DNA from: Gemmatimonadaceae bacterium
GTDB taxonomy: Bacteria; Gemmatimonadota; Gemmatimonadetes; Gemmatimonadales; Gemmatimonadaceae
Direction of reading: 5' to 3'
Length of the DNA: 64,000 nucleotides
NCBI GenBank assembly: GCA_045803545.1
Contig: JBJMOW010000005.1
Span: 544,001 to 608,000, forward strand
Each line of letters begins with the position of its first letter. The stretch's first letter is position 1. The notes under the pieces were generated by a model. That model did not search any database and was not told the origin of the DNA. It was given only the letters and a program-made list of their open reading frames with translations. This document shows, in pieces, positions 1 through 64,000 of the stretch. The translations under genes were made by a program, and so were the position numbers.

Positions 1-1092
1 CGCGAAGAGTTGCGGTCGCACCCTCGAGTATGGGTGGTTACGGGTGTCGCGGGGTTCATTGGATCTAACCTGCTGCAGGAGCTTTTGGCCCTGGGGCAAA
101 CTGTCGTCGGATTGGACAACTTTTCAACGGGTCATCGGGCGAACCTCGACGATGCACTCGTTGGACCGCTCGAGGGTTCGGCCAATTTCAGGATGTTAGA
201 AGGCGACATTCGCGACGTTCAGACTTGTCGGGACGCGTGCGAGTCGGCGGATTATGTGCTTCACCACGCGGCGCTTGGATCGGTACCGTGGTCCATGGAC
301 GATCCGCTACGCACGAATGCAGTCAACGTCGATGGCTTTGTAAATATGCTGGTCGCGGCAAAGGACGCCGGGGTGAGACGGTTCGTTTATGCATCTTCGA
401 GTGCCGTCTATGGAGACACCCCGGCGTATCCTCAAATTGAACAGACATTGGGCCGGCCGTTGTCACCCTACGCCGCGAGCAAGAGCGCGAATGAAACGTA
501 TGCGCTCGCGTTTGAAATGAGCTACGGGCTGCAGACGATCGGTTTGCGCTACTTCAACGTTTTCGGACGCCGGCAGGATCCCACTGGCGCTTATGCTGCG
601 GTTATCCCGCGTTGGATCGCCGCCCTGCTGCGTGGCGAGCGGTGCCGTATTTTCGGTGACGGAGAAACCACCCGGGATTTCTGCTACATCGCGAATGTGG
701 TTCAAGCCAATCTCCTCGCAGCGACTGCAGAGAAGGACGAGGCGACGTGCGACACCTATAACATCGCATGTGCCGAATCCGTGACGCTCAATCAGTTGTT
801 CGCAATGATGCGCGACGGACTGGCAGATCGAGACGCGCGGTTCACCGATGCTCGACCACTATACGACGGTTTTCGTCCGGGTGACATCCGATTTTCTTGT
901 GCATCAATTGACAAAGCGCGCAGCAAGCTCCGCTACTCGCCCACGCATGACGTCTCGTCGGGACTCGCCGACGCGCTTGACTGGTATGTCGAGAAGGCGG
1001 AGGCTTGGAATGCGGACGCAGTCTCGAGACGGAACGGGCACCTTCCGATCTCGACCGTAGGACAAATGCCGGCCCCCCAGGTTGCAGTATGA
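1..1092 (+). CDS. NAD-dependent epimerase/dehydratase, WbpP/TviC-like UDP-GlcNAc(A) C4-epimerase; probably 5'-truncated by the window edge
   Basis: GVAGFIG Rossmann motif, YAASK (YxxxK), LRYFNVFG, GDGETTRDF; the frame is open to position 1. Confidence 0.88.
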   Translation, partial: REELRSHPRVWVVTGVAGFIGSNLLQELLALGQTVVGLDNFSTGHRANLDDALVGPLEGSANFRMLEGDIRDVQTCRDACESADYVLHHAALGSVPWSMDDPLRTNAVNVDGFVNMLVAAKDAGVRRFVYASSSAVYGDTPAYPQIEQTLGRPLSPYAASKSANETYALAFEMSYGLQTIGLRYFNVFGRRQDPTGAYAAVIPRWIAALLRGERCRIFGDGETTRDFCYIANVVQANLLAATAEKDEATCDTYNIACAESVTLNQLFAMMRDGLADRDARFTDARPLYDGFRPGDIRFSCASIDKARSKLRYSPTHDVSSGLADALDWYVEKAEAWNADAVSRRNGHLPISTVGQMPAPQVAV

Positions 1093-2024
1093 GTGACGGG
1101 CATCCGAAGCAGAATGCGCTGGTTGGATTCAGCGATGAATGGATGCGCCGTTCAATGGAGACGGTCTTTCAGGAAAAGGGGTATCAGGTAACGCGAACCG
1201 CCTCCGGTAAGGAGGCACTCCAGCTCGCTCGTAGTGGGCGATTCGATGTGATCATCCTCGACGAACGAATCGAGCAATTGGTCGCTATAGATGTCTGCAT
1301 CGCGTTGCGCGACGATCCGTTGTTCGATCACGCCACGCCCATCGTCATCGTTTCGTCCGCGCACTCCACGTTACCAAGTCGCAGCGCTGCCTATGCCGCT
1401 GGCGCCTGGGAATACTGCCATCAGCCCGTCGATGTCGACGCACTGTTTCTGAAACTGGCCACCTTCCTGCGCGCACGGCGCGAGCTCGCCGAACACCAGG
1501 CGAAGTCGCTCATGGACCCTGCCAGCGGGTTATACACCGATTTTGGACTGCACCAACTCGCGGAGCAACTTGAAGCGCGCGCTGTGCGTAACCACGAGCC
1601 GTTCGCATGCCTGGCGTTTGCATCCGTCTCCGGCGAAGGCGATGCGCCGGCGAACCGCGACACCGCGCGAACAAGCTTCCGGGACCTTGCGCATGCCGTC
1701 CGGGAACAGGCGCGCCGGTCAGATGTCATTGCGAAACGAGGCGAGTCGCGCCTTGCGGTTCTCGCACCGGGCACGGACGCCGCAGGTGCGCGCCATCTGG
1801 TCGCACGCTTACAGCGTGAGCTCGGGGACTCCGCGAAAGGCAGTAAGGGATCCGCGGTCCGCCTGCGCGCGGGATATTGCGCCGTTTCCGACCTCGCGGC
1901 CGCAAAGCTCGAGGTCACCGAACTAGTCCACCGCGCTGAGAGCGCCCTGGCCCAGGTGGGGGGCACTAACCAAGACAGCGTGCTCAGTTTTGACGACCTA
2001 TCCCCGGGAGAATCTCGACCTTAA
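1089..2024 (+). CDS. Receiver-like domain + degenerate GGDEF domain protein
   Basis: ATGA overlap with the upstream stop; REC-like DVIILD..; GGDEF-domain landmarks DPASGLY, RRSD, LVHRAESAL, but the active site reads RGESR. Confidence 0.8.
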   Translation: MSDGHPKQNALVGFSDEWMRRSMETVFQEKGYQVTRTASGKEALQLARSGRFDVIILDERIEQLVAIDVCIALRDDPLFDHATPIVIVSSAHSTLPSRSAAYAAGAWEYCHQPVDVDALFLKLATFLRARRELAEHQAKSLMDPASGLYTDFGLHQLAEQLEARAVRNHEPFACLAFASVSGEGDAPANRDTARTSFRDLAHAVREQARRSDVIAKRGESRLAVLAPGTDAAGARHLVARLQRELGDSAKGSKGSAVRLRAGYCAVSDLAAAKLEVTELVHRAESALAQVGGTNQDSVLSFDDLSPGESRP

Positions 2025-2113
2025 CCGTTTCAGCCGTCGATCGGCCAATTATTTCGCGTTTCACGGTGTGAAACACGCCGTGGGCTCCTAGACTCACGCA
2101 GCACACTGCGCCC

Positions 2114-2142
2114 TTGACCTGTCGGGGGCTTTTCCCTAAGAT
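2114..2142 (+). promoter_or_regulatory. Putative sigma70 promoter of the histidine kinase gene
   Basis: TTGACC (2114-2119), 17-nt spacer, TAAGAT (2137-2142). Confidence 0.55.
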
Positions 2143-2179
2143 GGGCGTCCGCGAGCGGTCATCGTGTGACGGAGATCCA

Positions 2180-3349
2180 ATGGCGCAGATGGACCCCGCT
2201 GCAACAAAAACTGTCTCCGCAATGACTGATTATTCGGATTACGGACTTGGGTCCGGTCCGATCGAATCCGCCTCGCCAACACGTTCGGAAAGTGCCTCCC
2301 CTGCACCGGTGGGCGCCGCTTTCTCTCCTTCGGCGGCGAAACTCATCGGCGCGCTCAGGATCGCCGCCGATCGAACGGCAACGGCGATTGCACACGGTAC
2401 CAAGCAGACCCGACTCGAAGTACGTGAGCGGCTAACCGAAGTAATCTGCTGGCTTATCGGCAGCCTCCAAACACGCGAAGGCGCGAATAAAGTTCCGCCC
2501 GTTATCGCGCGCGAATATGTCTCGACGCTAAAGATCAATTTTCTTACCGAGTTGGCGACGACATCCGACCTCAACGCGAATGAGGTTGTGTCCACACTCA
2601 TCAAGCTCGACGAAGCGGAGGAAGCCTGGAAGCGCACTGACCGCGGCAAGTTCATCTCGCGTCTTACCGGCGCAGACTGCGCCGATGCGGTGGTGGCGAT
2701 TGCACATGACATTCGCTCACCTCTCGGCTCCATTCTGCTGCTCGTCGACTCGCTCCGACGCAGCGAACGAGTAGCGCCAAACCCTGTGCGCGAACGCCAG
2801 CTCGGCCTGATCTACGGGGCCGCTTTCGGTTTGAGCACGACGGTCTCGAATCTGATCGCGGCGGCGCGCGGAGACGGGCTGGTCCAGGGTAACCCGGCAC
2901 CTTTTTCCGTTAGCGAGATGATGCACTCTGTGAGTGACATTGTGCAGCCGATGTGCGAAGAAAAAGGCATTCCTCTCGGAATGGAATTCGTCGATCACGA
3001 CGCCCGCGTTGGATACGGGTCGGCGATTCAACAGGCACTGCTCAATCTGACCTCCAACGCGCTTCGTTATACCGACGCTGGAAGCGTAGCGATGGGTTGT
3101 TCCGAGGTCGCAGGAGATAGGGTTGAATTCTGGGTCGAAGACACTGGCCCGGGAATTCCCGACGACGTCCTCGAGCGCCTTTGCTACGGGTTCCCGCCCG
3201 AAGGCGTGAAGCTTCGGTTCTCGAGCGCAGGGCTCGGCTTGGCAATTGTTCGCACTTTGGTTGAGGCGATGGGTAGTTCGTTGCAGGTCGACAGCGGCGT
3301 GGAAGGCACCCGCTTCTCCTTTGTTCTGTCACTGCCCATCCTGCAGTAA
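2180..3349 (+). CDS. Soluble histidine kinase (HisKA + HATPase_c)
   Basis: H box AHDIRSPL, N box NLTSNALRY, G1 DTGPGI, G2 GLGLAIV; GGAGA RBS at 2171; no obvious TM segment. Confidence 0.85.
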   Translation: MAQMDPAATKTVSAMTDYSDYGLGSGPIESASPTRSESASPAPVGAAFSPSAAKLIGALRIAADRTATAIAHGTKQTRLEVRERLTEVICWLIGSLQTREGANKVPPVIAREYVSTLKINFLTELATTSDLNANEVVSTLIKLDEAEEAWKRTDRGKFISRLTGADCADAVVAIAHDIRSPLGSILLLVDSLRRSERVAPNPVRERQLGLIYGAAFGLSTTVSNLIAAARGDGLVQGNPAPFSVSEMMHSVSDIVQPMCEEKGIPLGMEFVDHDARVGYGSAIQQALLNLTSNALRYTDAGSVAMGCSEVAGDRVEFWVEDTGPGIPDDVLERLCYGFPPEGVKLRFSSAGLGLAIVRTLVEAMGSSLQVDSGVEGTRFSFVLSLPILQ

Positions 3350-3484
3350 CGCCTTTGTAGATCCATAACTTAGCTGTACCCACCGGCGTGTTTCTGCGCC
3401 GGTTTTCTTGTATCCGGGCCCGTCTTACAGTCGTCATCCTATAGACCCCAGCGAGCCTGCCCAGCCTTGTGTTGGACGGGCTCG

Positions 3485-3584
3485 CTCCTCCGAAAACCGG
3501 CAAAACCACCGAAAGGTGGTGACCGCAAAGCCGCGACGCTAAAGCGCCCAAGGCGCCACGCGAGTCGGGCTACCGAAGAGGAGG
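3485..3584 (+). ncRNA. c-di-GMP-I (GEMM) riboswitch
   Basis: GGCAAAA, P2 ACCACC-GAAA-GGTGGT, GACCGCAAAGCC junction, CTAAA receptor-like element, P3 tip GCGCC-CAA-GGCGC, closing GGGCTACCGA; P1 CTCCTC/GAGGAG. Confidence 0.85.
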
Positions 3585-3588
3585 TTCA

Positions 3589-4530
3589 ATGCAGTTGCTC
3601 GGTGAACGTCCGCCGCTGGCATTGGTCGCCTGTAGCGATGACTGGATGAGCAGAGCGCTGGAGAATGTATTCCAGCTGCGCGGGTACGTGGTTGCGCATA
3701 CACGCTCCAGCATGCAAGCCCTCGAGCTCGCGCGACTGGCCAATCATGACCTGCTCGTACTCGACGAATCGCTATCCGACATTCCCGCGCTCGAATTGTG
3801 TCGCGCAATTAAGGACAGCGCGCAATACGATCATTCGATCCCGGTAGTGATCACCGCTTCTACGCCCGCTGATCCCAGATCACGCATGATGGCTTACAGC
3901 GCTGGAGCCTGGGAATACTGCAGTCATCCCGTTGATCTCGATCCCGTTTTCACGAAGGTCGCAACCTTCCTCCGCGCACGCGGCGAATTGGTTCTTTCGC
4001 GAAGCCAGGATTTCGTCGACTCCAGCACCGGGCTTTACACGAAGTTTGGATTGCGTCAACTCGCCGGAAAGCTCAGCGCACGCGCGCAGCGAAACCACGA
4101 AGCGTTCGCCTGCGTCGCATTCGCACCGCAAGTGCAGGATCGCGAGGTGGGCTCGAGTATGTTGTGGAAGGAAAGCTCCGCTGGCTTCGCCGATGTCGCA
4201 CACGTCTTCCGCGAGCAAAGTCGCCAGTCCGATATCGTTGGGCTGGTCGGAGACTCCCGACTCGCCATTCTGGCTCCCGATACAGACGCCGCCGGCGCGC
4301 GATTGCTCGTCGCCAGACTGCAGCGCGAGCTAGATCACGCTGCTCGCGCCAAGACTATCTCGGGTCAGGTTCGTCTGCGAGTAGGCTACTCGGCGGTTCA
4401 AGACCTTGCCGAATCCAAAGTCAATGTCGCCGAGCTGGTGCACCGCGCCGAGAGTGCGCTCGATCACGCGCCGCTCCAGGGCGAGAACTCGGCGGTCGTC
4501 AGCTTCGATGATTTGCCGATCTTTGAGTGA
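3589..4530 (+). CDS. Receiver-like domain + degenerate GGDEF domain protein (paralog of 1089..2024)
   Basis: GAGGAGG RBS; shares AGAWEYC, RNHE.FAC, DAAGAR, ELVHRAESAL blocks with the paralog; I-site RQSD; active site reads VGDSR. Confidence 0.85.
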   Translation: MQLLGERPPLALVACSDDWMSRALENVFQLRGYVVAHTRSSMQALELARLANHDLLVLDESLSDIPALELCRAIKDSAQYDHSIPVVITASTPADPRSRMMAYSAGAWEYCSHPVDLDPVFTKVATFLRARGELVLSRSQDFVDSSTGLYTKFGLRQLAGKLSARAQRNHEAFACVAFAPQVQDREVGSSMLWKESSAGFADVAHVFREQSRQSDIVGLVGDSRLAILAPDTDAAGARLLVARLQRELDHAARAKTISGQVRLRVGYSAVQDLAESKVNVAELVHRAESALDHAPLQGENSAVVSFDDLPIFE

Positions 4531-4545
4531 GGCATCGGCGTCGGC

Positions 4546-4581
4546 AAAAAAAGGCAACGGTTATAACCGTTGCCTTTTTTT
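4546..4581. terminator. Bidirectional rho-independent terminator
   Basis: Perfect inverted repeat AAAAAAAGGCAACGGTTA/TAACCGTTGCCTTTTTTT between convergent transcripts. Confidence 0.9.
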
Positions 4582-4609
4582 GTGTCCAGCGGCCACTGCA
4601 CTATGTGAG

Positions 4610-4682
4610 TGGAGCGTACAGGGATCGAACCTGCGACCTCCTGGTTGCAAACCAGGCGCTCTCCCAGCTGAGCTAACGCCCC
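4610..4682 (-). tRNA. tRNA-Ala(TGC), CCA not encoded
   Basis: Reverse complement GGGGCGTTAGCTCAGCTGGGAGAGCG..., anticodon arm CCTGG-TTTGCAA-CCAGG, T-loop GGTTCGATCC. Confidence 0.97.
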
Positions 4683-4732
4683 GCAGCAGGAAATATAAAA
4701 GGGCCAGCAGGTTCGGACTAAGAAAACCCGAA

Positions 4733-6055
4733 CTACTCGTGCGCCGGAAGCGGCTCCATCGTCCGAGGATTGACCGGCACCTGCACTTCATCGCGATACG
4801 GCGAGGTCATCAACAGCACGCGCATTCGGGGAAACGCGTTTGAGAACGCGAGATAGCAGAAGCCCCAAATGCCGAGCATGCCGAGGGTGATGCCGATCTC
4901 CCAAATTCCGAACGGAATATCGTGGAGCGCTCCATAGATCGAAGGATAAACCTCGAGATAGCGCGTCATCCACAACCCGCTTACCGTGCACAGCGCGAAG
5001 AACGCCATCGTTGGCAGGAAAACTTTCGCCGCGCGCGACAGCAAGCCGAAAAATGGCAGGACGAACATCAGGCTGACGGCGATCAACGTTGGAATTCTCC
5101 AGCCTTCGATCAAACGCAACCTCGCCCAGTGCGTCTCCTCGCCCATGTTGCCGTACCAGAGCACGAGGTACTGGCCGAAGGTGATGTAGCCCCAGAAGGC
5201 AGTGAACGCGAAGCAAAGTTTGCCGAGGTCGTGGAAATGCTTGTCTTGAATGAGATCGTAGCGCCCCAGATACCGACGCCATGCCATCACGATCAGCGTC
5301 CAGCTCGCCAGCGCCGCGACCCACGCGCCCATGAAGAACCACCAACCGTACATGGTGCTCTGGAAATGGGGATCGAGCGACATCGACAAATCCCACGACA
5401 GCACGATCCAGCCAAAGCCCCACACAAACGCAAGCGCCACGGCGAGGTATCCCTGACGTGAATGCGTAGTGTGCAGCTCGCGCCGCTCGTCGCCGAAGTT
5501 GCGTCGCATGCGATCACGAATGCCGCGCGCCCAGTTGGGTCCGCCCTCCGGCAGAATTCCAACGTCGAGTCGCAGACACATGTAGATGTAGCGGAGACTC
5601 ACGAGCGTGATCAACAGGAAGATGAGGATCACGCGCGGATAGTAGAAACCAGGCCCCAGGTAAATCGCCTTTTCGCGAATTTCGGGCGTGCGGGTCGTCC
5701 ACCACAAAACGTGGTGTCTGCCGAACAAGAGAATCAGCAGCAGCAGGACGAAGGCCACGGGCAAAAACGCGACGTATCCCTCGAGAAAGCGAATGATGGG
5801 GCGAGACCAGCGCGCGGTCGTAATGCGCTGAACCGCCACGAACATCACACCCGCAGAGGAAACGCTCGCGAAGTACAGCCAGTTCGTGAGCAATGCCTGC
5901 CACGCGCGATCTGGCTTTACGAATAGGCCAATGAGGAATATGAGAGTGCCTAGGGCCGCGAGCACCAGGCAGACGGTGGTGAGAATCGGCGGTGTCGGCC
6001 GGTCAATGCCGACCAGAACTTCGTCTCGCGATGGAGCGTGTGCGTCGTGCGTCAT
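4733..6055 (-). CDS. actF: Alternative complex III membrane subunit F
   Basis: Polytopic; DLSMSLDPHFQST, HDLGKLCFAF, WYGNMGEET motifs; last gene of the act operon. Confidence 0.88.
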   Translation of the reverse strand: MTHDAHAPSRDEVLVGIDRPTPPILTTVCLVLAALGTLIFLIGLFVKPDRAWQALLTNWLYFASVSSAGVMFVAVQRITTARWSRPIIRFLEGYVAFLPVAFVLLLLILLFGRHHVLWWTTRTPEIREKAIYLGPGFYYPRVILIFLLITLVSLRYIYMCLRLDVGILPEGGPNWARGIRDRMRRNFGDERRELHTTHSRQGYLAVALAFVWGFGWIVLSWDLSMSLDPHFQSTMYGWWFFMGAWVAALASWTLIVMAWRRYLGRYDLIQDKHFHDLGKLCFAFTAFWGYITFGQYLVLWYGNMGEETHWARLRLIEGWRIPTLIAVSLMFVLPFFGLLSRAAKVFLPTMAFFALCTVSGLWMTRYLEVYPSIYGALHDIPFGIWEIGITLGMLGIWGFCYLAFSNAFPRMRVLLMTSPYRDEVQVPVNPRTMEPLPAHE

Positions 6056-6858
6056 CGCGTCGACCTCGCTCGTGCGGTGTCTCGCGCTTTCGTTGAATCC
6101 GTCCGAGTGCGCGCCGTATCGGTCGGCGTCGTCGGCTGGAGTCCCTGTTGCGCTGCCGCCGCTGGCGACGCCTCGTTCTGCGCACCAGGCAACAGCGTGC
6201 GTGGCGGAGAGAACGGCGCCGGACGCTGTGGACCGAGCACAGTCGGGCCTGGCACCTTGTCGCCAGTCACGCCGGGCGGGGCTAGCGCTCCGACTTGAAC
6301 GGTCTTGCCGTTCACGCCCTGCAGTGCGCGGACGTAGTTCACCACGTCCCAGCGATCCATTTCCTCGATGCGGTTGTAGGGAGGCATTAAACCGCGTCCG
6401 TTCCGGATCATTCCAAAGATGTAGCCATCGGTGCGCGCCTTGGTCATGTCCGTCGTAAGGTTGATCCCTGGCATTCCGTATCTGGTCGCGGGACCATCTC
6501 CTATCGCGCGGTCACCATGACACGGCACGCAATTAATCGTGAAGTATTTCCTGCCGTTGGCAAGCGACGAATCCGAAGCCGGCGTTGGATTGCGCAGATT
6601 CGACATCGAGTCGATCGTCGCCGGAAAAGCGCCGTACGAAACCTGGAATCCCGCCACCGCGGTTCCGGTGGTCGGCACCGAGAACTGCGGATTTCCACGG
6701 GAGGGAGTGAGCGAGTCCTTCACCGGTTCCCAGGTCCACAGCGACGGCTGGCGCTTGAAGTCGGTGAACCATTCGCACGCGGTCAAGAACAACGGCGCTA
6801 CCAGTAGCAGCACGCGCGCGCGCGATCGGGCGCGACGCAACATGCGATCAACGTTCAC
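6052..6858 (-). CDS. actE: Alternative complex III monoheme cytochrome c lipoprotein subunit E
   Basis: Lipobox LTAC, single CVPCH, distal Met GLMPPY; GTG start overlapping the end of actD (ATG at 6843 is an alternative). Confidence 0.85.
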   Translation of the reverse strand: MNVDRMLRRARSRARVLLLVAPLFLTACEWFTDFKRQPSLWTWEPVKDSLTPSRGNPQFSVPTTGTAVAGFQVSYGAFPATIDSMSNLRNPTPASDSSLANGRKYFTINCVPCHGDRAIGDGPATRYGMPGINLTTDMTKARTDGYIFGMIRNGRGLMPPYNRIEEMDRWDVVNYVRALQGVNGKTVQVGALAPPGVTGDKVPGPTVLGPQRPAPFSPPRTLLPGAQNEASPAAAAQQGLQPTTPTDTARTRTDSTKARDTARARSTR

Positions 6859-7348
6859 GTCGCACCTCGGTCGCGCCATGCTGCTTGAGCAAATCCTCTG
6901 CTGTTCGCGCCTGCTCTGGTGGACACTCCACCCAGATCCCGTAATCACCGTGACTGAAGCGCGGGTCATATCCAACCATCATCGTCAAGCGAGGAATCCG
7001 CGCAGCAATGAACAGACCGGCAACGGTCGACAGACCGCCGATCAACACCATCACTTCAAATCCGAAAATCGTATACGGAACCCACGACGCGATTGGCTTA
7101 CCGCCGACGACCAGTGGCCAGTAGTCAGAAACCCAGATCGCGATCCAATATCCGAAAGTACATCCGAGCAGTCCGCCGATCAGTGTGAACCGACGGACGG
7201 GACTCGGTGGCGCCGCGATCGCCTCTTCCAACTCGTGACGTGGGGTCGGCGTGAAGACCCGAATCTCCCCGAGGTTTTTCTGCTTCAACGCCTCTATCGC
7301 GTCGACTGTCGAGTCGAGATCGTGGAACGCCGCCAGTACTCCGCGCAT
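6848..7348 (-). CDS. actD: Alternative complex III subunit D (DUF3341)
   Basis: FTPTP, WPLVVGGKP, FEVMVL, YDPRFS motifs; operon position. Confidence 0.88.
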   Translation of the reverse strand: MRGVLAAFHDLDSTVDAIEALKQKNLGEIRVFTPTPRHELEEAIAAPPSPVRRFTLIGGLLGCTFGYWIAIWVSDYWPLVVGGKPIASWVPYTIFGFEVMVLIGGLSTVAGLFIAARIPRLTMMVGYDPRFSHGDYGIWVECPPEQARTAEDLLKQHGATEVRRER

Positions 7349-8808
7349 CAGGCGAACTCTCCCGGCGTGTCAGCCTCGAACTCGAAATGACGGCCCGCTG
7401 CGTCGACGCCGTGTTCGTGTTGTTTGCCTAGCTGAGGCGGAACGATTTCCTTCACTTCAGAGATGGCGATCACGGGTAGCTGCTTGATGAATAGCAGGAA
7501 CCACATCGAGAACCAGCCGAAGCTCCCGATCAGGATCGAGTAGTCGACAATCGTCGGCCGATAACTCGTCCATTGCCACGGCTCGAATTCGTGGGACAGT
7601 GATGGCACCACGATCACGAATCGCTCGAACCACATTCCGATGTTGATCGTGAACGAGATAATGAACAGCCACGCCGCACTGCGTCTGAGCTTCTGCACGA
7701 ACAGCGAAAGCGGCAGCACCATGTTGCAGGTGTAAAGAATCGCCGAGGCCCACCACCACTGACCCCAGATGCGGTTCGCGAAGAAGTTCTGCTCGAACTC
7801 GTTGCCGCTGTACCACGCTACAAACCACTCATTCATGTATGCGCAGCCCACCACGAGCGACGTGAACAGCGCGAGCTTGGCGGCGGCATCGAGATGGTTG
7901 ATCGTGACGTAGTGCCGAACGCCGAACCACTTCCTCAATGGGATGATGATGGTGAACACCATTCCCATACCGGAGAAGATTGCGCCGGCAACGAAGTAGG
8001 GCGGGAAAATCGTGGTGTGCCAGCCCGGCGTCAGCGCCATTGCGAAGTCGAAGGACACGACCGAGTGCACCGAGAGGACCAGAGGCGTCGACAACGCCGC
8101 CAGGAATAGATAGGCTCTAGCGAAGTGTCGCCACTCGTTGTCGGTGTTTCGCCAGCCGAGCGAGAGCATGGTGAAGAGGCGCTTTCTGATCGGGCTGATA
8201 TTCTCGCGATCTCTCAACACCGCGATGTCTGGAATCAGTCCGATGTAGAGGAACGTGCTGGAGATCGTGAAGTACGTTAGAATCGCGAACACGTCCCACA
8301 CCAGCGGACTCTTGAACTGCGGCCAGATGTAGCGCCAGTTCGGATACGCTATCAGCCAGAAGAATTTCCAGGGCCGGCCGAGGTGGAGAATTGGGAACAG
8401 CGCTGCCGTCATGACCGCGAACACTGTCATTGCTTCCGCGCAACGATAAATCGTGGTTCGGAATCCCGCCCTGAACAGATATAGGATCGCCGAGATAAGT
8501 GTTCCGGCGTGGCCGATACCGATCCAGAATACGAAAGTGATGATGTACACGCCCCACATTACCGGCGGGTTGTAACCGGCAACACCGAGACCGGTGTAGA
8601 TCTGGTACATCCACGCGGTGATACCGATCAGCAACGCCAGGACCGCGACGCCGAGTCCGATGAACCATGGAAGGCTCGGGCGGAGAGTGCGAATGATTTC
8701 GCGATCGACCTGCTCGTAACTGCGGACCGCCGGCAACTGCACCGACGCGCTCGCGATGTTAGGCCGACGCGGTTCGTCCGCGGGAACTGGTTTCGTTACA
8801 GTCGCCAT
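7348..8808 (-). CDS. actC: Alternative complex III quinol-oxidising NrfD-family subunit C
   Basis: FVFWIGIGHAGTLISAIL, HLGRPW, SPLVWD, LSVHSVVSFDFA, GWHTTIFPPYFVAGAIFSG. Confidence 0.93.
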   Translation of the reverse strand: MATVTKPVPADEPRRPNIASASVQLPAVRSYEQVDREIIRTLRPSLPWFIGLGVAVLALLIGITAWMYQIYTGLGVAGYNPPVMWGVYIITFVFWIGIGHAGTLISAILYLFRAGFRTTIYRCAEAMTVFAVMTAALFPILHLGRPWKFFWLIAYPNWRYIWPQFKSPLVWDVFAILTYFTISSTFLYIGLIPDIAVLRDRENISPIRKRLFTMLSLGWRNTDNEWRHFARAYLFLAALSTPLVLSVHSVVSFDFAMALTPGWHTTIFPPYFVAGAIFSGMGMVFTIIIPLRKWFGVRHYVTINHLDAAAKLALFTSLVVGCAYMNEWFVAWYSGNEFEQNFFANRIWGQWWWASAILYTCNMVLPLSLFVQKLRRSAAWLFIISFTINIGMWFERFVIVVPSLSHEFEPWQWTSYRPTIVDYSILIGSFGWFSMWFLLFIKQLPVIAISEVKEIVPPQLGKQHEHGVDAAGRHFEFEADTPGEFA

Positions 8809-8810
8809 TT

Positions 8811-11936
<3,126 letters not shown>

Positions 11937-11940
11937 TCGA

Positions 11941-12486
11941 TTAGTAGTGACACACCGCGCAATCGTAACGAGCGCGGAAAGGTGGATTCGACTGACCGAT
12001 GTGACAGTTGACGCACCATCCCATGTTTAATGAGTTGGCCTGGTAGACCTGCTTCATCGCCTGGATTTGCCCGTGACATGTCTGGCACGTTACGCCGGCA
12101 TTGACGTGACGCATGTGCGGGAAGTGAACGTACTCGGGCACCTTGTGGATACGAATCCAGGGTACGGGCTCTTTCTTGGTCGCGAAGCCAACAAGCTTCT
12201 TGATTTCTGCTTTGTTGTCGTCCGTCGTGCCCTGCACCACGGTGTGACAACCCATGCAGGTGCTCATCGCGGGCAAACCCGGGTCGAACGATTTGTTGGC
12301 GGAGAAGTGACAGTACAGGCAGTTCATCTTGAGAGTGTCCACGTGCACGGTGTGTCGGAACTTCACCGGTTGCACGGGACTGTTTCCCTCTGACGAAGAC
12401 GCGCCGCTGTACGCAGAAAGCATGGTGGCCAGCGCCGCTATGCACACGAAGCCCGGCACTGCAAACCATCTGCTTCGCAAATTCAT
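11941..12486 (-). CDS. actA: Alternative complex III pentaheme cytochrome c subunit A
   Basis: Five CxxCH motifs (CLYCH, CMGCH, CQTCH, CVNCH, CAVCH) after an N-terminal hydrophobic segment. Confidence 0.92.
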   Translation of the reverse strand: MNLRSRWFAVPGFVCIAALATMLSAYSGASSSEGNSPVQPVKFRHTVHVDTLKMNCLYCHFSANKSFDPGLPAMSTCMGCHTVVQGTTDDNKAEIKKLVGFATKKEPVPWIRIHKVPEYVHFPHMRHVNAGVTCQTCHGQIQAMKQVYQANSLNMGWCVNCHIGQSNPPFRARYDCAVCHY

Positions 12487-12525
12487 CCGCGAGAGTTGGT
12501 GTAAAGGCGAGTTAATAGGTCGGGT

Positions 12526-12543
12526 TTGTGAAGAATTTCACAA
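12526..12543. promoter_or_regulatory. Rex-type operator (also fits the CRP/FNR-family TGTGA-N6-TCACA core) upstream of actA
   Basis: TTGTGAA-GAAT-TTCACAA, a perfect palindrome ~40 bp upstream of the actA start. Confidence 0.7.
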
Positions 12544-12597
12544 GCAACCGAACGGCGGAAAAATGCCCGGACAGGTAGGGCAGCGCAAGGTGCGCGA

Positions 12598-13380
12598 TCA
12601 CTGCTGCAAACCCTTTGCCTTTGCATTCATGATGCGCTCGATTGTCCGCACTATCTCGATGAAAATGGCGCGCAGCAGCGCGAGCTCACGCGAGTCCGGC
12701 GCCGCTCGATAAAAGAGTGTTCGCACCGTCCGCATGATGTGCTCGTGGTAGCGCGTCTTGAAAAAATCGATTGCGTGGAGGCCGCGCTCCGTGTCCGCAA
12801 ACAGCTGCTCGTACTCTTCGGCTGAGGCGGGAGGCGCATCCTTGCGCGGCGGCGCCAGCGTTCGCGTCGCATCAGCAGCACGCAGATGCAATTCATAGAG
12901 CGCGACCATGACCGCCTGAGCCAGATTGAGCGATGCGTGCTCCGTCGTCGGGATCGTAACGAGCAGGTGCGCGCGATCGAGAATTTCGTTCGGCAACCCC
13001 TTGTCTTCGCGTCCGAAGAGCAGCGCGACCGGACCAGACGGGGCGAAGTCGAGGAGCTCCGCGCTAGCTTCTCTGGGCGTGACCACATCACGCTTCGCGG
13101 TACGACGGCGGGCCGTGAATCCCGCGACGCGAACTACACCCTCCAACGCTTCTTCGATGGTGTCGCAGCTTCTTATCCGCTCAATCAAGTCGTTTGTATC
13201 GTGGGCGATCCCTTCCAGTCGCCAGGGATCGTATGGTACCGACCTGACGAGATAGAGATCGCGGCAGCCCATGTTCTTCATCGCGCGAATTGTCGCAGCG
13301 ATGTTCACCGGGTCCTGGGGCTCATAGAGTACTACCCGTACAGAGCTGAGAATTGAGTTGTGAGCTGCTTCTACTGCCAT
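12598..13380 (-). CDS. SPOUT RNA methyltransferase, TrmJ/TrmH family
   Basis: NIAATIRAMKNMG, LLFGREDKGL, SLNLAQAV. Confidence 0.9.
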   Translation of the reverse strand: MAVEAAHNSILSSVRVVLYEPQDPVNIAATIRAMKNMGCRDLYLVRSVPYDPWRLEGIAHDTNDLIERIRSCDTIEEALEGVVRVAGFTARRRTAKRDVVTPREASAELLDFAPSGPVALLFGREDKGLPNEILDRAHLLVTIPTTEHASLNLAQAVMVALYELHLRAADATRTLAPPRKDAPPASAEEYEQLFADTERGLHAIDFFKTRYHEHIMRTVRTLFYRAAPDSRELALLRAIFIEIVRTIERIMNAKAKGLQQ

Positions 13381-13405
13381 GCGGGATTAGACGCGGTGAG
13401 AAAGC

Positions 13406-13451
13406 AAAAAGTGCTGCACCCACTTCTCTCAAAGAAGTAAGTGCAGCACTT
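13406..13451 (-). terminator. Rho-independent terminator after the small membrane protein gene
   Basis: Stem AAGTGCTGCAC...GTGCAGCACTT followed by a T-run on the minus strand. Confidence 0.75.
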
Positions 13452-13470
13452 CGCGTTCAAGCTGGCTCGC

Positions 13471-13620
13471 CTAGACGACCGGTCTGCCGGTGATCAGGCG
13501 GTAAATGACCACGATGACTGCGATCACGAGCAGCAGGTGAATCAGGCCGCCACCTACGTGCACCACGAAGAATCCAAGAATCCAAAGGATGAATAGAATT
13601 ACCGCGATCGTCCAAAGCAT
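13471..13620 (-). CDS. Small (49 aa) lmo0937-family membrane protein, absent from the ORF track
   Basis: Hand translation MLWTIAVILFILWILGFFVVHVGGGLIHLLLVIAVIVVIYRLITGRPVV*; GAGGA RBS. Confidence 0.9.
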   Translation of the reverse strand: MLWTIAVILFILWILGFFVVHVGGGLIHLLLVIAVIVVIYRLITGRPVV

Positions 13621-13773
13621 GATGGCATCCTCGCAAGAAGTGAGTTACACCGGCGCGACAGACTGTGTCCACCGCTTGGCGCGCGGCCACTCGGCCCGGC
13701 GTTATGGTACCGCACGCTCTGGATGATGGCAACCTGCATGCCTGTAATGTGCGAGAGGCCGGAGGAGGAACCA

Positions 13774-14319
13774 TCAAACAAACAGATCGCTCTGTGGCGC
13801 AACGTCATAGTGGACACGGCCGGTTTCATCGACTCGCGCGAACGATGTCAGTCGATGCGGCTCTGCTCCGGCGTCGAGAATGTGGAAAACCTGGGCGCCT
13901 CGTCCGACTGCCGCGTCAGAGATTAATGACCGATGACAGCGCCACGGCACCGCTTCGGCGCACATGATTGCAGTCGGCTCCCGCGAAGTCAGCGCCAACA
14001 ACTCGTCCAGCGCCTGGCCGAACTCCCGTGTTTCCATGTAATCAGCGTAGCCGCGAAATCCTGCGTTGCGCCAAAGCGTATTGTGTGAATCGCGGCGAAC
14101 CTTTCGACGTCCGCCGAGCGCGGGGAAATGTGTGTAGCGAAATCCCTCGCTGCCCAGGCTCTCGCGAAGACTCTCTCGATTGAAGTGCGGATAGCGCGGT
14201 GATGTAGGAAAGGCGCGCACATCGACCAGATGGGCAACGCCTTCCCGTTTCAACAACTTGATAAACTCGTCGAGCGTTCTCGTCGAATGCCCGATGGTAT
14301 ACAGCCTAGCGGGGTCCAC
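13774..14319 (-). CDS. DUF488 family protein
   Basis: YTIGHSTR, LVDVRAFP, LGGRR, FRGYADYM, MCAEAVPWRCHRSLI; start uncertain. Confidence 0.88.
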   Translation of the reverse strand: MDPARLYTIGHSTRTLDEFIKLLKREGVAHLVDVRAFPTSPRYPHFNRESLRESLGSEGFRYTHFPALGGRRKVRRDSHNTLWRNAGFRGYADYMETREFGQALDELLALTSREPTAIMCAEAVPWRCHRSLISDAAVGRGAQVFHILDAGAEPHRLTSFARVDETGRVHYDVAPQSDLFV

Positions 14320-14752
14320 GCTCCACGAAGCTGCCACCTTCGACCCGGGGCGAACCAGAGGGCGGCGTGATTCCGGTCGAACCTGTTTGGTGCAGCGCCT
14401 GTCTGCCAAGCAGAATGCGCGTCGCCCGGACGTCGTGACCCATGTCGATCAGCAACAGGGCAAGATCGCCACTGCCCCAAAGCAAACCAGCCAGCACCAC
14501 CAGCCGGCTCATTTCGCCGAGCAACGTGGGGATCGAGGTTGTTCCCTGGGTTACCAGGCCGGTGATGATCTCCGACACGAGCAACAGAAGGAGAATGATC
14601 GCCATCAGTTTGAAGAGCTTGGACAGGTAGCCAAGTCCGACGTACGGCTCGAGATCGGCCAGCCGCACCGGCATCGCCGGATCCCGCTTCGGGTTCGCCG
14701 GTGTGTGCCTGTGCTCCTCGACTGATGCCGCGCTACTTGTTTTGTCCGCCAT
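14306..14752 (-). CDS. Hypothetical 2-TM membrane protein
   Basis: TAATG coupling to the upstream peptidase gene; two hydrophobic helices. Confidence 0.7.
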   Translation of the reverse strand: MADKTSSAASVEEHRHTPANPKRDPAMPVRLADLEPYVGLGYLSKLFKLMAIILLLLLVSEIITGLVTQGTTSIPTLLGEMSRLVVLAGLLWGSGDLALLLIDMGHDVRATRILLGRQALHQTGSTGITPPSGSPRVEGGSFVERGPR

Positions 14753-15921
14753 TAGCCATCTCCTGTTCCAATCCAGCGAGCGGGGTAGCCTCGCGTGTCG
14801 ATATGGGTGAACGGCCCGTGCGCTGACGTGCCGGAATATATGCCGCACCCCCCTATCAGCGAAGGGTGTGCCCGCTCGACGCGATCGACCGCGTCCTGAA
14901 TGACTTTGGCATCTGCAATATTCACGCGCCCGTCGTGATTGAGGTCGTCCATCTGGCCGTTACCGTCGTTGTCGATGAAGATGTCGTTGGCATCTCCATA
15001 CATATGTCGGCTAAGGGCGGCCCGTCCCCGCGAATCACCTCCACCGGAGTTGTACTGTGGGGTGCGGAACCCGCTCATGACGTGGACGCCCTTCGGGTTG
15101 ATTCCGTGCTGTCTCAAGTCCTCGAGCACAAGCTCGTCTTTGTCGACCAGTTTCATGTCGAGGACGATGTACTTCGGCCAGACGTTCGTCTGATCGTGCG
15201 GCAGAAAATCCTTGAGCTTGAAGTGCTCGGAGAGCTGGGTGTTCTGATTTTCCGGTGTGACTTCGATGAAGCCGTTCGGCGGATCATAGCGTACCCCCGG
15301 CTGTCCCTTCCTCGCCGCCGGCCAGTTACCGATGTAGTAAAGCCCCAGCCGCGATCCCGTCTTCTCGGATGCGGGACGAAGAGTGATTACGCTGAAGTCG
15401 GCGAGCGGTTTGATGGCGTTGCCGACCTTAAGGGCGATGTTCCAGATCCCTGGTCGCTTCGGAGCAGCAAGGGTAGCCGTTGATTCAGCGGCGGCTCCAG
15501 ACGAGAACGTCGCCGTCGCTCCCGGCGGCAATGTGTCGGCGAGGAGAGGGTTGATCGACGAACCTTCCGGCTGGATGCGCACGCGAAGCTTTCCGCTCTC
15601 GCCCCGCGCAGGCGGAGCGAGCGCCGACAGCGCGGCGTCAGTCAGATACGCGACCGACGGCGCGGATCCATTTGTCAGCGCAGCGGCGATTGTCGCCGTA
15701 GCGGGAGTTACGTTTCCGCTTTCGCCGCTGGCCCGCGCCCTCGCAATTGACCAGGACCAGCCAACGGTGAATAGCACGAGCACCACAACGGCGACCGCGC
15801 TGAAAATCCGTTCAGCTCTGCCGATGCGACGAAATCGCACCCGACGCTCCGGAAACGCGAGTAGAAACTCTCTAGTTGCTTTGCGTCGTGGTGGCGGTGA
15901 ACTTGAACGTCTCTCTTCCAT
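14752..15921 (-). CDS. Membrane-anchored peptidase M15 (YcbK/DUF882-like zinc peptidoglycan peptidase)
   Basis: SGFRTPQYN, SRHMYGDAND, THIDTRG zinc motifs; N-terminal TM; DNDGNGQMDDLNHDG calcium-loop-like insert. Confidence 0.8.
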   Translation of the reverse strand: MEERRSSSPPPRRKATREFLLAFPERRVRFRRIGRAERIFSAVAVVVLVLFTVGWSWSIARARASGESGNVTPATATIAAALTNGSAPSVAYLTDAALSALAPPARGESGKLRVRIQPEGSSINPLLADTLPPGATATFSSGAAAESTATLAAPKRPGIWNIALKVGNAIKPLADFSVITLRPASEKTGSRLGLYYIGNWPAARKGQPGVRYDPPNGFIEVTPENQNTQLSEHFKLKDFLPHDQTNVWPKYIVLDMKLVDKDELVLEDLRQHGINPKGVHVMSGFRTPQYNSGGGDSRGRAALSRHMYGDANDIFIDNDGNGQMDDLNHDGRVNIADAKVIQDAVDRVERAHPSLIGGCGIYSGTSAHGPFTHIDTRGYPARWIGTGDG

Positions 15922-15944
15922 TCGAACTCTCTAAGTACGACCGG

Positions 15945-16595
15945 ATGCAACCGCTCGTCGATTTTTTCCACCGACTTTCGAACCTTCCAGACCTGGTCCA
16001 GTGGGCCGGACTGTTCGGTCTCACCGCAATCATCTTCTCCGAAACGGGTCTGCTCGTCGGTGTGTTTCTACCCGGCGATTCACTGCTTGTTACCGCGGGA
16101 CTATTTGCCGCCAAAGGCTATCTGGATATCTACGCGCTCGCGCCCACACTCACACTCGGCGCGATTTGCGGCAACAGCCTCGGTTTTTTCATCGGCCGTG
16201 CAAGCGGACCACGGGTTTTCAGGCGTGAGAACAGCTTGCTCTTCAACAAGAAGCATGCTATCCGCGCTCAGGAGTTCTACCAGAAGTACGGGCGGAAAAC
16301 TATTGTGCTAGCCCAATTCATGCCGGTCGTCCGCACCTTCGCCCCGGTTACCGCAGGCGTTGCCTGCATGCCCTTTCGAACATTCATCGTCACCAATGTC
16401 CTTGGCGCCTTTGCCTGGATCTGGAGCATGCTCGGCGTTGGGTATTTCCTCGGTAACTACATTCCGGGCATCGATCAACACATCGAGATCGTCGTGGTGG
16501 TCGTGGTGTTCATTTCGATCCTGCCCGGCATCATCGGGGGTATCCGGGCTCGCCGGGCGAAACGGTATCGCGCAGCTACACCCGTTGAAACTTGA
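15945..16595 (+). CDS. DedA/VTT family membrane protein
   Basis: FSETGLLVGVFLPGDSLLVTAG, FMPVVRTFAP. Confidence 0.92.
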   Translation: MQPLVDFFHRLSNLPDLVQWAGLFGLTAIIFSETGLLVGVFLPGDSLLVTAGLFAAKGYLDIYALAPTLTLGAICGNSLGFFIGRASGPRVFRRENSLLFNKKHAIRAQEFYQKYGRKTIVLAQFMPVVRTFAPVTAGVACMPFRTFIVTNVLGAFAWIWSMLGVGYFLGNYIPGIDQHIEIVVVVVVFISILPGIIGGIRARRAKRYRAATPVET

Positions 16596-16628
16596 AGACT
16601 GTGAACCAGAACGTTCAGGAGACCGATA

Positions 16629-17234
16629 ATGGCTTTTACTCTTCCGCCCCTTCCCTACGACTTCGCCGCCCTCGAGCCCCACATAGATGCCAAGACCATG
16701 GAGATTCACCATGGCAAGCATCATCAGGCCTACGTCAACAATCTCAACGCGGCAATTGAAAAAGCGCCGGATTTGGCGAGCAAATCACTCGACGATCTGA
16801 TGCGGAATGTGAGCACTGTACCCGAGTCCGTGCGCACCGCAGTGCGCAACAACGGCGGTGGACATTGGAACCATTCGATGTTCTGGCAGATCATGGCGCC
16901 CAAGGCGGGCGGTGAGCCGAGCGGAAATCTTGGCAACGCGATTCGCACCGCCTTCGGGGATTTCGCAAAGTTCCGTGAGCAGTTCAGTGCTGCCGGCGTC
17001 GGACGATTCGGATCAGGCTGGGCCTGGTTGATCAACAATGGCGGCAAGCTCTCGATCACCAGCACGCCGAACCAGGACAACCCATTGATGGATGGCCAGC
17101 GCGCGATCGTGGGGATCGACGTCTGGGAGCATGCGTACTACCTCAAATACCAGAATCGCCGGCCCGACTACATCACCGCATGGTGGAACGTGGTGAACTG
17201 GAAGGAAGTCGAGAAGCGGTTTTCGCAGAGCTGA
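16629..17234 (+). CDS. sodA: Superoxide dismutase, Mn-type signature
   Basis: [34 protein letters not shown]. Confidence 0.95.
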
Positions 17235-17241
17235 TGGCGAG

Positions 17242-19227
17242 TTATTTCGCCGCTTCGCCCTCGAGGTAGGTGTAGCCTTCGAGTCCGGCGACGTAGTCCG
17301 CGATGAAGGTGTTCGCTTCCTGCCGCGTGATGCTCCTGGCGTTGCCGACCTTGCGCCGGAACGTCGCGAGTAAATCGGACGCGCGGAACTGAACGTAGTC
17401 AAGAACCTCGGTAACCGTATCACCGTGCACGAGGTCGGTGACCTCGTAGCCCTTCGACTCCGACAGGCGAATGTGGACGGCGTTGGTATCGCCGAAAAGA
17501 TTGTGCAGGTCGCCCAGGATTTCCTGGTACGCGCCGGTCAGAAAGATTCCGATGATATACGGATCGCCGTCGTTGAATGGATGCAGCTCCAGGCTCTTCC
17601 GCGCCGTGCGGTCACCAATGAAGCACTCGATCTTGCCATCCGAATCGCAAGTCACGTCCTGAATCGTCCCGCGTCTCGTCGGCTCTTCGTCGAGACGGTG
17701 AATCGGCATGATTGGGAAAATCTGATCGATCGCCCAGCTGTCTGGCAGTGACTGGAACAGCGAGAAATTGCAGAAATATCGATCTACCATCGTTGCTTCG
17801 AGATCGTCGATGATGTCGGAGTATCCGTCCCGATCGCGCTGAGCGATCTTCACCACCGTAGCGATCGTCGACAGATAAATCTGCTCCGCCATTGCGCGGT
17901 CGCGCAGCGAGAACACTCCGCTGTTGAACAGCTCCTGCGCGCGCTCCTTATCGAACGTCGCGTCATGGTAGACCTCTCGCACGCGTTTCCGCGACAGGCG
18001 CGGTTTCGCAAGGGAGCCGTAGTCCGCGAACATCTCGTGAAGAAGTGTGTGCTCGTCTTCCGTGAGCTCCGGCACCGAGACTTCGGACTGCGATTCCACG
18101 TCGATCACGCTCAACAACAGCAGCGCGTGGTGCGCCGTCAACGCCCGACCGGACTCGCTGATGATGTGCGGCATGGGCAGCTCGTGCTGCCGGCACGCCT
18201 CCGCGATGGTGTACATCACGTCGTCCGCGTACTCCTGAAGTGTGTAGTTCACACTCGCCTGGGAGGTCGAGCTGCTACCGTCATAGTCGACACCGAGTCC
18301 ACCGCCGACGTCGACGTGGGTGATGTCCACACCGAGACCACGCAACTCCGCGTAGTAGCGCGAGACTTCCTGCAGCCCCGCCTTGATGTAACGGATGTCG
18401 GTGATCTGGGATCCGAGATGGAAGTGAATCAGCTTCAGGATATCCAGCCGATTCATCGCCTTGAGCTTGTCCACCAGCCTTACCAGTTGTGCAGTGCTCA
18501 ACCCGAATTTCGATTTCTCACCGCCGCTCTTCGCCCACCGGCCGGAGCCTTCTGAATAGAGCTTGATGCGCACGCCCGCCGTGGGCGTCACACCGAGCTC
18601 GTCGGCGACCTGCAGCAGCACGTCCACTTCGCTCAGCTGTTCGAGGACGATGAAGACCTGGTGGCCCAGCTTCTGTCCCATCATCGCCAGGCGCATGAAC
18701 TCCTCGTCCTTGTAACCGTTGCACACGATCAGATGATCGGTGTGCTCGGCGAGACCGAGTATCGCCTGTAGCTCGGGCTTGCTCCCGCACTCGAGGCCGA
18801 CGCCGGCAGCTTTGCCGAATTCCACGATCTCCTCGACGACGTGACGCTGCTGATTGACTTTGATCGGATAGACCGTGGTGTACCCGCCTTCGTATCCGTA
18901 CTCATCCCGCGCCTTGACGAATTTTTCGTGAAGCGACTCGATTCGCGACCGCAGGATGTCGGAGAATCGAAGTAGCAGCGGCAACCCGACCCCCTGCTCC
19001 TCGAGATCGTTTGCCAGCTCGAACAAATCGAGCTCCCGCTCCGGCCTTTCGCGATCCGGCTTTACGACGACGTGTCCTGCGCTGTTGACATCGAAGAAGC
19101 CGATTCCCCAGCCCTCGATGTTGTAGAGTGCTTTCGCCCTGGCGATCGTCCACGGTTCTACCGGCGCCGGAGTCGGCGGCGCTGCGTGACCGTTCTTCTG
19201 CGCCGGGGGAATTCGGGTACTGGTCAT
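17242..19227 (-). CDS. speA: Biosynthetic arginine decarboxylase
   Basis: YPIKVNQ (PLP Lys), GLECGSKPEL, HFHLGSQI, DVGGGLGVDYDG, TCDSDG, GAYQEILGDLHNLFG. Confidence 0.96.
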   Translation of the reverse strand: MTSTRIPPAQKNGHAAPPTPAPVEPWTIARAKALYNIEGWGIGFFDVNSAGHVVVKPDRERPERELDLFELANDLEEQGVGLPLLLRFSDILRSRIESLHEKFVKARDEYGYEGGYTTVYPIKVNQQRHVVEEIVEFGKAAGVGLECGSKPELQAILGLAEHTDHLIVCNGYKDEEFMRLAMMGQKLGHQVFIVLEQLSEVDVLLQVADELGVTPTAGVRIKLYSEGSGRWAKSGGEKSKFGLSTAQLVRLVDKLKAMNRLDILKLIHFHLGSQITDIRYIKAGLQEVSRYYAELRGLGVDITHVDVGGGLGVDYDGSSSTSQASVNYTLQEYADDVMYTIAEACRQHELPMPHIISESGRALTAHHALLLLSVIDVESQSEVSVPELTEDEHTLLHEMFADYGSLAKPRLSRKRVREVYHDATFDKERAQELFNSGVFSLRDRAMAEQIYLSTIATVVKIAQRDRDGYSDIIDDLEATMVDRYFCNFSLFQSLPDSWAIDQIFPIMPIHRLDEEPTRRGTIQDVTCDSDGKIECFIGDRTARKSLELHPFNDGDPYIIGIFLTGAYQEILGDLHNLFGDTNAVHIRLSESKGYEVTDLVHGDTVTEVLDYVQFRASDLLATFRRKVGNARSITRQEANTFIADYVAGLEGYTYLEGEAAK

Positions 19228-19270
19228 CTCACCATTTTAGGGCAATGCGGCTGTCAGTTGTAGCATCGAT

Positions 19271-19861
19271 TCAGGGATAGAGCGTTTCGATCTTCCAAGC
19301 ATCCTTGGTTCTCGTGTAGAGATGTCGTTCATGTAGACGATTGGGCTTGCCCTTCCAGAACTCGATTCTTTCCGGTGCAACGCGAAAACCCGACCAGAAG
19401 CTCGGACGAGGAACGGGTTTGCCCTCGAATTTCTTCTCGTACTCGGCAACGCGTTGGTCGAGCACACTTTCCGACTCCAGTGTGCGACTCTGCTTCGACG
19501 CCCAGGCACCAATCTGGCTGAGGCGCGCCCGGGTTGCGAAGTAAGCGTCAGCCTCCTCGTCCGAGACTTTCGATACCGCACCTTCGACACGGACCTGCGT
19601 GTCCAGGGGCGGCCAGAAAAAACAGAGCGCGGCACGTGGCTGAGCGAGAAGCTGTTTGCCTTTTCGCCCCTCGAAATTCGTGTAGAAGACGAAGCCCCGC
19701 TCGTCGAATGCCTTGAGCAGAACGATGCGGACCGACGGCTGATCGCCGTTCTCAATGGTGCCGAGCGACATTGCGTTTGGCTCGGGCATGATCGATCGGT
19801 CGATTTTCTCCGCGCGCTCGTAGACCTCGCGAAATCGCTCGATCGGATCGGGTGGAATCAA
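19271..19861 (-). CDS. pdxH: Pyridoxamine 5'-phosphate oxidase
   Basis: RIVLLK, FYTN, SQIGAWASKQS, IEFWKG..RLHER. Confidence 0.95.
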   Translation of the reverse strand: MIPPDPIERFREVYERAEKIDRSIMPEPNAMSLGTIENGDQPSVRIVLLKAFDERGFVFYTNFEGRKGKQLLAQPRAALCFFWPPLDTQVRVEGAVSKVSDEEADAYFATRARLSQIGAWASKQSRTLESESVLDQRVAEYEKKFEGKPVPRPSFWSGFRVAPERIEFWKGKPNRLHERHLYTRTKDAWKIETLYP

Positions 19862-21028
19862 CTAATACCTCGTCATGGTCGGATCGACTTCATCGATCCA
19901 GCGCAGAATTCCACCGGTGAGATTCCTCACCTCAGACAGACCGGCATCGGCGAGCTGCTCGGCGGCAAACCGACTCCTTAACCCGACCTTGCAGTAAAGA
20001 ATGGTTTCTCTTCGCTTATCGAGACGTGGAATTTCATCGGCGATGCGGCTGAGTGGAACGAGCCGCGCGCCGGGAATGTGGCCAAGCTCCCACTCAAACG
20101 GCTCGCGCACATCGATGATCTCCAGATCATCTCCCGTCGCTAGACGTTCGGCCAGCTGCGCGGGCAGAATTTCGCTCACTTCTCCACGGCTCCCGTCAGC
20201 TAAGCTCACGCCGTTGCAGAATTCGTCGTAATCGATCAGCTGCCTGATCTCTCGCGTTCCGCACGCCGGGCACTCGGGGTCACGCTGAATTTCGATCGTG
20301 CGGAACGTCATTGTGAGTGCGTCGATCGTTAGTAATCGTCCGACGAGCGAGTCACCGAGACCGAGTAGAACTTTGATCGCTTCGGTCGCCTGGATCGTTC
20401 CGATCAGGCCTGGAACCACCCCCAGCACGCCCGCTTCGGCGCAGTTGGGAATCAGTTGAGGCGGCGGTGGTTCTCTAAATAGACAGCGGTAGCATGGGCC
20501 GTTGGGCGTACCGAAGACGGACACCTGACCCTCGAAGCGATGCACTGCGCCGTAGACATTCGGAATGCCGAGCAACACCGAGCTGTCGTTGATCAGATAC
20601 CTCGTCGCGAAGTTATCGGTGCCGTCGACGATGAGATCGTAATCCCGCGCAATCTCGAGCGCGTTGGCGGAAGTGATTCGCGTTGCGTACGACTCGACGA
20701 GAACGTGCGGGTTGATGTCGCCCAGCCGCTCGCGCGCGGAATCGAGCTTTGATTTGCCGACTGCCGCGGATCCGTGAAGTATCTGACGCTGGAGGTTTGT
20801 TAGATCGACGTCGTCGTAGTCGACGAGTCCGATCGTGCCGACACCGGCGGCCGCCAGATACATTGCGATTGGCGATCCCAGGCCGCCAGCGCCGACGAGC
20901 AGAACACGCGAGGATTTGAGGCGTCGCTGGCCAGCCTCACCAACCTGCGGCAGCAGGATGTGGCGGCTGTAGCGCACCTGTTCTTCGCGGCTTAGCTCGC
21001 TCGTTGGGTCGACGCGTCTGTTATTCAC
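19862..21028 (-). CDS. moeB: Molybdopterin-synthase adenylyltransferase MoeB/MoeZ with C-terminal rhodanese
   Basis: RYSRHI, GAGGLGSP, NLQRQ, CYRC, NCAEAGVLG, CPAC, rhodanese YCKVGLRS. Confidence 0.92.
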   Translation of the reverse strand: MNNRRVDPTSELSREEQVRYSRHILLPQVGEAGQRRLKSSRVLLVGAGGLGSPIAMYLAAAGVGTIGLVDYDDVDLTNLQRQILHGSAAVGKSKLDSARERLGDINPHVLVESYATRITSANALEIARDYDLIVDGTDNFATRYLINDSSVLLGIPNVYGAVHRFEGQVSVFGTPNGPCYRCLFREPPPPQLIPNCAEAGVLGVVPGLIGTIQATEAIKVLLGLGDSLVGRLLTIDALTMTFRTIEIQRDPECPACGTREIRQLIDYDEFCNGVSLADGSRGEVSEILPAQLAERLATGDDLEIIDVREPFEWELGHIPGARLVPLSRIADEIPRLDKRRETILYCKVGLRSRFAAEQLADAGLSEVRNLTGGILRWIDEVDPTMTRY

Positions 21029-21121
21029 GGCGTGGTATATTGCGCGGAGATGCTGGGAGCTACAACTAGGACGCTAACCACCGGCGCTCCTTCCAGCAAC
21101 GCTTTCGGAGCCGACTCGCGA

Positions 21122-22567
21122 ATGATCTTCAAGCGCTTTTACGACGACAATCTTGCTCAGGCGAGCTATCTGATTGCGTGCGAGCGGACACGCGAGGCGA
21201 TCGTTGTCGATCCGAACGCGGACATAGGTGTCTACACGCGTGCGGCTGGCGCCGATCGTCTGCGCATTACCGGCGTCACAGAAACCCACATCCATGCGGA
21301 CTTTCTTTCCGGAACGCGCGAGCTCGCCGAAGCCGCCGGCGCCAGGATGCACCTGTCGGGGGAAGGCGGCGAGTTCGGTTATGCTCCGGGCGCGCTTAAG
21401 CGAGCTAATGCGCTGCGCGACGGCGCTCGAATCGACGTTGGCGACGTGCGTGTAACAGTTTCTCATACTCCCGGCCACACTCCTGAGCATCTGACTTTCC
21501 TCGTCAGCGATCTGGCGCGCGGCGAAGAATCCATCGGTGCGCTCACCGGCGATTTCATTTTTGTCGGCGATGTCGGGCGACCAGACCTGCTGGAGAAGAC
21601 GGTCGGTGTGAGTGGCACTATGCAGGACTCGGCGCGGCAGCTTTTCAGGTCGATCGCGCGCTTCGCGAAGATGCCTGATCATCTGCAGCTCTGGCCGGGG
21701 CACGGAGCCGGTTCGGCTTGCGGCAAGTCACTGGGCGCAATGCCGCAATCGACGCTTGGATATGAGAAGCTGTTCAACTGGGCATTTGCCGAAATGCCGG
21801 AGGACAAGTTTGTCGACAAGGTCCTCGAGAACCAGCCGGTCCCGCCGCGGTATTTCGCAAGAATGAAGCGATTGAACCGCACGATGGACAGACACGGAAA
21901 GAATCCCGAGTGCACCCGGTTGTCGTTTGTCGAACTCGAGACCGCCATTACACAGGGGGACCCGATTGTCGACACGCGTTCCGCGGAGAAGTTTGCTGCA
22001 GGACACATCCCGGGAACGCTAAACATCCCTCTGGGCAAGTCGTTTCTTAACTGGCTGGGCGCATTAGTCGACGCTGACCGCCAACTATATCTCATCGCTG
22101 AATCGGAGAGCGATGAATCGATCGAGGCAGTCCTTGACGATTTGTGCAAGATCGGAATGATAAATGTCGCCGGATACTTCGGCAGCGATGTCGTGCAGGA
22201 TTGGAGATCCCGGCGCGGCGCGATTGAAAAGGTGAAGCGAGTCGACGTGGCCGGGCTGCAGGCATCGAATGGTAAGAATGCGCAGATCATCGACGTCCGC
22301 AGTCCGGATGAATGGAGTCACGGCCACATTCCCGACGCACGACACATTCCTCTCGCCTCCCTTCCCGACCGGATTGCTGAAATCGACGCATCGCGTCCGG
22401 TGATTCTCCAGTGTCGTGGTGGCGGCCGCTCGGCGATTGCGACGAGTCTGCTGCTGTCACGCGGCATATCTAACGTTTCGAATCTGATCGGCGGGTACGA
22501 CGCGTGGGCCGCACAACGACTTCCGACTGAAACTCCGTCGCAACCGAACGAGTCGAAGCGCCGCTAG
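21122..22567 (+). CDS. MBL-fold hydrolase/persulfide dioxygenase with two rhodanese domains (CstB/Blh-like)
   Basis: ETHIHADF, TPGHTPEH, GDVGRPDL, HGAGSACGK, GHIPG, CRGGGRS. Confidence 0.88.
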   Translation: MIFKRFYDDNLAQASYLIACERTREAIVVDPNADIGVYTRAAGADRLRITGVTETHIHADFLSGTRELAEAAGARMHLSGEGGEFGYAPGALKRANALRDGARIDVGDVRVTVSHTPGHTPEHLTFLVSDLARGEESIGALTGDFIFVGDVGRPDLLEKTVGVSGTMQDSARQLFRSIARFAKMPDHLQLWPGHGAGSACGKSLGAMPQSTLGYEKLFNWAFAEMPEDKFVDKVLENQPVPPRYFARMKRLNRTMDRHGKNPECTRLSFVELETAITQGDPIVDTRSAEKFAAGHIPGTLNIPLGKSFLNWLGALVDADRQLYLIAESESDESIEAVLDDLCKIGMINVAGYFGSDVVQDWRSRRGAIEKVKRVDVAGLQASNGKNAQIIDVRSPDEWSHGHIPDARHIPLASLPDRIAEIDASRPVILQCRGGGRSAIATSLLLSRGISNVSNLIGGYDAWAAQRLPTETPSQPNESKRR

Positions 22568-22581
22568 CGAGTGTTGTAACA

Positions 22582-24468
22582 ATGAGTCACCCGGTCTTCA
22601 TACCTGCGCCGCTCGGCAGACGGCGCGGATCAGCGGGGCCAGCAGCGCCAGCCAGCTGGAAAGAGCGCCTCGAGGCGCTTCGCTACGTTCCAGCGCTATT
22701 CCGACTGATCTGGCGCACACACCGCGGTTACACGCTGGCAATGATGGTGCTGCGCGTCATCCGCTCGGTGGTGCCCGTAGCAACCTTCTGGGTCGGCAAG
22801 CTCATTCTCGATTCGGTGATTGCGACCAAAGCGGGGACAGGGCCAATCACCAATGTCTGGCGCTATCTGGCGTTGGAGCTGGCGATCGTGCTCGGAGCCG
22901 AGATTCTCGCGCGCGCCTCGTCGCTGACCGAAAGCCTGCTCGGCGACCTCTTCTCGAATGAGATGAGTATCGAGCTGATGGACCACGCAGCCAAGCTCGA
23001 TCTGGCGCAATTCGAGGATCCCGAGTTTTATGACCATCTCGAGCGCGCGCGTCGACAGACCGTGGGTCGAATTGCGCTGCTTACCCTCCTGCTGTCGATG
23101 TCGCAGGACGCGCTCACGTTGCTGACGCTGGCCGGCGCACTCATCGCCTACAACCCGTGGCTGCTCCTGCTACTCGCGTTAGCCGTGATACCGAGCTTTC
23201 TCGGCGAGACTCATTTTGCCTCGCTCGGTTATTCGCTGTTGTTCCGCTGGACTCCGGAGCGACGTCAGCTCGACTACCTGCGTTATGTCGGAGCCAGCGA
23301 CAAGACTGCCAAGGAAGTCCAGATGTTCGGGCTCGCGCCGTGGCTGACCGATCGGTATCGGGTGTTGTCGACGAGGTTCTACGAGGAGAATCGCAATCTC
23401 TCCGTTCGGCGCGGTATCGTCAGCGCACTGCTCTCGATTATCGGAACGGTCGGATACTACTCGGCGTACGTCGTAATTCTGATTCGCGCCGTGCGTGGCG
23501 ATATCACCATCGGTACGCTCACCTTCCTCGCCGCGTCGTTTGGCAGAGGGCGAGATGTGATCCAGAACATTCTGCTCTCGGCGAGCAACGTGTTCGAGCA
23601 AGCTCTCTACCTGCGCGATCTGTTCGTCTTTCTCGACATGCGTCCGACGATCGAGTCACCACCAAACGCGCGCCTGGTGCCGGATACAGTTCGCGACGGA
23701 TTCGTTTTTGACGACGTCGGGTTCCAGTATCCTGGTAGCGAGCGATGGGCAATACGCAATGTCAACTTCACCTTGAAACCAGGGGAGCGGGTGGCGCTGG
23801 TTGGCGAGAACGGCGCCGGCAAAACAACTATTACCAAGCTACTCGCTCGACTCTACGATCCGACGGAGGGGCGTATCACCCTCGACGGCGTCGATCTGCG
23901 TGAGTATGACCTCGCCAGCCTGCGTCGCGCAATTGGCGTGATTTTCCAGGATTTCGTTCGCTATGACATGCGATTCGACGAGAACATCGGAGTTGGTGAG
24001 ATCGATTCCGTGCGTGATGATCTCGACAAGCAGAACGGCACTCCGGCCTCGATTACGTCAGCGGCGGAGAACTCGCTGGCGGCGTCGTTGCTACCGCGGT
24101 TTCCCAAGCGCTACCAACAGATGTTGGGACGACGTTTCGAAGATGGCGTCGATCTGTCAGGCGGTGAATGGCAGAAGATTGCGCTCGCCCGCGCGTACAT
24201 CCGGGATGCGCAGGTACTCATTCTGGACGAGCCCACCGCCGCGCTCGATGCGCGCGCGGAATACGAGGTGTTCGTGCGCTTCTCTGAGCTCGTTGCAGGA
24301 AGAATGGCAGTGCTGATCTCGCACCGCTTCTCGACTGTCCGGATGGCAGACCGCATCATCGTGCTTCGCCACGGCCGTGTCGAGGAAGAAGGCTCACATG
24401 AAGAGCTCCTCGAGAAAAAGGGACTCTATGAGGAGCTGTTCACCATGCAGGCCGCCGGATACAGATAA
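22582..24468 (+). CDS. ABC exporter, fused permease + ATP-binding protein
   Basis: TM domain, GENGAGKT, LSGGEWQK, ILDEPT, ISHR. Confidence 0.93.
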   Translation: MSHPVFIPAPLGRRRGSAGPAAPASWKERLEALRYVPALFRLIWRTHRGYTLAMMVLRVIRSVVPVATFWVGKLILDSVIATKAGTGPITNVWRYLALELAIVLGAEILARASSLTESLLGDLFSNEMSIELMDHAAKLDLAQFEDPEFYDHLERARRQTVGRIALLTLLLSMSQDALTLLTLAGALIAYNPWLLLLLALAVIPSFLGETHFASLGYSLLFRWTPERRQLDYLRYVGASDKTAKEVQMFGLAPWLTDRYRVLSTRFYEENRNLSVRRGIVSALLSIIGTVGYYSAYVVILIRAVRGDITIGTLTFLAASFGRGRDVIQNILLSASNVFEQALYLRDLFVFLDMRPTIESPPNARLVPDTVRDGFVFDDVGFQYPGSERWAIRNVNFTLKPGERVALVGENGAGKTTITKLLARLYDPTEGRITLDGVDLREYDLASLRRAIGVIFQDFVRYDMRFDENIGVGEIDSVRDDLDKQNGTPASITSAAENSLAASLLPRFPKRYQQMLGRRFEDGVDLSGGEWQKIALARAYIRDAQVLILDEPTAALDARAEYEVFVRFSELVAGRMAVLISHRFSTVRMADRIIVLRHGRVEEEGSHEELLEKKGLYEELFTMQAAGYR

Positions 24469-24561
24469 GACTTATCCGCACTGCTCTCGGCGTTGACGGT
24501 GGTCGCGGCCGAGCCGGCCGCGATCATAAGACCACGGGTTTGATGTGAATGCACGCCCATA

Positions 24562-25392
24562 TCAGCCCTTGGGAATTGGAATGTCGTTCCAGCGCGCCTG
24601 ATCGAAGGTGCCGGCTGGAAATTCTTCGTTGATTCGCACGTCGGCGTACTCTTCGCGCCACACTGGCTTCCCGTTGCGAATCACCAGGAACTCGGTCGGG
24701 ATGTCGAACCCTTCGATTTCCTTGTAGCTCTGGACGCGCATATCGCTGACAACGGTGCGGTCGCCGTTCTTTGCACGCTGTATAAAGCGGACCAGACGGA
24801 GATTGTCCTTGTCGACCCAGAATTGGTTCGATGTAGTATCGCCGGCTTTCGCGCCAACCACGTACACAGGCTGGCCCTGCCAGTCGTCGCTGCGAATGAT
24901 CTCCGTATCGACGTGAAGCGAGTCGAGGCCCTTCGTGATACTCGCCATTGGCGAGACGTAGACGTCCGCCGTAAGGAGCAGCAGCGGATTTATCGACGGG
25001 CGAAAATCGACGCGAATTCCGTTGTCGAACGACGCGACGCGATCGTCGACCTGCACAAGTCCGCTCTTCTGCGTCGCAGGCAGAAACGCGATTCGCAGTT
25101 TGCCGGGCACCTCGAGATGCTCGTACCACTGCGATTTGCGCTCCTGGCCGGTCGGCGTGTACGACGTGTTGTTCTGCAGAAAACTGATCGTCCTCACATA
25201 CTTGCCGTCGTACCGGTCGTGCATCGCCTTCAGAAGTTCACTCGAGCTGGTAACACGAGCCTTCGATGCCGAACGCGAGCTGGTGGTGGTCGTCTTCTTG
25301 GCGGGCTCGGGGGCCGTCTCGGTCGACGCCTTCGACTGAAAGTATGAGCAACCGGAGATGACGAGAGTCGCGAGTAGTATTCGTGCGCGCAT
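24562..25392 (-). CDS. Hypothetical lipoprotein, possibly LolA-like fold
   Basis: Lipobox ISGC; beta-rich with FWVDKDNLRLVR-type motif. Confidence 0.7.
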   Translation of the reverse strand: MRARILLATLVISGCSYFQSKASTETAPEPAKKTTTTSSRSASKARVTSSSELLKAMHDRYDGKYVRTISFLQNNTSYTPTGQERKSQWYEHLEVPGKLRIAFLPATQKSGLVQVDDRVASFDNGIRVDFRPSINPLLLLTADVYVSPMASITKGLDSLHVDTEIIRSDDWQGQPVYVVGAKAGDTTSNQFWVDKDNLRLVRFIQRAKNGDRTVVSDMRVQSYKEIEGFDIPTEFLVIRNGKPVWREEYADVRINEEFPAGTFDQARWNDIPIPKG

Positions 25393-25395
25393 TGG

Positions 25396-28143
25396 CTAAT
25401 CCCCGAGAGTGTTTCGATACAAGAGTGCGTTGAACAACAACTTGAAAGTACCGTGCGGCTGCGACCGGAAATAAGGGTCCGCGCCATAAAGCACCAGCAT
25501 GCCCCGACCTACCGGCGCCTGCAGCACTTCTGTTACACCGTTCAGGTACCTTTGGCCCCACGCCCAACCACTCCGTAACGGCGCCGGGTTATCGATCCAC
25601 ACTACCCTCTTAACACCGCGCGCCTCAGCTGCGGGAAGCAGCCTGAATGCTTCGGCGTTGTCGTAGTAGAAGTCGGTGATAGGCCGCACTCCTTGCGCGA
25701 GCGACGCGGTCGTGTCGACCCGCATGCTCAGAATCGAGCCCGGGACGTAGAATCTGGTGCGCGGCAAGGCGCGTCCGGAACTGTCGACGAGGGCGTTGGC
25801 GATTGGCAGCTGCAGCTGAATTCCGAGATCGGTCGCCGAGCCGATGGCGAGAATGGTCCCGCCCGCGTTCAGGAATTCGAGCAGCTTCGGAATGGTCGCC
25901 GCAACGGTGAGGCCACCGAGTCGATCGCGATATTCTTCCGGAACGTCTTCGGGATTTATCCGCTGCGCCTGCCGCGCACCTGGCCGCAGGAAATTGACTC
26001 CATCCGGCAGGATCAGGACATCGTATTTCGAAATCAGATTACCGGCGTCCAGCTGAGACGGGTACACGACCTCGTACGGGAACTCGAACTGCTCCAGTAC
26101 GAATCGCGCCCACCCCGATGTTATAAGCCCGCCGTACTGGTCATACAGACCAATGCGCGGCGCCTTGATCGGCTTCAGTATGTTCGGCGACAGATCGGTA
26201 TCGATCGGATCAAACTCCAATCCCTTCTCGGTCGCGACACGCGACACCACCGGTCGGGTTCCCGGTTTGGCGCGAACGAAGAAAGTGCCCACGTCGTAAA
26301 TCTTGCCGTTGATGTTGAGCGGAGATCTCAGCGAGTAAACCTCTTCTCCGTGAGCGAGCAGGCGGTTCACTGCAGTGAACGCGTCGTTCTGGGAATGGCT
26401 TAGCACGTAGCCGTCGGCGGCTGGCCCAACACGCTCCGCCTGTGGCCGGGCGAACCCGATTACGGGACTGAACGGTCCGCCAAACGGCTCGAGAATTCGA
26501 TCGAACTGTACACCCATTTGATAGGCGAGCGTCCAGCCGGCGTTGTCGTACGGCGGAATCGGAGGTCCACCAGGATAGCTGAAGTCGTTCGGGTGATCCT
26601 GTGGCTCGAACATGTCGAGGATGTGCGGGCGAAATGCCTGCGCAGTCTTTATTACAAAAGACCCCGCCGGATAGGACTTGTCGCCGACGGTGAACGAGGC
26701 GGTTGCCCGTAAAACGCTGATGCCAGTCTTGATCAGCGTATTTACGAACTTTGTCGCAGTAGGAAAATCCGGTTGGTCGCCCGAGATTATGTACCCACGC
26801 GGATCACGGTCACTCGGATTGCGCATGATGCTGTTGTAGGCCGCCATCTCCGCCGGCGTCGTGGTCATCGGGCCGCCACCGGTCGGCCGGACGGTATCCT
26901 GAGGCAGCGCGGTCTGCAACGCCGCTACTTTTTTCGGCGTGGTCGTCCAGCTGTCGGTGTTGCCGCGCTGAATCGAGTTCCGACCCATCTGATAGATGTT
27001 GTAGAGCAGCGTTTCGCGGTACCGCGAGGCGACATCCAGCACCGCGCGGTTGGCGGTGAGCTCATAGGCGATTGACTGCGCGAAATGCCACTTCTGCGGT
27101 GCGATCGGCATCGGATAATCGCCTTTCGGCAGTAGCTTTTCAGGAACGAGCGGGATCTCGATCGGTGTCGGATTCCCGATTGCTTCCGTCAACAGTCCGA
27201 TCATGTTGTGGAAATACACCGTCGTCCTTAATCCGCCGTTCCACCACGTCGAATAGTTCGATCCACTTCGCATCGTCGCGCCTGGCTTCCCCTCGGCGAC
27301 AAAACGCGAATGCATTGCTGCGCCGACGAGGTCGAGCTCCATCGGCACCAGCGGATCGAAGTTGTAATTGAACGGATCCCGGAACGGGGGTGCGAAGATC
27401 ACCGTACCGGGGGGACCGGTCTGGTGGTGATTGTACATGATCTGCGGATACCAGGCGCGAAACAGAATACTGTCCATTGCCTGTGTTTCCGGTTGTGATG
27501 CCATGTATGCGTCGCGGTTGTTGTCGTGACCGACGTACTTGTGATAAAGTCGTGGCAGGCGAGCTGTAGTGCGTTTCAGTGTGTCGGCATCACGCATGTA
27601 CCAGTCGGACACGAGCTCCTGGCCGTCCGGATTGGCTGGAACGAGCAGGATGATGTCGTCGCGCAGGAATCGAAGAGTCTCTGGATCCGTTCGGCTGACC
27701 AGCTCGTAAGTCGTCTCGATGAGCTGCTGCGCCCCGAGTACTTCACTCGCGTGCAAGCCACCATCGATCCAGACCACCGCCTTGCCTTCCGACGCGAGCT
27801 TGTGTGCCTGCGCATCAGTCAGTCCTTCCGCGAGCGCCAGCCGGCGCGAGATGTTTTGATAATGGGCGAGCTTCTTCTGGTTCTCCGGCGACGTAACGAT
27901 CGCCATGATGATCGGTCGCCCTTCCGCCGTGCTGCCGATTCGCACGAGACGCATGCGATCGGACTCGCGATCGAGCTTGCGCCAGTACTCGAGCATCTGG
28001 GTGTAGTCGGCGAGGAAATAATCGTCGCCAATGTTGTGACCGAACTGTGCCAACGGCGAAGTGATACCGCGTTGCGCCATCATGGGTGGCGCAGCCACGA
28101 GCAGCAGAGCGATGGAGAGCGCTTTGAATCTGAGGCTTCTCAT
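25396..28143 (-). CDS. Secreted M14-family zinc carboxypeptidase
   Basis: Signal peptide; LHASE (HxxE), NPDG, DNNRD, NHHQ. Confidence 0.88.
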   Translation of the reverse strand: MRSLRFKALSIALLLVAAPPMMAQRGITSPLAQFGHNIGDDYFLADYTQMLEYWRKLDRESDRMRLVRIGSTAEGRPIIMAIVTSPENQKKLAHYQNISRRLALAEGLTDAQAHKLASEGKAVVWIDGGLHASEVLGAQQLIETTYELVSRTDPETLRFLRDDIILLVPANPDGQELVSDWYMRDADTLKRTTARLPRLYHKYVGHDNNRDAYMASQPETQAMDSILFRAWYPQIMYNHHQTGPPGTVIFAPPFRDPFNYNFDPLVPMELDLVGAAMHSRFVAEGKPGATMRSGSNYSTWWNGGLRTTVYFHNMIGLLTEAIGNPTPIEIPLVPEKLLPKGDYPMPIAPQKWHFAQSIAYELTANRAVLDVASRYRETLLYNIYQMGRNSIQRGNTDSWTTTPKKVAALQTALPQDTVRPTGGGPMTTTPAEMAAYNSIMRNPSDRDPRGYIISGDQPDFPTATKFVNTLIKTGISVLRATASFTVGDKSYPAGSFVIKTAQAFRPHILDMFEPQDHPNDFSYPGGPPIPPYDNAGWTLAYQMGVQFDRILEPFGGPFSPVIGFARPQAERVGPAADGYVLSHSQNDAFTAVNRLLAHGEEVYSLRSPLNINGKIYDVGTFFVRAKPGTRPVVSRVATEKGLEFDPIDTDLSPNILKPIKAPRIGLYDQYGGLITSGWARFVLEQFEFPYEVVYPSQLDAGNLISKYDVLILPDGVNFLRPGARQAQRINPEDVPEEYRDRLGGLTVAATIPKLLEFLNAGGTILAIGSATDLGIQLQLPIANALVDSSGRALPRTRFYVPGSILSMRVDTTASLAQGVRPITDFYYDNAEAFRLLPAAEARGVKRVVWIDNPAPLRSGWAWGQRYLNGVTEVLQAPVGRGMLVLYGADPYFRSQPHGTFKLLFNALLYRNTLGD

Positions 28144-28193
28144 GCTACGAATCGGAGTGGGAGTCGCAGGGAAATCGCGAGTGCAGCGGAAAT

Positions 28194-29090
28194 CTAAGCC
28201 GCCGGGTCCGCCTTGCGGGACATCCGTGCGGTGATGATCACCCCGCCCAGCACGATCGCTCCACCTATTAGGGTGGAAATGCTGGGAATCTGGTGGATCG
28301 CGGGGATCACAGCTCCGAGCAGCGTCGCTCCCACAGGCTCACCCAGCACCGTCAGATTCACTACGTAGGCGGGGAGAAACTTGAGCGCCCAGTTCATTCC
28401 GGTGTGGCCGAGCAACATCGGACCGATGGCGAGAGCAGCAAAGATCGTGATTTCTTTCGGTGGCTGAGGAGCGAGCGCGACGCCGCGCGCAACCGCGACT
28501 GCAGTGAGCGTTACGAGAGCAGCGCCGTAAACGATGGTCACATACGCCCAAATCCCAAGCACTCGTCGGAGCCTGCGACCGATCGTGTAGTAGATCGCAG
28601 CAGTGATTGCCGCCGAGATCGCAAGCAGATTTCCAATGAGCGGTGCGCTGCCGCCAGCACCGGCACGCAGATCGGGTGAAGCGATCACGAACGCCCCGAT
28701 GATTGCGCACAAGATGCCCAGGTATTGCCGCGACGACGGCGGCTCTTTCACAGCGAAGGCCGATATCAGCGCCACTATAGCCGGCTGCAGATTAACGAGG
28801 GAAACGGAAGCAGCGATGGTGGTGAGATGGATCGACGCATTCCAGGCCCAGAAGTGGAGCGCCAGTGACACGCCTGCCGCAACTGCTAGCAGCAGCTCCT
28901 GGAGCGTCAGTCGTCGCCAATCCCGCCACTCGCGAGTCGCCAGGAGAAAAGCAATGACGGCTACGAGGGAAAAACCGAGACGCCAGACGGCAATGGTGAG
29001 AGCGCCAGCGTTCGACAGGCGCACGAGCGGTCCCGCGAACGAGATGCCCAGCACTGCCAGGGCGAGCACCCAATACGGTTTGGCGCGCAT
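28194..29090 (-). CDS. DMT/EamA family transporter
   Basis: About 10 TM helices; ALHFWAW, LLGHTGMNWAL, LGEPVGA. Confidence 0.9.
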   Translation of the reverse strand: MRAKPYWVLALAVLGISFAGPLVRLSNAGALTIAVWRLGFSLVAVIAFLLATREWRDWRRLTLQELLLAVAAGVSLALHFWAWNASIHLTTIAASVSLVNLQPAIVALISAFAVKEPPSSRQYLGILCAIIGAFVIASPDLRAGAGGSAPLIGNLLAISAAITAAIYYTIGRRLRRVLGIWAYVTIVYGAALVTLTAVAVARGVALAPQPPKEITIFAALAIGPMLLGHTGMNWALKFLPAYVVNLTVLGEPVGATLLGAVIPAIHQIPSISTLIGGAIVLGGVIITARMSRKADPAA

Positions 29091-29092
29091 AC

Positions 29093-29127
29093 AAAAAAAG
29101 AGCCGGTGCGTTAAGCACCGGCTCTTT
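29093..29127 (-). terminator. Rho-independent terminator after the lytic transglycosylase gene
   Basis: AAAGAGCCGGTGC-loop-GCACCGGCTCTTT with T7 on the minus strand. Confidence 0.85.
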
Positions 29128-29139
29128 GAACGAACAACC

Positions 29140-29847
29140 TTAGTCTGCCTTCTGAGTTTTCACCAGTCGCATCTCGGCAGCCGCACGGCCAGCGTGCTTC
29201 AAAACCTTGTCGTCATAAAGGTGGCAGTTTGGCGTGTTGCGACCACGGACGCAGCCGTTGTATCGGAGCAACGCCACGCGCGTGTTAGGCGCGCTGCGCA
29301 TCGCTTCCTTCAGGATCTGCACACCGTGACAGATGTTGCTTTCGATGTCGAACAGGTCAGACGAGCCGCAACCCCACTTACCACTGTGGAGCGGCATGAC
29401 CTGCATTAGGCCGCGCGCACCAACGGAGCTGCGGGCGTGCGGGTCAAGAGTGTTGTCTTCGGTCAGAAGAACACCAACCAGCAGCGCCGGATCGATATGC
29501 TCCTTGTCCGCCTGCTCGACGATTGCGTCGGCAATACGGAAAGCGAGACCACGATCGTTGGTGTACTGGTTCAGTACTTCCCCGATGCGGAACGCCTCTT
29601 CCGTCGGCTGCGAAGCGTCAACGACAGCCGCGGGCAGTCTCAGCAAGCGACCCGGATTGGCGTACAGCGGGTGCTGCTGGGAAATCGTCCAAACCGCGCC
29701 GCCAGCGAGCAGGCCGACCAGCGCGATCGCGTGCGTGGCCGTACGCATCGCCGACTTCATCGGCGACTCGAGCTTGCTTGGTGGTGCAGTCAAAGGCTTC
29801 AGTGACTTCTTCTTCACAGATTCTCCTCGAATTAGCGTGTCGAGCAA
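29140..29847 (-). CDS. Lytic transglycosylase (SLT domain), membrane-anchored
   Basis: IDPALLVGVLLTE, GARGLMQVMP, NICHG, ALLRYNG; start uncertain. Confidence 0.85.
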   Translation of the reverse strand: MLDTLIRGESVKKKSLKPLTAPPSKLESPMKSAMRTATHAIALVGLLAGGAVWTISQQHPLYANPGRLLRLPAAVVDASQPTEEAFRIGEVLNQYTNDRGLAFRIADAIVEQADKEHIDPALLVGVLLTEDNTLDPHARSSVGARGLMQVMPLHSGKWGCGSSDLFDIESNICHGVQILKEAMRSAPNTRVALLRYNGCVRGRNTPNCHLYDDKVLKHAGRAAAEMRLVKTQKAD

Positions 29848-29849
29848 AC

Positions 29850-30449
29850 CTAGATGAGTGGGACCAAAACTCTCCCTTTATCATCCCGGTACGCCCGGCC
29901 CAACCGATCCGCAAAACCATGCAACACTTCCATATCCCGCTCACGTACGCGGTACTGCGCTGCGGTCGTCGGGAGCCGATACGTCGCAATGCTCTCGCTC
30001 GCCGGCAGCTTCTTCACCTGCATCCTTCCCTTCACCAGCTCCGCTCCCCTGGGCTTGGCGAAGTCCCACATCCTTCTACCAATCTGCGAGTTCGTCAGTG
30101 GGCAATCCGGATAACGTCCCCGGATGTACCGGATGAAGTACTCGTTGTCGATCAACTTCTCATGGTCACCGTTCGTGGAAGCGTCAGCGATGTTGATCGC
30201 TGCCCGCGGCCCCGGCGGTGTGTGCCAGCGCTTCAAATCCTCGGCTTCGAGAGAAACCTGGATCTTGGCGCCCAGCACTTCTGCTATTTGCCGCAAAAGC
30301 TCGAGCGAGACGTTGTACTCTTCGTCATGCTCGATATTGCGGATGGTTGACGGCGAGACTGGCTTAGGCAGTCTGGCTGCAACGTCTTCACGACGGAGAC
30401 CTCTGAGCTTTCTTATTCGCTCGAGTTCCCGTCCAATCCACTCAGACAT
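29850..30449 (-). CDS. XRE-family HTH transcriptional regulator with unknown C-terminal domain
   Basis: IRKLRGLRREDVA...STIRNIE...SLELLRQIAEVLG. Confidence 0.8.
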   Translation of the reverse strand: MSEWIGRELERIRKLRGLRREDVAARLPKPVSPSTIRNIEHDEEYNVSLELLRQIAEVLGAKIQVSLEAEDLKRWHTPPGPRAAINIADASTNGDHEKLIDNEYFIRYIRGRYPDCPLTNSQIGRRMWDFAKPRGAELVKGRMQVKKLPASESIATYRLPTTAAQYRVRERDMEVLHGFADRLGRAYRDDKGRVLVPLI

Positions 30450-30640
30450 ACACTCAATTCTATTTTGGTAATGCCACTACTGAGATACGTATAACGCTAC
30501 CTGTACTGACGGGTTGGGTCAAGAAAAAGTTTTAAGAAATCAAGGGACGAGTGGGGTCAGAATGTCACGATTGTGACGTCTAGAACCGAAGCAATACCGA
30601 AGCAGGGGCTTGCCGCTGCAACGAGTCGGTGGAGAGGCGC

Positions 30641-31396
30641 CTAGTCCGACAGGTTGAAGGTGAGCATCGCCGTGGCTGCCTGCTCGGCGAACCTAAGCAC
30701 CTTTCCCGAGTAGGTATAGCAGTTCGGCGTGTTCGTCCCACGGACACAGCCATTATAACGTTGCAGCGCTGTCGCGACGCTCGGTGAGCGTTTGATCAGA
30801 TCCGCCAGAATGCTGACTCCGTGACAAATGTTGGAGTCGATGGCGAACAAGTCAGCGTTCGGGCACCCCGCCCACTTCCCGGCGTGGAAGGGCATCACCT
30901 GCATCAGGCCGCGCGCTCCCACAAAGCTCTTTGCTCTCGGATCCAGCTTCGCGTCCTCTGTGAGGACCACGCCGACGAGTAGTGCGGGGTCTATCTTCTT
31001 CTTCCCGCCTTCGACGACGATTGCCTGGGCGATGCGACGAGCGAGCACTGTGTCGCTCGTGTACTTATGGAGCGAAAACGCGACTTTCTGGACCTCGGCC
31101 TGTGCCGCGGCGTCATTGGCAGGCGGCGGCACCGTGTCCGTGCCCGGTGTGACCGCGGTTACGACGGCCACTGGCAGATGTAGCAGCTCGCCCGGCTTAA
31201 CGAACTTTGGGTGCTGCTGGCGAATGGTCCAGACAGTGCCGGCCGCGAGCAACACCGTAGCAGCAATGCCTTGAAGCGCAGCCTTGAGATTTCGTTTCCA
31301 GCGGGCTTCGTTGGGTCGGGGAGGCCGGCGAACCGGCACGTTCGTGAACACATCTCCCGTCCCCGACTGACGCTGGTCAAACTCGAGGTCGGCCAT
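30641..31396 (-). CDS. Lytic transglycosylase (SLT domain), paralog of 29140..29847
   Basis: IDPALLVGVVLTE, GARGLMQVMP, ALQRYNGCVRG; start chosen at MADLEF. Confidence 0.85.
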   Translation of the reverse strand: MADLEFDQRQSGTGDVFTNVPVRRPPRPNEARWKRNLKAALQGIAATVLLAAGTVWTIRQQHPKFVKPGELLHLPVAVVTAVTPGTDTVPPPANDAAAQAEVQKVAFSLHKYTSDTVLARRIAQAIVVEGGKKKIDPALLVGVVLTEDAKLDPRAKSFVGARGLMQVMPFHAGKWAGCPNADLFAIDSNICHGVSILADLIKRSPSVATALQRYNGCVRGTNTPNCYTYSGKVLRFAEQAATAMLTFNLSD

Positions 31397-31494
31397 GCCC
31401 GTTTCGGTTGCACCCCACGTGCCATACCCGGTATGGAGATTGCCCCCTCCTTCCCACTCCCCGCCTCGCCTGCCAGCCGCTACACTGCTATCGA

Positions 31495-32226
31495 ATGAAA
31501 GAATCCGAACCACTCTACCGGTTCACGCGCTTCCTGAAGCGCGCAGTAATCGGCCTCGGAGTCGTACTGCTCGCCTTGCTGGCCTTCGGATACTTCTTCT
31601 TCATGCGCCATGTCGACGCTCCCAAAGCGTGGGCCGCAGCGGACCGCGAGCTTCAGGGTGGGATGCTTGACTTTGGTGAGAAAGTCGAGCGGCGCGCGCG
31701 AGTTTTCATGCGCCGGCCGAGTGATTACTATCGCGGCGCAAATGGGATGCTGTTTGCCACGAATGAGCGGCTCATTTACATCGGCGTGGCTCCGGGCAGC
31801 AAGATGGAAAATGAAGACGCGCCACCCGTGATCGTCTCGCAGGAATTTCCCAACGACACGCTTCTACAGATGAAGCCCGCTCGACTCTACCTCCTTACCG
31901 CACATGGAGTGCGGGTGTCCCGACCGGGCGTGCAGTCCGCCCAGTTCGCGGCACTCAGCGGACAGGAACCGGCGCTCGACTCGCTGGTCAACTACGTCAA
32001 TCACGTTCACGACACCCAGCGTCGGGAAGCAGCAGAAGAGCGGCGCCTTCGTCAGGCTGTTGGCGCACTACTGAAGGAACCGATTTACTATACAGTCAAA
32101 CGAGGCGACGCTTTGTTCAGCATCGCCCGCAAGTTCGAGACAACTCCGGAGCAGATTCAGAAATGGAATCAGCTCGAAGGCGATCGGGTCAAGATCGGGC
32201 AGCGACTGCTGGTCAAGAAACCATAG
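31495..32226 (+). CDS. Membrane-anchored protein with C-terminal LysM domain
   Basis: N-terminal TM; YTVKRGDALFSIARKF...WNQL...KIGQRL. Confidence 0.88.
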   Translation: MKESEPLYRFTRFLKRAVIGLGVVLLALLAFGYFFFMRHVDAPKAWAAADRELQGGMLDFGEKVERRARVFMRRPSDYYRGANGMLFATNERLIYIGVAPGSKMENEDAPPVIVSQEFPNDTLLQMKPARLYLLTAHGVRVSRPGVQSAQFAALSGQEPALDSLVNYVNHVHDTQRREAAEERRLRQAVGALLKEPIYYTVKRGDALFSIARKFETTPEQIQKWNQLEGDRVKIGQRLLVKKP

Positions 32227-32308
32227 TGTCGGAAACTGCACCGGCGACGGTAGCGTATTATCTCCTCAGTCGAGCGGTTGACGCTCGCTGCATTGACAGG
32301 AGCATCAA

Positions 32309-32506
32309 ATGGACGATTTGAAGCAAGCGCTCGAGAAACTGCGCGACGAGCTCACCAACGCCGGGAAGCGTCTCGCAGATTTGGCGGAAAAGGCAGAATC
32401 AGATCTGCCGCCCTGGGGAAAAAAGATCAACGAAGAGTATCTGCGACTCCAGGCACTCCTGGATCAGGCAGTCGACAAGCTGCGCAAGAAAGCCTCGCGG
32501 GATTAG
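32309..32506 (+). CDS. Small helical hypothetical protein (65 aa)
   Basis: AGGAG RBS; amphipathic coiled-coil-like sequence. Confidence 0.7.
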   Translation: MDDLKQALEKLRDELTNAGKRLADLAEKAESDLPPWGKKINEEYLRLQALLDQAVDKLRKKASRD

Positions 32507-32556
32507 CACAGCCCGATATTGGGCGCCTCCCGCCTCTCGCTGACCGCCTCCCGCCC

Positions 32557-32856
32557 TTACTGAAGGTCCACCAGATGCGGCCGCGCCTCGTGGCCGGCGC
32601 GATACGCTGAGAGAATCTGGATGTCCCCGACGGTTGGCGGCGCGATCGAATACACGATTCCCAGTCGCCAGCTTTCGTGCGCCAGGTGATAGCGCCGATA
32701 AATAATGTATGGCGCGTCCTGGATTGCCTTATGGACTGCGTCATCCTCTATCTCCGCCAGCGCCTTGTCCGGGAGGCAAATCTCCGGGGGCGGTTCGTCA
32801 CCGAACTCGAGGCGCTTCACTTCTGCGCGCGAAGTAATCAACCAGCATTCCATCAT
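32557..32856 (-). CDS. Hypothetical protein
   Basis: Protein-like composition; fills the gap between flanking genes. Confidence 0.5.
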   Translation of the reverse strand: MMECWLITSRAEVKRLEFGDEPPPEICLPDKALAEIEDDAVHKAIQDAPYIIYRRYHLAHESWRLGIVYSIAPPTVGDIQILSAYRAGHEARPHLVDLQ

Positions 32857-32949
32857 CGAGTTGGGTCTGGGAACTCATAAACTACAAAAGAAGAACGCTC
32901 ACCGCCCGACTAGCGGTTGACCGCACGCATTCGTCTTCCCTGCCTTCCC

Positions 32950-33323
32950 TTATGGACAGGTAATCTCCCAAATCGACGCGCCGGTGGTGGTGATTGAGCA
33001 CGTCTTCGCGGTTTTGTTGTGGGTTGCTACTGCATGCCAACTGGGCGGCGGTCCTGCGTCAACAGTCGCAGCCACCATTACGCCTGGCGTCGAAGCGAAG
33101 CCCTGCGTCCCGCCGCTTCCCGCGAAGTAACTACCCTGGCTGTCCATGAGGTAGTTCTGCTCGTACAGAGCGAAGTTGCGGAGATCGGCTTCATCGACGC
33201 GACGTAGGCGGCGTCTTTCGTGTCCAGGTACTTGGCGATGGCGATGCCCGAGAGAATCCCGAGCACCACGAGAACGACAAGTACTTCGATTAGCGTGAAG
33301 CCGGCCCGGGAACCGCGCATCAC
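32950..33323 (-). pseudogene. Type IV pilin paralog with a single-base frameshift (or sequencing error)
   Basis: GFTLIEVLVV...AAYVASMK continues in another frame as ADLRNFALYEQNY...GPPPSW...KTC...ITCP, collinear with the pilin at 34244; one G missing near 33189. Confidence 0.85.
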
Positions 33324-33327
33324 GCGC

Positions 33328-33924
33328 CTACTTGGCCGCTTTCTCCGTCTTCCCTTTAAAGAGGTAGGCGTACTGGCCGTACCCCTCCGCCTCCAACTGA
33401 TCGGCTGGAATGAAGCGCATTGACGCTGAGTTCATGCAGTACCGGAGTCCCGTTGGCCGCGGTCCATCATCAAACACGTGACCAAGGTGTGAGTCGGCGT
33501 GCGCTGACCGGACTTCGGTGCGCTCGTAACCGAGCACTCGGTCCGTCTTCGTATGGATATTGGCGGGCTCGAGTGGTCGCGTGAAGCTTGGCCAGCCCGT
33601 TCCCGAGTCGAACTTGTCGAGCGAGCTGAAAAGCGGCTCCCCGGAAACGACGTCGACATAAATGCCCGGCTCGTGGTTGTCCCAATACACATTGCGAAAC
33701 GGAGTCTCTGTCGCTTCGTGCTGCGTCACTTCGTATTGCAGAGCGGTGAGCTTCTTCTTGAGATCGGAGTCAGTTGGTTTCACAAAAGCTTTCCTCGCTG
33801 TCAGCGCGGGAGAGGAAGCAGACGCGGGCGTGGCGCGCGTCTGTGCGGTCAATTGCGATGCGGAAAGAATCAGGAACGAGATCAGGGCGCCGCCGAGGCG
33901 GATGGTCGTTTTATCGCCCCCCAT
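33328..33924 (-). CDS. msrB: Peptide-methionine (R)-S-oxide reductase with signal peptide
   Basis: [33 protein letters not shown]; start uncertain. Confidence 0.92.
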
Positions 33925-34243
33925 ACTATTGTATTGCATTTCCACCTCAGGTAATTCCCTTATATACTCGGTGACTGTTGCAATGATTCCCCTCGAAACT
34001 ACGCTATTGATACCCAAATCAGCGTGGCACGTTGCGAGGCCACTCGCAAAATGCGGCGAAGCGAAGGCCGGGGGAAACCACGACGCATAAAGGTAAGTGA
34101 TTGATGCTTCTGATGTTGCGATAGCGACGAGAACGCGGTTTGGCGATTGCCATATACCGGTTGCCGCCTCTAAGACCGCTGCGTCTTTTGAGCACCAAGG
34201 ACCCGTCGGTCCGCGGCGTAATCCAACGCTTCAGGAGATTTTA

Positions 34244-34612
34244 ATGCTTCGCAACAAGAAGGGTTTTACCCTCATTGAGCTTCTGATCGTGGTCGTCATT
34301 ATCGGTATTCTTGCCGCGATCGCGATTCCGAAGTTCGCCAACACGAAGGACAAGGCTTACGTCGCTGCGATGAAGTCGGACCTTCGTAACGTTGCTACGT
34401 ATGAAGAGCAGTATGCCGCTGACAACCAAGGTGCGTACTTCTCGGGAACCGCGACCTCCGCGGCTCCGCTGCAGGGCTTCACGCCTTCGCAGAACGTCAC
34501 GATCGTCGTGACTTCGGTTGCCGGCCCGCCTCCGTCATGGAGCGCGACCGCGACGCACTCGCAGTCAGCTAAGACCTGCGATATGACCAACGGTGTCATT
34601 ACCTGCACCTGA
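34244..34612 (+). CDS. pilA: Type IVa major pilin
   Basis: KKG/FTLIELLIVVVIIGILAAIAIP prepilin motif with E5; C-terminal Cys pair; AGGAG RBS; own terminator. Confidence 0.9.
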   Translation: MLRNKKGFTLIELLIVVVIIGILAAIAIPKFANTKDKAYVAAMKSDLRNVATYEEQYAADNQGAYFSGTATSAAPLQGFTPSQNVTIVVTSVAGPPPSWSATATHSQSAKTCDMTNGVITCT

Positions 34613-34634
34613 TCATAGATTCGCGTAGAACGAG

Positions 34635-34667
34635 AACGGAGCGTCGAGAGACGCTCCGTTTTTTTTT
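34635..34667 (+). terminator. Rho-independent terminator after pilA
   Basis: AACGGAGCGTC-GAGA-GACGCTCCGTT followed by a T-run. Confidence 0.92.
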
Positions 34668-34715
34668 GGCCGCGTCGCGGTAAGTTTCAGGCTTCCACAA
34701 CCAAATCTCTAACTC

Positions 34716-36773
34716 ATGCTCGATCTTCGCTCGCGCATTGGTGCAGCCTTCGCGATTGGTTTTCTCGCCACTCATCCACTCGGCGCGCAGTCACCGCAGC
34801 AGCCTCCAGTTGTCATTCCACCTGTTGAGATAGTCGCCACGCGCATTCCCGAGGCGCCGCACGACGTGCCCGCTTCCGTCGAGGTGATAAGCGGCGCCGA
34901 TCTCCGCGCACGCGGCGCCAGGTCGCTGAGTGATGCGCTGTCGCTCGCTGCCGGAATCGCGGTTGCGGCTGGGGGTGACGCCGGTCCCGCCAGCGCGGTG
35001 CCGGAGTTCTGGGGGCTTCGCGAGTTCGACGCATTTCTGCTCGTCGTTGACGGTGTGCCCTGGGGTGGCGCACTCAATCCGGCGATCTCCACCCTCAGCT
35101 TGCGCGATGTCGACCGAATCGAAGTACTCCGTGGCCCAGCGCCAGTTACGTACGGGGCAACATCGTTCGTTGGAGTAATTCACGTCGTGCATTCGGGCGC
35201 TGCGAGCCGCGCCACTTACGCGGATATTCATGGTGGCAGCTTCGGAACCGGCGGCGGCGGGATCGACCTCGGGTTGCCGGCGCTCGGTGCTTGGACGTCG
35301 AGACTGAGCGCTGACGTCGATCGCTTCGGTTTCCGCGACGACCACACATCGATCACACGCGGACACGCGCTGTTGCGCACCGATAGACCGTTCGCCAGCG
35401 GTCAGCTCTGGCTCACCAGCGATCTCAACGTCCTGCGCCAGGATCCGGCTAGTCCGCATCCGCGTGTCGGCACCGATCTCACTTTGGCGGTACCGCTCGA
35501 CGCCAACCACAATCCCGCGGGCGCCCACATCAATGACAACAAGATCGCGGTGGCGGCTGGATTCGATCGCAACATTTTCAGCAATGTCGCGTGGGGAACT
35601 ACAGCTTCCTTCGCCTTCACCGCCAACGATCAGTTCCGTGGGTTCCTGACCGACGTCTCCGACTCACCGGACAACGCGTCGGGATACAAAGAGACAATAG
35701 ACATCCATGATTTCTACGCGGATACGCACGTCATCTGGCCCGCAATCTCACAGCTCCGCCTGATGGCTGGAGCGGACGCACTTCTCGCCGGTGGCGAGGC
35801 GCGCGGTGCAACGTTCACATATACCGCACCTTTGAGCGGCGCACAGCAGGCGTCGGTGGCCGAGCCAAGTAATCTCAATCTCGATGCAGGAGATGATCGT
35901 CGTTTTCTTGGTGCATACAGCTCCGCAGAATGGAAACCGATCAATCGTTTGTCGCTGAGTGCCGGACTGCGTCTCAATTCGACCGCTGAGAGCCGCGGCG
36001 AGGGTGCAGAAGTCACCCACACGCGGCTAAGCGGCAGCATTGGCACCGTGCTGGGGCTGTTCGAGCGAGACGTCGACCATGTCAGGCTGTTCGCGAACTA
36101 CAAGAACACCTTCAAGCCAGCCGCATTCGACTTCAGCCTTGCTGAAAACGAGGGCGTACTCGATCCGGAGACTTCTCAGAGTTACGAGGCCGGGTTAAAA
36201 GTTCGTGCGCTCGAGGGACGCCTCGATGTCGAGGCCAGCACGTTCCGGATGGATTTCGAGAACCTCGTCACTGCGACGATCGTGAACAACCTTCCTTCGC
36301 TGATCAATTCCGGCAAGACACGCTTCAAGGGCGTCGAGCTCGCAACTGAGCTCCGCATGCCGTTCTCCACGCTCGCCCGCGCGACCTACAGCTTCCACGA
36401 CGGAAAGTTCGTCGACTTCGTACAGGATTTCGGGGGCGTTCCGACCCAGCTCGGCGGAAACAGGATCGAGATGTCAGCGCGCCATCTCGCGTCCGCTGGA
36501 TTCACATACGCGCCCGAAAGCGGATTTACCGCTTATACCAGCTTCAACTATACAGGCAACCGCTTCCTCGATAAGCGGAACAATTCGTTGGCGAAGCCGT
36601 TCACCACGTTTGATGCCGGCTTTGGCTTCCGGCAGAACAGATTGGAGTTCCGGATCGACGGCCGAAATCTTACGAATCGCCGAGACGCCGTTTCCGAAAG
36701 CGAGTTTGGCGACGCGCAGTACTATCGCATGCCAGCGCGGACCATTCAAACCGGGGTCTCGGTGCGGTATTAG
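34716..36773 (+). CDS. TonB-dependent receptor
   Basis: Signal peptide, plug motif VDRIEVLRGP, barrel ending NLTN...PARTIQTGVSVRY. Confidence 0.92.
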   Translation: MLDLRSRIGAAFAIGFLATHPLGAQSPQQPPVVIPPVEIVATRIPEAPHDVPASVEVISGADLRARGARSLSDALSLAAGIAVAAGGDAGPASAVPEFWGLREFDAFLLVVDGVPWGGALNPAISTLSLRDVDRIEVLRGPAPVTYGATSFVGVIHVVHSGAASRATYADIHGGSFGTGGGGIDLGLPALGAWTSRLSADVDRFGFRDDHTSITRGHALLRTDRPFASGQLWLTSDLNVLRQDPASPHPRVGTDLTLAVPLDANHNPAGAHINDNKIAVAAGFDRNIFSNVAWGTTASFAFTANDQFRGFLTDVSDSPDNASGYKETIDIHDFYADTHVIWPAISQLRLMAGADALLAGGEARGATFTYTAPLSGAQQASVAEPSNLNLDAGDDRRFLGAYSSAEWKPINRLSLSAGLRLNSTAESRGEGAEVTHTRLSGSIGTVLGLFERDVDHVRLFANYKNTFKPAAFDFSLAENEGVLDPETSQSYEAGLKVRALEGRLDVEASTFRMDFENLVTATIVNNLPSLINSGKTRFKGVELATELRMPFSTLARATYSFHDGKFVDFVQDFGGVPTQLGGNRIEMSARHLASAGFTYAPESGFTAYTSFNYTGNRFLDKRNNSLAKPFTTFDAGFGFRQNRLEFRIDGRNLTNRRDAVSESEFGDAQYYRMPARTIQTGVSVRY

Positions 36774-36779
36774 GCGCCA

Positions 36780-37346
36780 TCACTTGCGGCCCGCCAGGAT
36801 CAGTTCGACCCAGGCTGCATACGCATCGACAAAAAGCTTTAGAAAATGCCGGGTCGAATCGTTGGTCAGATTTCCACTCTCATCGAACAGTTTTCCGGCG
36901 CCGCCGATATAAGCTTCCGGTTGCTGCATAGTCGGCACGTTGAGAAAGACAAGCATCTGACGTAAATGGTGATTGGCGCCAAAGCCGGAGATGCTCCCCG
37001 GTGAGACGCTGATAACTGCGCCTGGCTTGCCGTTGAATACGTTGCTCTCCTTCGGCCGCGACGCCACATCGATCGCGTTCTTGAGCACGCCAGGGACGGA
37101 GCGATTGTACTCGGGGGTCGCAAACAGCAACGCGTCAGCCGGCCTCACCGTGTCGCGCAAAGCCAGCCAGTCAATCGGCGGCGTCGGTTCGAGATCCTGA
37201 TTGTAGTGAGAGACGCCGCCGATATCGACGATCTCAAATTCGAGCGAACGCGGCGCAAGACTGAAAACGGCTTTCGCGACTTTGCGCGTTAGTGATTCCT
37301 TGCGCAGACTGCCCACGAATACAGCGACTTTGCGTTGTGCTGGCAC
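36780..37346 (-). CDS. NAD(P)H-dependent FMN reductase (ChrR/SsuE-like)
   Basis: VGSLRKES, TPEYNRSVPGVLKNAID, GANHHLRQ, QQPEAY. Confidence 0.92.
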   Translation of the reverse strand: MPAQRKVAVFVGSLRKESLTRKVAKAVFSLAPRSLEFEIVDIGGVSHYNQDLEPTPPIDWLALRDTVRPADALLFATPEYNRSVPGVLKNAIDVASRPKESNVFNGKPGAVISVSPGSISGFGANHHLRQMLVFLNVPTMQQPEAYIGGAGKLFDESGNLTNDSTRHFLKLFVDAYAAWVELILAGRK

Positions 37347-37540
37347 TTGCGTCAAAAGAAATGCGCGTCGTATGTGCGGAAACGATGCTAACCAGGCGCA
37401 CTCTGCGGGCCATGCCCGCACCTTATGACAACATATTCGTGATCGGTCAGGTGACTCAAGCGCTGGGGCATGCGTCAGAATGGCAACAGGTTCGGTTATC
37501 CGAGTCTCGAAGATTAATGAACACGGCCTGGAGGCCCTTT

Positions 37541-38200
37541 ATGAAGTTTGCTTTATTCGTTAGCGCGGTTGCTGGCGTAGCCGTTTGCGCAGCCAGTGCG
37601 ACCGCCCAAGTCTGTCAGGGTGATCTTTCATTCCGCAGCTCGACTCACCTCGGCGCCGCATTAGCAATGACGGACCACACGACGTCGTTTGGTGGCGGGG
37701 CGGCCTGGGGACATCGTCAGGGGCTCTACGGCGGTGCTTCAGTCGGAATCCTGAACTACGATGCCGGCGTTGGTAACGCCGTCGCAGTTGGCGGTGGCGT
37801 CGGCTACCAGATGCCATTGCAGGCAAGAAGCAACTGGCAGCTCTGCCCCGGCGGTACACTGTCACTCAGCTTCGGACCGAATACCAACGGTGCGAAGATC
37901 TCGACTCAGACGCTTACCATGGGTGCTTCGACAGGCACCTCGCTGCCGCTCAGCAAGAGCGTCAATTTGCTGCCGTATGCTTCAGCAGCGTTTGCACATA
38001 CCCGCCTCGCAGTAAGCGCCAACGGTAACTCGGGCTCGGTCAGCGACAATTACCTGCTGCTGGGTTTCGGCGCTGGGTTCCAGCTCACACCGAACTTCGT
38101 CCTCCGTCCTTCGCTCCAGCTTGCTGCGGCGACTGACAATCCCGACGACACGACTTTCGGCTTGAGCATGACCTTCGCTCTTCCGCACCGCGGTCGCTAA
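37541..38200 (+). CDS. Outer-membrane beta-barrel protein
   Basis: GGAGG RBS, signal peptide, alternating Gly/aromatic beta-strand pattern. Confidence 0.75.
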   Translation: MKFALFVSAVAGVAVCAASATAQVCQGDLSFRSSTHLGAALAMTDHTTSFGGGAAWGHRQGLYGGASVGILNYDAGVGNAVAVGGGVGYQMPLQARSNWQLCPGGTLSLSFGPNTNGAKISTQTLTMGASTGTSLPLSKSVNLLPYASAAFAHTRLAVSANGNSGSVSDNYLLLGFGAGFQLTPNFVLRPSLQLAAATDNPDDTTFGLSMTFALPHRGR

Positions 38201-38215
38201 GCAACAGATAGAACT

Positions 38216-38251
38216 AAAAAGCGCCGGGACATTTCCCGGCGCTTTTTTTTT
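38216..38251. terminator. Bidirectional rho-independent terminator
   Basis: AAAAAGCGCCGGGA-CATT-TCCCGGCGCTTTTTTTTT between convergent genes. Confidence 0.92.
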
Positions 38252-38275
38252 GCCTGCCCGACTGCCGCCTCCCGC

Positions 38276-39664
38276 TTACGTACAGCCCTGTGTTGGTGCC
38301 GGCACCCTCGCCAGACACTCAGCCTCGGGGAATGGGAAACGACTAAAGATGTTGTGCGTCGCCAAAGCCTTGGGCAGCGTGTTCAGCAGATTGAACCTGC
38401 GGGCATCAATCCATCGATGGCCCCCTTCAAATAACAGTGAATAACGACGCTGCTTCACAAGCTCCGCTATGAAATCGGCGTTGCCAGTGAACGGACCGCG
38501 CGGCGCCAGCCCGCCCGAGGTGGTTCGGATGAAGTTGATATCGGTGAGTGCGCCTGCCTGATCGCCCGTAAAATATCTCGCCTCCGCGCGGAGCAGGATC
38601 AGCTCCTCGTTGCGAATGATCGGCACCGGTGCGCTCGGCGAGTTGTAGATCGTGAAAACCAGATCACTCGAAATGCCCTGCACCGTGTGAACGTCTGGCA
38701 GATGCGCGACCTTCGCGAGGACGCGCGCATCCAACGCGCCGCTCGGCTGGCGCTCCGCATCCGTCTCGATCGACGGATGCGCGAGAATCGCTCTGCCCGC
38801 CGGGTCGTAAAGGGCGTTCGGCAAATCACCGGAGCCAGTGCTGAAAGAGTGATATGCACCAAGCGTTAGCGGCGCTGTCGTGCTGAGGAACGATCCGGTC
38901 AGCGCTGTCAAAGCTGCTGCGTAGTTGCTGCGGTATGCCTCGACGCGCGCCTTGAGCGCTCGATTGAATGTCGAGAACGTCGTCGGGGTGTTGAAGTCCG
39001 CGAACCCGGGGCTCAGGGTGAACGGAAAATCAGTCCCGCCCGCGGTGAGGTCGGTTAGCCCCTTGTCGAGCAAATTTGAAATTGCCGCGAACATATCCGC
39101 CTTCGTCTCGATCGGAGCGGGAGTCGCCGTCGGCGCGATGTTGACGTCAAGCGGCGCGCCGAGGTCGTCACGGGTGTTGATGACATTCAGGTAATCGAGC
39201 GCCTGTATCGTCTCAGCGAAACCGCGGACTGCTGACTTCTCGACATCGGTCAGGTCCGCCACCTTTTCCACTGCAGCCAGCAGATTGTTTGCGTTGCGGA
39301 CGTCCCGATAGGGATCAGCGAAGAGGTTGCCGCCGAATGCGGGACTGCCGCCATCGAGCGGACCGATCAGCATCTCGGTGATGAAACGCGGATCCGCCGG
39401 ATCGAAGTTGTACGACTCGCGTCCCAGAATTCCGAGTAGCGATATATAGCCGTTTTGCTCGGCGATTCCCGCACGAGTACCAACGAGCAGTCCCTGCGCC
39501 GCTTGTGCGACTTTTGTCGGCGTCGGGTTGTTGGTGAGATCGTCGATGCTGGAATCGTTGTAATCCGGAACGACGAGGTCCTTGCAGGCACTGATCATTA
39601 CCAGAGTCGCGCCCGCGCAGATAATGCGCGCCGCTCTCTTTGTGATGGCTCGAATGTCAGTCAT
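38276..39664 (-). CDS. RagB/SusD family outer-membrane lipoprotein
   Basis: Lipobox ISAC; IRNEELILLRAEA, RRYSLLFEGGHRWIDARR. Confidence 0.9.
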   Translation of the reverse strand: MTDIRAITKRAARIICAGATLVMISACKDLVVPDYNDSSIDDLTNNPTPTKVAQAAQGLLVGTRAGIAEQNGYISLLGILGRESYNFDPADPRFITEMLIGPLDGGSPAFGGNLFADPYRDVRNANNLLAAVEKVADLTDVEKSAVRGFAETIQALDYLNVINTRDDLGAPLDVNIAPTATPAPIETKADMFAAISNLLDKGLTDLTAGGTDFPFTLSPGFADFNTPTTFSTFNRALKARVEAYRSNYAAALTALTGSFLSTTAPLTLGAYHSFSTGSGDLPNALYDPAGRAILAHPSIETDAERQPSGALDARVLAKVAHLPDVHTVQGISSDLVFTIYNSPSAPVPIIRNEELILLRAEARYFTGDQAGALTDINFIRTTSGGLAPRGPFTGNADFIAELVKQRRYSLLFEGGHRWIDARRFNLLNTLPKALATHNIFSRFPFPEAECLARVPAPTQGCT

Positions 39665-39666
39665 GG

Positions 39667-42633
39667 TTAAAACCCCAGGTTGACTGAGAACCAGAAGCTG
39701 CGACTGGGCGGGAATGGCGCTACGTCGATGTTCCGCCCAATCGGTTGGTTGCCGAAGTTGCTTACCTCCGGATCCATTCCGGTGTAGTTGGTATGCGTCC
39801 ACAGGTTTCTACCGCTGAAGCTGATGTCAGCCGTGCGCACACCACGTGCGAGTCGCGACACCATCGTCGACGGCAACTCGAATGACAGGGTGACCTCACG
39901 GAGCTTGAGGAACGACGCATCCTCGACATACATAGCCGTCTGCTTCGGGAATAACCGCAGGCGGTTGGCACCTTTCGTGGTTTGCAGTCCGCCGTACGTG
40001 ATTGGATCTGCGTAGTCAGCCGTGTTCTGGCCGAGATCGTAAAGGAATTTGGTCAGGTTGATGATGCTTCCGCCGTGCTGCCAATCGAGCAATCCATACA
40101 GGCGTGCTCGCTTGTAACGGAAATTGTTGGCGAACGACATCGTGAAATCCGGATTGGCGTCGCCGATCTTTCGCACCACGACCGATCCATCGGGAAGACT
40201 GTCGTTGCCGACGATCTGTGTCGCCGACGCGCCTTCCTCGAACTGGAACGATCCGAGTGCTGTTCCGAATCCGAGCCCGCGGAAAGTCGGCACGGGTAGC
40301 TGCACGATCTTGCTGCGAGTCGAAGCGTACCCGCTGCGGAACATCCACTCTGCGTCACCCGTTTGAATCGGGAACAGCGTGACACCGATCTCCGCGCCGG
40401 TGGTGCGCAGCTTACCACCATTGAAGTTCTCGAAGACGAACCCCGACGATGGCGGCAGTGTGCGCGTGAGTAACAAGTCCGAGATGTCCTTTCTGAAACC
40501 GGTGATCTCCAGTGCAGCTCGTCCGCCGGCGAGTGTCAGATCGGTTCCTGCCTCGAACTCACGCTGCCTCTCAGGATGCAGATTGGTCGAGCCCACCGTT
40601 CCCACCTCGGGAACTGTGAGGCCCGGTAATCCGGCGATGTTGCTGATCGCGCTCAGCGGCGTGAACTTCTGTCCGAACAGCGGTTCGTTGCCCGATTGTC
40701 CGTAGGCCGCGCGGATCTTAGCTTCGGTCACATAGCGAAACGGCTGCGGGAATCGGAACGAGCCGGAGAACTTCGGATAGTAGAAGTACTTCTCGGTATC
40801 GCTATTCGCGCTACTGCGGTCAGCGTTGATGCCGGCAGTGAGCAGCAGCCGTTCACTCAGGGTCAGAAACTCTTCCTGCGCGAACAGACCGAAGTTCTCG
40901 ACGCGCTCGCGGTCTTCCAGCACGTGCACATCCGTGCCCGCACCCACGATCGTTAAACCGCCGACCAGATTGCGGCTGACGATGCGCGAGATACGAAGGT
41001 CTCGACTCGAACCGTTGACGCCGACCGATGTCGTCGCGGTAAACGCACCGCTCTGCGGAGCCACCGTCAGGACAGCGTTCGATCCGAGATTCAGATTGAG
41101 GTTATTGCTGTTGCTGAGCAGAGCCGTGCCCGGCTCGCCGTCGTCCAGCGGCTCGAACTGCAGCTCTGGCGGGAAGATCAGGGAGTTCTCCTGGCTGAAT
41201 TGATCGGCGCCGCCGTTTAGCTCGAAGCGCAGGCTGTATGCCTGCTGCTGAATGGCGTTGAAGGTGAGTCGACCGGAAAGAATCGACCGATTCACCTTTT
41301 CGTCGTTCTTCATCAGCGCCGCTGTTTGCAGCGGATTGCTGATGGCGAACGGGTTGTTCGGATAAAGCCCCGCTGCCGGCTGCAAATTGACGAAGTTCGG
41401 CGTGAACGGCAGCACCATCCAGAAACTCACGCTGGCGTTGTCGTTATTGGTGAGCCCCCGCTGCGCCAGAGACTTGAGGACGTTCGTTTGAAGACTCAGG
41501 TTGAGTCTCTTTCCGAAATCCTGATCAAGGTTTGCACGCACCGAGCGCTTCTCGTAACCAGTGTTGTCGATGATGCCGCCATCGTTCTGCCAGAGGCCTG
41601 AGGCGAAGTAGCGGGTATCGGAATCACCGCCGCTGATGTCTACGACACTTTCACTGGAGAGCGGAGTGCGGCCAGCGAGCTCCTTCTCATGATCGTAAGT
41701 CACACCCTGCTGGTAGAAGGTCGACGCCGATGGTCCCCAGACGCCAACGGCCTCGGGCAGGCTGTTGAAGGTGCGAGATCCCAGCGTCTTCGAGACCTTC
41801 GAGAACCCGAGGCGCTGGGTAGCGTTGACCTGCCGCTCACCGGCGCGGCCGCGACGAGTAGTGATGATTACCACACCGTTTGAGGCGCGCGACCCGTAAA
41901 TCGCCGACGCCGACGCACCCTTCAACACCTCGATGTTCTCAATGTCGTTTGGGTTGATGTCGGCGATGCGGTTGACCTGGTTGTCCTGCGTCAACGATTG
42001 ATTCGACCCCTGCGTCGCCTTCGTCACCGCATTCTGGTTCGACGGAATAGCGACGTTGCTGAGAACGACGCCGTCGACGACGTAGAGCGGCTCCGACGAG
42101 CCGTTGATCGAGGTGACGCCTCTCAGCTGCATTTGCATGCCACCACCGGGCGCACCGGAGTTGGCCTGAATGGATGCGCCGACGACTTTACCTTGCAGCG
42201 CCTGCTCCACGGTCTGCGACGCAACACGCGACAAATCTTCTCCGCTGACTGTGGCGATCGCATTTGCGAGATTACGCCGCTCTACTCCTGTAGCCTGACC
42301 CGTAACAACTACGTCCGAGAGTCGAAGCGGATCACGCGTAAGCGTAATGCGAACATCGTTCTGGCCCGGAGCGACGACGACGTCGGCTGGATTGCTGCCG
42401 ATGCGTCGGATGGTGACGGTGACACCGGCCTGCGGCACGCTGCCGAGTGTAAATTGGCCGGACGCACCGGTGGTGGTGGTGAGCGCGGTACCGCGCACAG
42501 ACACTCGGGCTCCCTCGAGTGGTTGACCCGTGGAGGCATCAACGACCGTTCCTGTCACTGTGCGCGTTTGCGCAGCAGCGGGAATGGGCCCCAGCAACAA
42601 TGCGGCGGCAACCAAGGCACAACTCAAACGCAT
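39667..42633 (-). CDS. SusC/RagA family TonB-linked outer-membrane transporter
   Basis: IENIEVLKGASASAIYGSRASNGVVIITT, YVEDASFLKLRE, YTGMDPE, C-terminal F; GGAGG RBS. Confidence 0.95.
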   Translation of the reverse strand: MRLSCALVAAALLLGPIPAAAQTRTVTGTVVDASTGQPLEGARVSVRGTALTTTTGASGQFTLGSVPQAGVTVTIRRIGSNPADVVVAPGQNDVRITLTRDPLRLSDVVVTGQATGVERRNLANAIATVSGEDLSRVASQTVEQALQGKVVGASIQANSGAPGGGMQMQLRGVTSINGSSEPLYVVDGVVLSNVAIPSNQNAVTKATQGSNQSLTQDNQVNRIADINPNDIENIEVLKGASASAIYGSRASNGVVIITTRRGRAGERQVNATQRLGFSKVSKTLGSRTFNSLPEAVGVWGPSASTFYQQGVTYDHEKELAGRTPLSSESVVDISGGDSDTRYFASGLWQNDGGIIDNTGYEKRSVRANLDQDFGKRLNLSLQTNVLKSLAQRGLTNNDNASVSFWMVLPFTPNFVNLQPAAGLYPNNPFAISNPLQTAALMKNDEKVNRSILSGRLTFNAIQQQAYSLRFELNGGADQFSQENSLIFPPELQFEPLDDGEPGTALLSNSNNLNLNLGSNAVLTVAPQSGAFTATTSVGVNGSSRDLRISRIVSRNLVGGLTIVGAGTDVHVLEDRERVENFGLFAQEEFLTLSERLLLTAGINADRSSANSDTEKYFYYPKFSGSFRFPQPFRYVTEAKIRAAYGQSGNEPLFGQKFTPLSAISNIAGLPGLTVPEVGTVGSTNLHPERQREFEAGTDLTLAGGRAALEITGFRKDISDLLLTRTLPPSSGFVFENFNGGKLRTTGAEIGVTLFPIQTGDAEWMFRSGYASTRSKIVQLPVPTFRGLGFGTALGSFQFEEGASATQIVGNDSLPDGSVVVRKIGDANPDFTMSFANNFRYKRARLYGLLDWQHGGSIINLTKFLYDLGQNTADYADPITYGGLQTTKGANRLRLFPKQTAMYVEDASFLKLREVTLSFELPSTMVSRLARGVRTADISFSGRNLWTHTNYTGMDPEVSNFGNQPIGRNIDVAPFPPSRSFWFSVNLGF

Positions 42634-42891
42634 ACAGCCTCCAGTATGTTGAGAGTGACACGCTGCCAGGTGCAGCGACTTTCCCGTGACTTGTTTCACA
42701 GGTTTGGTCGCGTTGGTCTGGGTAGGGCGGGCGCTCAACCTCTACTGTCGGCTTGTTGATCTGTCAATAGAAAACTCCCCGGCCCTCACCCAGGATTGAT
42801 GAGGAGAAAACAACATCGTGGCGGCGTGACGGTTGTGACGCCGTGGGCGGCCAACTATTATGCGCAGTCCGAGAGCACAATTTCACCGGCA

Positions 42892-42965
42892 CGGGACGTA
42901 GCGCAGCCCGGTAGCGCACCTGAATGGGGTTCAGGGGGTCGCGGGTTCAAATCCCGCCGTCCCGA
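42892..42965 (+). tRNA. tRNA-Pro(GGG), integration target; CCA not encoded
   Basis: CGGGACGTAGCGCAGCCCGGTAGCGCA, anticodon arm CCTGA-ATGGGGT-TCAGG, T-loop GGTTCAAATCC. Confidence 0.97.
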
Positions 42966-42967
42966 TT
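42923..42967 (+). repeat. att site (tRNA-proximal), 45-bp direct repeat
   Basis: AATGGGGTTCAGGGGGTCGCGGGTTCAAATCCCGCCGTCCCGATT, identical to 54340-54384. Confidence 0.95.
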
Positions 42968-42995
42968 TTGTAAGTGATTGACTGCGAGTTAGATA

Positions 42996-43032
42996 GAAGG
43001 CGGGAGCCATAATCATTTAAGGCTCCCGTTTC
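42996..43032 (+). terminator. Element-borne hairpin/terminator downstream of tRNA-Pro
   Basis: GGCGGGAGCC...GGCTCCCGTT stem followed by T-rich sequence. Confidence 0.6.
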
Positions 43033-43039
43033 TGCGTTT

Positions 43040-43059
43040 TGGTGCGATAATGGTGCGAT
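43040..43059 (+). repeat. Putative integrase arm-type sites (tRNA-proximal pair)
   Basis: TGGTGCGAT followed by AATGGTGCGAT; the same motif is paired at 54191-54213. Confidence 0.7.
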
Positions 43060-43133
43060 TCTTTTTTTTTCTTGGCACGCACCGAATCTGGCTAAATGAA
43101 CGTGCGCGGGTTCCTCTTACCGATCCGAACGCT

Positions 43134-43736
43134 TCACCCCTCGGCTCGAATCGCCTCGGCGCTGAGAGTCAACAGAATCACCCAATTGACAAGAAGCGTG
43201 GCTGTGAGAATCACGATGAAATATTGGGGCGTCTCCGGTACGAAAAGCAAAACAACCGCGCCGACGATATATCCTAGCTGAAGGAAGAGCACAGATATAA
43301 AAGAGAAATTATTGCCACCACCCTCCTGATCTTTCGAGGCTAGGAATGTCCATGGGCCAGTCGACACTCCATATGCCCAAAGCAATACTGGAAAGATCGG
43401 CGCGTTTCGGGGATGCTTGAGAAAGAATCCAGTTATGAACACGCACCAAATCAACATGATTGCGTTTATGTAAAGCGTGCTTGCACCGGATAGAATCCGG
43501 GCTGCCCACGACCTTCCGCGCTGGACGGCGACAACTGCCGGACCAGAAAGAAGGAGAGACGGAACGAGTAGCCAACCGACGACCCAGACGGATGCAAAAA
43601 GACCCAGCAGTCCGTAGCCAAGCGCCCACCAGTCTCCCTTGATCGCTAACCAGACTCCCGCGATCAGGCCGCCAAACATGTTCACCGTAGCAATCAGCCA
43701 GCTGCACGCGGTTGCGAACCTCAGCAACGCATTCAT
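43134..43736 (-). CDS. Hypothetical polytopic membrane protein (island cargo)
   Basis: 200 aa, almost entirely hydrophobic helices; GGAGA RBS. Confidence 0.75.
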   Translation of the reverse strand: MNALLRFATACSWLIATVNMFGGLIAGVWLAIKGDWWALGYGLLGLFASVWVVGWLLVPSLLLSGPAVVAVQRGRSWAARILSGASTLYINAIMLIWCVFITGFFLKHPRNAPIFPVLLWAYGVSTGPWTFLASKDQEGGGNNFSFISVLFLQLGYIVGAVVLLFVPETPQYFIVILTATLLVNWVILLTLSAEAIRAEG

Positions 43737-43773
43737 TCAGTCTCCGGTTGTCCGTGCTGAGGACGTCCAGACT

Positions 43774-46383
43774 TTAGTTGTGTAGGAGCCCACCCATCCA
43801 CTGCCAAAGGCGCCCCCAACCGGATCTTGAGGCAACTCGACGCGATCGCGTGGGTAACCTCACGAAAGACACTTCACCGGTGGGGTAAATCAACGCGATT
43901 CTTCCAGTGAGCGAATCTTCCAGTGCGAACTGGACGTCGCCTCTTCGGAGACCTGTTTGCGCGAGTACAGGCGTCCACTCCTCCGCTGGTCGAATTGAGT
44001 TCGGCGAAATCAGCAAGACCCGACCAGCGGAGGTAACCACTAAATCGCTCGATTTAAGTACGCCGCTTGAGTCAACTCTAACGACTGCTGCCGGCTGCCC
44101 AGGCTTCCATCGGACCAGCGTGAACGGCAAGTCATCGCGGTTCCAGCATTTTCGCTCATCGCGAGGACAATACCGCACCATCGCCCAAACCTCTCCGTCC
44201 GAAATCACGTGACGCCCGAGCCAAAGCCTATTCGTCGCGCTATCGGGAAGCGGCGGAGCAATCTCTTGCTCTCCCTGAACTGCATCAATCACGAAGAAAT
44301 TCGCAAATGAGTCGATGGTTTTTGGTTCGTCAGGCATAACGTCTAGGAGGGCGGTCGAATCAGTAAGGCGGGCTAAGGTCGCCGACGACGCCCCGCGCGG
44401 ACTTGTCACTCCAATGCGGCTCCATTTGCGGGAAGCTGCATCATAGAGAGCGCCGAACACCCTGCAGGGCGGCAAAGCGCGCTGCTGCGTCGCAGACGTA
44501 CCCAACCGAGCCCAGATATCGCAATTGCTTCCGACCGCCCACCGAACAAAGAAACGTCCGGGAATTAGCGGCACTGCGTCTACATCTACTAGAGAATCGG
44601 CGGCGGTTGGAAACACGTTTGGGGGAACTGTCACAGTGTCCCACTTTTCTCGCGCCCGTGTTACAAATTGCCTCTCGCCCAAATAGGCGACTTTGCCAAC
44701 CCTGAGGTCGCCATGCACCTTCCACCAAGGAAGAGACGGCGGCCAGCTACTCGCCTCCGTCTCCACCCCAAAGTCAGTTAAAGTCGCCTTCCGCGCAGCG
44801 AATGTTGTATCTCTGTTCGAACTGCTCGCGCTATCGTTGACGAGATACTCAAGTTGCACCGCATCGTCTGCCGTGAAAGACGCGTCACTGATGTGCACAA
44901 AATTGGTTGGAATTGAATTCCAAAAGGTCTTAGATGTGGAGCTGTCGGCGAGATCCACTAGGGAAAGCCCAAACCATTGCGTCTTGGTCCAGCACGCTCC
45001 GTCGCCGGAAGGCCAATCAGACTTAGGGATACTGCAAACGACTTTACCGGCAACAAATCTGACTGTGTCGCCGTCCAGCTTACCGTAGAGCGAGTCGGCG
45101 AACAGTGCGTTCGCTTGTGTCGGTGGTCCCGGAAGTTTGTCTCGGACGAAATAGCCTTGAATTGTTTCCGGACCGGCATCCCGCCACTCCACCTCACCGG
45201 AGACCGTAACTCCGTCCCCACCAGCGAGAAATCCGGCTGGTCTGCTGCCTCCAAGCTGTGGGCCGCTCAATAGCAACCTCGCGTTAGCACCGAGGAGTTG
45301 TCGAACACGAGCCGCCGTGAAGGGAACACGCGTGACCTCCCCTGATCGGTGAATTTCGAATTCGCCGGTGAACAGATTCCTTGAAGGCGCAGAGTCCACT
45401 CTGACACGAACGTTGGGCTTTGTGTAATCGACCGTCAGCGGAAAGCTGTTGGGGATAGGCCCGCCGAATCGCCCCCATGGCTCACTCCAACTCGCGCTGT
45501 CTCCGACTCGTCCAATCAGCGAATCACGCGCAGACAAAAGATAGAACGTGAGTTTCTTCTCATCGTTGGCAGAGACCTCGTAGGAGACGCTGTAAACGCC
45601 GGGCTCTACCATTTCGGCGAGTCCGCGAACACTGCTCTGATTCGCTGGCGCCCCAACGTAGCGATTCGAGAGAAAGTCGCGTATGTGGACTGAACTAACC
45701 GCAAAGTTGAGATTCTGTCCGGACGTTAAGCCGGCTGTAGATATTCCAACTACTTTGCCCGCCTCGTCAATCACGGGTCCGCCCGAGCTGCCTGGGGACA
45801 GGGGCGCGGTTATCTGGATTACACGAACTCCGTTGATGTCTCTCAGCGAGCTGACGATCCCTTCCGAGAACGTATAAGCCAGTCCCTCAGGGTGTCCGAC
45901 CGCAAAGATTCGCGTTCCCTGGACTAGCCTGTCCTTTGTGGGGAACGAAAGCGGCACCCCTTTATATCGGACATGCAGCAAGGCAAGGTCATGGCTTTCA
46001 TCCGTACGGACGATGGCTACCGAGTCTACGAATGCGCCGTCCTGCAGCTCGACTCGAAGGCTTGTGCTGTTCTCAACCACATGGAAATTCGTGAGCACCA
46101 AACTGTCGGCTACAAAAAAGCCGCTGCCCAAGCCGCTGCCTTGGCTTCCCTTTTCGTGAATGATTACAACGCTTCGCGACGTCCTATCAGCAAGGGTAGC
46201 AGGATTTGGGTTAGTGCCCGCTCGCACAAGAAGCCAAACCACAATGACCCCGGCAGTGACGCTGAGGACAACAGTCTTCCGACTGCCGATCCAGTCGAGC
46301 AAGCGAACCAGCGGAGGTGGTTTCCGCTTTCGAGCGTAGGAAGGTATTGGTGGGGGCGTTGTGCCTTGGGCGTCACCGATCAT
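43774..46383 (-). CDS. Membrane-anchored trypsin-like (S1C/HtrA-type) serine protease with long unknown C-terminal region
   Basis: GSGFFV, TNFHVV (His), DLALL (Asp), SPGSSGGP (Ser), QNLNFAV; N-terminal TM; no recognisable PDZ. Confidence 0.85.
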   Translation of the reverse strand: MIGDAQGTTPPPIPSYARKRKPPPLVRLLDWIGSRKTVVLSVTAGVIVVWLLVRAGTNPNPATLADRTSRSVVIIHEKGSQGSGLGSGFFVADSLVLTNFHVVENSTSLRVELQDGAFVDSVAIVRTDESHDLALLHVRYKGVPLSFPTKDRLVQGTRIFAVGHPEGLAYTFSEGIVSSLRDINGVRVIQITAPLSPGSSGGPVIDEAGKVVGISTAGLTSGQNLNFAVSSVHIRDFLSNRYVGAPANQSSVRGLAEMVEPGVYSVSYEVSANDEKKLTFYLLSARDSLIGRVGDSASWSEPWGRFGGPIPNSFPLTVDYTKPNVRVRVDSAPSRNLFTGEFEIHRSGEVTRVPFTAARVRQLLGANARLLLSGPQLGGSRPAGFLAGGDGVTVSGEVEWRDAGPETIQGYFVRDKLPGPPTQANALFADSLYGKLDGDTVRFVAGKVVCSIPKSDWPSGDGACWTKTQWFGLSLVDLADSSTSKTFWNSIPTNFVHISDASFTADDAVQLEYLVNDSASSSNRDTTFAARKATLTDFGVETEASSWPPSLPWWKVHGDLRVGKVAYLGERQFVTRAREKWDTVTVPPNVFPTAADSLVDVDAVPLIPGRFFVRWAVGSNCDIWARLGTSATQQRALPPCRVFGALYDAASRKWSRIGVTSPRGASSATLARLTDSTALLDVMPDEPKTIDSFANFFVIDAVQGEQEIAPPLPDSATNRLWLGRHVISDGEVWAMVRYCPRDERKCWNRDDLPFTLVRWKPGQPAAVVRVDSSGVLKSSDLVVTSAGRVLLISPNSIRPAEEWTPVLAQTGLRRGDVQFALEDSLTGRIALIYPTGEVSFVRLPTRSRRVASRSGWGRLWQWMGGLLHN

Positions 46384-47189
46384 TTGCTACTTGATCCGAT
46401 CACCGAAATTGCGACGCACACTAAGACTACGAACACGAGTAATGCAGCACGAATGCCTGATATTTTGCCATGGGTGACCTTGTAAGACTCTCCCCGGTCA
46501 TAGCTTGTAACGCCTTTCTTTGTGAGTTCCTGGTATTGGTGAAGGACTGTAAAGAGGGAAACCAGTGGTATGCCTAAGCCCATGCCTTTGATCCAAACGT
46601 TGGTGGATCTGCGAAGGCTCTGCGAAAAGTCGAGGGAATCGCCCTCTGTGGTTGCAATTGCAATATTCAACAAGGCCTTACCTATGGTCCGCCCGCCCAA
46701 AGCAAATGAAATGGGCTCTACCAAGAAGTGGTGAATCACCACCACCCAGAAGCTGGTGACGAAGGTGTTTTCGCTCGAGAAAAATCCCGGATTTACGAAC
46801 GCGGAAACGATGCCGGCCGCAAACGCGGTCAAGTAAAAATCCAGAATTCTTGCTAGCCAGCGAGGCCAAGGATGTGGCGAATCGTCGAACTTTTCTGGAG
46901 ATACCTTCGGATTCGATACGCTTTCCGCGCTGCCGGGCTCTGACAGAGATTGGACTTTCTCCGTCGGGTTTGGTCTACCTTCGGATAAGTCTAGATCGCC
47001 CAAGCGAATCCAATCTGGCAGTCCTTCCGACCAACAAAGCGTATCGAGCTCGACCTCGCCGGCGCTGAGTCGCGCTTTCAATTGTTCGAGCGACCACGGA
47101 CCGCGCCGGCCGCCATTCTCAACGGTGTACCAAAGCGTCGGGAAATGTGTCTGGGTCGGGGTTCCGGACGGCTTTACGGAGTCGTTCAC
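46380..47189 (-). CDS. GYF_2 (DUF4339) + RDD domain membrane protein
   Basis: WY...GPWSLEQL...TLCWSEGLPDW (GYF_2); PWPRWLARILD...GRTIGKALL (RDD); GTG start. Confidence 0.82.
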   Translation of the reverse strand: MNDSVKPSGTPTQTHFPTLWYTVENGGRRGPWSLEQLKARLSAGEVELDTLCWSEGLPDWIRLGDLDLSEGRPNPTEKVQSLSEPGSAESVSNPKVSPEKFDDSPHPWPRWLARILDFYLTAFAAGIVSAFVNPGFFSSENTFVTSFWVVVIHHFLVEPISFALGGRTIGKALLNIAIATTEGDSLDFSQSLRRSTNVWIKGMGLGIPLVSLFTVLHQYQELTKKGVTSYDRGESYKVTHGKISGIRAALLVFVVLVCVAISVIGSSSK

Positions 47190-47247
47190 GAAAGGTCCTC
47201 ACGAAGGACTCTAGAAAACGCGTCGCGTGTACACATGCACGAATCCC

Positions 47248-47685
47248 CTATGGTTTGATCGCTGGTTTACTAATTGGCGCCTTTTCAGTGGCTGTGTTGG
47301 CTGCGACGTTGGGCGGACTGACCGTTGCAAGGAAAGCGAAAATTGCAAACGCAGAGATGCCCAAGACAAAGGCCCACTTGCTTATGCTGCCTGACCGCTT
47401 TCCACGGCCAACATGCCACGGACGCTCTGGAGTCAGGTAGCTCTTTACTATCGCGGATATGGTGTCAAGCGCAGCGATAAGCGCGACTATCAGGAGGGCC
47501 CACGACAGGGCCAAAGGCACATATTCGCAGGAGCTGGCGACACGGAATTTGTCGAGAAATGCAGCGCTTAAGGCCAAAACCCCCGAAGACAACGTGATTA
47601 ACTGCTTCATCAACTCAAGGGCCGTTTCACCCGCCTCTTTGAGTTTTGGCGCAAGCGTGTCCGGCTCGGGGGCCGTCAAATCCAT
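47248..47685 (-). CDS. Hypothetical 3-TM membrane protein
   Basis: KQLITLSSGVLALS and two further hydrophobic helices; start overlaps the methyltransferase stop. Confidence 0.7.
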   Translation of the reverse strand: MDLTAPEPDTLAPKLKEAGETALELMKQLITLSSGVLALSAAFLDKFRVASSCEYVPLALSWALLIVALIAALDTISAIVKSYLTPERPWHVGRGKRSGSISKWAFVLGISAFAIFAFLATVSPPNVAANTATEKAPISKPAIKP

Positions 47686-48365
47686 GTCCCCCCGCCCTTC
47701 GAGTAAAGAAATACTTGCTCCTGTCCATTTCTACCAAGCGACCTGATTCTCTGTAGCCCGTATCTGTGCATCATCTCCTGCGTTTCCTCGCCAGTGAACT
47801 CTCGGTAGAAAGAGTGCGTAGCGCGGTCCGGCCAGCGGTAGTAGCCGTCACTCACTCGATGCTTGGCATCGCTATCGGTTATCTGATTGTACCGCGACAT
47901 GTAAAGAAGGTATGAGTCTTTGGTCATCTTCTTGGTGATGTGCCTTAGAACAAGCTCTCGCTCCGATGGTACTGGCATTACTTGGAGGACGTAAGTGAGC
48001 AGCACGGCACCGAACCGACGATTGCTGTTGATGAAATCACCAGGCCAGACCATCGGAAGGAAGTTGTGATACTTGAGCGCGATCTGGAGAAATGCCGAAC
48101 AAAAGGTCCGGCTGAAACACTCTTCGAATTCCACTGCGCAGACCGTAAAACCCTCTTCTAAGAGTGGAAGCGTGTGGCGTAGCGAACCTACGCCGAAGTC
48201 GAGAACCGTATCGATGTTCCGTTGTTTGAGGAACGGAATAAAGTCTTTGTTGAGTGACCCGTGAGGTGGCAGCGAAGCCGAGACAGAGGTAGTTACATCA
48301 ATCTTGATGTCCTTACCGGTACCACTCTTCAACGAGTAGATAGGGCTTGCCCAAATCTTGGCCAT
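47676..48365 (-). CDS. Class I SAM-dependent methyltransferase, substrate unknown
   Basis: Motif I VLDFGVGSLRH, acidic AVEF, LLTYVLQVMP. Confidence 0.75.
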   Translation of the reverse strand: MAKIWASPIYSLKSGTGKDIKIDVTTSVSASLPPHGSLNKDFIPFLKQRNIDTVLDFGVGSLRHTLPLLEEGFTVCAVEFEECFSRTFCSAFLQIALKYHNFLPMVWPGDFINSNRRFGAVLLTYVLQVMPVPSERELVLRHITKKMTKDSYLLYMSRYNQITDSDAKHRVSDGYYRWPDRATHSFYREFTGEETQEMMHRYGLQRIRSLGRNGQEQVFLYSKGGGTWI

Positions 48366-49529
48366 TCAAGTTGCGACTTTGGATAAGGCTTTCTGAAATC
48401 CGATCCATTCGGCGGCATAACGCGCGGCAACTGCAGCATTACTGATAAGGTATTCCTCGTTTAGTCCAGTCTTGCTGCTAAACCGCAACGAACCGTAGCG
48501 GACAATCGGAATCTGGTAGTTGTTGACGAAACGTTTATCGGGTGAGCCGTCCTTGTTCGCTTTCTTCCATGTTTGCCCAATTACTTCGGCATCGCGAGGC
48601 ACGCCTTCTTCCTCGATAAAAGAGACTGGAGAAAACGCTATTGTCACCTCTTTGGCGTCGATTAGCGCGAACGCGTGTGACGAGATCACATAGAGGACAA
48701 AACCGGGATAGATAAACAGATCGCCGCCATTTGCATTTCTCAGATGCGGCACGTCCCAAGGAGTTCGAATCAAATCGGATGACCCGAAACCAACTGTGAC
48801 TGGTTGTCGGTTAATTGACTGCAACGCTGTAGTTCGCTCACGAAACCGATCAGTTGCAACACTAGACAGCGTGTCCCAAACTCGTTGCGATTGTGCCAAT
48901 GTCGCCGTGGCATCGCAAACGCGGCCGAAGCCGTCCTTGAGTGAATCAGGCAAATCGAACTCGGTCGAAAGCTTTGAGAGGCGCTCCTGTTCTTCTAGTT
49001 CGGCAACTTTGGCCGCCGCCTCCTCGGACCGATGCTCAATATCCGCAAAACGCTTCTTAAAAAATCGTCGTAATAGCCAGCCCTCTTTCCACCTTCGATA
49101 ACGATCGGAAGCTCGATCCGCGTCGTTGCGCGATGCCGCCAGCTCCGGCAGAAGCGATGATCTTTCAGCCTGCGCCTTGGTTAGCAATTCCTTCAGCGGC
49201 TGCAATCCGTCGGTAGTTAGCACAGCTGTACTACCGCTGCGGATCTCGCCAGCGAGCTGAGTCGCAACCGTTGACGTTGGCGGCACTTCGCCCAGTGGAG
49301 CCGGCGTAGGGCTACGGGTCGCTGGAAAGAGGTTCGCTTCTGGCGAAGGTCGAATCGATTGACGGAAGGAGATTCCGGTGCCGGGCACGCGGGCTGTTAA
49401 TGCCGGTCCCTGAGATCCCAGGTATATCCGAGCAGGGCCAACACCAACCGATGTACTGATGCCTCGCGGCGAAAAATTGATTCGCACACCGGGCAAGGGA
49501 CTAAAACTTTTTCGGAATCGCCAGCCCAT
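48366..49529 (-). CDS. DUF4236 domain protein
   Basis: N-terminal MGWRFRKSFSPLPGVRINFS.RGISTSVG...PGTGISF; coiled coil; C-terminal NKDGSPDKRF..NYQIP; GAGGGG RBS. Confidence 0.85.
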   Translation of the reverse strand: MGWRFRKSFSPLPGVRINFSPRGISTSVGVGPARIYLGSQGPALTARVPGTGISFRQSIRPSPEANLFPATRSPTPAPLGEVPPTSTVATQLAGEIRSGSTAVLTTDGLQPLKELLTKAQAERSSLLPELAASRNDADRASDRYRRWKEGWLLRRFFKKRFADIEHRSEEAAAKVAELEEQERLSKLSTEFDLPDSLKDGFGRVCDATATLAQSQRVWDTLSSVATDRFRERTTALQSINRQPVTVGFGSSDLIRTPWDVPHLRNANGGDLFIYPGFVLYVISSHAFALIDAKEVTIAFSPVSFIEEEGVPRDAEVIGQTWKKANKDGSPDKRFVNNYQIPIVRYGSLRFSSKTGLNEEYLISNAAVAARYAAEWIGFQKALSKVAT

Positions 49530-49585
49530 ATCCCCTCAGTTTCGGTATCGTCCCACGAAAATGGATGTTTTGGGCCGTTCGGGAT

Positions 49586-49627
49586 ATGTCGATTTTCTAT
49601 CATCGCGATGTCGATTTTCTATCATCG
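49586..49627 (+). repeat. Tandem 20-bp direct repeat in the divergent intergenic region
   Basis: ATGTCGATTTTCTATCATCG at 49586-49605 and 49608-49627. Confidence 0.9.
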
Positions 49628-49679
49628 AACGGGACGAATCGAGGCTAGCGTCCTATTTGTTCGCCGCCCACTTTTGGGA

Positions 49680-50429
49680 ATGGGGAATGATCCGGAGTCA
49701 TTTGTCTGGCGGTGGATTGGCCGCGCATGGACACTCAAGGAAATCCTCTCATCGGCCGCAGTAGCCGGCATTCTTACGACCGCGTGGGCCTACTTCACGC
49801 GGCTTCCACCAGTCGAGATTGTGGTTACAGGCGCTGCGGGATTCTTAGTGATCTTCGTCGGGGCTGTTGAGATCAGACGGTTCCGGGCGGTTTCGTTCAG
49901 CCCATCTCGCAAGGTGATACCTGGCTCGCCCGCCTTGGGTACTTACAACGAACAATACATCATAGACGACCTGCGGCGCACCAAGGAAGAAAACCGAAAG
50001 ACGCAGGAGCATCTCGAAGCCATTGAGGCCGAACGGTCCGCTCTCCAAGTGAAGTACGACGCCAAGGAGCAGTCGGAGAAGCAAGCAATCTCGCGCTGGC
50101 AGAGTTTAAATAAGCTGTTTGACGAAGTCTTCGCGATGCAGAAACAAGCCACCGGGAACTACATGAGGGCTTATCAGGCGATCGTCGACATCGAGGCTGC
50201 GCTATTAGATAAGAGTCCTAGCAGAGGATTGCTTGATGTCAGAGCCGCAGCGAGCATACCTGAGACGCAAAGAATAGCCGATGCTCAGGCCGTCATAACC
50301 CGGTACCGCAGCGAGAGCCTTGGAACCGTCGAATCCAACCCTGCTCCGCGGGGCGGCTTTCTTAGCCGTGCTTTGGGGCCGCAAGCTCCACCGGGCACTG
50401 CGCCAGAAAAGGGCGACGAACAAAATTAG
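49680..50429 (+). CDS. Hypothetical protein, two TM helices + coiled coil
   Basis: Hydrophobic N-terminus then a charged heptad region; only plus-strand gene of the island; start uncertain. Confidence 0.65.
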   Translation: MGNDPESFVWRWIGRAWTLKEILSSAAVAGILTTAWAYFTRLPPVEIVVTGAAGFLVIFVGAVEIRRFRAVSFSPSRKVIPGSPALGTYNEQYIIDDLRRTKEENRKTQEHLEAIEAERSALQVKYDAKEQSEKQAISRWQSLNKLFDEVFAMQKQATGNYMRAYQAIVDIEAALLDKSPSRGLLDVRAAASIPETQRIADAQAVITRYRSESLGTVESNPAPRGGFLSRALGPQAPPGTAPEKGDEQN

Positions 50430-51604
50430 GCCGCGTCGTCTTCCACCAATCTCAAGGTTGGGAACAACAACCGACTCAGCTTATCCGTTGCACTTGCTTG
50501 CATAGTGGGTGCTACGTGCGAATAGGTGTCCAGCGTCTGCCGTACACTGCTGTGCCCTAGGCGCTCTGCCACGATCTTTGGATTTTCGCCGACTCCAAGA
50601 AGCAGTGTCGCAGTCGTGTGACGGAGGTCATAAATCCGAACCTTGGGGAGATTGGCGCGCTTAAGCAGAGCGCGAAATGACCGACGTAGATTCTTTGGTT
50701 CGATAGGTGTACCGTTCGCCGTGCAGAACGCCAGATTGCGCATTGCTGGATCGAGCGGGCACATCCGCAACGCGGCCTCCTGCGTGACCCGATGATCAGC
50801 GAGAGCGGCGATTACAGTTTCATCCAGTGGGACATTGCGTCGGCTCCCGACCGTCTTCGTTTTGCCGAATACCGGTTGCTTTCCCACCCACACAACGGAG
50901 CGCTGGACTGTTACAACTCCGTCTGCCAAGTCAGACCACCGAAGCGCGAGCGCTTCACTCGGCCGAAGCCCTGTTACCACAAGGAGCGCCCACAGCGCGT
51001 AATTGGGGTCACCGCGCGCTACAGTCAAAAAGACCTTGGCCTGTTCCGGTGTGAGAGCCGTCATTTCTTGGCGTTCCGTTCGCGGGAGCTGCACTCCTGA
51101 TGCGGGATTTTTTACCAACAAGTCATCGTTCACAGCTTCCCGGAGGGCGCGATTCAGGAGAGCGTAGAGTACACGAATGCTCCGTGGGGAAAGGCGGCGT
51201 TTTTCTTCGGGTCCGCGAAGATCGAGAAGCCAACGAACAACATCGTCGCGAGTCAGCTCCGAAACTAGGATTGAGCCAATCGCATTTTTCGCGACGTGAT
51301 TGTTGAGTAGTGCGCGATAGTCGACGAGGGTACGGCGCCGTACTGCCTCCCCTGCCTCACGCTTGCGAAGCCACGCGTCCACCATTTCCCAGAGTGTGAT
51401 CCTCCTGCGTTTCGTGGCAACGCCGTTTGCGATGAGCTGGAGCGCCGCATTCAGGGCTTTTTGAGCGTCACGACGCGAACCGCGAATGACCTTCGATGGA
51501 TAGACACGGCGCCCGCATTGGCGACTGGCAATTGGGTCGAGCCAGCGAATGCGAAATCGCTCCCTGCCCAGCGGCGTAATACTGCCTTCACCCTTTGATC
51601 GCAT
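50426..51604 (-). CDS. int: Tyrosine recombinase/integrase
   Basis: N-terminal arm-binding GEGSI...FRIRW; TGLRPSEALALRW, KTKT, YDLRH, RLGHS, DTYSH. Confidence 0.95.
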   Translation of the reverse strand: MRSKGEGSITPLGRERFRIRWLDPIASRQCGRRVYPSKVIRGSRRDAQKALNAALQLIANGVATKRRRITLWEMVDAWLRKREAGEAVRRRTLVDYRALLNNHVAKNAIGSILVSELTRDDVVRWLLDLRGPEEKRRLSPRSIRVLYALLNRALREAVNDDLLVKNPASGVQLPRTERQEMTALTPEQAKVFLTVARGDPNYALWALLVVTGLRPSEALALRWSDLADGVVTVQRSVVWVGKQPVFGKTKTVGSRRNVPLDETVIAALADHRVTQEAALRMCPLDPAMRNLAFCTANGTPIEPKNLRRSFRALLKRANLPKVRIYDLRHTTATLLLGVGENPKIVAERLGHSSVRQTLDTYSHVAPTMQASATDKLSRLLFPTLRLVEDDAA

Positions 51605-51615
51605 CGTCCCCCGCT

Positions 51616-52908
51616 CTACGCAGCACGTAGTAATCGAGCGTTGTGTTGTTCGCGCTTGCATCGGCGTATTTCGGCAACGAAAAGCCAGAAGTGAACGCCG
51701 TCCGCTCCTGACTCCTCAGCGGCTTCCAACACGGCGAGCGGGCCATGCTGCTCGCCTTTCACGAGATTCCATTGATCGACCGTTAGCTCAGCGACCAACT
51801 CACCGCCGACACGTTCAGCGGCTAGTTCTTCATCGGTCGCCTCTTTCACGCTGTACCGCGCTTTCAGTCCCTTACTCCAAGTCAGAGATCGCGTCCCTTT
51901 GCTTGCCCGCTCCCATTCACGCCATAGTTCCAGATCCGCACAGTCACCACTCGCTAGGAAATCGCGAAGGACCTGGAACGGTGTGCGGCCTTGCCGGCGC
52001 GTTCCTTTCAAATCGTGACGAGTCATTTCCATCCCGATTCGTCTGTTAGTGTCATCCGTCATTGCCATCTTCTGCACGTACTCACCTACGCCGCGCCGGG
52101 TTACGCGCTCAATTGGACATAAGCCAATCAGCGGCGCCCGATAGCCGAAGGATTCAATGGCCGACAACCAGCGAGCGAAGAGTCGCTCGTTAAGCGTTTT
52201 CACTTCGGGGGCCGACAAACGGCGATCGCAGAAAAGAAGAACGTGTAAATGCGGGTGCGCGCCGGCGCTGCCGAAAGTTGTTTCGCTCGCGCGGATGGTC
52301 CCAACGATCGAGTACTCGCGCTTGTCAGCCTCGTACCCGCGACCACCAATGACTTTCCGGAACGCGTTGGCAACCGCCTCCAAGAGTCGCGCCAGCTCGT
52401 CACCAAAATCGTGCGGTAGCGTGAACGTCTGAAAGACTATGTCACCGCCGGCCGCTATGTGGCCGCTGGCCGCGACATCTATCTCGTTCGCGCGCTGCTG
52501 CCGAATCTTCGCTGCGCAGACAGGGCACGCGTGGACGGAACCGCAACATTGCACATTGCCGAAATGGGCGCGTCGCTCGGGGCTCAGGTATACGCCTACC
52601 TTGTCGTTTCGAATCCTCCGGCGGCCGCACATTCGGACGCGCGATAGGTTCGATTCTTCCCACAGCACAGAGCGTAGCTGATAGCGATCCCGGCGCCGCC
52701 CCGATTCTCCGGGCAGGGAAACACTTTTCGTAATGTTATCAAGGCGGGCAAAACCACCGACCCGCTGCGCGGGTTTCTCTACGCTCGCTGCGCTCGCTGT
52801 CGCGCTTCGCGCGGAACTACCGCCGGCCGCAGCGCGCGAGCGCGGTCGGTAGTGCGGGCGAAGGTTGGTCGCGCCATTTGTGGCGGCTTCGAGTAGATCA
52901 GCCGACAC
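51616..52908 (-). CDS. rep: HUH rolling-circle replication initiator (Rep_1/pIJ101-like)
   Basis: CGSVHACPVC Zn-like motif, motif I TFTLPH, motif II HPHLHVLL, motif III EYVQK, LTWSKGLK; start uncertain (GTG 52908 overlaps the xis stop; could be further downstream). Confidence 0.88.
   Translation of the reverse strand: MSADLLEAATNGATNLRPHYRPRSRAAAGGSSARSATASAASVEKPAQRVGGFARLDNITKSVSLPGESGRRRDRYQLRSVLWEESNLSRVRMCGRRRIRNDKVGVYLSPERRAHFGNVQCCGSVHACPVCAAKIRQQRANEIDVAASGHIAAGGDIVFQTFTLPHDFGDELARLLEAVANAFRKVIGGRGYEADKREYSIVGTIRASETTFGSAGAHPHLHVLLFCDRRLSAPEVKTLNERLFARWLSAIESFGYRAPLIGLCPIERVTRRGVGEYVQKMAMTDDTNRRIGMEMTRHDLKGTRRQGRTPFQVLRDFLASGDCADLELWREWERASKGTRSLTWSKGLKARYSVKEATDEELAAERVGGELVAELTVDQWNLVKGEQHGPLAVLEAAEESGADGVHFWLFVAEIRRCKREQHNARLLRAA
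52730..52850 (-). other. Putative double-strand origin (dso) with CTTG^ATA nick site
   Basis: Minus strand ...GCGAGCGCAGCGAGCG...ACCCGC-GCA-GCGGGT...GCCCGCCTTGATAAC; CTTGATA at 52737-52743. Confidence 0.65.
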
Positions 52909-53092
52909 GACGCCATCCACCAGGCAGAGCCTTACCGCCTCGCTCAACCCACTCAGCAAGAGCGCTTGGATTGACTCGAAGTTGGCGGCCGAGTCGAACG
53001 ACCGGGAGAATGTCAGAACGAGCCAGCTCGTAGGCGTGCTCTGGAGAAATGTTAAGAGCTTTGGCGACCTCGGGGATGCGAAGGAGCTGCAT
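52898..53092 (-). CDS. xis: Excisionase-like HTH (MerR/HTH_17) protein
   Basis: MQLLRIPEVAKALNISPEHAYELAR...LPVVRLGRQLRV..SALAEWV; GGAGG RBS. Confidence 0.88.
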   Translation of the reverse strand: MQLLRIPEVAKALNISPEHAYELARSDILPVVRLGRQLRVNPSALAEWVERGGKALPGGWRRVG

Positions 53093-53199
53093 GACTGCCT
53101 CCAAAGGAGAGTGATTGCCTCACACGACGTGTGCGGGTGCAATTCTCCCTCAGGGGCAGACCGCGAAAATCTGAACTCAAGCATTTCTTGCTTCAGTTA

Positions 53200-54201
53200 C
53201 TACAAATTGTTTTCGCCGCCCTGATTACCAGGCCGGAGGGGTAGAGCGAGCCGATGCGCCGCTTGCGCTATCCCTTTGTGTACGGCTCTGTAGGCGGCTT
53301 GCCGGCGTAGGTCGCTTTGTTCCGCGTAGGCACTCCGCTCGCTCGCTTTGCTGGCAGAGCGGAGAATTTCGGTCGGCCTTTTAGGAATTTCGGTCGGTCT
53401 TTCAGACCGTTTGAGTTTTCGCGGATTATTGAGGCCGTATTCCTTCGCAATTTTGGCGTGAGTCCACCGCTGACACTGCCAACGCACAAGCCATTCGAAA
53501 TGCCGAAACAAATCCGAGTCCTTGTCGGATTTGCGGATTTTCGGCGTTTTTGTCCATCCCGCTTCCTCGGCCTGACTTCTTACACGTCTCACATATCCGC
53601 CCAAGTGCGAATTGAATTCGGCCGAAACTCTCGCAACGAACGCTTTTTCGGTCTCGTCTGTAATTCTCCAGCCGTTATCCGAAAACGAAAACGGCATTTC
53701 GGCCCATTTCGATTTCTTAACCGAAATCGGCGCGCTGAATTGAAGTCGCCGGCCCGGAACTACCACAATCGTTCCGGTCCATTCAAAGAGGGTTCGCAAA
53801 ACCATATTTCGAACCCATTCGGTATTTAGGCTGTGCCGTTTAATCCAGTCTTCGAGCGCGGCAATTAGGACCGCGAACTCATTTCGGTCTGTGTTTCCGA
53901 GCTTCCGAAGCGTTTCGGCGTCCAGCGAGAGCAGCTCGTCCTGATCCATTACCGCTCTAATGCGTTCGTAATTCGGCCGAACCGACTCTGCGAGATCTAC
54001 CAATACCTCTTGCGCGAATTCCTCGATCTTTTCGATGAACGCCGTTCGAGCGTAATGCCCTGCTTTGTCGTGTTCGGTTGGATGGGAGTACTCACCGAAA
54101 CCAATTCGCGTCGGGTCGCCGACAGGAAGTAAATCCGATTCCGACTTGTCCTTTTCTTCAGCGCGCTTCTTTTTGGGCAGAACACGTAGAAATGGTGCCA
54201 T
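53200..54201 (-). CDS. Hypothetical protein with possible C-terminal HTH (island regulator?)
   Basis: HFEWLVRWQ...THAKIAKEYG...AVHKGI; start uncertain. Confidence 0.65.
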   Translation of the reverse strand: MAPFLRVLPKKKRAEEKDKSESDLLPVGDPTRIGFGEYSHPTEHDKAGHYARTAFIEKIEEFAQEVLVDLAESVRPNYERIRAVMDQDELLSLDAETLRKLGNTDRNEFAVLIAALEDWIKRHSLNTEWVRNMVLRTLFEWTGTIVVVPGRRLQFSAPISVKKSKWAEMPFSFSDNGWRITDETEKAFVARVSAEFNSHLGGYVRRVRSQAEEAGWTKTPKIRKSDKDSDLFRHFEWLVRWQCQRWTHAKIAKEYGLNNPRKLKRSERPTEIPKRPTEILRSASKASERSAYAEQSDLRRQAAYRAVHKGIAQAAHRLALPLRPGNQGGENNL

Positions 54202-54213
54202 TAATGGTGCGAT
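54191..54213 (+). repeat. Putative integrase arm-type sites (distal pair)
   Basis: AATGGTGCCAT (54191-54201) and AATGGTGCGAT (54203-54213). Confidence 0.7.
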
Positions 54214-54339
54214 CTCCGCCAAACTGTGTTGAACTCGGAACAACTCGCGAGCAGAAGGAATGGCGGTAACTCAAGCAATTGCTCGACTTAGGTCAAGTGG
54301 GGAAAACTCACATGACCTCAGCAAAAGTCGCGAAATTCA

Positions 54340-54384
54340 AATGGGGTTCAGGGGGTCGCGGGTTCAAATCCCGCCGTCCCGATT
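54340..54384 (+). repeat. att site (distal), displaced 3' half of tRNA-Pro
   Basis: Identical to 42923-42967. Confidence 0.95.
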
Positions 54385-54395
54385 CAAGTAAGTCT

Positions 54396-54429
54396 AAGCA
54401 TCGTTGGCTTTTACGCTGACGGTGCTTTT
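54396..54429 (+). terminator. Probable original terminator of tRNA-Pro
   Basis: AAGCATCGTTGGC...GCTGACGGTGCTT stem (with G-U pairs) plus TTTT just after the distal att. Confidence 0.6.
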
Positions 54430-54508
54430 ATGTCGCGTACCGAGCTGGTCGTGTTCCTTTGATGCTTGGGTCTTCAACGTGCTTTCGCGACCCTGATATA
54501 ATTCAAGC

Positions 54509-54877
54509 TTGCCCGCATCATACGAGATCGACCCAAAGCGAAAGCTAGTAATCACCCGCGTTTGGGACCCGGCGACAGAAGACGACGTTCTTGCGCACGG
54601 CGCGCGCTTGCGCGCTGACCCACACTTCGACCCAACTTACAAACAGCTCGCGGACATGAGTGGCGTGACTCAGATTAGAGTGAGCACAGGCACAGTCGAG
54701 CAACTGTCACGCGGCCAGCTCTTCGCGCCTGGTTCACAGAGAGCCTTCGTCGCTTCGCACGACGCAGTATTCGGCATGCTGCGTAAATACGAGCTTCACG
54801 CGGAAAGCGTAGGCCAGACAGTCCGAGTTTTTCGTGAGCGGAAGTCGGCTGAAGACTGGCTCGGTCTCTCAGACTAG
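54509..54877 (+). CDS. Hypothetical protein, STAS/SpoIIAA-like
   Basis: YEIDP.RKLV...QLADMS...AFVA...FGMLRKY...VRVF...AEDWL pattern; TTG start. Confidence 0.75.
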   Translation: MPASYEIDPKRKLVITRVWDPATEDDVLAHGARLRADPHFDPTYKQLADMSGVTQIRVSTGTVEQLSRGQLFAPGSQRAFVASHDAVFGMLRKYELHAESVGQTVRVFRERKSAEDWLGLSD

Positions 54878-55019
54878 TCGCACTAAAAGCGCTGACTTTG
54901 TGGCTCTGCCTTAGTCGTGGTTGTGATCGCGTTCGTCGCTGCAATTTGCTAGCAGTTGCGATCACTCGCGAATCACTCAAACGTTTTTGCCATCGCCACG
55001 TACCCACCAATTTTCTCGC

Positions 55020-56324
55020 GTGAGCACGCTCGTTGCGACGAAACCGCAGCGAATGGTTGAAAAACGGAAGAAACATCCGCTCGCCAAGCGGCCGCCCAAG
55101 CCCGAGGAGCCGGCCACCGGTGGTGTAACACCGATTACGCCGCTTGGCGGATCGCGACTCGCGCAGGCGATTCGTCACGGAGGCCGCATCTACCAGATGA
55201 TGGTCGAGTCGGTTCGCGACTACGCGATCTTTCTGCTCGACCCGTCCGGCTACATCGTCACCTGGAACGAAGGCGCACAGCGCCTGAAGGGCTACGCGGC
55301 CGACGAAATAATCGGACAGCATTTCTCCGTTTTCTATCCACCTGAAGCAATCGCGATCGGTCACCCGGCGCGGGAGCTCGAGATCGCAACGGCCGAGGGA
55401 CGGTTCGAGGAAGAAGGGTGGCGAATTCGCAAGGACGGCACCGCCTTTTGGGCCAACGTGCTGATCACTGCCGTTCGCGATGAGACCGGTGAGCTGATCG
55501 GCTTCGCCAAGGTCACTCGCGATCTCACTGAGCGCCGTAACTCGGAGGCGCGCGCAATCGCCGATGCCCGACGCGTGGCGCACGCGGAGTCCGCCAACAT
55601 TGCCAAAAGCGAATTTCTGACGGCGATGTCGCACGAGTTGCGCACACCGCTCAACGCCATCGGCGGCTACGCTGAGCTGCTTAGCCTCGGACTCGGCGGT
55701 CCAACCACTCCCGAGCAAAGCGACTACATCGAGCGCATCCGTCGCAGCCAGCAGCATCTGCTGCGCATCATCTCGGATCTCTTGAACTTCAGTCGGATCG
55801 AAGCCGGCCAGCTCAGTTACGACATGTCCGAGTTCTCGCTCAGCGGAGTGATCGGCGCCGTTGTGCCGCTCATCGAGCCGCAGGCGCGCGCGAAGGGCGT
55901 TTCGTTTTCCGTCGATGAGGCGGATCAGGAGTGCGATGCGATCGGCGATCGTGCCAAGGTCGAGCAGGTTCTGCTGAACCTGCTGTCGAACGCCGTCAAG
56001 TTCACCAAGCGTGGCGGAGAAATTGGCGTCTCCTGTCGCGCCGGAGCGAAGGTCGCGCGTATTATCGTCCGCGACACCGGCGTTGGGATCGCAGAGGACA
56101 AACTCGAGGCGATCTTCGAGCCGTTCGTGCAACTCGGGCGATCGCTATCGAGCGCGCACGAGGGCACCGGGCTTGGACTCGCTATTAGTCGCGACCTCGC
56201 GCGGGCGATGCGCGGCGATCTCACCGCGTCGAGCACCCCTGGCGTCGGATCGATATTTACTCTGTCGCTACAACGGCCATCCGGGTCCGGGCGAGCACCC
56301 GGGAAACGGGCTAAGCGGAAATGA
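55020..56324 (+). CDS. PAS-domain sensor histidine kinase
   Basis: DYAIFLLD...WNEGAQRLKGY...RKDGTAFW (PAS/PAC); MSHELRTPLN, NLLSNAVKF, DTGVGI, GTGLGL; start uncertain. Confidence 0.93.
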   Translation: MSTLVATKPQRMVEKRKKHPLAKRPPKPEEPATGGVTPITPLGGSRLAQAIRHGGRIYQMMVESVRDYAIFLLDPSGYIVTWNEGAQRLKGYAADEIIGQHFSVFYPPEAIAIGHPARELEIATAEGRFEEEGWRIRKDGTAFWANVLITAVRDETGELIGFAKVTRDLTERRNSEARAIADARRVAHAESANIAKSEFLTAMSHELRTPLNAIGGYAELLSLGLGGPTTPEQSDYIERIRRSQQHLLRIISDLLNFSRIEAGQLSYDMSEFSLSGVIGAVVPLIEPQARAKGVSFSVDEADQECDAIGDRAKVEQVLLNLLSNAVKFTKRGGEIGVSCRAGAKVARIIVRDTGVGIAEDKLEAIFEPFVQLGRSLSSAHEGTGLGLAISRDLARAMRGDLTASSTPGVGSIFTLSLQRPSGSGRAPGKRAKRK

Positions 56325-57135
56325 TCTTCCCGACGTAGAAATTGCCAAACTCCGCGTATTTGGCGCTGACTTCGTCGAAGCGCATGTCGGTGACGAGCTT
56401 CTTGAAATCGAGTGGATCCCTGGCGAAAAGAGTGACACCCCACTCCCAGGCATCGAGTCCGATTGCACCTGTGATAATCTGCTGGACCCGCCCGGCATAG
56501 CGACGGCCCGTGAGTCCATGACCGTACATCAGCCGACTTCGTTCATCCAGATCCAGGGCATACCAGTTCTGGTCTGCGTCACGGCGTTTCGACATCGGAT
56601 AAAAACAGACGTAGGGCATGTCTGTCGGAATCTGCGGGTAAAGTCTCCTCTTAACGTGCTCGCTCTCGCGCTCCGCTGCCGCCCGGCCTGCAAGAGTGCG
56701 GATGTAGTCCGCATCGCCAACCTGTCCCCCGCGCGCTGCCGCCGCCCGCGCGAGATCGGCGGTGATGTGATAGAGACCCGCTTCAGTCACGCTCAGGAAC
56801 GAGTAGGAGAGCTCGGCGTCCGCGGAAATCTGCGTCGCGCGCAGTCGGTCTTCGGCATCTGCAATCGCATCCAGCGAGTCCCTAAAGTGAATCGCCATGA
56901 GCTGCGACGCAGATCCGATCAGCTGAACGAGGCAGCTCCAGCCATTGACGCTACCTGATTGTGACCTGCTCTTCGTTCTCCCCTTCCTGGCATCACGCAG
57001 CTCGGTGTCTGCGGTCCGTGCCAATCTCAGCAGCTCGCGAGCCGACGGAACAGGATTTTCAAAGCGAAAGACTTGGTGCAGCGAATACCATCCCTCGAGA
57101 GTTTCAGGAGGATGCGCGATTGGTTCGTTTGCCAT
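56311..57135 (-). CDS. hemQ: Coproheme decarboxylase (chlorite dismutase family)
   Basis: TLEGWYSLH, CFYPMSKRR, NWY, HGLTGRRY, GLDAWEWGVTLF, MRFDEVSAKYAEFG. Confidence 0.85.
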   Translation of the reverse strand: MANEPIAHPPETLEGWYSLHQVFRFENPVPSARELLRLARTADTELRDARKGRTKSRSQSGSVNGWSCLVQLIGSASQLMAIHFRDSLDAIADAEDRLRATQISADAELSYSFLSVTEAGLYHITADLARAAAARGGQVGDADYIRTLAGRAAAERESEHVKRRLYPQIPTDMPYVCFYPMSKRRDADQNWYALDLDERSRLMYGHGLTGRRYAGRVQQIITGAIGLDAWEWGVTLFARDPLDFKKLVTDMRFDEVSAKYAEFGNFYVGKIISA

Positions 57136-57177
57136 GCTGTAAACTATGTTGCCGGTGAGAACACCGCCGACGAACGG

Positions 57178-60100
57178 TCAGTGCGTCGCGGTCGCAAGCC
57201 GGTAATCGCGGCCACGAATCGCCACGAGCAACGTCGGCACCAGAAAGAGTGTAATGGGCGTCGAAAGAGCGAGGCCGCCGATCACCGCCAGCGCCAAAGG
57301 CTTTTGCAGCTCACTCCCTGCGCCAAGTCCCAAAGCAAGCGGTAGCAAACCAAACAGGGTGCAGAGGGTTGTCATCAGGATCGGCCGCAATCTCACGCGC
57401 GCCGCTTCGACGATCGCCGTTTCCAGCGGGAGGCCAGCTTGCAACATCCGGTGGCGAGTAAAGTCGAGCAGGATGATTCCGTTCTTCACGATAAGCCCAA
57501 CGAGCAGAATCAATCCCATGAACGACGAAACGTTCAGTGGCGTTCCAGTAATCAGCAGCAAGGTCATTGCGCCAACGAACGACAGCGGCGCAGCCAGCAA
57601 GACGACCAGCGGCTCGACGAATGACTGGAATTGCAATACCATCACCCCGACAACACTGGCGACAGCCAGGGCGAGCACGAGCAGCAGGCCGCGAAACGCC
57701 TCCTGCTGACTCGCGTATTGTCCGCCTAGTTCCATCCGGATGCCGGGCGGCGGCCTTTTCTTCGCGAGAACGGCTTTCACGTCGTCCATGACTGAGCCAA
57801 GAGACCGATTGCTCACGTCTGAGGTGATAGCGATCATCTGCTGTTGATTCTCGCGCAGCAGCTCCGCGCGCGTCTCAACCGGCTCGAACGTCGTGAGAGT
57901 TCCAAGTGGCACCGCTGCGCCTGTTTGCGCCGATACAATCGGTAGTGCTGACAATTGGGTACGACTGTAGCGGACGGAGTCGGGTGCTCTTACCCGCACA
58001 CCAATGGAGCGGTCCTGGAGTCGCACCTCGCCAGCGTCTGCGCCAAGAAGAGCACCCATCGAGGCGTTGGCAACGTCCTGCGCGGTAAGTCCGGCGCGGT
58101 TCGCCTCCGCAATGTTGATGTGCATGTCGAGCTCGGGGCTGGGCTCGCTAACGCCATTGTAAAGATCCTCGACCCCGTCAATCTTCTCGAGATCCGGCTC
58201 GATACTCTTCGCATAGTCCTCGAGTCGATTGAGATCCGCTCCGAACAACTTGATTTCAACCGGGCGCGCCGAGCCGGCCAGATCATTGATGACGTCGGAG
58301 AGTATCTGCACGAATTCGACGCGCAGTCGAGGCAGCGCCGTCTCGACCTTGACGCGCACGTCGTCGATAACGTCGAAGATCGAGCGCGAGCGCTGGCTCG
58401 GTGGTCGCAAGCGCGCGACAATGTCGCCGGTGTTTTGCTCGGTGGCGAACAACCCGAGCTCGGCGCCAGTGCGGCGCGATGTGGCCTCGATTTCTGGTGT
58501 CTGTGCCAGGATGCGCTCAACGATGTGTATCTCGCGGTCCGTTTCGGCTAGCGCCGTGCCTCCGGGCGTGTAGTAGTCGAGCACGAACGCGCCTTCGTCC
58601 ATCTCGGGAAGAAAACCGCTGCCAACGAAGCGGTGAGCGAGATAGCCCGCGACGATTAGAATTGCGCCGGCGATCAACATTCGTCGCGGATGATGAAGTA
58701 CGCGCTCAAGTGCTTCCTCGTAGCGCTCGGACAACCTGTCGAGCGCCACCTTGACACGATAAAGAAATCCGCGAGCGCCCGTGGCTGCCGCGGGACTCGT
58801 GGACTCGTCCGCGTCGGCGTCCCTCTCGGTGAGAAACTGATCGGCCATCAGCGGAATGATCGTGAGGGCGAGCACAAGTGAGACGAGCACTGCAATGGTA
58901 AGAGTGATCGACAGCGCGGCGAAGAACTGGCCAACGACGCCTTTCAGAAGTCGCAGCGGGAGGAACACGACTACCGTCGTCAGGGTCGAAGTCGTTACCG
59001 GCCAGATCAGCTCGTTGATCGCTTCGCGAATTGCGTCGTGCCGGCTTCGATTGAGCTTGAGATGGCGGACGATGTTCTCTGTAATCACGACCGAGTCGTC
59101 GATCACGAGACCGATCGCAATCGCCATCGCGCCGAGTGTCATCAGGTTGAACGTCTGGCCGATCAGATACATCGCGAAAACGCTGATCGCCAGCGTCAGC
59201 GGAATCGACGAAGCACTGATGGCGGTGATGCGTCCGTGATGCAGAAACAGCAGCAGGATGATCACGGCGAGGATGGCGCCGATTATCATCGCGTCACGAA
59301 CCGAAGTCATCGCGTCCCGAACGAGCGCTGCCTGATCGTAAACCGGTTTTAGCGTGACGCCCGCAGGCAGCGTCGGCCGCATCGCGCGGGCGAGGCTGGC
59401 CACGCTGTCCGCCAGCTCCAGGGTGCTGCCGCCTGGCTGACGGGTGATGTTGAGCAACGCCGCCGGCCTGCCGTCGCCGGCAATGATGCGCACGTGATCT
59501 TCGGTGCCGAGTGTCACCGTTGCGACATCCCGTACACGGAGTCCGTGACCTACGACGACATTGGCGATGTCGTCGGGGCTGTGTGCTTCCTGCTGCGCGA
59601 CTATCAGATATTGTCGGTAATCCTGAGGCAAGCGCCCGACAGCGGTGACCCCCGTCGCGTTCCGGATCGCGGTCGCCATATCGTCATAGGTGAGCCGCTG
59701 CGCAGCGAGCCGCGTCGGATCTGCGATCACCTCGACCTCGCGCACGTCACTGCCCTGCACGTCGACACGACCGACTCCCCGAACTCGCGAGATGACGGGT
59801 GCCAGCTGATACCGCGCGATGTCGTACAACGTCGCCGGATCGCCACCCTCCAGATTGTAGGAGAGGATCGGGAATAGCGACGGCGTCATTCGCTCGATCT
59901 CGATGTCCAGGCCCTGCGGCAGATCGTTGCGGATCTGATTCACGCGCGCCTGCACCTGCTGCAGCGCATAAATCATGTCCGTGTTGTCGGTGAATGTGAC
60001 GGAGATCTCGTCCGAGCCGCGGATCGTACGGGAGCGGACACGTGTGACCCCGGGTACGATGCTGACCGCTTCCTCGATGGGACGCGTGACACTAAAAAGC

Positions 60101-60279
60101 ATCTGACGCGCGCCGAGTGCAGAGCCCTGAGCAACAACCAACACGCGCGGGAAAGCGAGCTCCGGATAAATCGCGGAAGGAAGCTGCGGTGCGGCGTAAA
60201 TGCCACCTGCGCTGACCACAGCGACCACGAGATACACGAAGCGGCGCTGTGCGGCGAGAAAATCGAATAGCGACTTCAC
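57178..60279 (-). CDS. RND efflux transporter permease subunit (AcrB/CusA superfamily)
   Basis: GLVIDDSVVITENI, FLPEMDEG, GLIVKNGI, RLRPILMT. Confidence 0.95.
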   Translation of the reverse strand: MKSLFDFLAAQRRFVYLVVAVVSAGGIYAAPQLPSAIYPELAFPRVLVVAQGSALGARQMLFSVTRPIEEAVSIVPGVTRVRSRTIRGSDEISVTFTDNTDMIYALQQVQARVNQIRNDLPQGLDIEIERMTPSLFPILSYNLEGGDPATLYDIARYQLAPVISRVRGVGRVDVQGSDVREVEVIADPTRLAAQRLTYDDMATAIRNATGVTAVGRLPQDYRQYLIVAQQEAHSPDDIANVVVGHGLRVRDVATVTLGTEDHVRIIAGDGRPAALLNITRQPGGSTLELADSVASLARAMRPTLPAGVTLKPVYDQAALVRDAMTSVRDAMIIGAILAVIILLLFLHHGRITAISASSIPLTLAISVFAMYLIGQTFNLMTLGAMAIAIGLVIDDSVVITENIVRHLKLNRSRHDAIREAINELIWPVTTSTLTTVVVFLPLRLLKGVVGQFFAALSITLTIAVLVSLVLALTIIPLMADQFLTERDADADESTSPAAATGARGFLYRVKVALDRLSERYEEALERVLHHPRRMLIAGAILIVAGYLAHRFVGSGFLPEMDEGAFVLDYYTPGGTALAETDREIHIVERILAQTPEIEATSRRTGAELGLFATEQNTGDIVARLRPPSQRSRSIFDVIDDVRVKVETALPRLRVEFVQILSDVINDLAGSARPVEIKLFGADLNRLEDYAKSIEPDLEKIDGVEDLYNGVSEPSPELDMHINIAEANRAGLTAQDVANASMGALLGADAGEVRLQDRSIGVRVRAPDSVRYSRTQLSALPIVSAQTGAAVPLGTLTTFEPVETRAELLRENQQQMIAITSDVSNRSLGSVMDDVKAVLAKKRPPPGIRMELGGQYASQQEAFRGLLLVLALAVASVVGVMVLQFQSFVEPLVVLLAAPLSFVGAMTLLLITGTPLNVSSFMGLILLVGLIVKNGIILLDFTRHRMLQAGLPLETAIVEAARVRLRPILMTTLCTLFGLLPLALGLGAGSELQKPLALAVIGGLALSTPITLFLVPTLLVAIRGRDYRLATATH

Positions 60280-61313
60280 TATTTCGCCGGCTCGACCTTG
60301 ACGCTGTCCTCCAGCCCGTAGGCGCCCTCGGTCACCACCCGCTCACCGGCTGCCAGCCCGCTGGTGATCTCTGCGGTCGTTTCGTTGCGGCGACCGAGGG
60401 TCACTTTGCGTTCGCGCGCAACATTGCCAACTGTCACGACAAAAACTTTGAATTCGTCGCCTTCGGGAACGAGCGCGGTCACCGGTATCACGATCGCCCG
60501 CGGATGAACCGCGGTGGTGATCTGACCAAAGATCGTTTCGCCGATTCGCAACGGTCGGGCGCCCGGCGGCGCCTGCGCGCGCACCGACACGCTCCGCGTT
60601 GCGGTATCGACTGCTCCACCCACGTCGGAGATGCGGCCGACACCGAGCGGCTCACCCTTCGCCGTCTCACCGGCGCTCAATGTCACCGACGCGCCCGGCG
60701 CGACACGAGCAGCGTCGGTTGGAGAGACATTGAATAGAATGTCGAGCGCGTTCAGATCCGCGACCTCAACAAGCGATTGACCGACATCGACTGTCGCCCC
60801 GATCGGGGCGCTCAGCTTGGTGACGACTCCTGCGATTGGCGCACGCAGTACCGCGAGTTGCGCCTGCCGCCGCGCCGTCGTCGCCGCTGCACGGGCCTGC
60901 GCAAGCTCAGTCGCCGCCTGGTCAGCATCCTTTCGAGGTACAATGCCCGCATCGGCGAGACGTCGGGCGCGCTCGTAGCTCCGTTCGGCTCCGGTAAGCG
61001 CCGCCTCGGCGCTTTGTGCGGCGGCGATGAATGGCGCCTGCTCGAATGCGATCAGGGCAGTGCCGGCACCGACTTTCTCACCGAGCGATACAAAAACACT
61101 TGCGACTCGTGCCGGAGCCGGCGCACTGAGCGCCGCGAAGTGGCCGGCCCGAGCGTTCACGCTACCGATCGAGCTGATTACGTCGGCAAACGGCTGCATC
61201 ATCGCCACCGCTGTCTTGACCGTCACCACTGCAGCCGGAGCATCATCACTCTGCGCACCGCGGCAGCCAGTTGCCAGCGCGCCGAGAACCAGAACTCGAA
61301 GTGCTCGCTTCAC
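60279..61313 (-). CDS. RND periplasmic adaptor (membrane fusion protein), lipoprotein
   Basis: Lipobox ATGC; LRAPIAGVV, GLAAGERVVTEG. Confidence 0.92.
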   Translation of the reverse strand: MKRALRVLVLGALATGCRGAQSDDAPAAVVTVKTAVAMMQPFADVISSIGSVNARAGHFAALSAPAPARVASVFVSLGEKVGAGTALIAFEQAPFIAAAQSAEAALTGAERSYERARRLADAGIVPRKDADQAATELAQARAAATTARRQAQLAVLRAPIAGVVTKLSAPIGATVDVGQSLVEVADLNALDILFNVSPTDAARVAPGASVTLSAGETAKGEPLGVGRISDVGGAVDTATRSVSVRAQAPPGARPLRIGETIFGQITTAVHPRAIVIPVTALVPEGDEFKVFVVTVGNVARERKVTLGRRNETTAEITSGLAAGERVVTEGAYGLEDSVKVEPAK

Positions 61314-62485
61314 GGTTCCTGGATTGGGATGTTATAGAGGCGGAGCGTCGCCGTCGCGATCCACGCATCGGCAAGATCATCGATATACTGCCCGAGAATC
61401 TCGCGTGCATTGCGCTGCGCCTCTAGCACCGCCGGAAGGCCTTGCGCGCCTTCCCGATATGCCGTGAGCGACATTGTCACAATGCGATTGGCGTCGGCAA
61501 CCAAGCCCTGATCCCGACGAACACGTTCCAGCGCAAGATTTCGCTGCCTCTGTGCCCTGCCGATCGCAGTCTTTGTTTCGAGCTGCGCAAGCGTCAACTC
61601 GGCGCGCGCGCGTTCGCGCTCGGCCTCAGCCTGCAGGATTCCTCCCCGATTTCGATTGAGCAATGGCATTGGAAGAGATACGCCAAAGGTCGGCAGGATG
61701 CCCGTCTGCGAGGGGTCACCGTGCTCGATACCTGCCTGGACGCTGAACGGAGCGAAAATGCCGCGACGCTGCGCCCGCACTGACAATTCCGCGGCCCGTA
61801 ACGATTGTTCGGCCGACGCGATGGGTAGCGGTAAAGCGTTGGCGAAGCCCGCGTCGCCGGTCGGCACGGTTAGCGAATCGCCTGGAATCACCGTCAACAA
61901 TGTCGTGTCTAAGCCCATTACCGCCTGCAGGTCGAACACCGTCGATGCAAGCGTGATCGAATCTGAAGCAGCGGAGTTGGCCGCTTGCCCCGAGTTGACG
62001 GTCGCGAGCAACACATCAAGCTCACTGGCGTCGCCCGCATCGCGCCTGACGATCGCCATTCGTCGCAGACTATCGGCATCTCGGGCGTTGCGTTTTGAAA
62101 GCTTCAGGTGCTCGAGCGCCGCGACGGAGCGAGTGTAGGTCGTGTCGGCATCGAGAGCCGCGGCGCCGCGCTCGAATCTGAATCGGTACACGCTGGCGAG
62201 TCGGGCGGCCTGCGCCGCCCCGATGCGCGCCGAGCGGGCCCCACTGAGGTCCAACGGGATGTCGAGAATCTCGTGGTACGTCGGAACGGATTTGGAGTAG
62301 GTAAGCGACAGGCTGGGATTCTCCCACTGCCTGGCACTGATTACACCGGCGGCGCCAACAAGAGTGTCCGCTCGCGCCACCGCTGCCCGCGCACCGCGAT
62401 TCACGGCCGCATCGATTGCCTGTTGTCGGCTTATCGGCTGCTGCGCTGTAACCCTCGTTGTTCCCAGGGTTACAGCGGCCAGCAT
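61310..62485 (-). CDS. TolC-family outer membrane efflux protein
   Basis: ENPSL, VSLPMPLLNRNRG, AYREG...VLEAQR; start uncertain. Confidence 0.9.
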   Translation of the reverse strand: MLAAVTLGTTRVTAQQPISRQQAIDAAVNRGARAAVARADTLVGAAGVISARQWENPSLSLTYSKSVPTYHEILDIPLDLSGARSARIGAAQAARLASVYRFRFERGAAALDADTTYTRSVAALEHLKLSKRNARDADSLRRMAIVRRDAGDASELDVLLATVNSGQAANSAASDSITLASTVFDLQAVMGLDTTLLTVIPGDSLTVPTGDAGFANALPLPIASAEQSLRAAELSVRAQRRGIFAPFSVQAGIEHGDPSQTGILPTFGVSLPMPLLNRNRGGILQAEAERERARAELTLAQLETKTAIGRAQRQRNLALERVRRDQGLVADANRIVTMSLTAYREGAQGLPAVLEAQRNAREILGQYIDDLADAWIATATLRLYNIPIQEP

Positions 62486-62653
62486 TAGGCCGAGAGTGCA
62501 AAGCTGCTTTCTGAAGGCCAGATACTTCTCCAAATCAGGAACGCGCGAGAGGCGCAAATGCGACACGGGTGGGGCAAGGCGCATTCCAGCGCCTCGCCCC
62601 ACCCGCCCGAAAAAATGTCCGACCTGGCCGGGACTCGATAGTCCCCAGCGAGA

Positions 62654-63085
62654 TTACTTGGTCGTCTTCTTTTCCTTCGCTTCCTTCTTGGCTTCCGCCT
62701 TTTCGGTCTTCGGGGTCTCGTGCGACTTCGCGACGACACTTCCGTCGACTGCATTGATGTTTACTTCGTCAATGCCCGACTTGCCGGGGACGCTGATGTC
62801 GTACGAATAAATGAGCTTGCCGTTCTCGCGCTCCAGCTCTTCGGACTTCACGGTTCCATTCGGAACTTCCTTGAGTGCGGTCGCGCGTGCGTCAGCCTCG
62901 GAAACCTTGGCGGCCTTCTGGAGATCAGCCTGCGTCTCCTTCTTGACGGTGCGACGATGATGCTTGGCATTCGCCGACGTGGTGGAGCTGGTTTTTACTG
63001 CTGCTTTGGATGCGGCTGGCGCCTGCGCGCCGGCAACCGTCGTGGTAGCAGCGATGGCGATCGCCACGGCTATCACTTTGAACAT
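62654..63085 (-). CDS. Secreted PepSY-domain protein
   Basis: Signal peptide; VSEADARATAL..VPNG.V...ELE.ENGKLIYSYDI...EVNINAVDG; AGGAG RBS. Confidence 0.88.
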   Translation of the reverse strand: MFKVIAVAIAIAATTTVAGAQAPAASKAAVKTSSTTSANAKHHRRTVKKETQADLQKAAKVSEADARATALKEVPNGTVKSEELERENGKLIYSYDISVPGKSGIDEVNINAVDGSVVAKSHETPKTEKAEAKKEAKEKKTTK

Positions 63086-63227
63086 TGATACTCCTCGTCT
63101 AAGTAAACTGCAGCCCGCATGCTGCGCGGGAATTAGCCCGCGGTGGTCAGCGCGAATGTTATGGGCAGAACCTGTCATGTCGATTACACAGTGTTGACTT
63201 GGGTGTACATCGTATAGATTGGCGCAC

Positions 63228-63896
63228 ATGCGTGTGTTCTTGGTTGAAGACGATCCGGGGCTGGCGGCAATCATCAAGACTGGTTTCGCTGAGCACGGCG
63301 TACAGGTTGTGACCGTCGCCAACTATGCCGACGGGAAGATGAAAGCATTGCTCGGCACGTTCGACGTCATCATTCTCGACGTAATGTTGCCGGGAGGCAG
63401 CGGCTTTGATCTTTGTCGCGAGCTGCGATCGCGCGAAGTTGCGACTCCAATTCTGATGCTCACGGCGAGAGACACGGTCGACGATCGCGTCGCTGGTCTC
63501 GAGGTCGGAGCGGATGATTATTTGACGAAACCATTTGCGTTCCGCGAGCTGCTCGCACGTGTGCGCGCGCTCGGCCGTCGGCGTGGCGCGCCGCTGCCGG
63601 AGACGCTCAAGATCTCCGATCTCGAGGTTGATCTCGACGCGCAACGCGTTCGCCGCTCGGGAAAGCCGATCGAGCTGACGGCGAAAGAGTTCTCCCTGCT
63701 CGAGTTTTTCGTGCTGCACAATGGACAGGTGGTCGACCGAGCCGCGATCACCGCGCATGTCTGGGACGAGAATCACGATCCCTTCACCAATGTGCTCGAG
63801 GTGCTGGTGCGGCGGCTGCGCAGAAAGATCGACGATGAGTTTCCAAACAAGTTGATCCAGACGGTGCGCGGCTCCGGATATCGCTTTGGCGATTGA
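63228..63896 (+). CDS. OmpR-family response regulator (CusR/CzcR-like)
   Basis: LVEDD, ILDVMLP, LTARD, GADDYLTKPF, TVRGSGY. Confidence 0.95.
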   Translation: MRVFLVEDDPGLAAIIKTGFAEHGVQVVTVANYADGKMKALLGTFDVIILDVMLPGGSGFDLCRELRSREVATPILMLTARDTVDDRVAGLEVGADDYLTKPFAFRELLARVRALGRRRGAPLPETLKISDLEVDLDAQRVRRSGKPIELTAKEFSLLEFFVLHNGQVVDRAAITAHVWDENHDPFTNVLEVLVRRLRRKIDDEFPNKLIQTVRGSGYRFGD

Positions 63897-63918
63897 CGCG
63901 ACTTCGTCGCGTAGCGGA

Positions 63919-64000
63919 GTGCAGCGGCTCATTCGCCTGCGGATCCGCCTTACAATCTGGTATCTCGCAACTTTCGGCACTATCATCCTGCTGCTCGGCA
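63919..64000 (+). CDS. Cognate sensor histidine kinase, 5' fragment truncated by the window edge
   Basis: GTG-QRLIRLRIRLTIWYLATFGTIILLLG, the typical first TM helix of CusS-like kinases. Confidence 0.7.
   Translation, partial: MQRLIRLRIRLTIWYLATFGTIILLLG

Follow-up and report, generated by a model that had tools for sequence, protein, structure and literature searches.

Organization of the island

The window considered here, that is the whole stretch of 64,000 nucleotides that was analysed, contains an island inserted at a tRNA-Pro gene and delimited by direct repeats, with the following features (coordinates, strand, assignment):

42892..42965, plus: tRNA-Pro(GGG), target gene, intact (ARAGORN, Rfam)
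42923..42967, plus: attL core, 45 bp, 3′ part of the tRNA gene
43039..43059, plus: left tandem pair of 10-bp repeats, probable integrase arm-type sites
43134..43736, minus: 200-aa hydrophobic protein, no family
43774..46383, minus: 869-aa protein with N-terminal trypsin-like protease domain (PF13365, 2e-30)
46380..47189, minus: GYF_2 + RDD membrane protein
47248..47685, minus: 145-aa hydrophobic protein, no family
47676..48365, minus: SAM methyltransferase-like protein (PF13489, 1e-5, below the Pfam cut-off)
48366..49529, minus: DUF4236 protein (phrog_17982 over full length)
49608..50429, plus: protein of 273 aa, gene transcribed towards that of the integrase, no family above cut-off
50426..51604, minus: tyrosine integrase, 392 aa (PF00589; phrog_1, 1e-74)
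51616..52908, minus: Rep, HUH rolling-circle initiator of the Rep_1/pC194 family, 430 aa (PF01446, just above cut-off)
52737..52743, minus: probable dso with the nick motif CTTGATA, within the 5′ part of rep
52898..53092, minus: xis, excisionase-like HTH_17 protein, 64 aa (HTH_17, 4e-13; TIGR01764 above cut-off)
53200..54201, minus: orf347, conserved backbone gene, 333 aa from the likely ATG at 54201 (ORF 53200-54243)
54192..54213, plus: right arm-type repeat pair, overlapping the orf347 start codon
54214..54339, no strand: conserved non-coding stretch from the right arm repeats to attR, probable promoter or Xis sites
54340..54384, plus: attR core, 45 bp

The four genes orf347, xis, rep and int all lie on the minus strand, in agreement with the co-oriented backbone described in the sequence-only reading, and its view that the parts are intact is borne out by the motifs present and by comparison with a sister island (L025), with respect to which the backbone is under purifying selection (dN/dS of 0.26/1.02 for orf347, 0.10/0.69 for xis, 0.22/1.87 for the Rep core, and 0.11/1.23 for int). 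Rep motifs HPHLH and Y277xxK280 are invariant in all 28 aligned relatives, the putative GTG start of Rep overlaps the xis stop, and CTTGATA is named as a Rep_1 nick site (PMC10378824). The integrase ORF of the window carries the catalytic motifs GLRPSE, YDLRH, LGH, and TYSH, found in 12 of 12 relatives save LGH (11), and is 83% identical to its counterpart in L025 and 88-90% identical to relatives; for xis, identity to L025 is 81%. Longer versions of the ORFs (Rep of 522 aa, integrase of 411 aa) were rejected as starting too early, the former because it overruns xis in another frame. The orf347 product is 62-63% identical in L025, and the gene is present also in genome G503 and, broken, in G017; a sample of 300 other genomes of the family, only 8 of them from the genus, yielded none. 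Pfam, PHROGs, NCBIfam, and PADLOC gave no family above cut-off for it and PDB no match; its Atlas neighbours are unnamed clusters (0.95-0.96), and since the Pfam-named ones (0.78-0.81) fall below the bar, its designation as regulator of the xis-rep-int operon is only a guess.

The two att copies are 100% identical over 45 bp and spaced by 11,417 bp; the attL core is the same in L025 and in a 2.4-kb remnant in G017. The 45-bp repeats noted earlier stand, except that the left copy begins not at the anticodon loop but one base ahead of it, where the anticodon stem ends. The integrase gene starts 2,736 bp from attR, which matches the distance of about 2.7 kb reported before, and this internal position is not anomalous since conserved tandem arm repeats occupy both island ends. 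The arm-repeat pattern, picked post hoc, has 4 matches in the window, all at the island ends, with 0.41 expected. The left pair is kept in L025 (second copy with one base changed) and G017 and is absent from the empty site of G014, the right pair is kept in 4 of 4 right ends compared, and mean column identity over arm, spacer, and att core amounts to 86% in an alignment of four elements. A promoter scan returned 0 sites.

As proposed from the sequence alone, none of the 11 island ORFs matches a relaxase, T4SS, FtsK, capsid, or Zot protein; likewise, no capsid, ATPase, or lysis match of a virion module was obtained among them, and no capsid-redirecting or packaging factor is recognisable among the island genes. 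The seven ORFs between 43134 and 50429 make up the cargo. Assignment of the cargo as defence genes was not accepted, PADLOC having given only generic protease matches for 1 of 16 proteins.

Occurrence and mobility of the island family

That the region is mobile rather than core genome is supported by a congeneric genome (G014, locus L022) with an empty site of the order susC - tRNA-Pro - kinase. The same backbone, which the sequence-only reading advised looking for at tRNA genes elsewhere, recurs in the sister island. This is part of a tandem array at the tRNA-Pro gene of G487, spans 10,826 bp, and combines the backbone with wholly unrelated cargo. Searches matched no described family, consistent with the possibly undescribed one suggested at first sight. 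Together the two islands represent a family of integrative rolling-circle elements of about 10-12 kb from one Gemmatimonadaceae genus, to which further contigs with integrase and Rep probably belong. A close integrase was not found in the fragmented MAGs G503, G017, G465, G504, and G021. We infer that the island excises, replicates, and depends on a helper; reads of 4 soil runs, none of them RNA, showed no attP or attB joint, at a depth of about 2-5 over all contigs that is too shallow to be telling and with no piece spanning an att core, and the best-matching run may be the source sample itself.

Small tailless phages with related Reps

The closest relatives of the island Rep are Reps encoded on capsid-bearing contigs (55-68% identical), plasmid Reps being only 30-36% identical. 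Two such contigs, L026 and L027, apparently represent an undescribed group of double-jelly-roll (DJR) phages of 12-14 kb. Judging from its 141-bp terminal repeat, L026 (12,248 bp) is circular with a size of 12,107 bp. Both contigs encode Rep, a lytic transglycosylase, an M15 peptidase, a P-loop ATPase, and a 347-aa protein, with a holin additionally in L027. The alignment-based fold of the 347-aa protein (pLDDT 92; 35 from the single sequence) matches PRD1 P3 (E 2e-14, TM 0.67) and the STIV and PM2 capsids, while no sequence match for this predicted capsid was found in PHROGs, Pfam, PDB, or 50,697 GenBank phages, nor anything significant by its profile among PDB sequences.

As to the hosts of these phages, L026 was binned in an Acidobacteria MAG, and tetranucleotide correlation (r) to the island's host genome is 0.29 and 0.45 for the phages, 0.21 for the island itself, and 0.54-0.85 for host chunks, values pointing to no particular host. 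The capsid alignment has no match in the own genome, where the transglycosylase alone of 15 L026 proteins is matched, on another contig. Perfect spacer-like matches to L026 or L027 are absent from 109 genomes of the genus; imperfect short ones (E about 1e-4 to 1e-3) are weak and were treated as chance. Queried with single sequences and alignments of both Rep and capsid, and with the arm motif, IMG/VR gave 0 matches, recovering neither island nor phage, and the integrase scan gave distant matches only (24-37% over long stretches; one 46-residue match at 65%).

Exchange of Rep and origin between islands and phages

The sequence GCCTTGATAA is identical in two islands (that of the window and L025) and two phages (L026 and L027), as against 2 occurrences in the host genome of 3.7 Mb. 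Apart from rep and the nick region, no DNA common to the islands and L026 or L027 was detected (best remaining match at E 0.06), and consequently no packaging signal was found.

Most labels of island or phage were set by pairing contigs of equal size in bp: of 36 Rep contigs, 10 are equal to one of 45 capsid contigs and 9 to one of 21 integrase contigs. Labels on the tree were seen directly for 2 of 11 islands and 2 of 11 phages, the others being assigned via contig-size pairing, cluster membership, or xis overlap. In the Rep phylogeny, called for by the sequence-only reading and now available, island Reps are nested within the phage Rep clade instead of forming one clade. The Rep-core tree (24 rows) has the phage Reps at its base and requires 5 changes of the island label, at least 3 of them imposed by branches with good support; monophyly of the islands is rejected (p-AU 9e-7). 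Seven contig-linked islands have integrases 90-98% identical and Rep cores only 65-89% identical; in one island pair, Rep C-termini are 100% identical and cores 77%. In two Reps, P0012 and P0005, residues 1-60 are of island type (68-85% vs 32-50%); past residue 60, P0012 is phage-like almost throughout and the core of P0005 groups with the Rep of L027. In the mosaic scan, the nick motif is the apparent point of the switch from island to phage in both. Phage Reps match island Rep cores at 72-80% at best, which leaves the actual donors unsampled. From these sequences it appears that the island family and DJR phages recombine repeatedly, swapping Rep and origin, which would in turn be indirect support for a shared host cell.

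It is very improbable that the repeated exchange is an artefact of chimeric metagenome assemblies, of wrong size-based pairing, or of one old transfer combined with rate variation. Such an origin would be in line with the indirect labels, with several weak inner branches of the tree, and with the mosaics being known as protein sequences only, but P0012 was recorded from two sources on 3 contigs, the sole checkable size pairing (548,802 bp) proved correct, an independent marker agrees in that both mosaics have the island-type N-terminus and pair with integrase contigs, and the AU test speaks against it as well.

Nesting of island Reps among those of phages would also be expected if the island descended from a temperate DJR prophage that retained an int-xis-orf347-rep module for lysogeny and replication, lost its capsid and other structural genes, and gained cargo. 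In Vibrio, DJR prophages of the integrase type occur and lysogeny modules are exchanged (PMC12715192, in excerpt), tyrosine integrases and RCR initiators are frequent in STIV-group viruses (PMC5894146, in excerpt), and some unseen contigs with integrase and Rep could be complete temperate phages; a contig with both integrase and capsid may lie among the 6 of 21 main-cluster integrases left out of the listing or the 8 multi-member capsid clusters kept unexpanded. Such descent is nevertheless unlikely, as L026 and 12,326 bases of L027 are devoid of integrase, xis, and orf347 homologues, the 21 integrase and 45 capsid entries have 0 sizes in common, and neither a DJR capsid gene nor a prophage was found in 109 genus and 401 order genomes (with no positive control among them). 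Moreover, neither a DJR capsid nor a packaging ATPase is encoded between the att sites, and both fully seen islands lack any structural or lysis remnant while their backbone is under purifying selection.

The island as a possible satellite

We consider the island to be an RS1-like satellite of small tailless DJR phages with a probability of about 0.45. Swaps of Rep and origin with tailless viruses of similar genome size make it possible that the island hitch-hikes in their particles, and absence of a conjugation helper at hand favours the same reading: the own genome (93% complete) has no match to VirB4-like proteins or VirD4, and of the 109 genomes of the genus 4 have VirB4-like matches above the cut-off. 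The sequence-only reading had postulated a helper; what is new is a candidate for it, namely 12-14 kb DJR phages sharing Rep and nick motif. A wider proposal, plausible but short of an even chance, is that of genome-sized integrative DJR-phage satellites, which would have no capsid gene, a size near that of the helper, and a Rep repeatedly refreshed by crossover at the nick site.

The life cycle of such a satellite might run as follows. Orf347 or a phage signal would switch on the xis-rep-int operon, Int and Xis would excise the 11.4-kb circle, and Rep would nick it at CTTGATA for rolling-circle replication. In a cell infected by a DJR phage, both circles would replicate from the same nick motif, and phage Rep cores may enter the island either when strands cut at the common origin are re-joined or when the rep genes recombine homologously, a transfer for which the sequence comparisons give indirect support. 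The circle would then be packaged whole in unmodified capsids by virtue of its phage-like replicon and near-phage size, which is the weakest step and is drawn by analogy; finally, Int would re-insert it at tRNA-Pro. In size, islands of 11,417 and 10,826 bp with unrelated cargo compare with 12,107 bp of circular L026, but this is weak as proof of packaging because unrelated islands at the same tRNA across the order are of similar size (7.3-13.9 kb), and the G017 remnant measures 2.4 kb. Other points also weigh against the satellite reading: 109 genus and 401 order genomes, with no positive control among them, yielded no DJR capsid gene, perfect spacer-like matches were absent from the genus genomes, L026 was binned with Acidobacteria, and neither a packaging signal nor a packaging factor was recognised on the island.

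A serious though doubtful competitor is an integrative rolling-circle plasmid or IME-like island that excises and replicates on its own and that DJR phages do not package, its phage Rep cores being a by-product of a common nick site in chance co-infection and its spread being due to conjugative mobilisation with Rep as relaxase, to vesicles, or to a tailed phage. PF01446 initiators are able to serve as relaxases for ICEBs1 and streptococcal IMEs couple tyrosine integrases with RCR initiators (both PMC5357655, in excerpt), for Mob relaxases of RCR plasmids, co-integrate formation at nearly identical nick sites is on record (PMC5714925, in excerpt), more distant elements that carry Rep_1 and a recombinase in the bacterial class (L037, L041) have no phage link, and island and phage have no packaging signal in common. 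Against it stand the lack of a coupling protein in the island, with the sole FtsK-family match of the genome, an 862-aa ORF, lying outside, and the rarity of conjugative ATPase matches in the genus; besides, neutral swapping leaves unexplained both the retention of at least 3 independent phage-type cores and the greater closeness of the island Rep to phage than to plasmid Reps.

Described bacterial phage satellites in the literature surveyed parasitise tailed or filamentous phages, and no satellite of a bacterial DJR virus is described in the open-access literature searched. If true, the satellite reading extends satellites to a tailless DJR viral lineage in bacteria and provides a route of gene transfer for a soil lineage with seemingly rare conjugative ATPases. 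The way in which DJR phages with circular genomes choose the DNA they package is poorly understood; Rep or its origin would then be the packaging licence, and the selection would become testable since satellite and helper have only rep and the nick region in common. Two results hold even without this reading: a DJR phage group, apparently undescribed, is linked to a Gemmatimonadaceae island through recombination, and Rep has been exchanged repeatedly between virus and genomic island.

Comparison with known systems

The comparisons below draw on excerpts of the cited papers. The likeness to AICEs such as pSAM2 (PMC3218068) pointed out in the sequence-only reading holds for the tRNA target, int, xis, and an RCR Rep with pC194-type nick site, and is weakened by the rest: AICEs are actinomycete elements with an FtsK/SpoIIIE Tra protein and RepSA, RepAM, or Prim-Pol, while the island is non-actinomycete, lacks TraB, and has Rep_1 and not RepSA, PF01446 being the only initiator match in the Pfam scan. 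Streptococcal IMEs (PMC5357655) share direct-repeat bounds, a tyrosine integrase with an RCR initiator, and no T4SS, by which the island fits the structural part of the IME definition of Coluzzi; they differ in the TcpA coupling protein (83 of 118, none in the island) and in other Rep families, with no tie to capsid-bearing genomes stated in the excerpts.

PICMIs (PMC10803314) and VEIMEs (PMC9618062) are similarly small islands with integrase, xis-like, and replication genes, devoid of capsid genes, and are packaged in unmodified helper capsids; tailless helpers are raised as a possibility in the VEIME paper. PICMIs need a primase (DUF3987/DUF5906) and the fis locus instead of Rep_1 and tRNA-Pro, and the helpers of both groups are tailed phages, several-fold larger, that carry them as concatemers, unlike the island, whose monomer is about the size of the candidate helper and whose Rep is of the helper's own type. 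The pSSVx/pSSVi and SRCE satellites (bioRxiv 10.1101/2025.02.15.638363) are plasmid-like replicons spreading via a non-tailed archaeal spindle-shaped virus; they combine virus structural or ATPase homologues with a plasmid Rep, whereas the island has a virus-type Rep and no structural gene. The candidate helper itself resembles DJR viruses of the STIV/PRD1 fold (PMC5894146) in DJR capsid, P-loop ATPase, lysis genes, small circular genome, and RCR initiator, and differs in a capsid without database sequence match and a pC194-type initiator; the string "Gemmatimonad" is absent from the main text of that paper.

RS1 and TLC, satellites of CTX in Vibrio cholerae (PMC3545932), have, like the island, no morphogenesis genes, a replication module homologous to that of the helper, and site-specific integration, and hybrid helper/satellite DNA arises with them. 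RS1 relies on the replication module and particles of CTX, is about 3 kb long, uses host XerCD at dif, and has an inovirus helper; the island departs from it in possessing its own integrase and xis, a tRNA-Pro target, about 7 kb of variable cargo, and an icosahedral DJR candidate helper, and agrees with it in a Rep homologous to that of the candidate helper.

Structure and Gene Content of the Island

The island at tRNA-Pro(GGG) is bounded, as the sequence-only reading claimed, by 45-bp att repeats, found as two identical copies 11,417 bp apart, the left of which constitutes the 3′ part of the tRNA gene. The backbone proposed there proved accurate as well; read from attR, it consists of:

orf347: first backbone gene from attR, minus strand
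xis: second backbone gene from attR, minus strand, HTH_17
Rep: third backbone gene from attR, minus strand, PF01446
tyrosine integrase: fourth backbone gene from attR, minus strand

These parts had been taken for intact, and they are: catalytic motifs were found in Rep and integrase, and dN is well below dS for all four backbone genes. Seven cargo ORFs lie beyond the integrase, GC content being 57% in the backbone, 55% in the cargo and 60% in the genome. Tandem 10-bp repeats occur near both ends of the island, ~70 bp in from attL and ~125 bp in from attR; the pattern, picked post hoc, has only 4 matches in the window against 0.41 expected and is retained in sister elements. Judged by sequence, these repeats are probably arm-type integrase sites, so the internal position of the integrase, correctly described before, is no longer puzzling. 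The right repeat pair overlaps the start codon of orf347, and bound Int could therefore repress the operon. A 122-aa ORF without Pfam match (window 54509-54877) lies between attR and the kinase gene; since the empty site of the congener G014 is too small to hold it, it represents an additional gene lying beyond the att limits of the island.

Mobility and Relatives of the Island

The check for an empty attB gave a positive answer in G014, where nothing is inserted at the tRNA, whose neighbors are the start of susC on one side and the same kinase gene on the other. The backbone, sought at tRNA genes of other genomes, was found at tRNA-Pro in G487, a Gemmatimonadaceae MAG of the same genus, whose sister island (10,826 bp, same att) comes second in a tandem array that follows the tRNA; it has 74% DNA identity to the window island across the 4-kb backbone, with no cargo in common. 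Rep was found in 2 of the 109 genus genomes, and the end of orf347 occurs in two further genomes, cut by the contig end in G503 and as a 2.4-kb remnant in G017. Shallow contig data contained no attP/attB junction. The island is mobile and belongs to a family; it is real and intact, and the family, previously suggested as possibly new, is apparently undescribed, no description having been found in the literature searched, where few subscription papers were covered.

The G017 remnant (L016:4441-6855, contig G017:C157) retains the two att cores and the two pairs of arm repeats; orf347 is broken, an alcohol dehydrogenase gene is inserted and xis, rep and int are missing. It may be a non-autonomous derivative that moves by means of factors supplied in trans.

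Within the order, tRNA-Pro(GGG) serves as a hot spot for insertions, harboring unrelated islands of 4.5-13.9 kb (L017-L021, L090), some of them in tandem. Outside the window, at G000:C4:1001929-1005074, an HTH-like ORF lies between two further 3′ fragments of tRNA-Pro, one of 46 bp and one of 54 bp, separated by 3.1 kb; adjoining ORFs resemble, by eye, type I restriction-modification genes. The locus looks like what is left of an island from a different family with this att. Contig G000:C1 (16.3 kb), 68-79% identical to and largely collinear with C4:572-603 kb, lacks an island and carries a separate tRNA-Pro(GGG) that points the other way; it probably comes from a relative and was binned here by mistake. 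At L024:12401-12882 (G038) and L023:10294-10532 (G009), 26-43 bp of the tRNA-Pro 5′ half are repeated at a spacing of ~180 bp, with the tRNA itself or its 3′ part lying downstream. A 5-kb element at tRNA-Ile (L037:6551-11663, G357) has 63-bp repeats, a Rep_1 that is distantly related (35%) and an integrase other than the island's; it is a parallel minimal Rep_1 island in the same taxonomic class.

A Group of DJR Phages With Related Rep

Alongside the G487 locus, the genome scan gave L026:1-12248, a contig of 12,248 bp that has a terminal repeat of 141 bp and encodes a Rep 60% identical to that of the island; it is filed in a MAG assigned to Blastocatellia, possibly through mis-binning. It carries genes for transglycosylase, M15 peptidase and a P-loop ATPase with mostly viral nearest Atlas clusters. 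Its 347-aa protein has 42 relatives (capsid clusters), and the fold predicted from their alignment (pLDDT 92) matches PRD1 P3 (E 2e-14) and also STIV and PM2 capsid proteins. The second genome (L027:1-12326) resembles L026 in most of its genes and additionally encodes a holin. No match to the double-jelly-roll (DJR) capsid was found among 50,697 GenBank phages, and both genomes represent what is apparently an undescribed group of phages, 12-14 kb in size, that combine a DJR capsid and pC194-type Rep; the supplements of PMC5894146 list DJR contigs, among which relatives could occur. Named phage Reps are 28-34% and plasmid Reps 30-36% (25 listed) identical to the island Rep, with none of 162 plasmid records reaching 60%.

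Other relatives are protein records with the size of the carrier contig, so linkage by equal sizes is indirect; the one checkable match (L025, the G487 sister locus) was correct. Among the matches listed, 10 of 36 Rep contigs equal in size one of 45 capsid contigs and 9 of 36 one of 21 integrase contigs, and no size is common to the integrase and capsid sets (21 vs 45), with 6 of 21 main integrase cluster members left out and 8 multi-member capsid clusters unexpanded. L026 has no integrase, xis or orf347, and genome searches found no prophage or spacer tying the phage to the host; descent of the island from a temperate DJR phage by loss of the capsid appears improbable, phage Reps being nevertheless basal in the tree described below.

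Repeated Exchange of Rep

The two islands and the two phages have an identical segment, GCCTTGATAA, inside the 5′ part of rep; PMC10378824 names CTTGATA as the nick motif of Rep_1, and PMC5037232 reports the pC194 origin. Upstream of the nick motif dS of rep is 0.43 vs 1.87 in the core, as expected of a cis element. The core tree (residues 122-300) comprised 11 island rows (2 seen, 6 labelled by size match, 1 by cluster, 2 by xis overlap), 11 phage rows (2 seen, 8 by size match, 1 by cluster) and 2 outgroups, omitting 8 Reps that had no label and another 3 rows of island type; a first tree was viewed before the test. The proposed Rep phylogeny showed basal phage Reps and rejected island monophyly (p-AU 9e-7), the island label needing 5 changes, at least 3 of them forced. 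Seven contig-linked islands have integrases 90-98% identical and Rep cores 65-89%; those of 10,589 and 9,816 bp share 98% in integrase and 75% in Rep core, those of 12,269 and 10,589 bp 100% in Rep C-termini and 77% in cores. P0012, an island-labelled Rep, is island-like to about residue 60, the nick motif position, and phage-like after it in nearly every segment compared; P0005 displays the same switch less cleanly. That the repeated exchange is an artefact, given labels largely assigned by size, seems very improbable. The window Rep, placed in the main island clade (82% to the nearest island, 72% to the nearest phage), is accordingly not itself a recent mosaic. On sequence comparison, the island family is tied to the DJR phage group by repeated Rep exchange, and since such swaps require island and phage circles to be present together in a cell, the phage presumably infects this genus, the swaps being the sole evidence.

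The Island as a Candidate Satellite

The reading we tentatively rank first is that the island is an RS1-like satellite of a DJR phage (probability 0.45). It would excise, replicate from an origin common with the phage, enter phage particles as a monomer roughly as long as the helper genome and re-integrate at tRNA-Pro. This reading is favored by repeated retention of phage-type Rep cores, by sizes of 11.4 and 10.8 kb for islands vs 12.1-13.9 kb for phages and by the lack of a conjugative helper. Against it stand the failure to find DNA common to the islands and L026/L027 beyond rep, the lack of a hijacking gene in the island and of a prophage or spacer linking phage to host, the 7.3-13.9 kb spanned by unrelated islands in this tRNA gene and, in contig data of low depth, the failure to see any junction. 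Somewhat less probable is an IME or integrative RCR plasmid that exchanges Rep yet is not packaged.

Comparison With Known Systems

No satellite of a bacterial DJR virus was described in the literature searched, subscription papers being mostly not covered. Without TraB and with Rep of another type, the island is not an AICE, and without primase or fis it is not a PICMI; by gene content, the formal definition of an IME would apply. RS1 has rstR, rstA and rstB in common with CTX and travels in CTX particles (PMC3545932); the island, having its own integrase, is not RS1 proper, yet RS1 is the system it would work most like.
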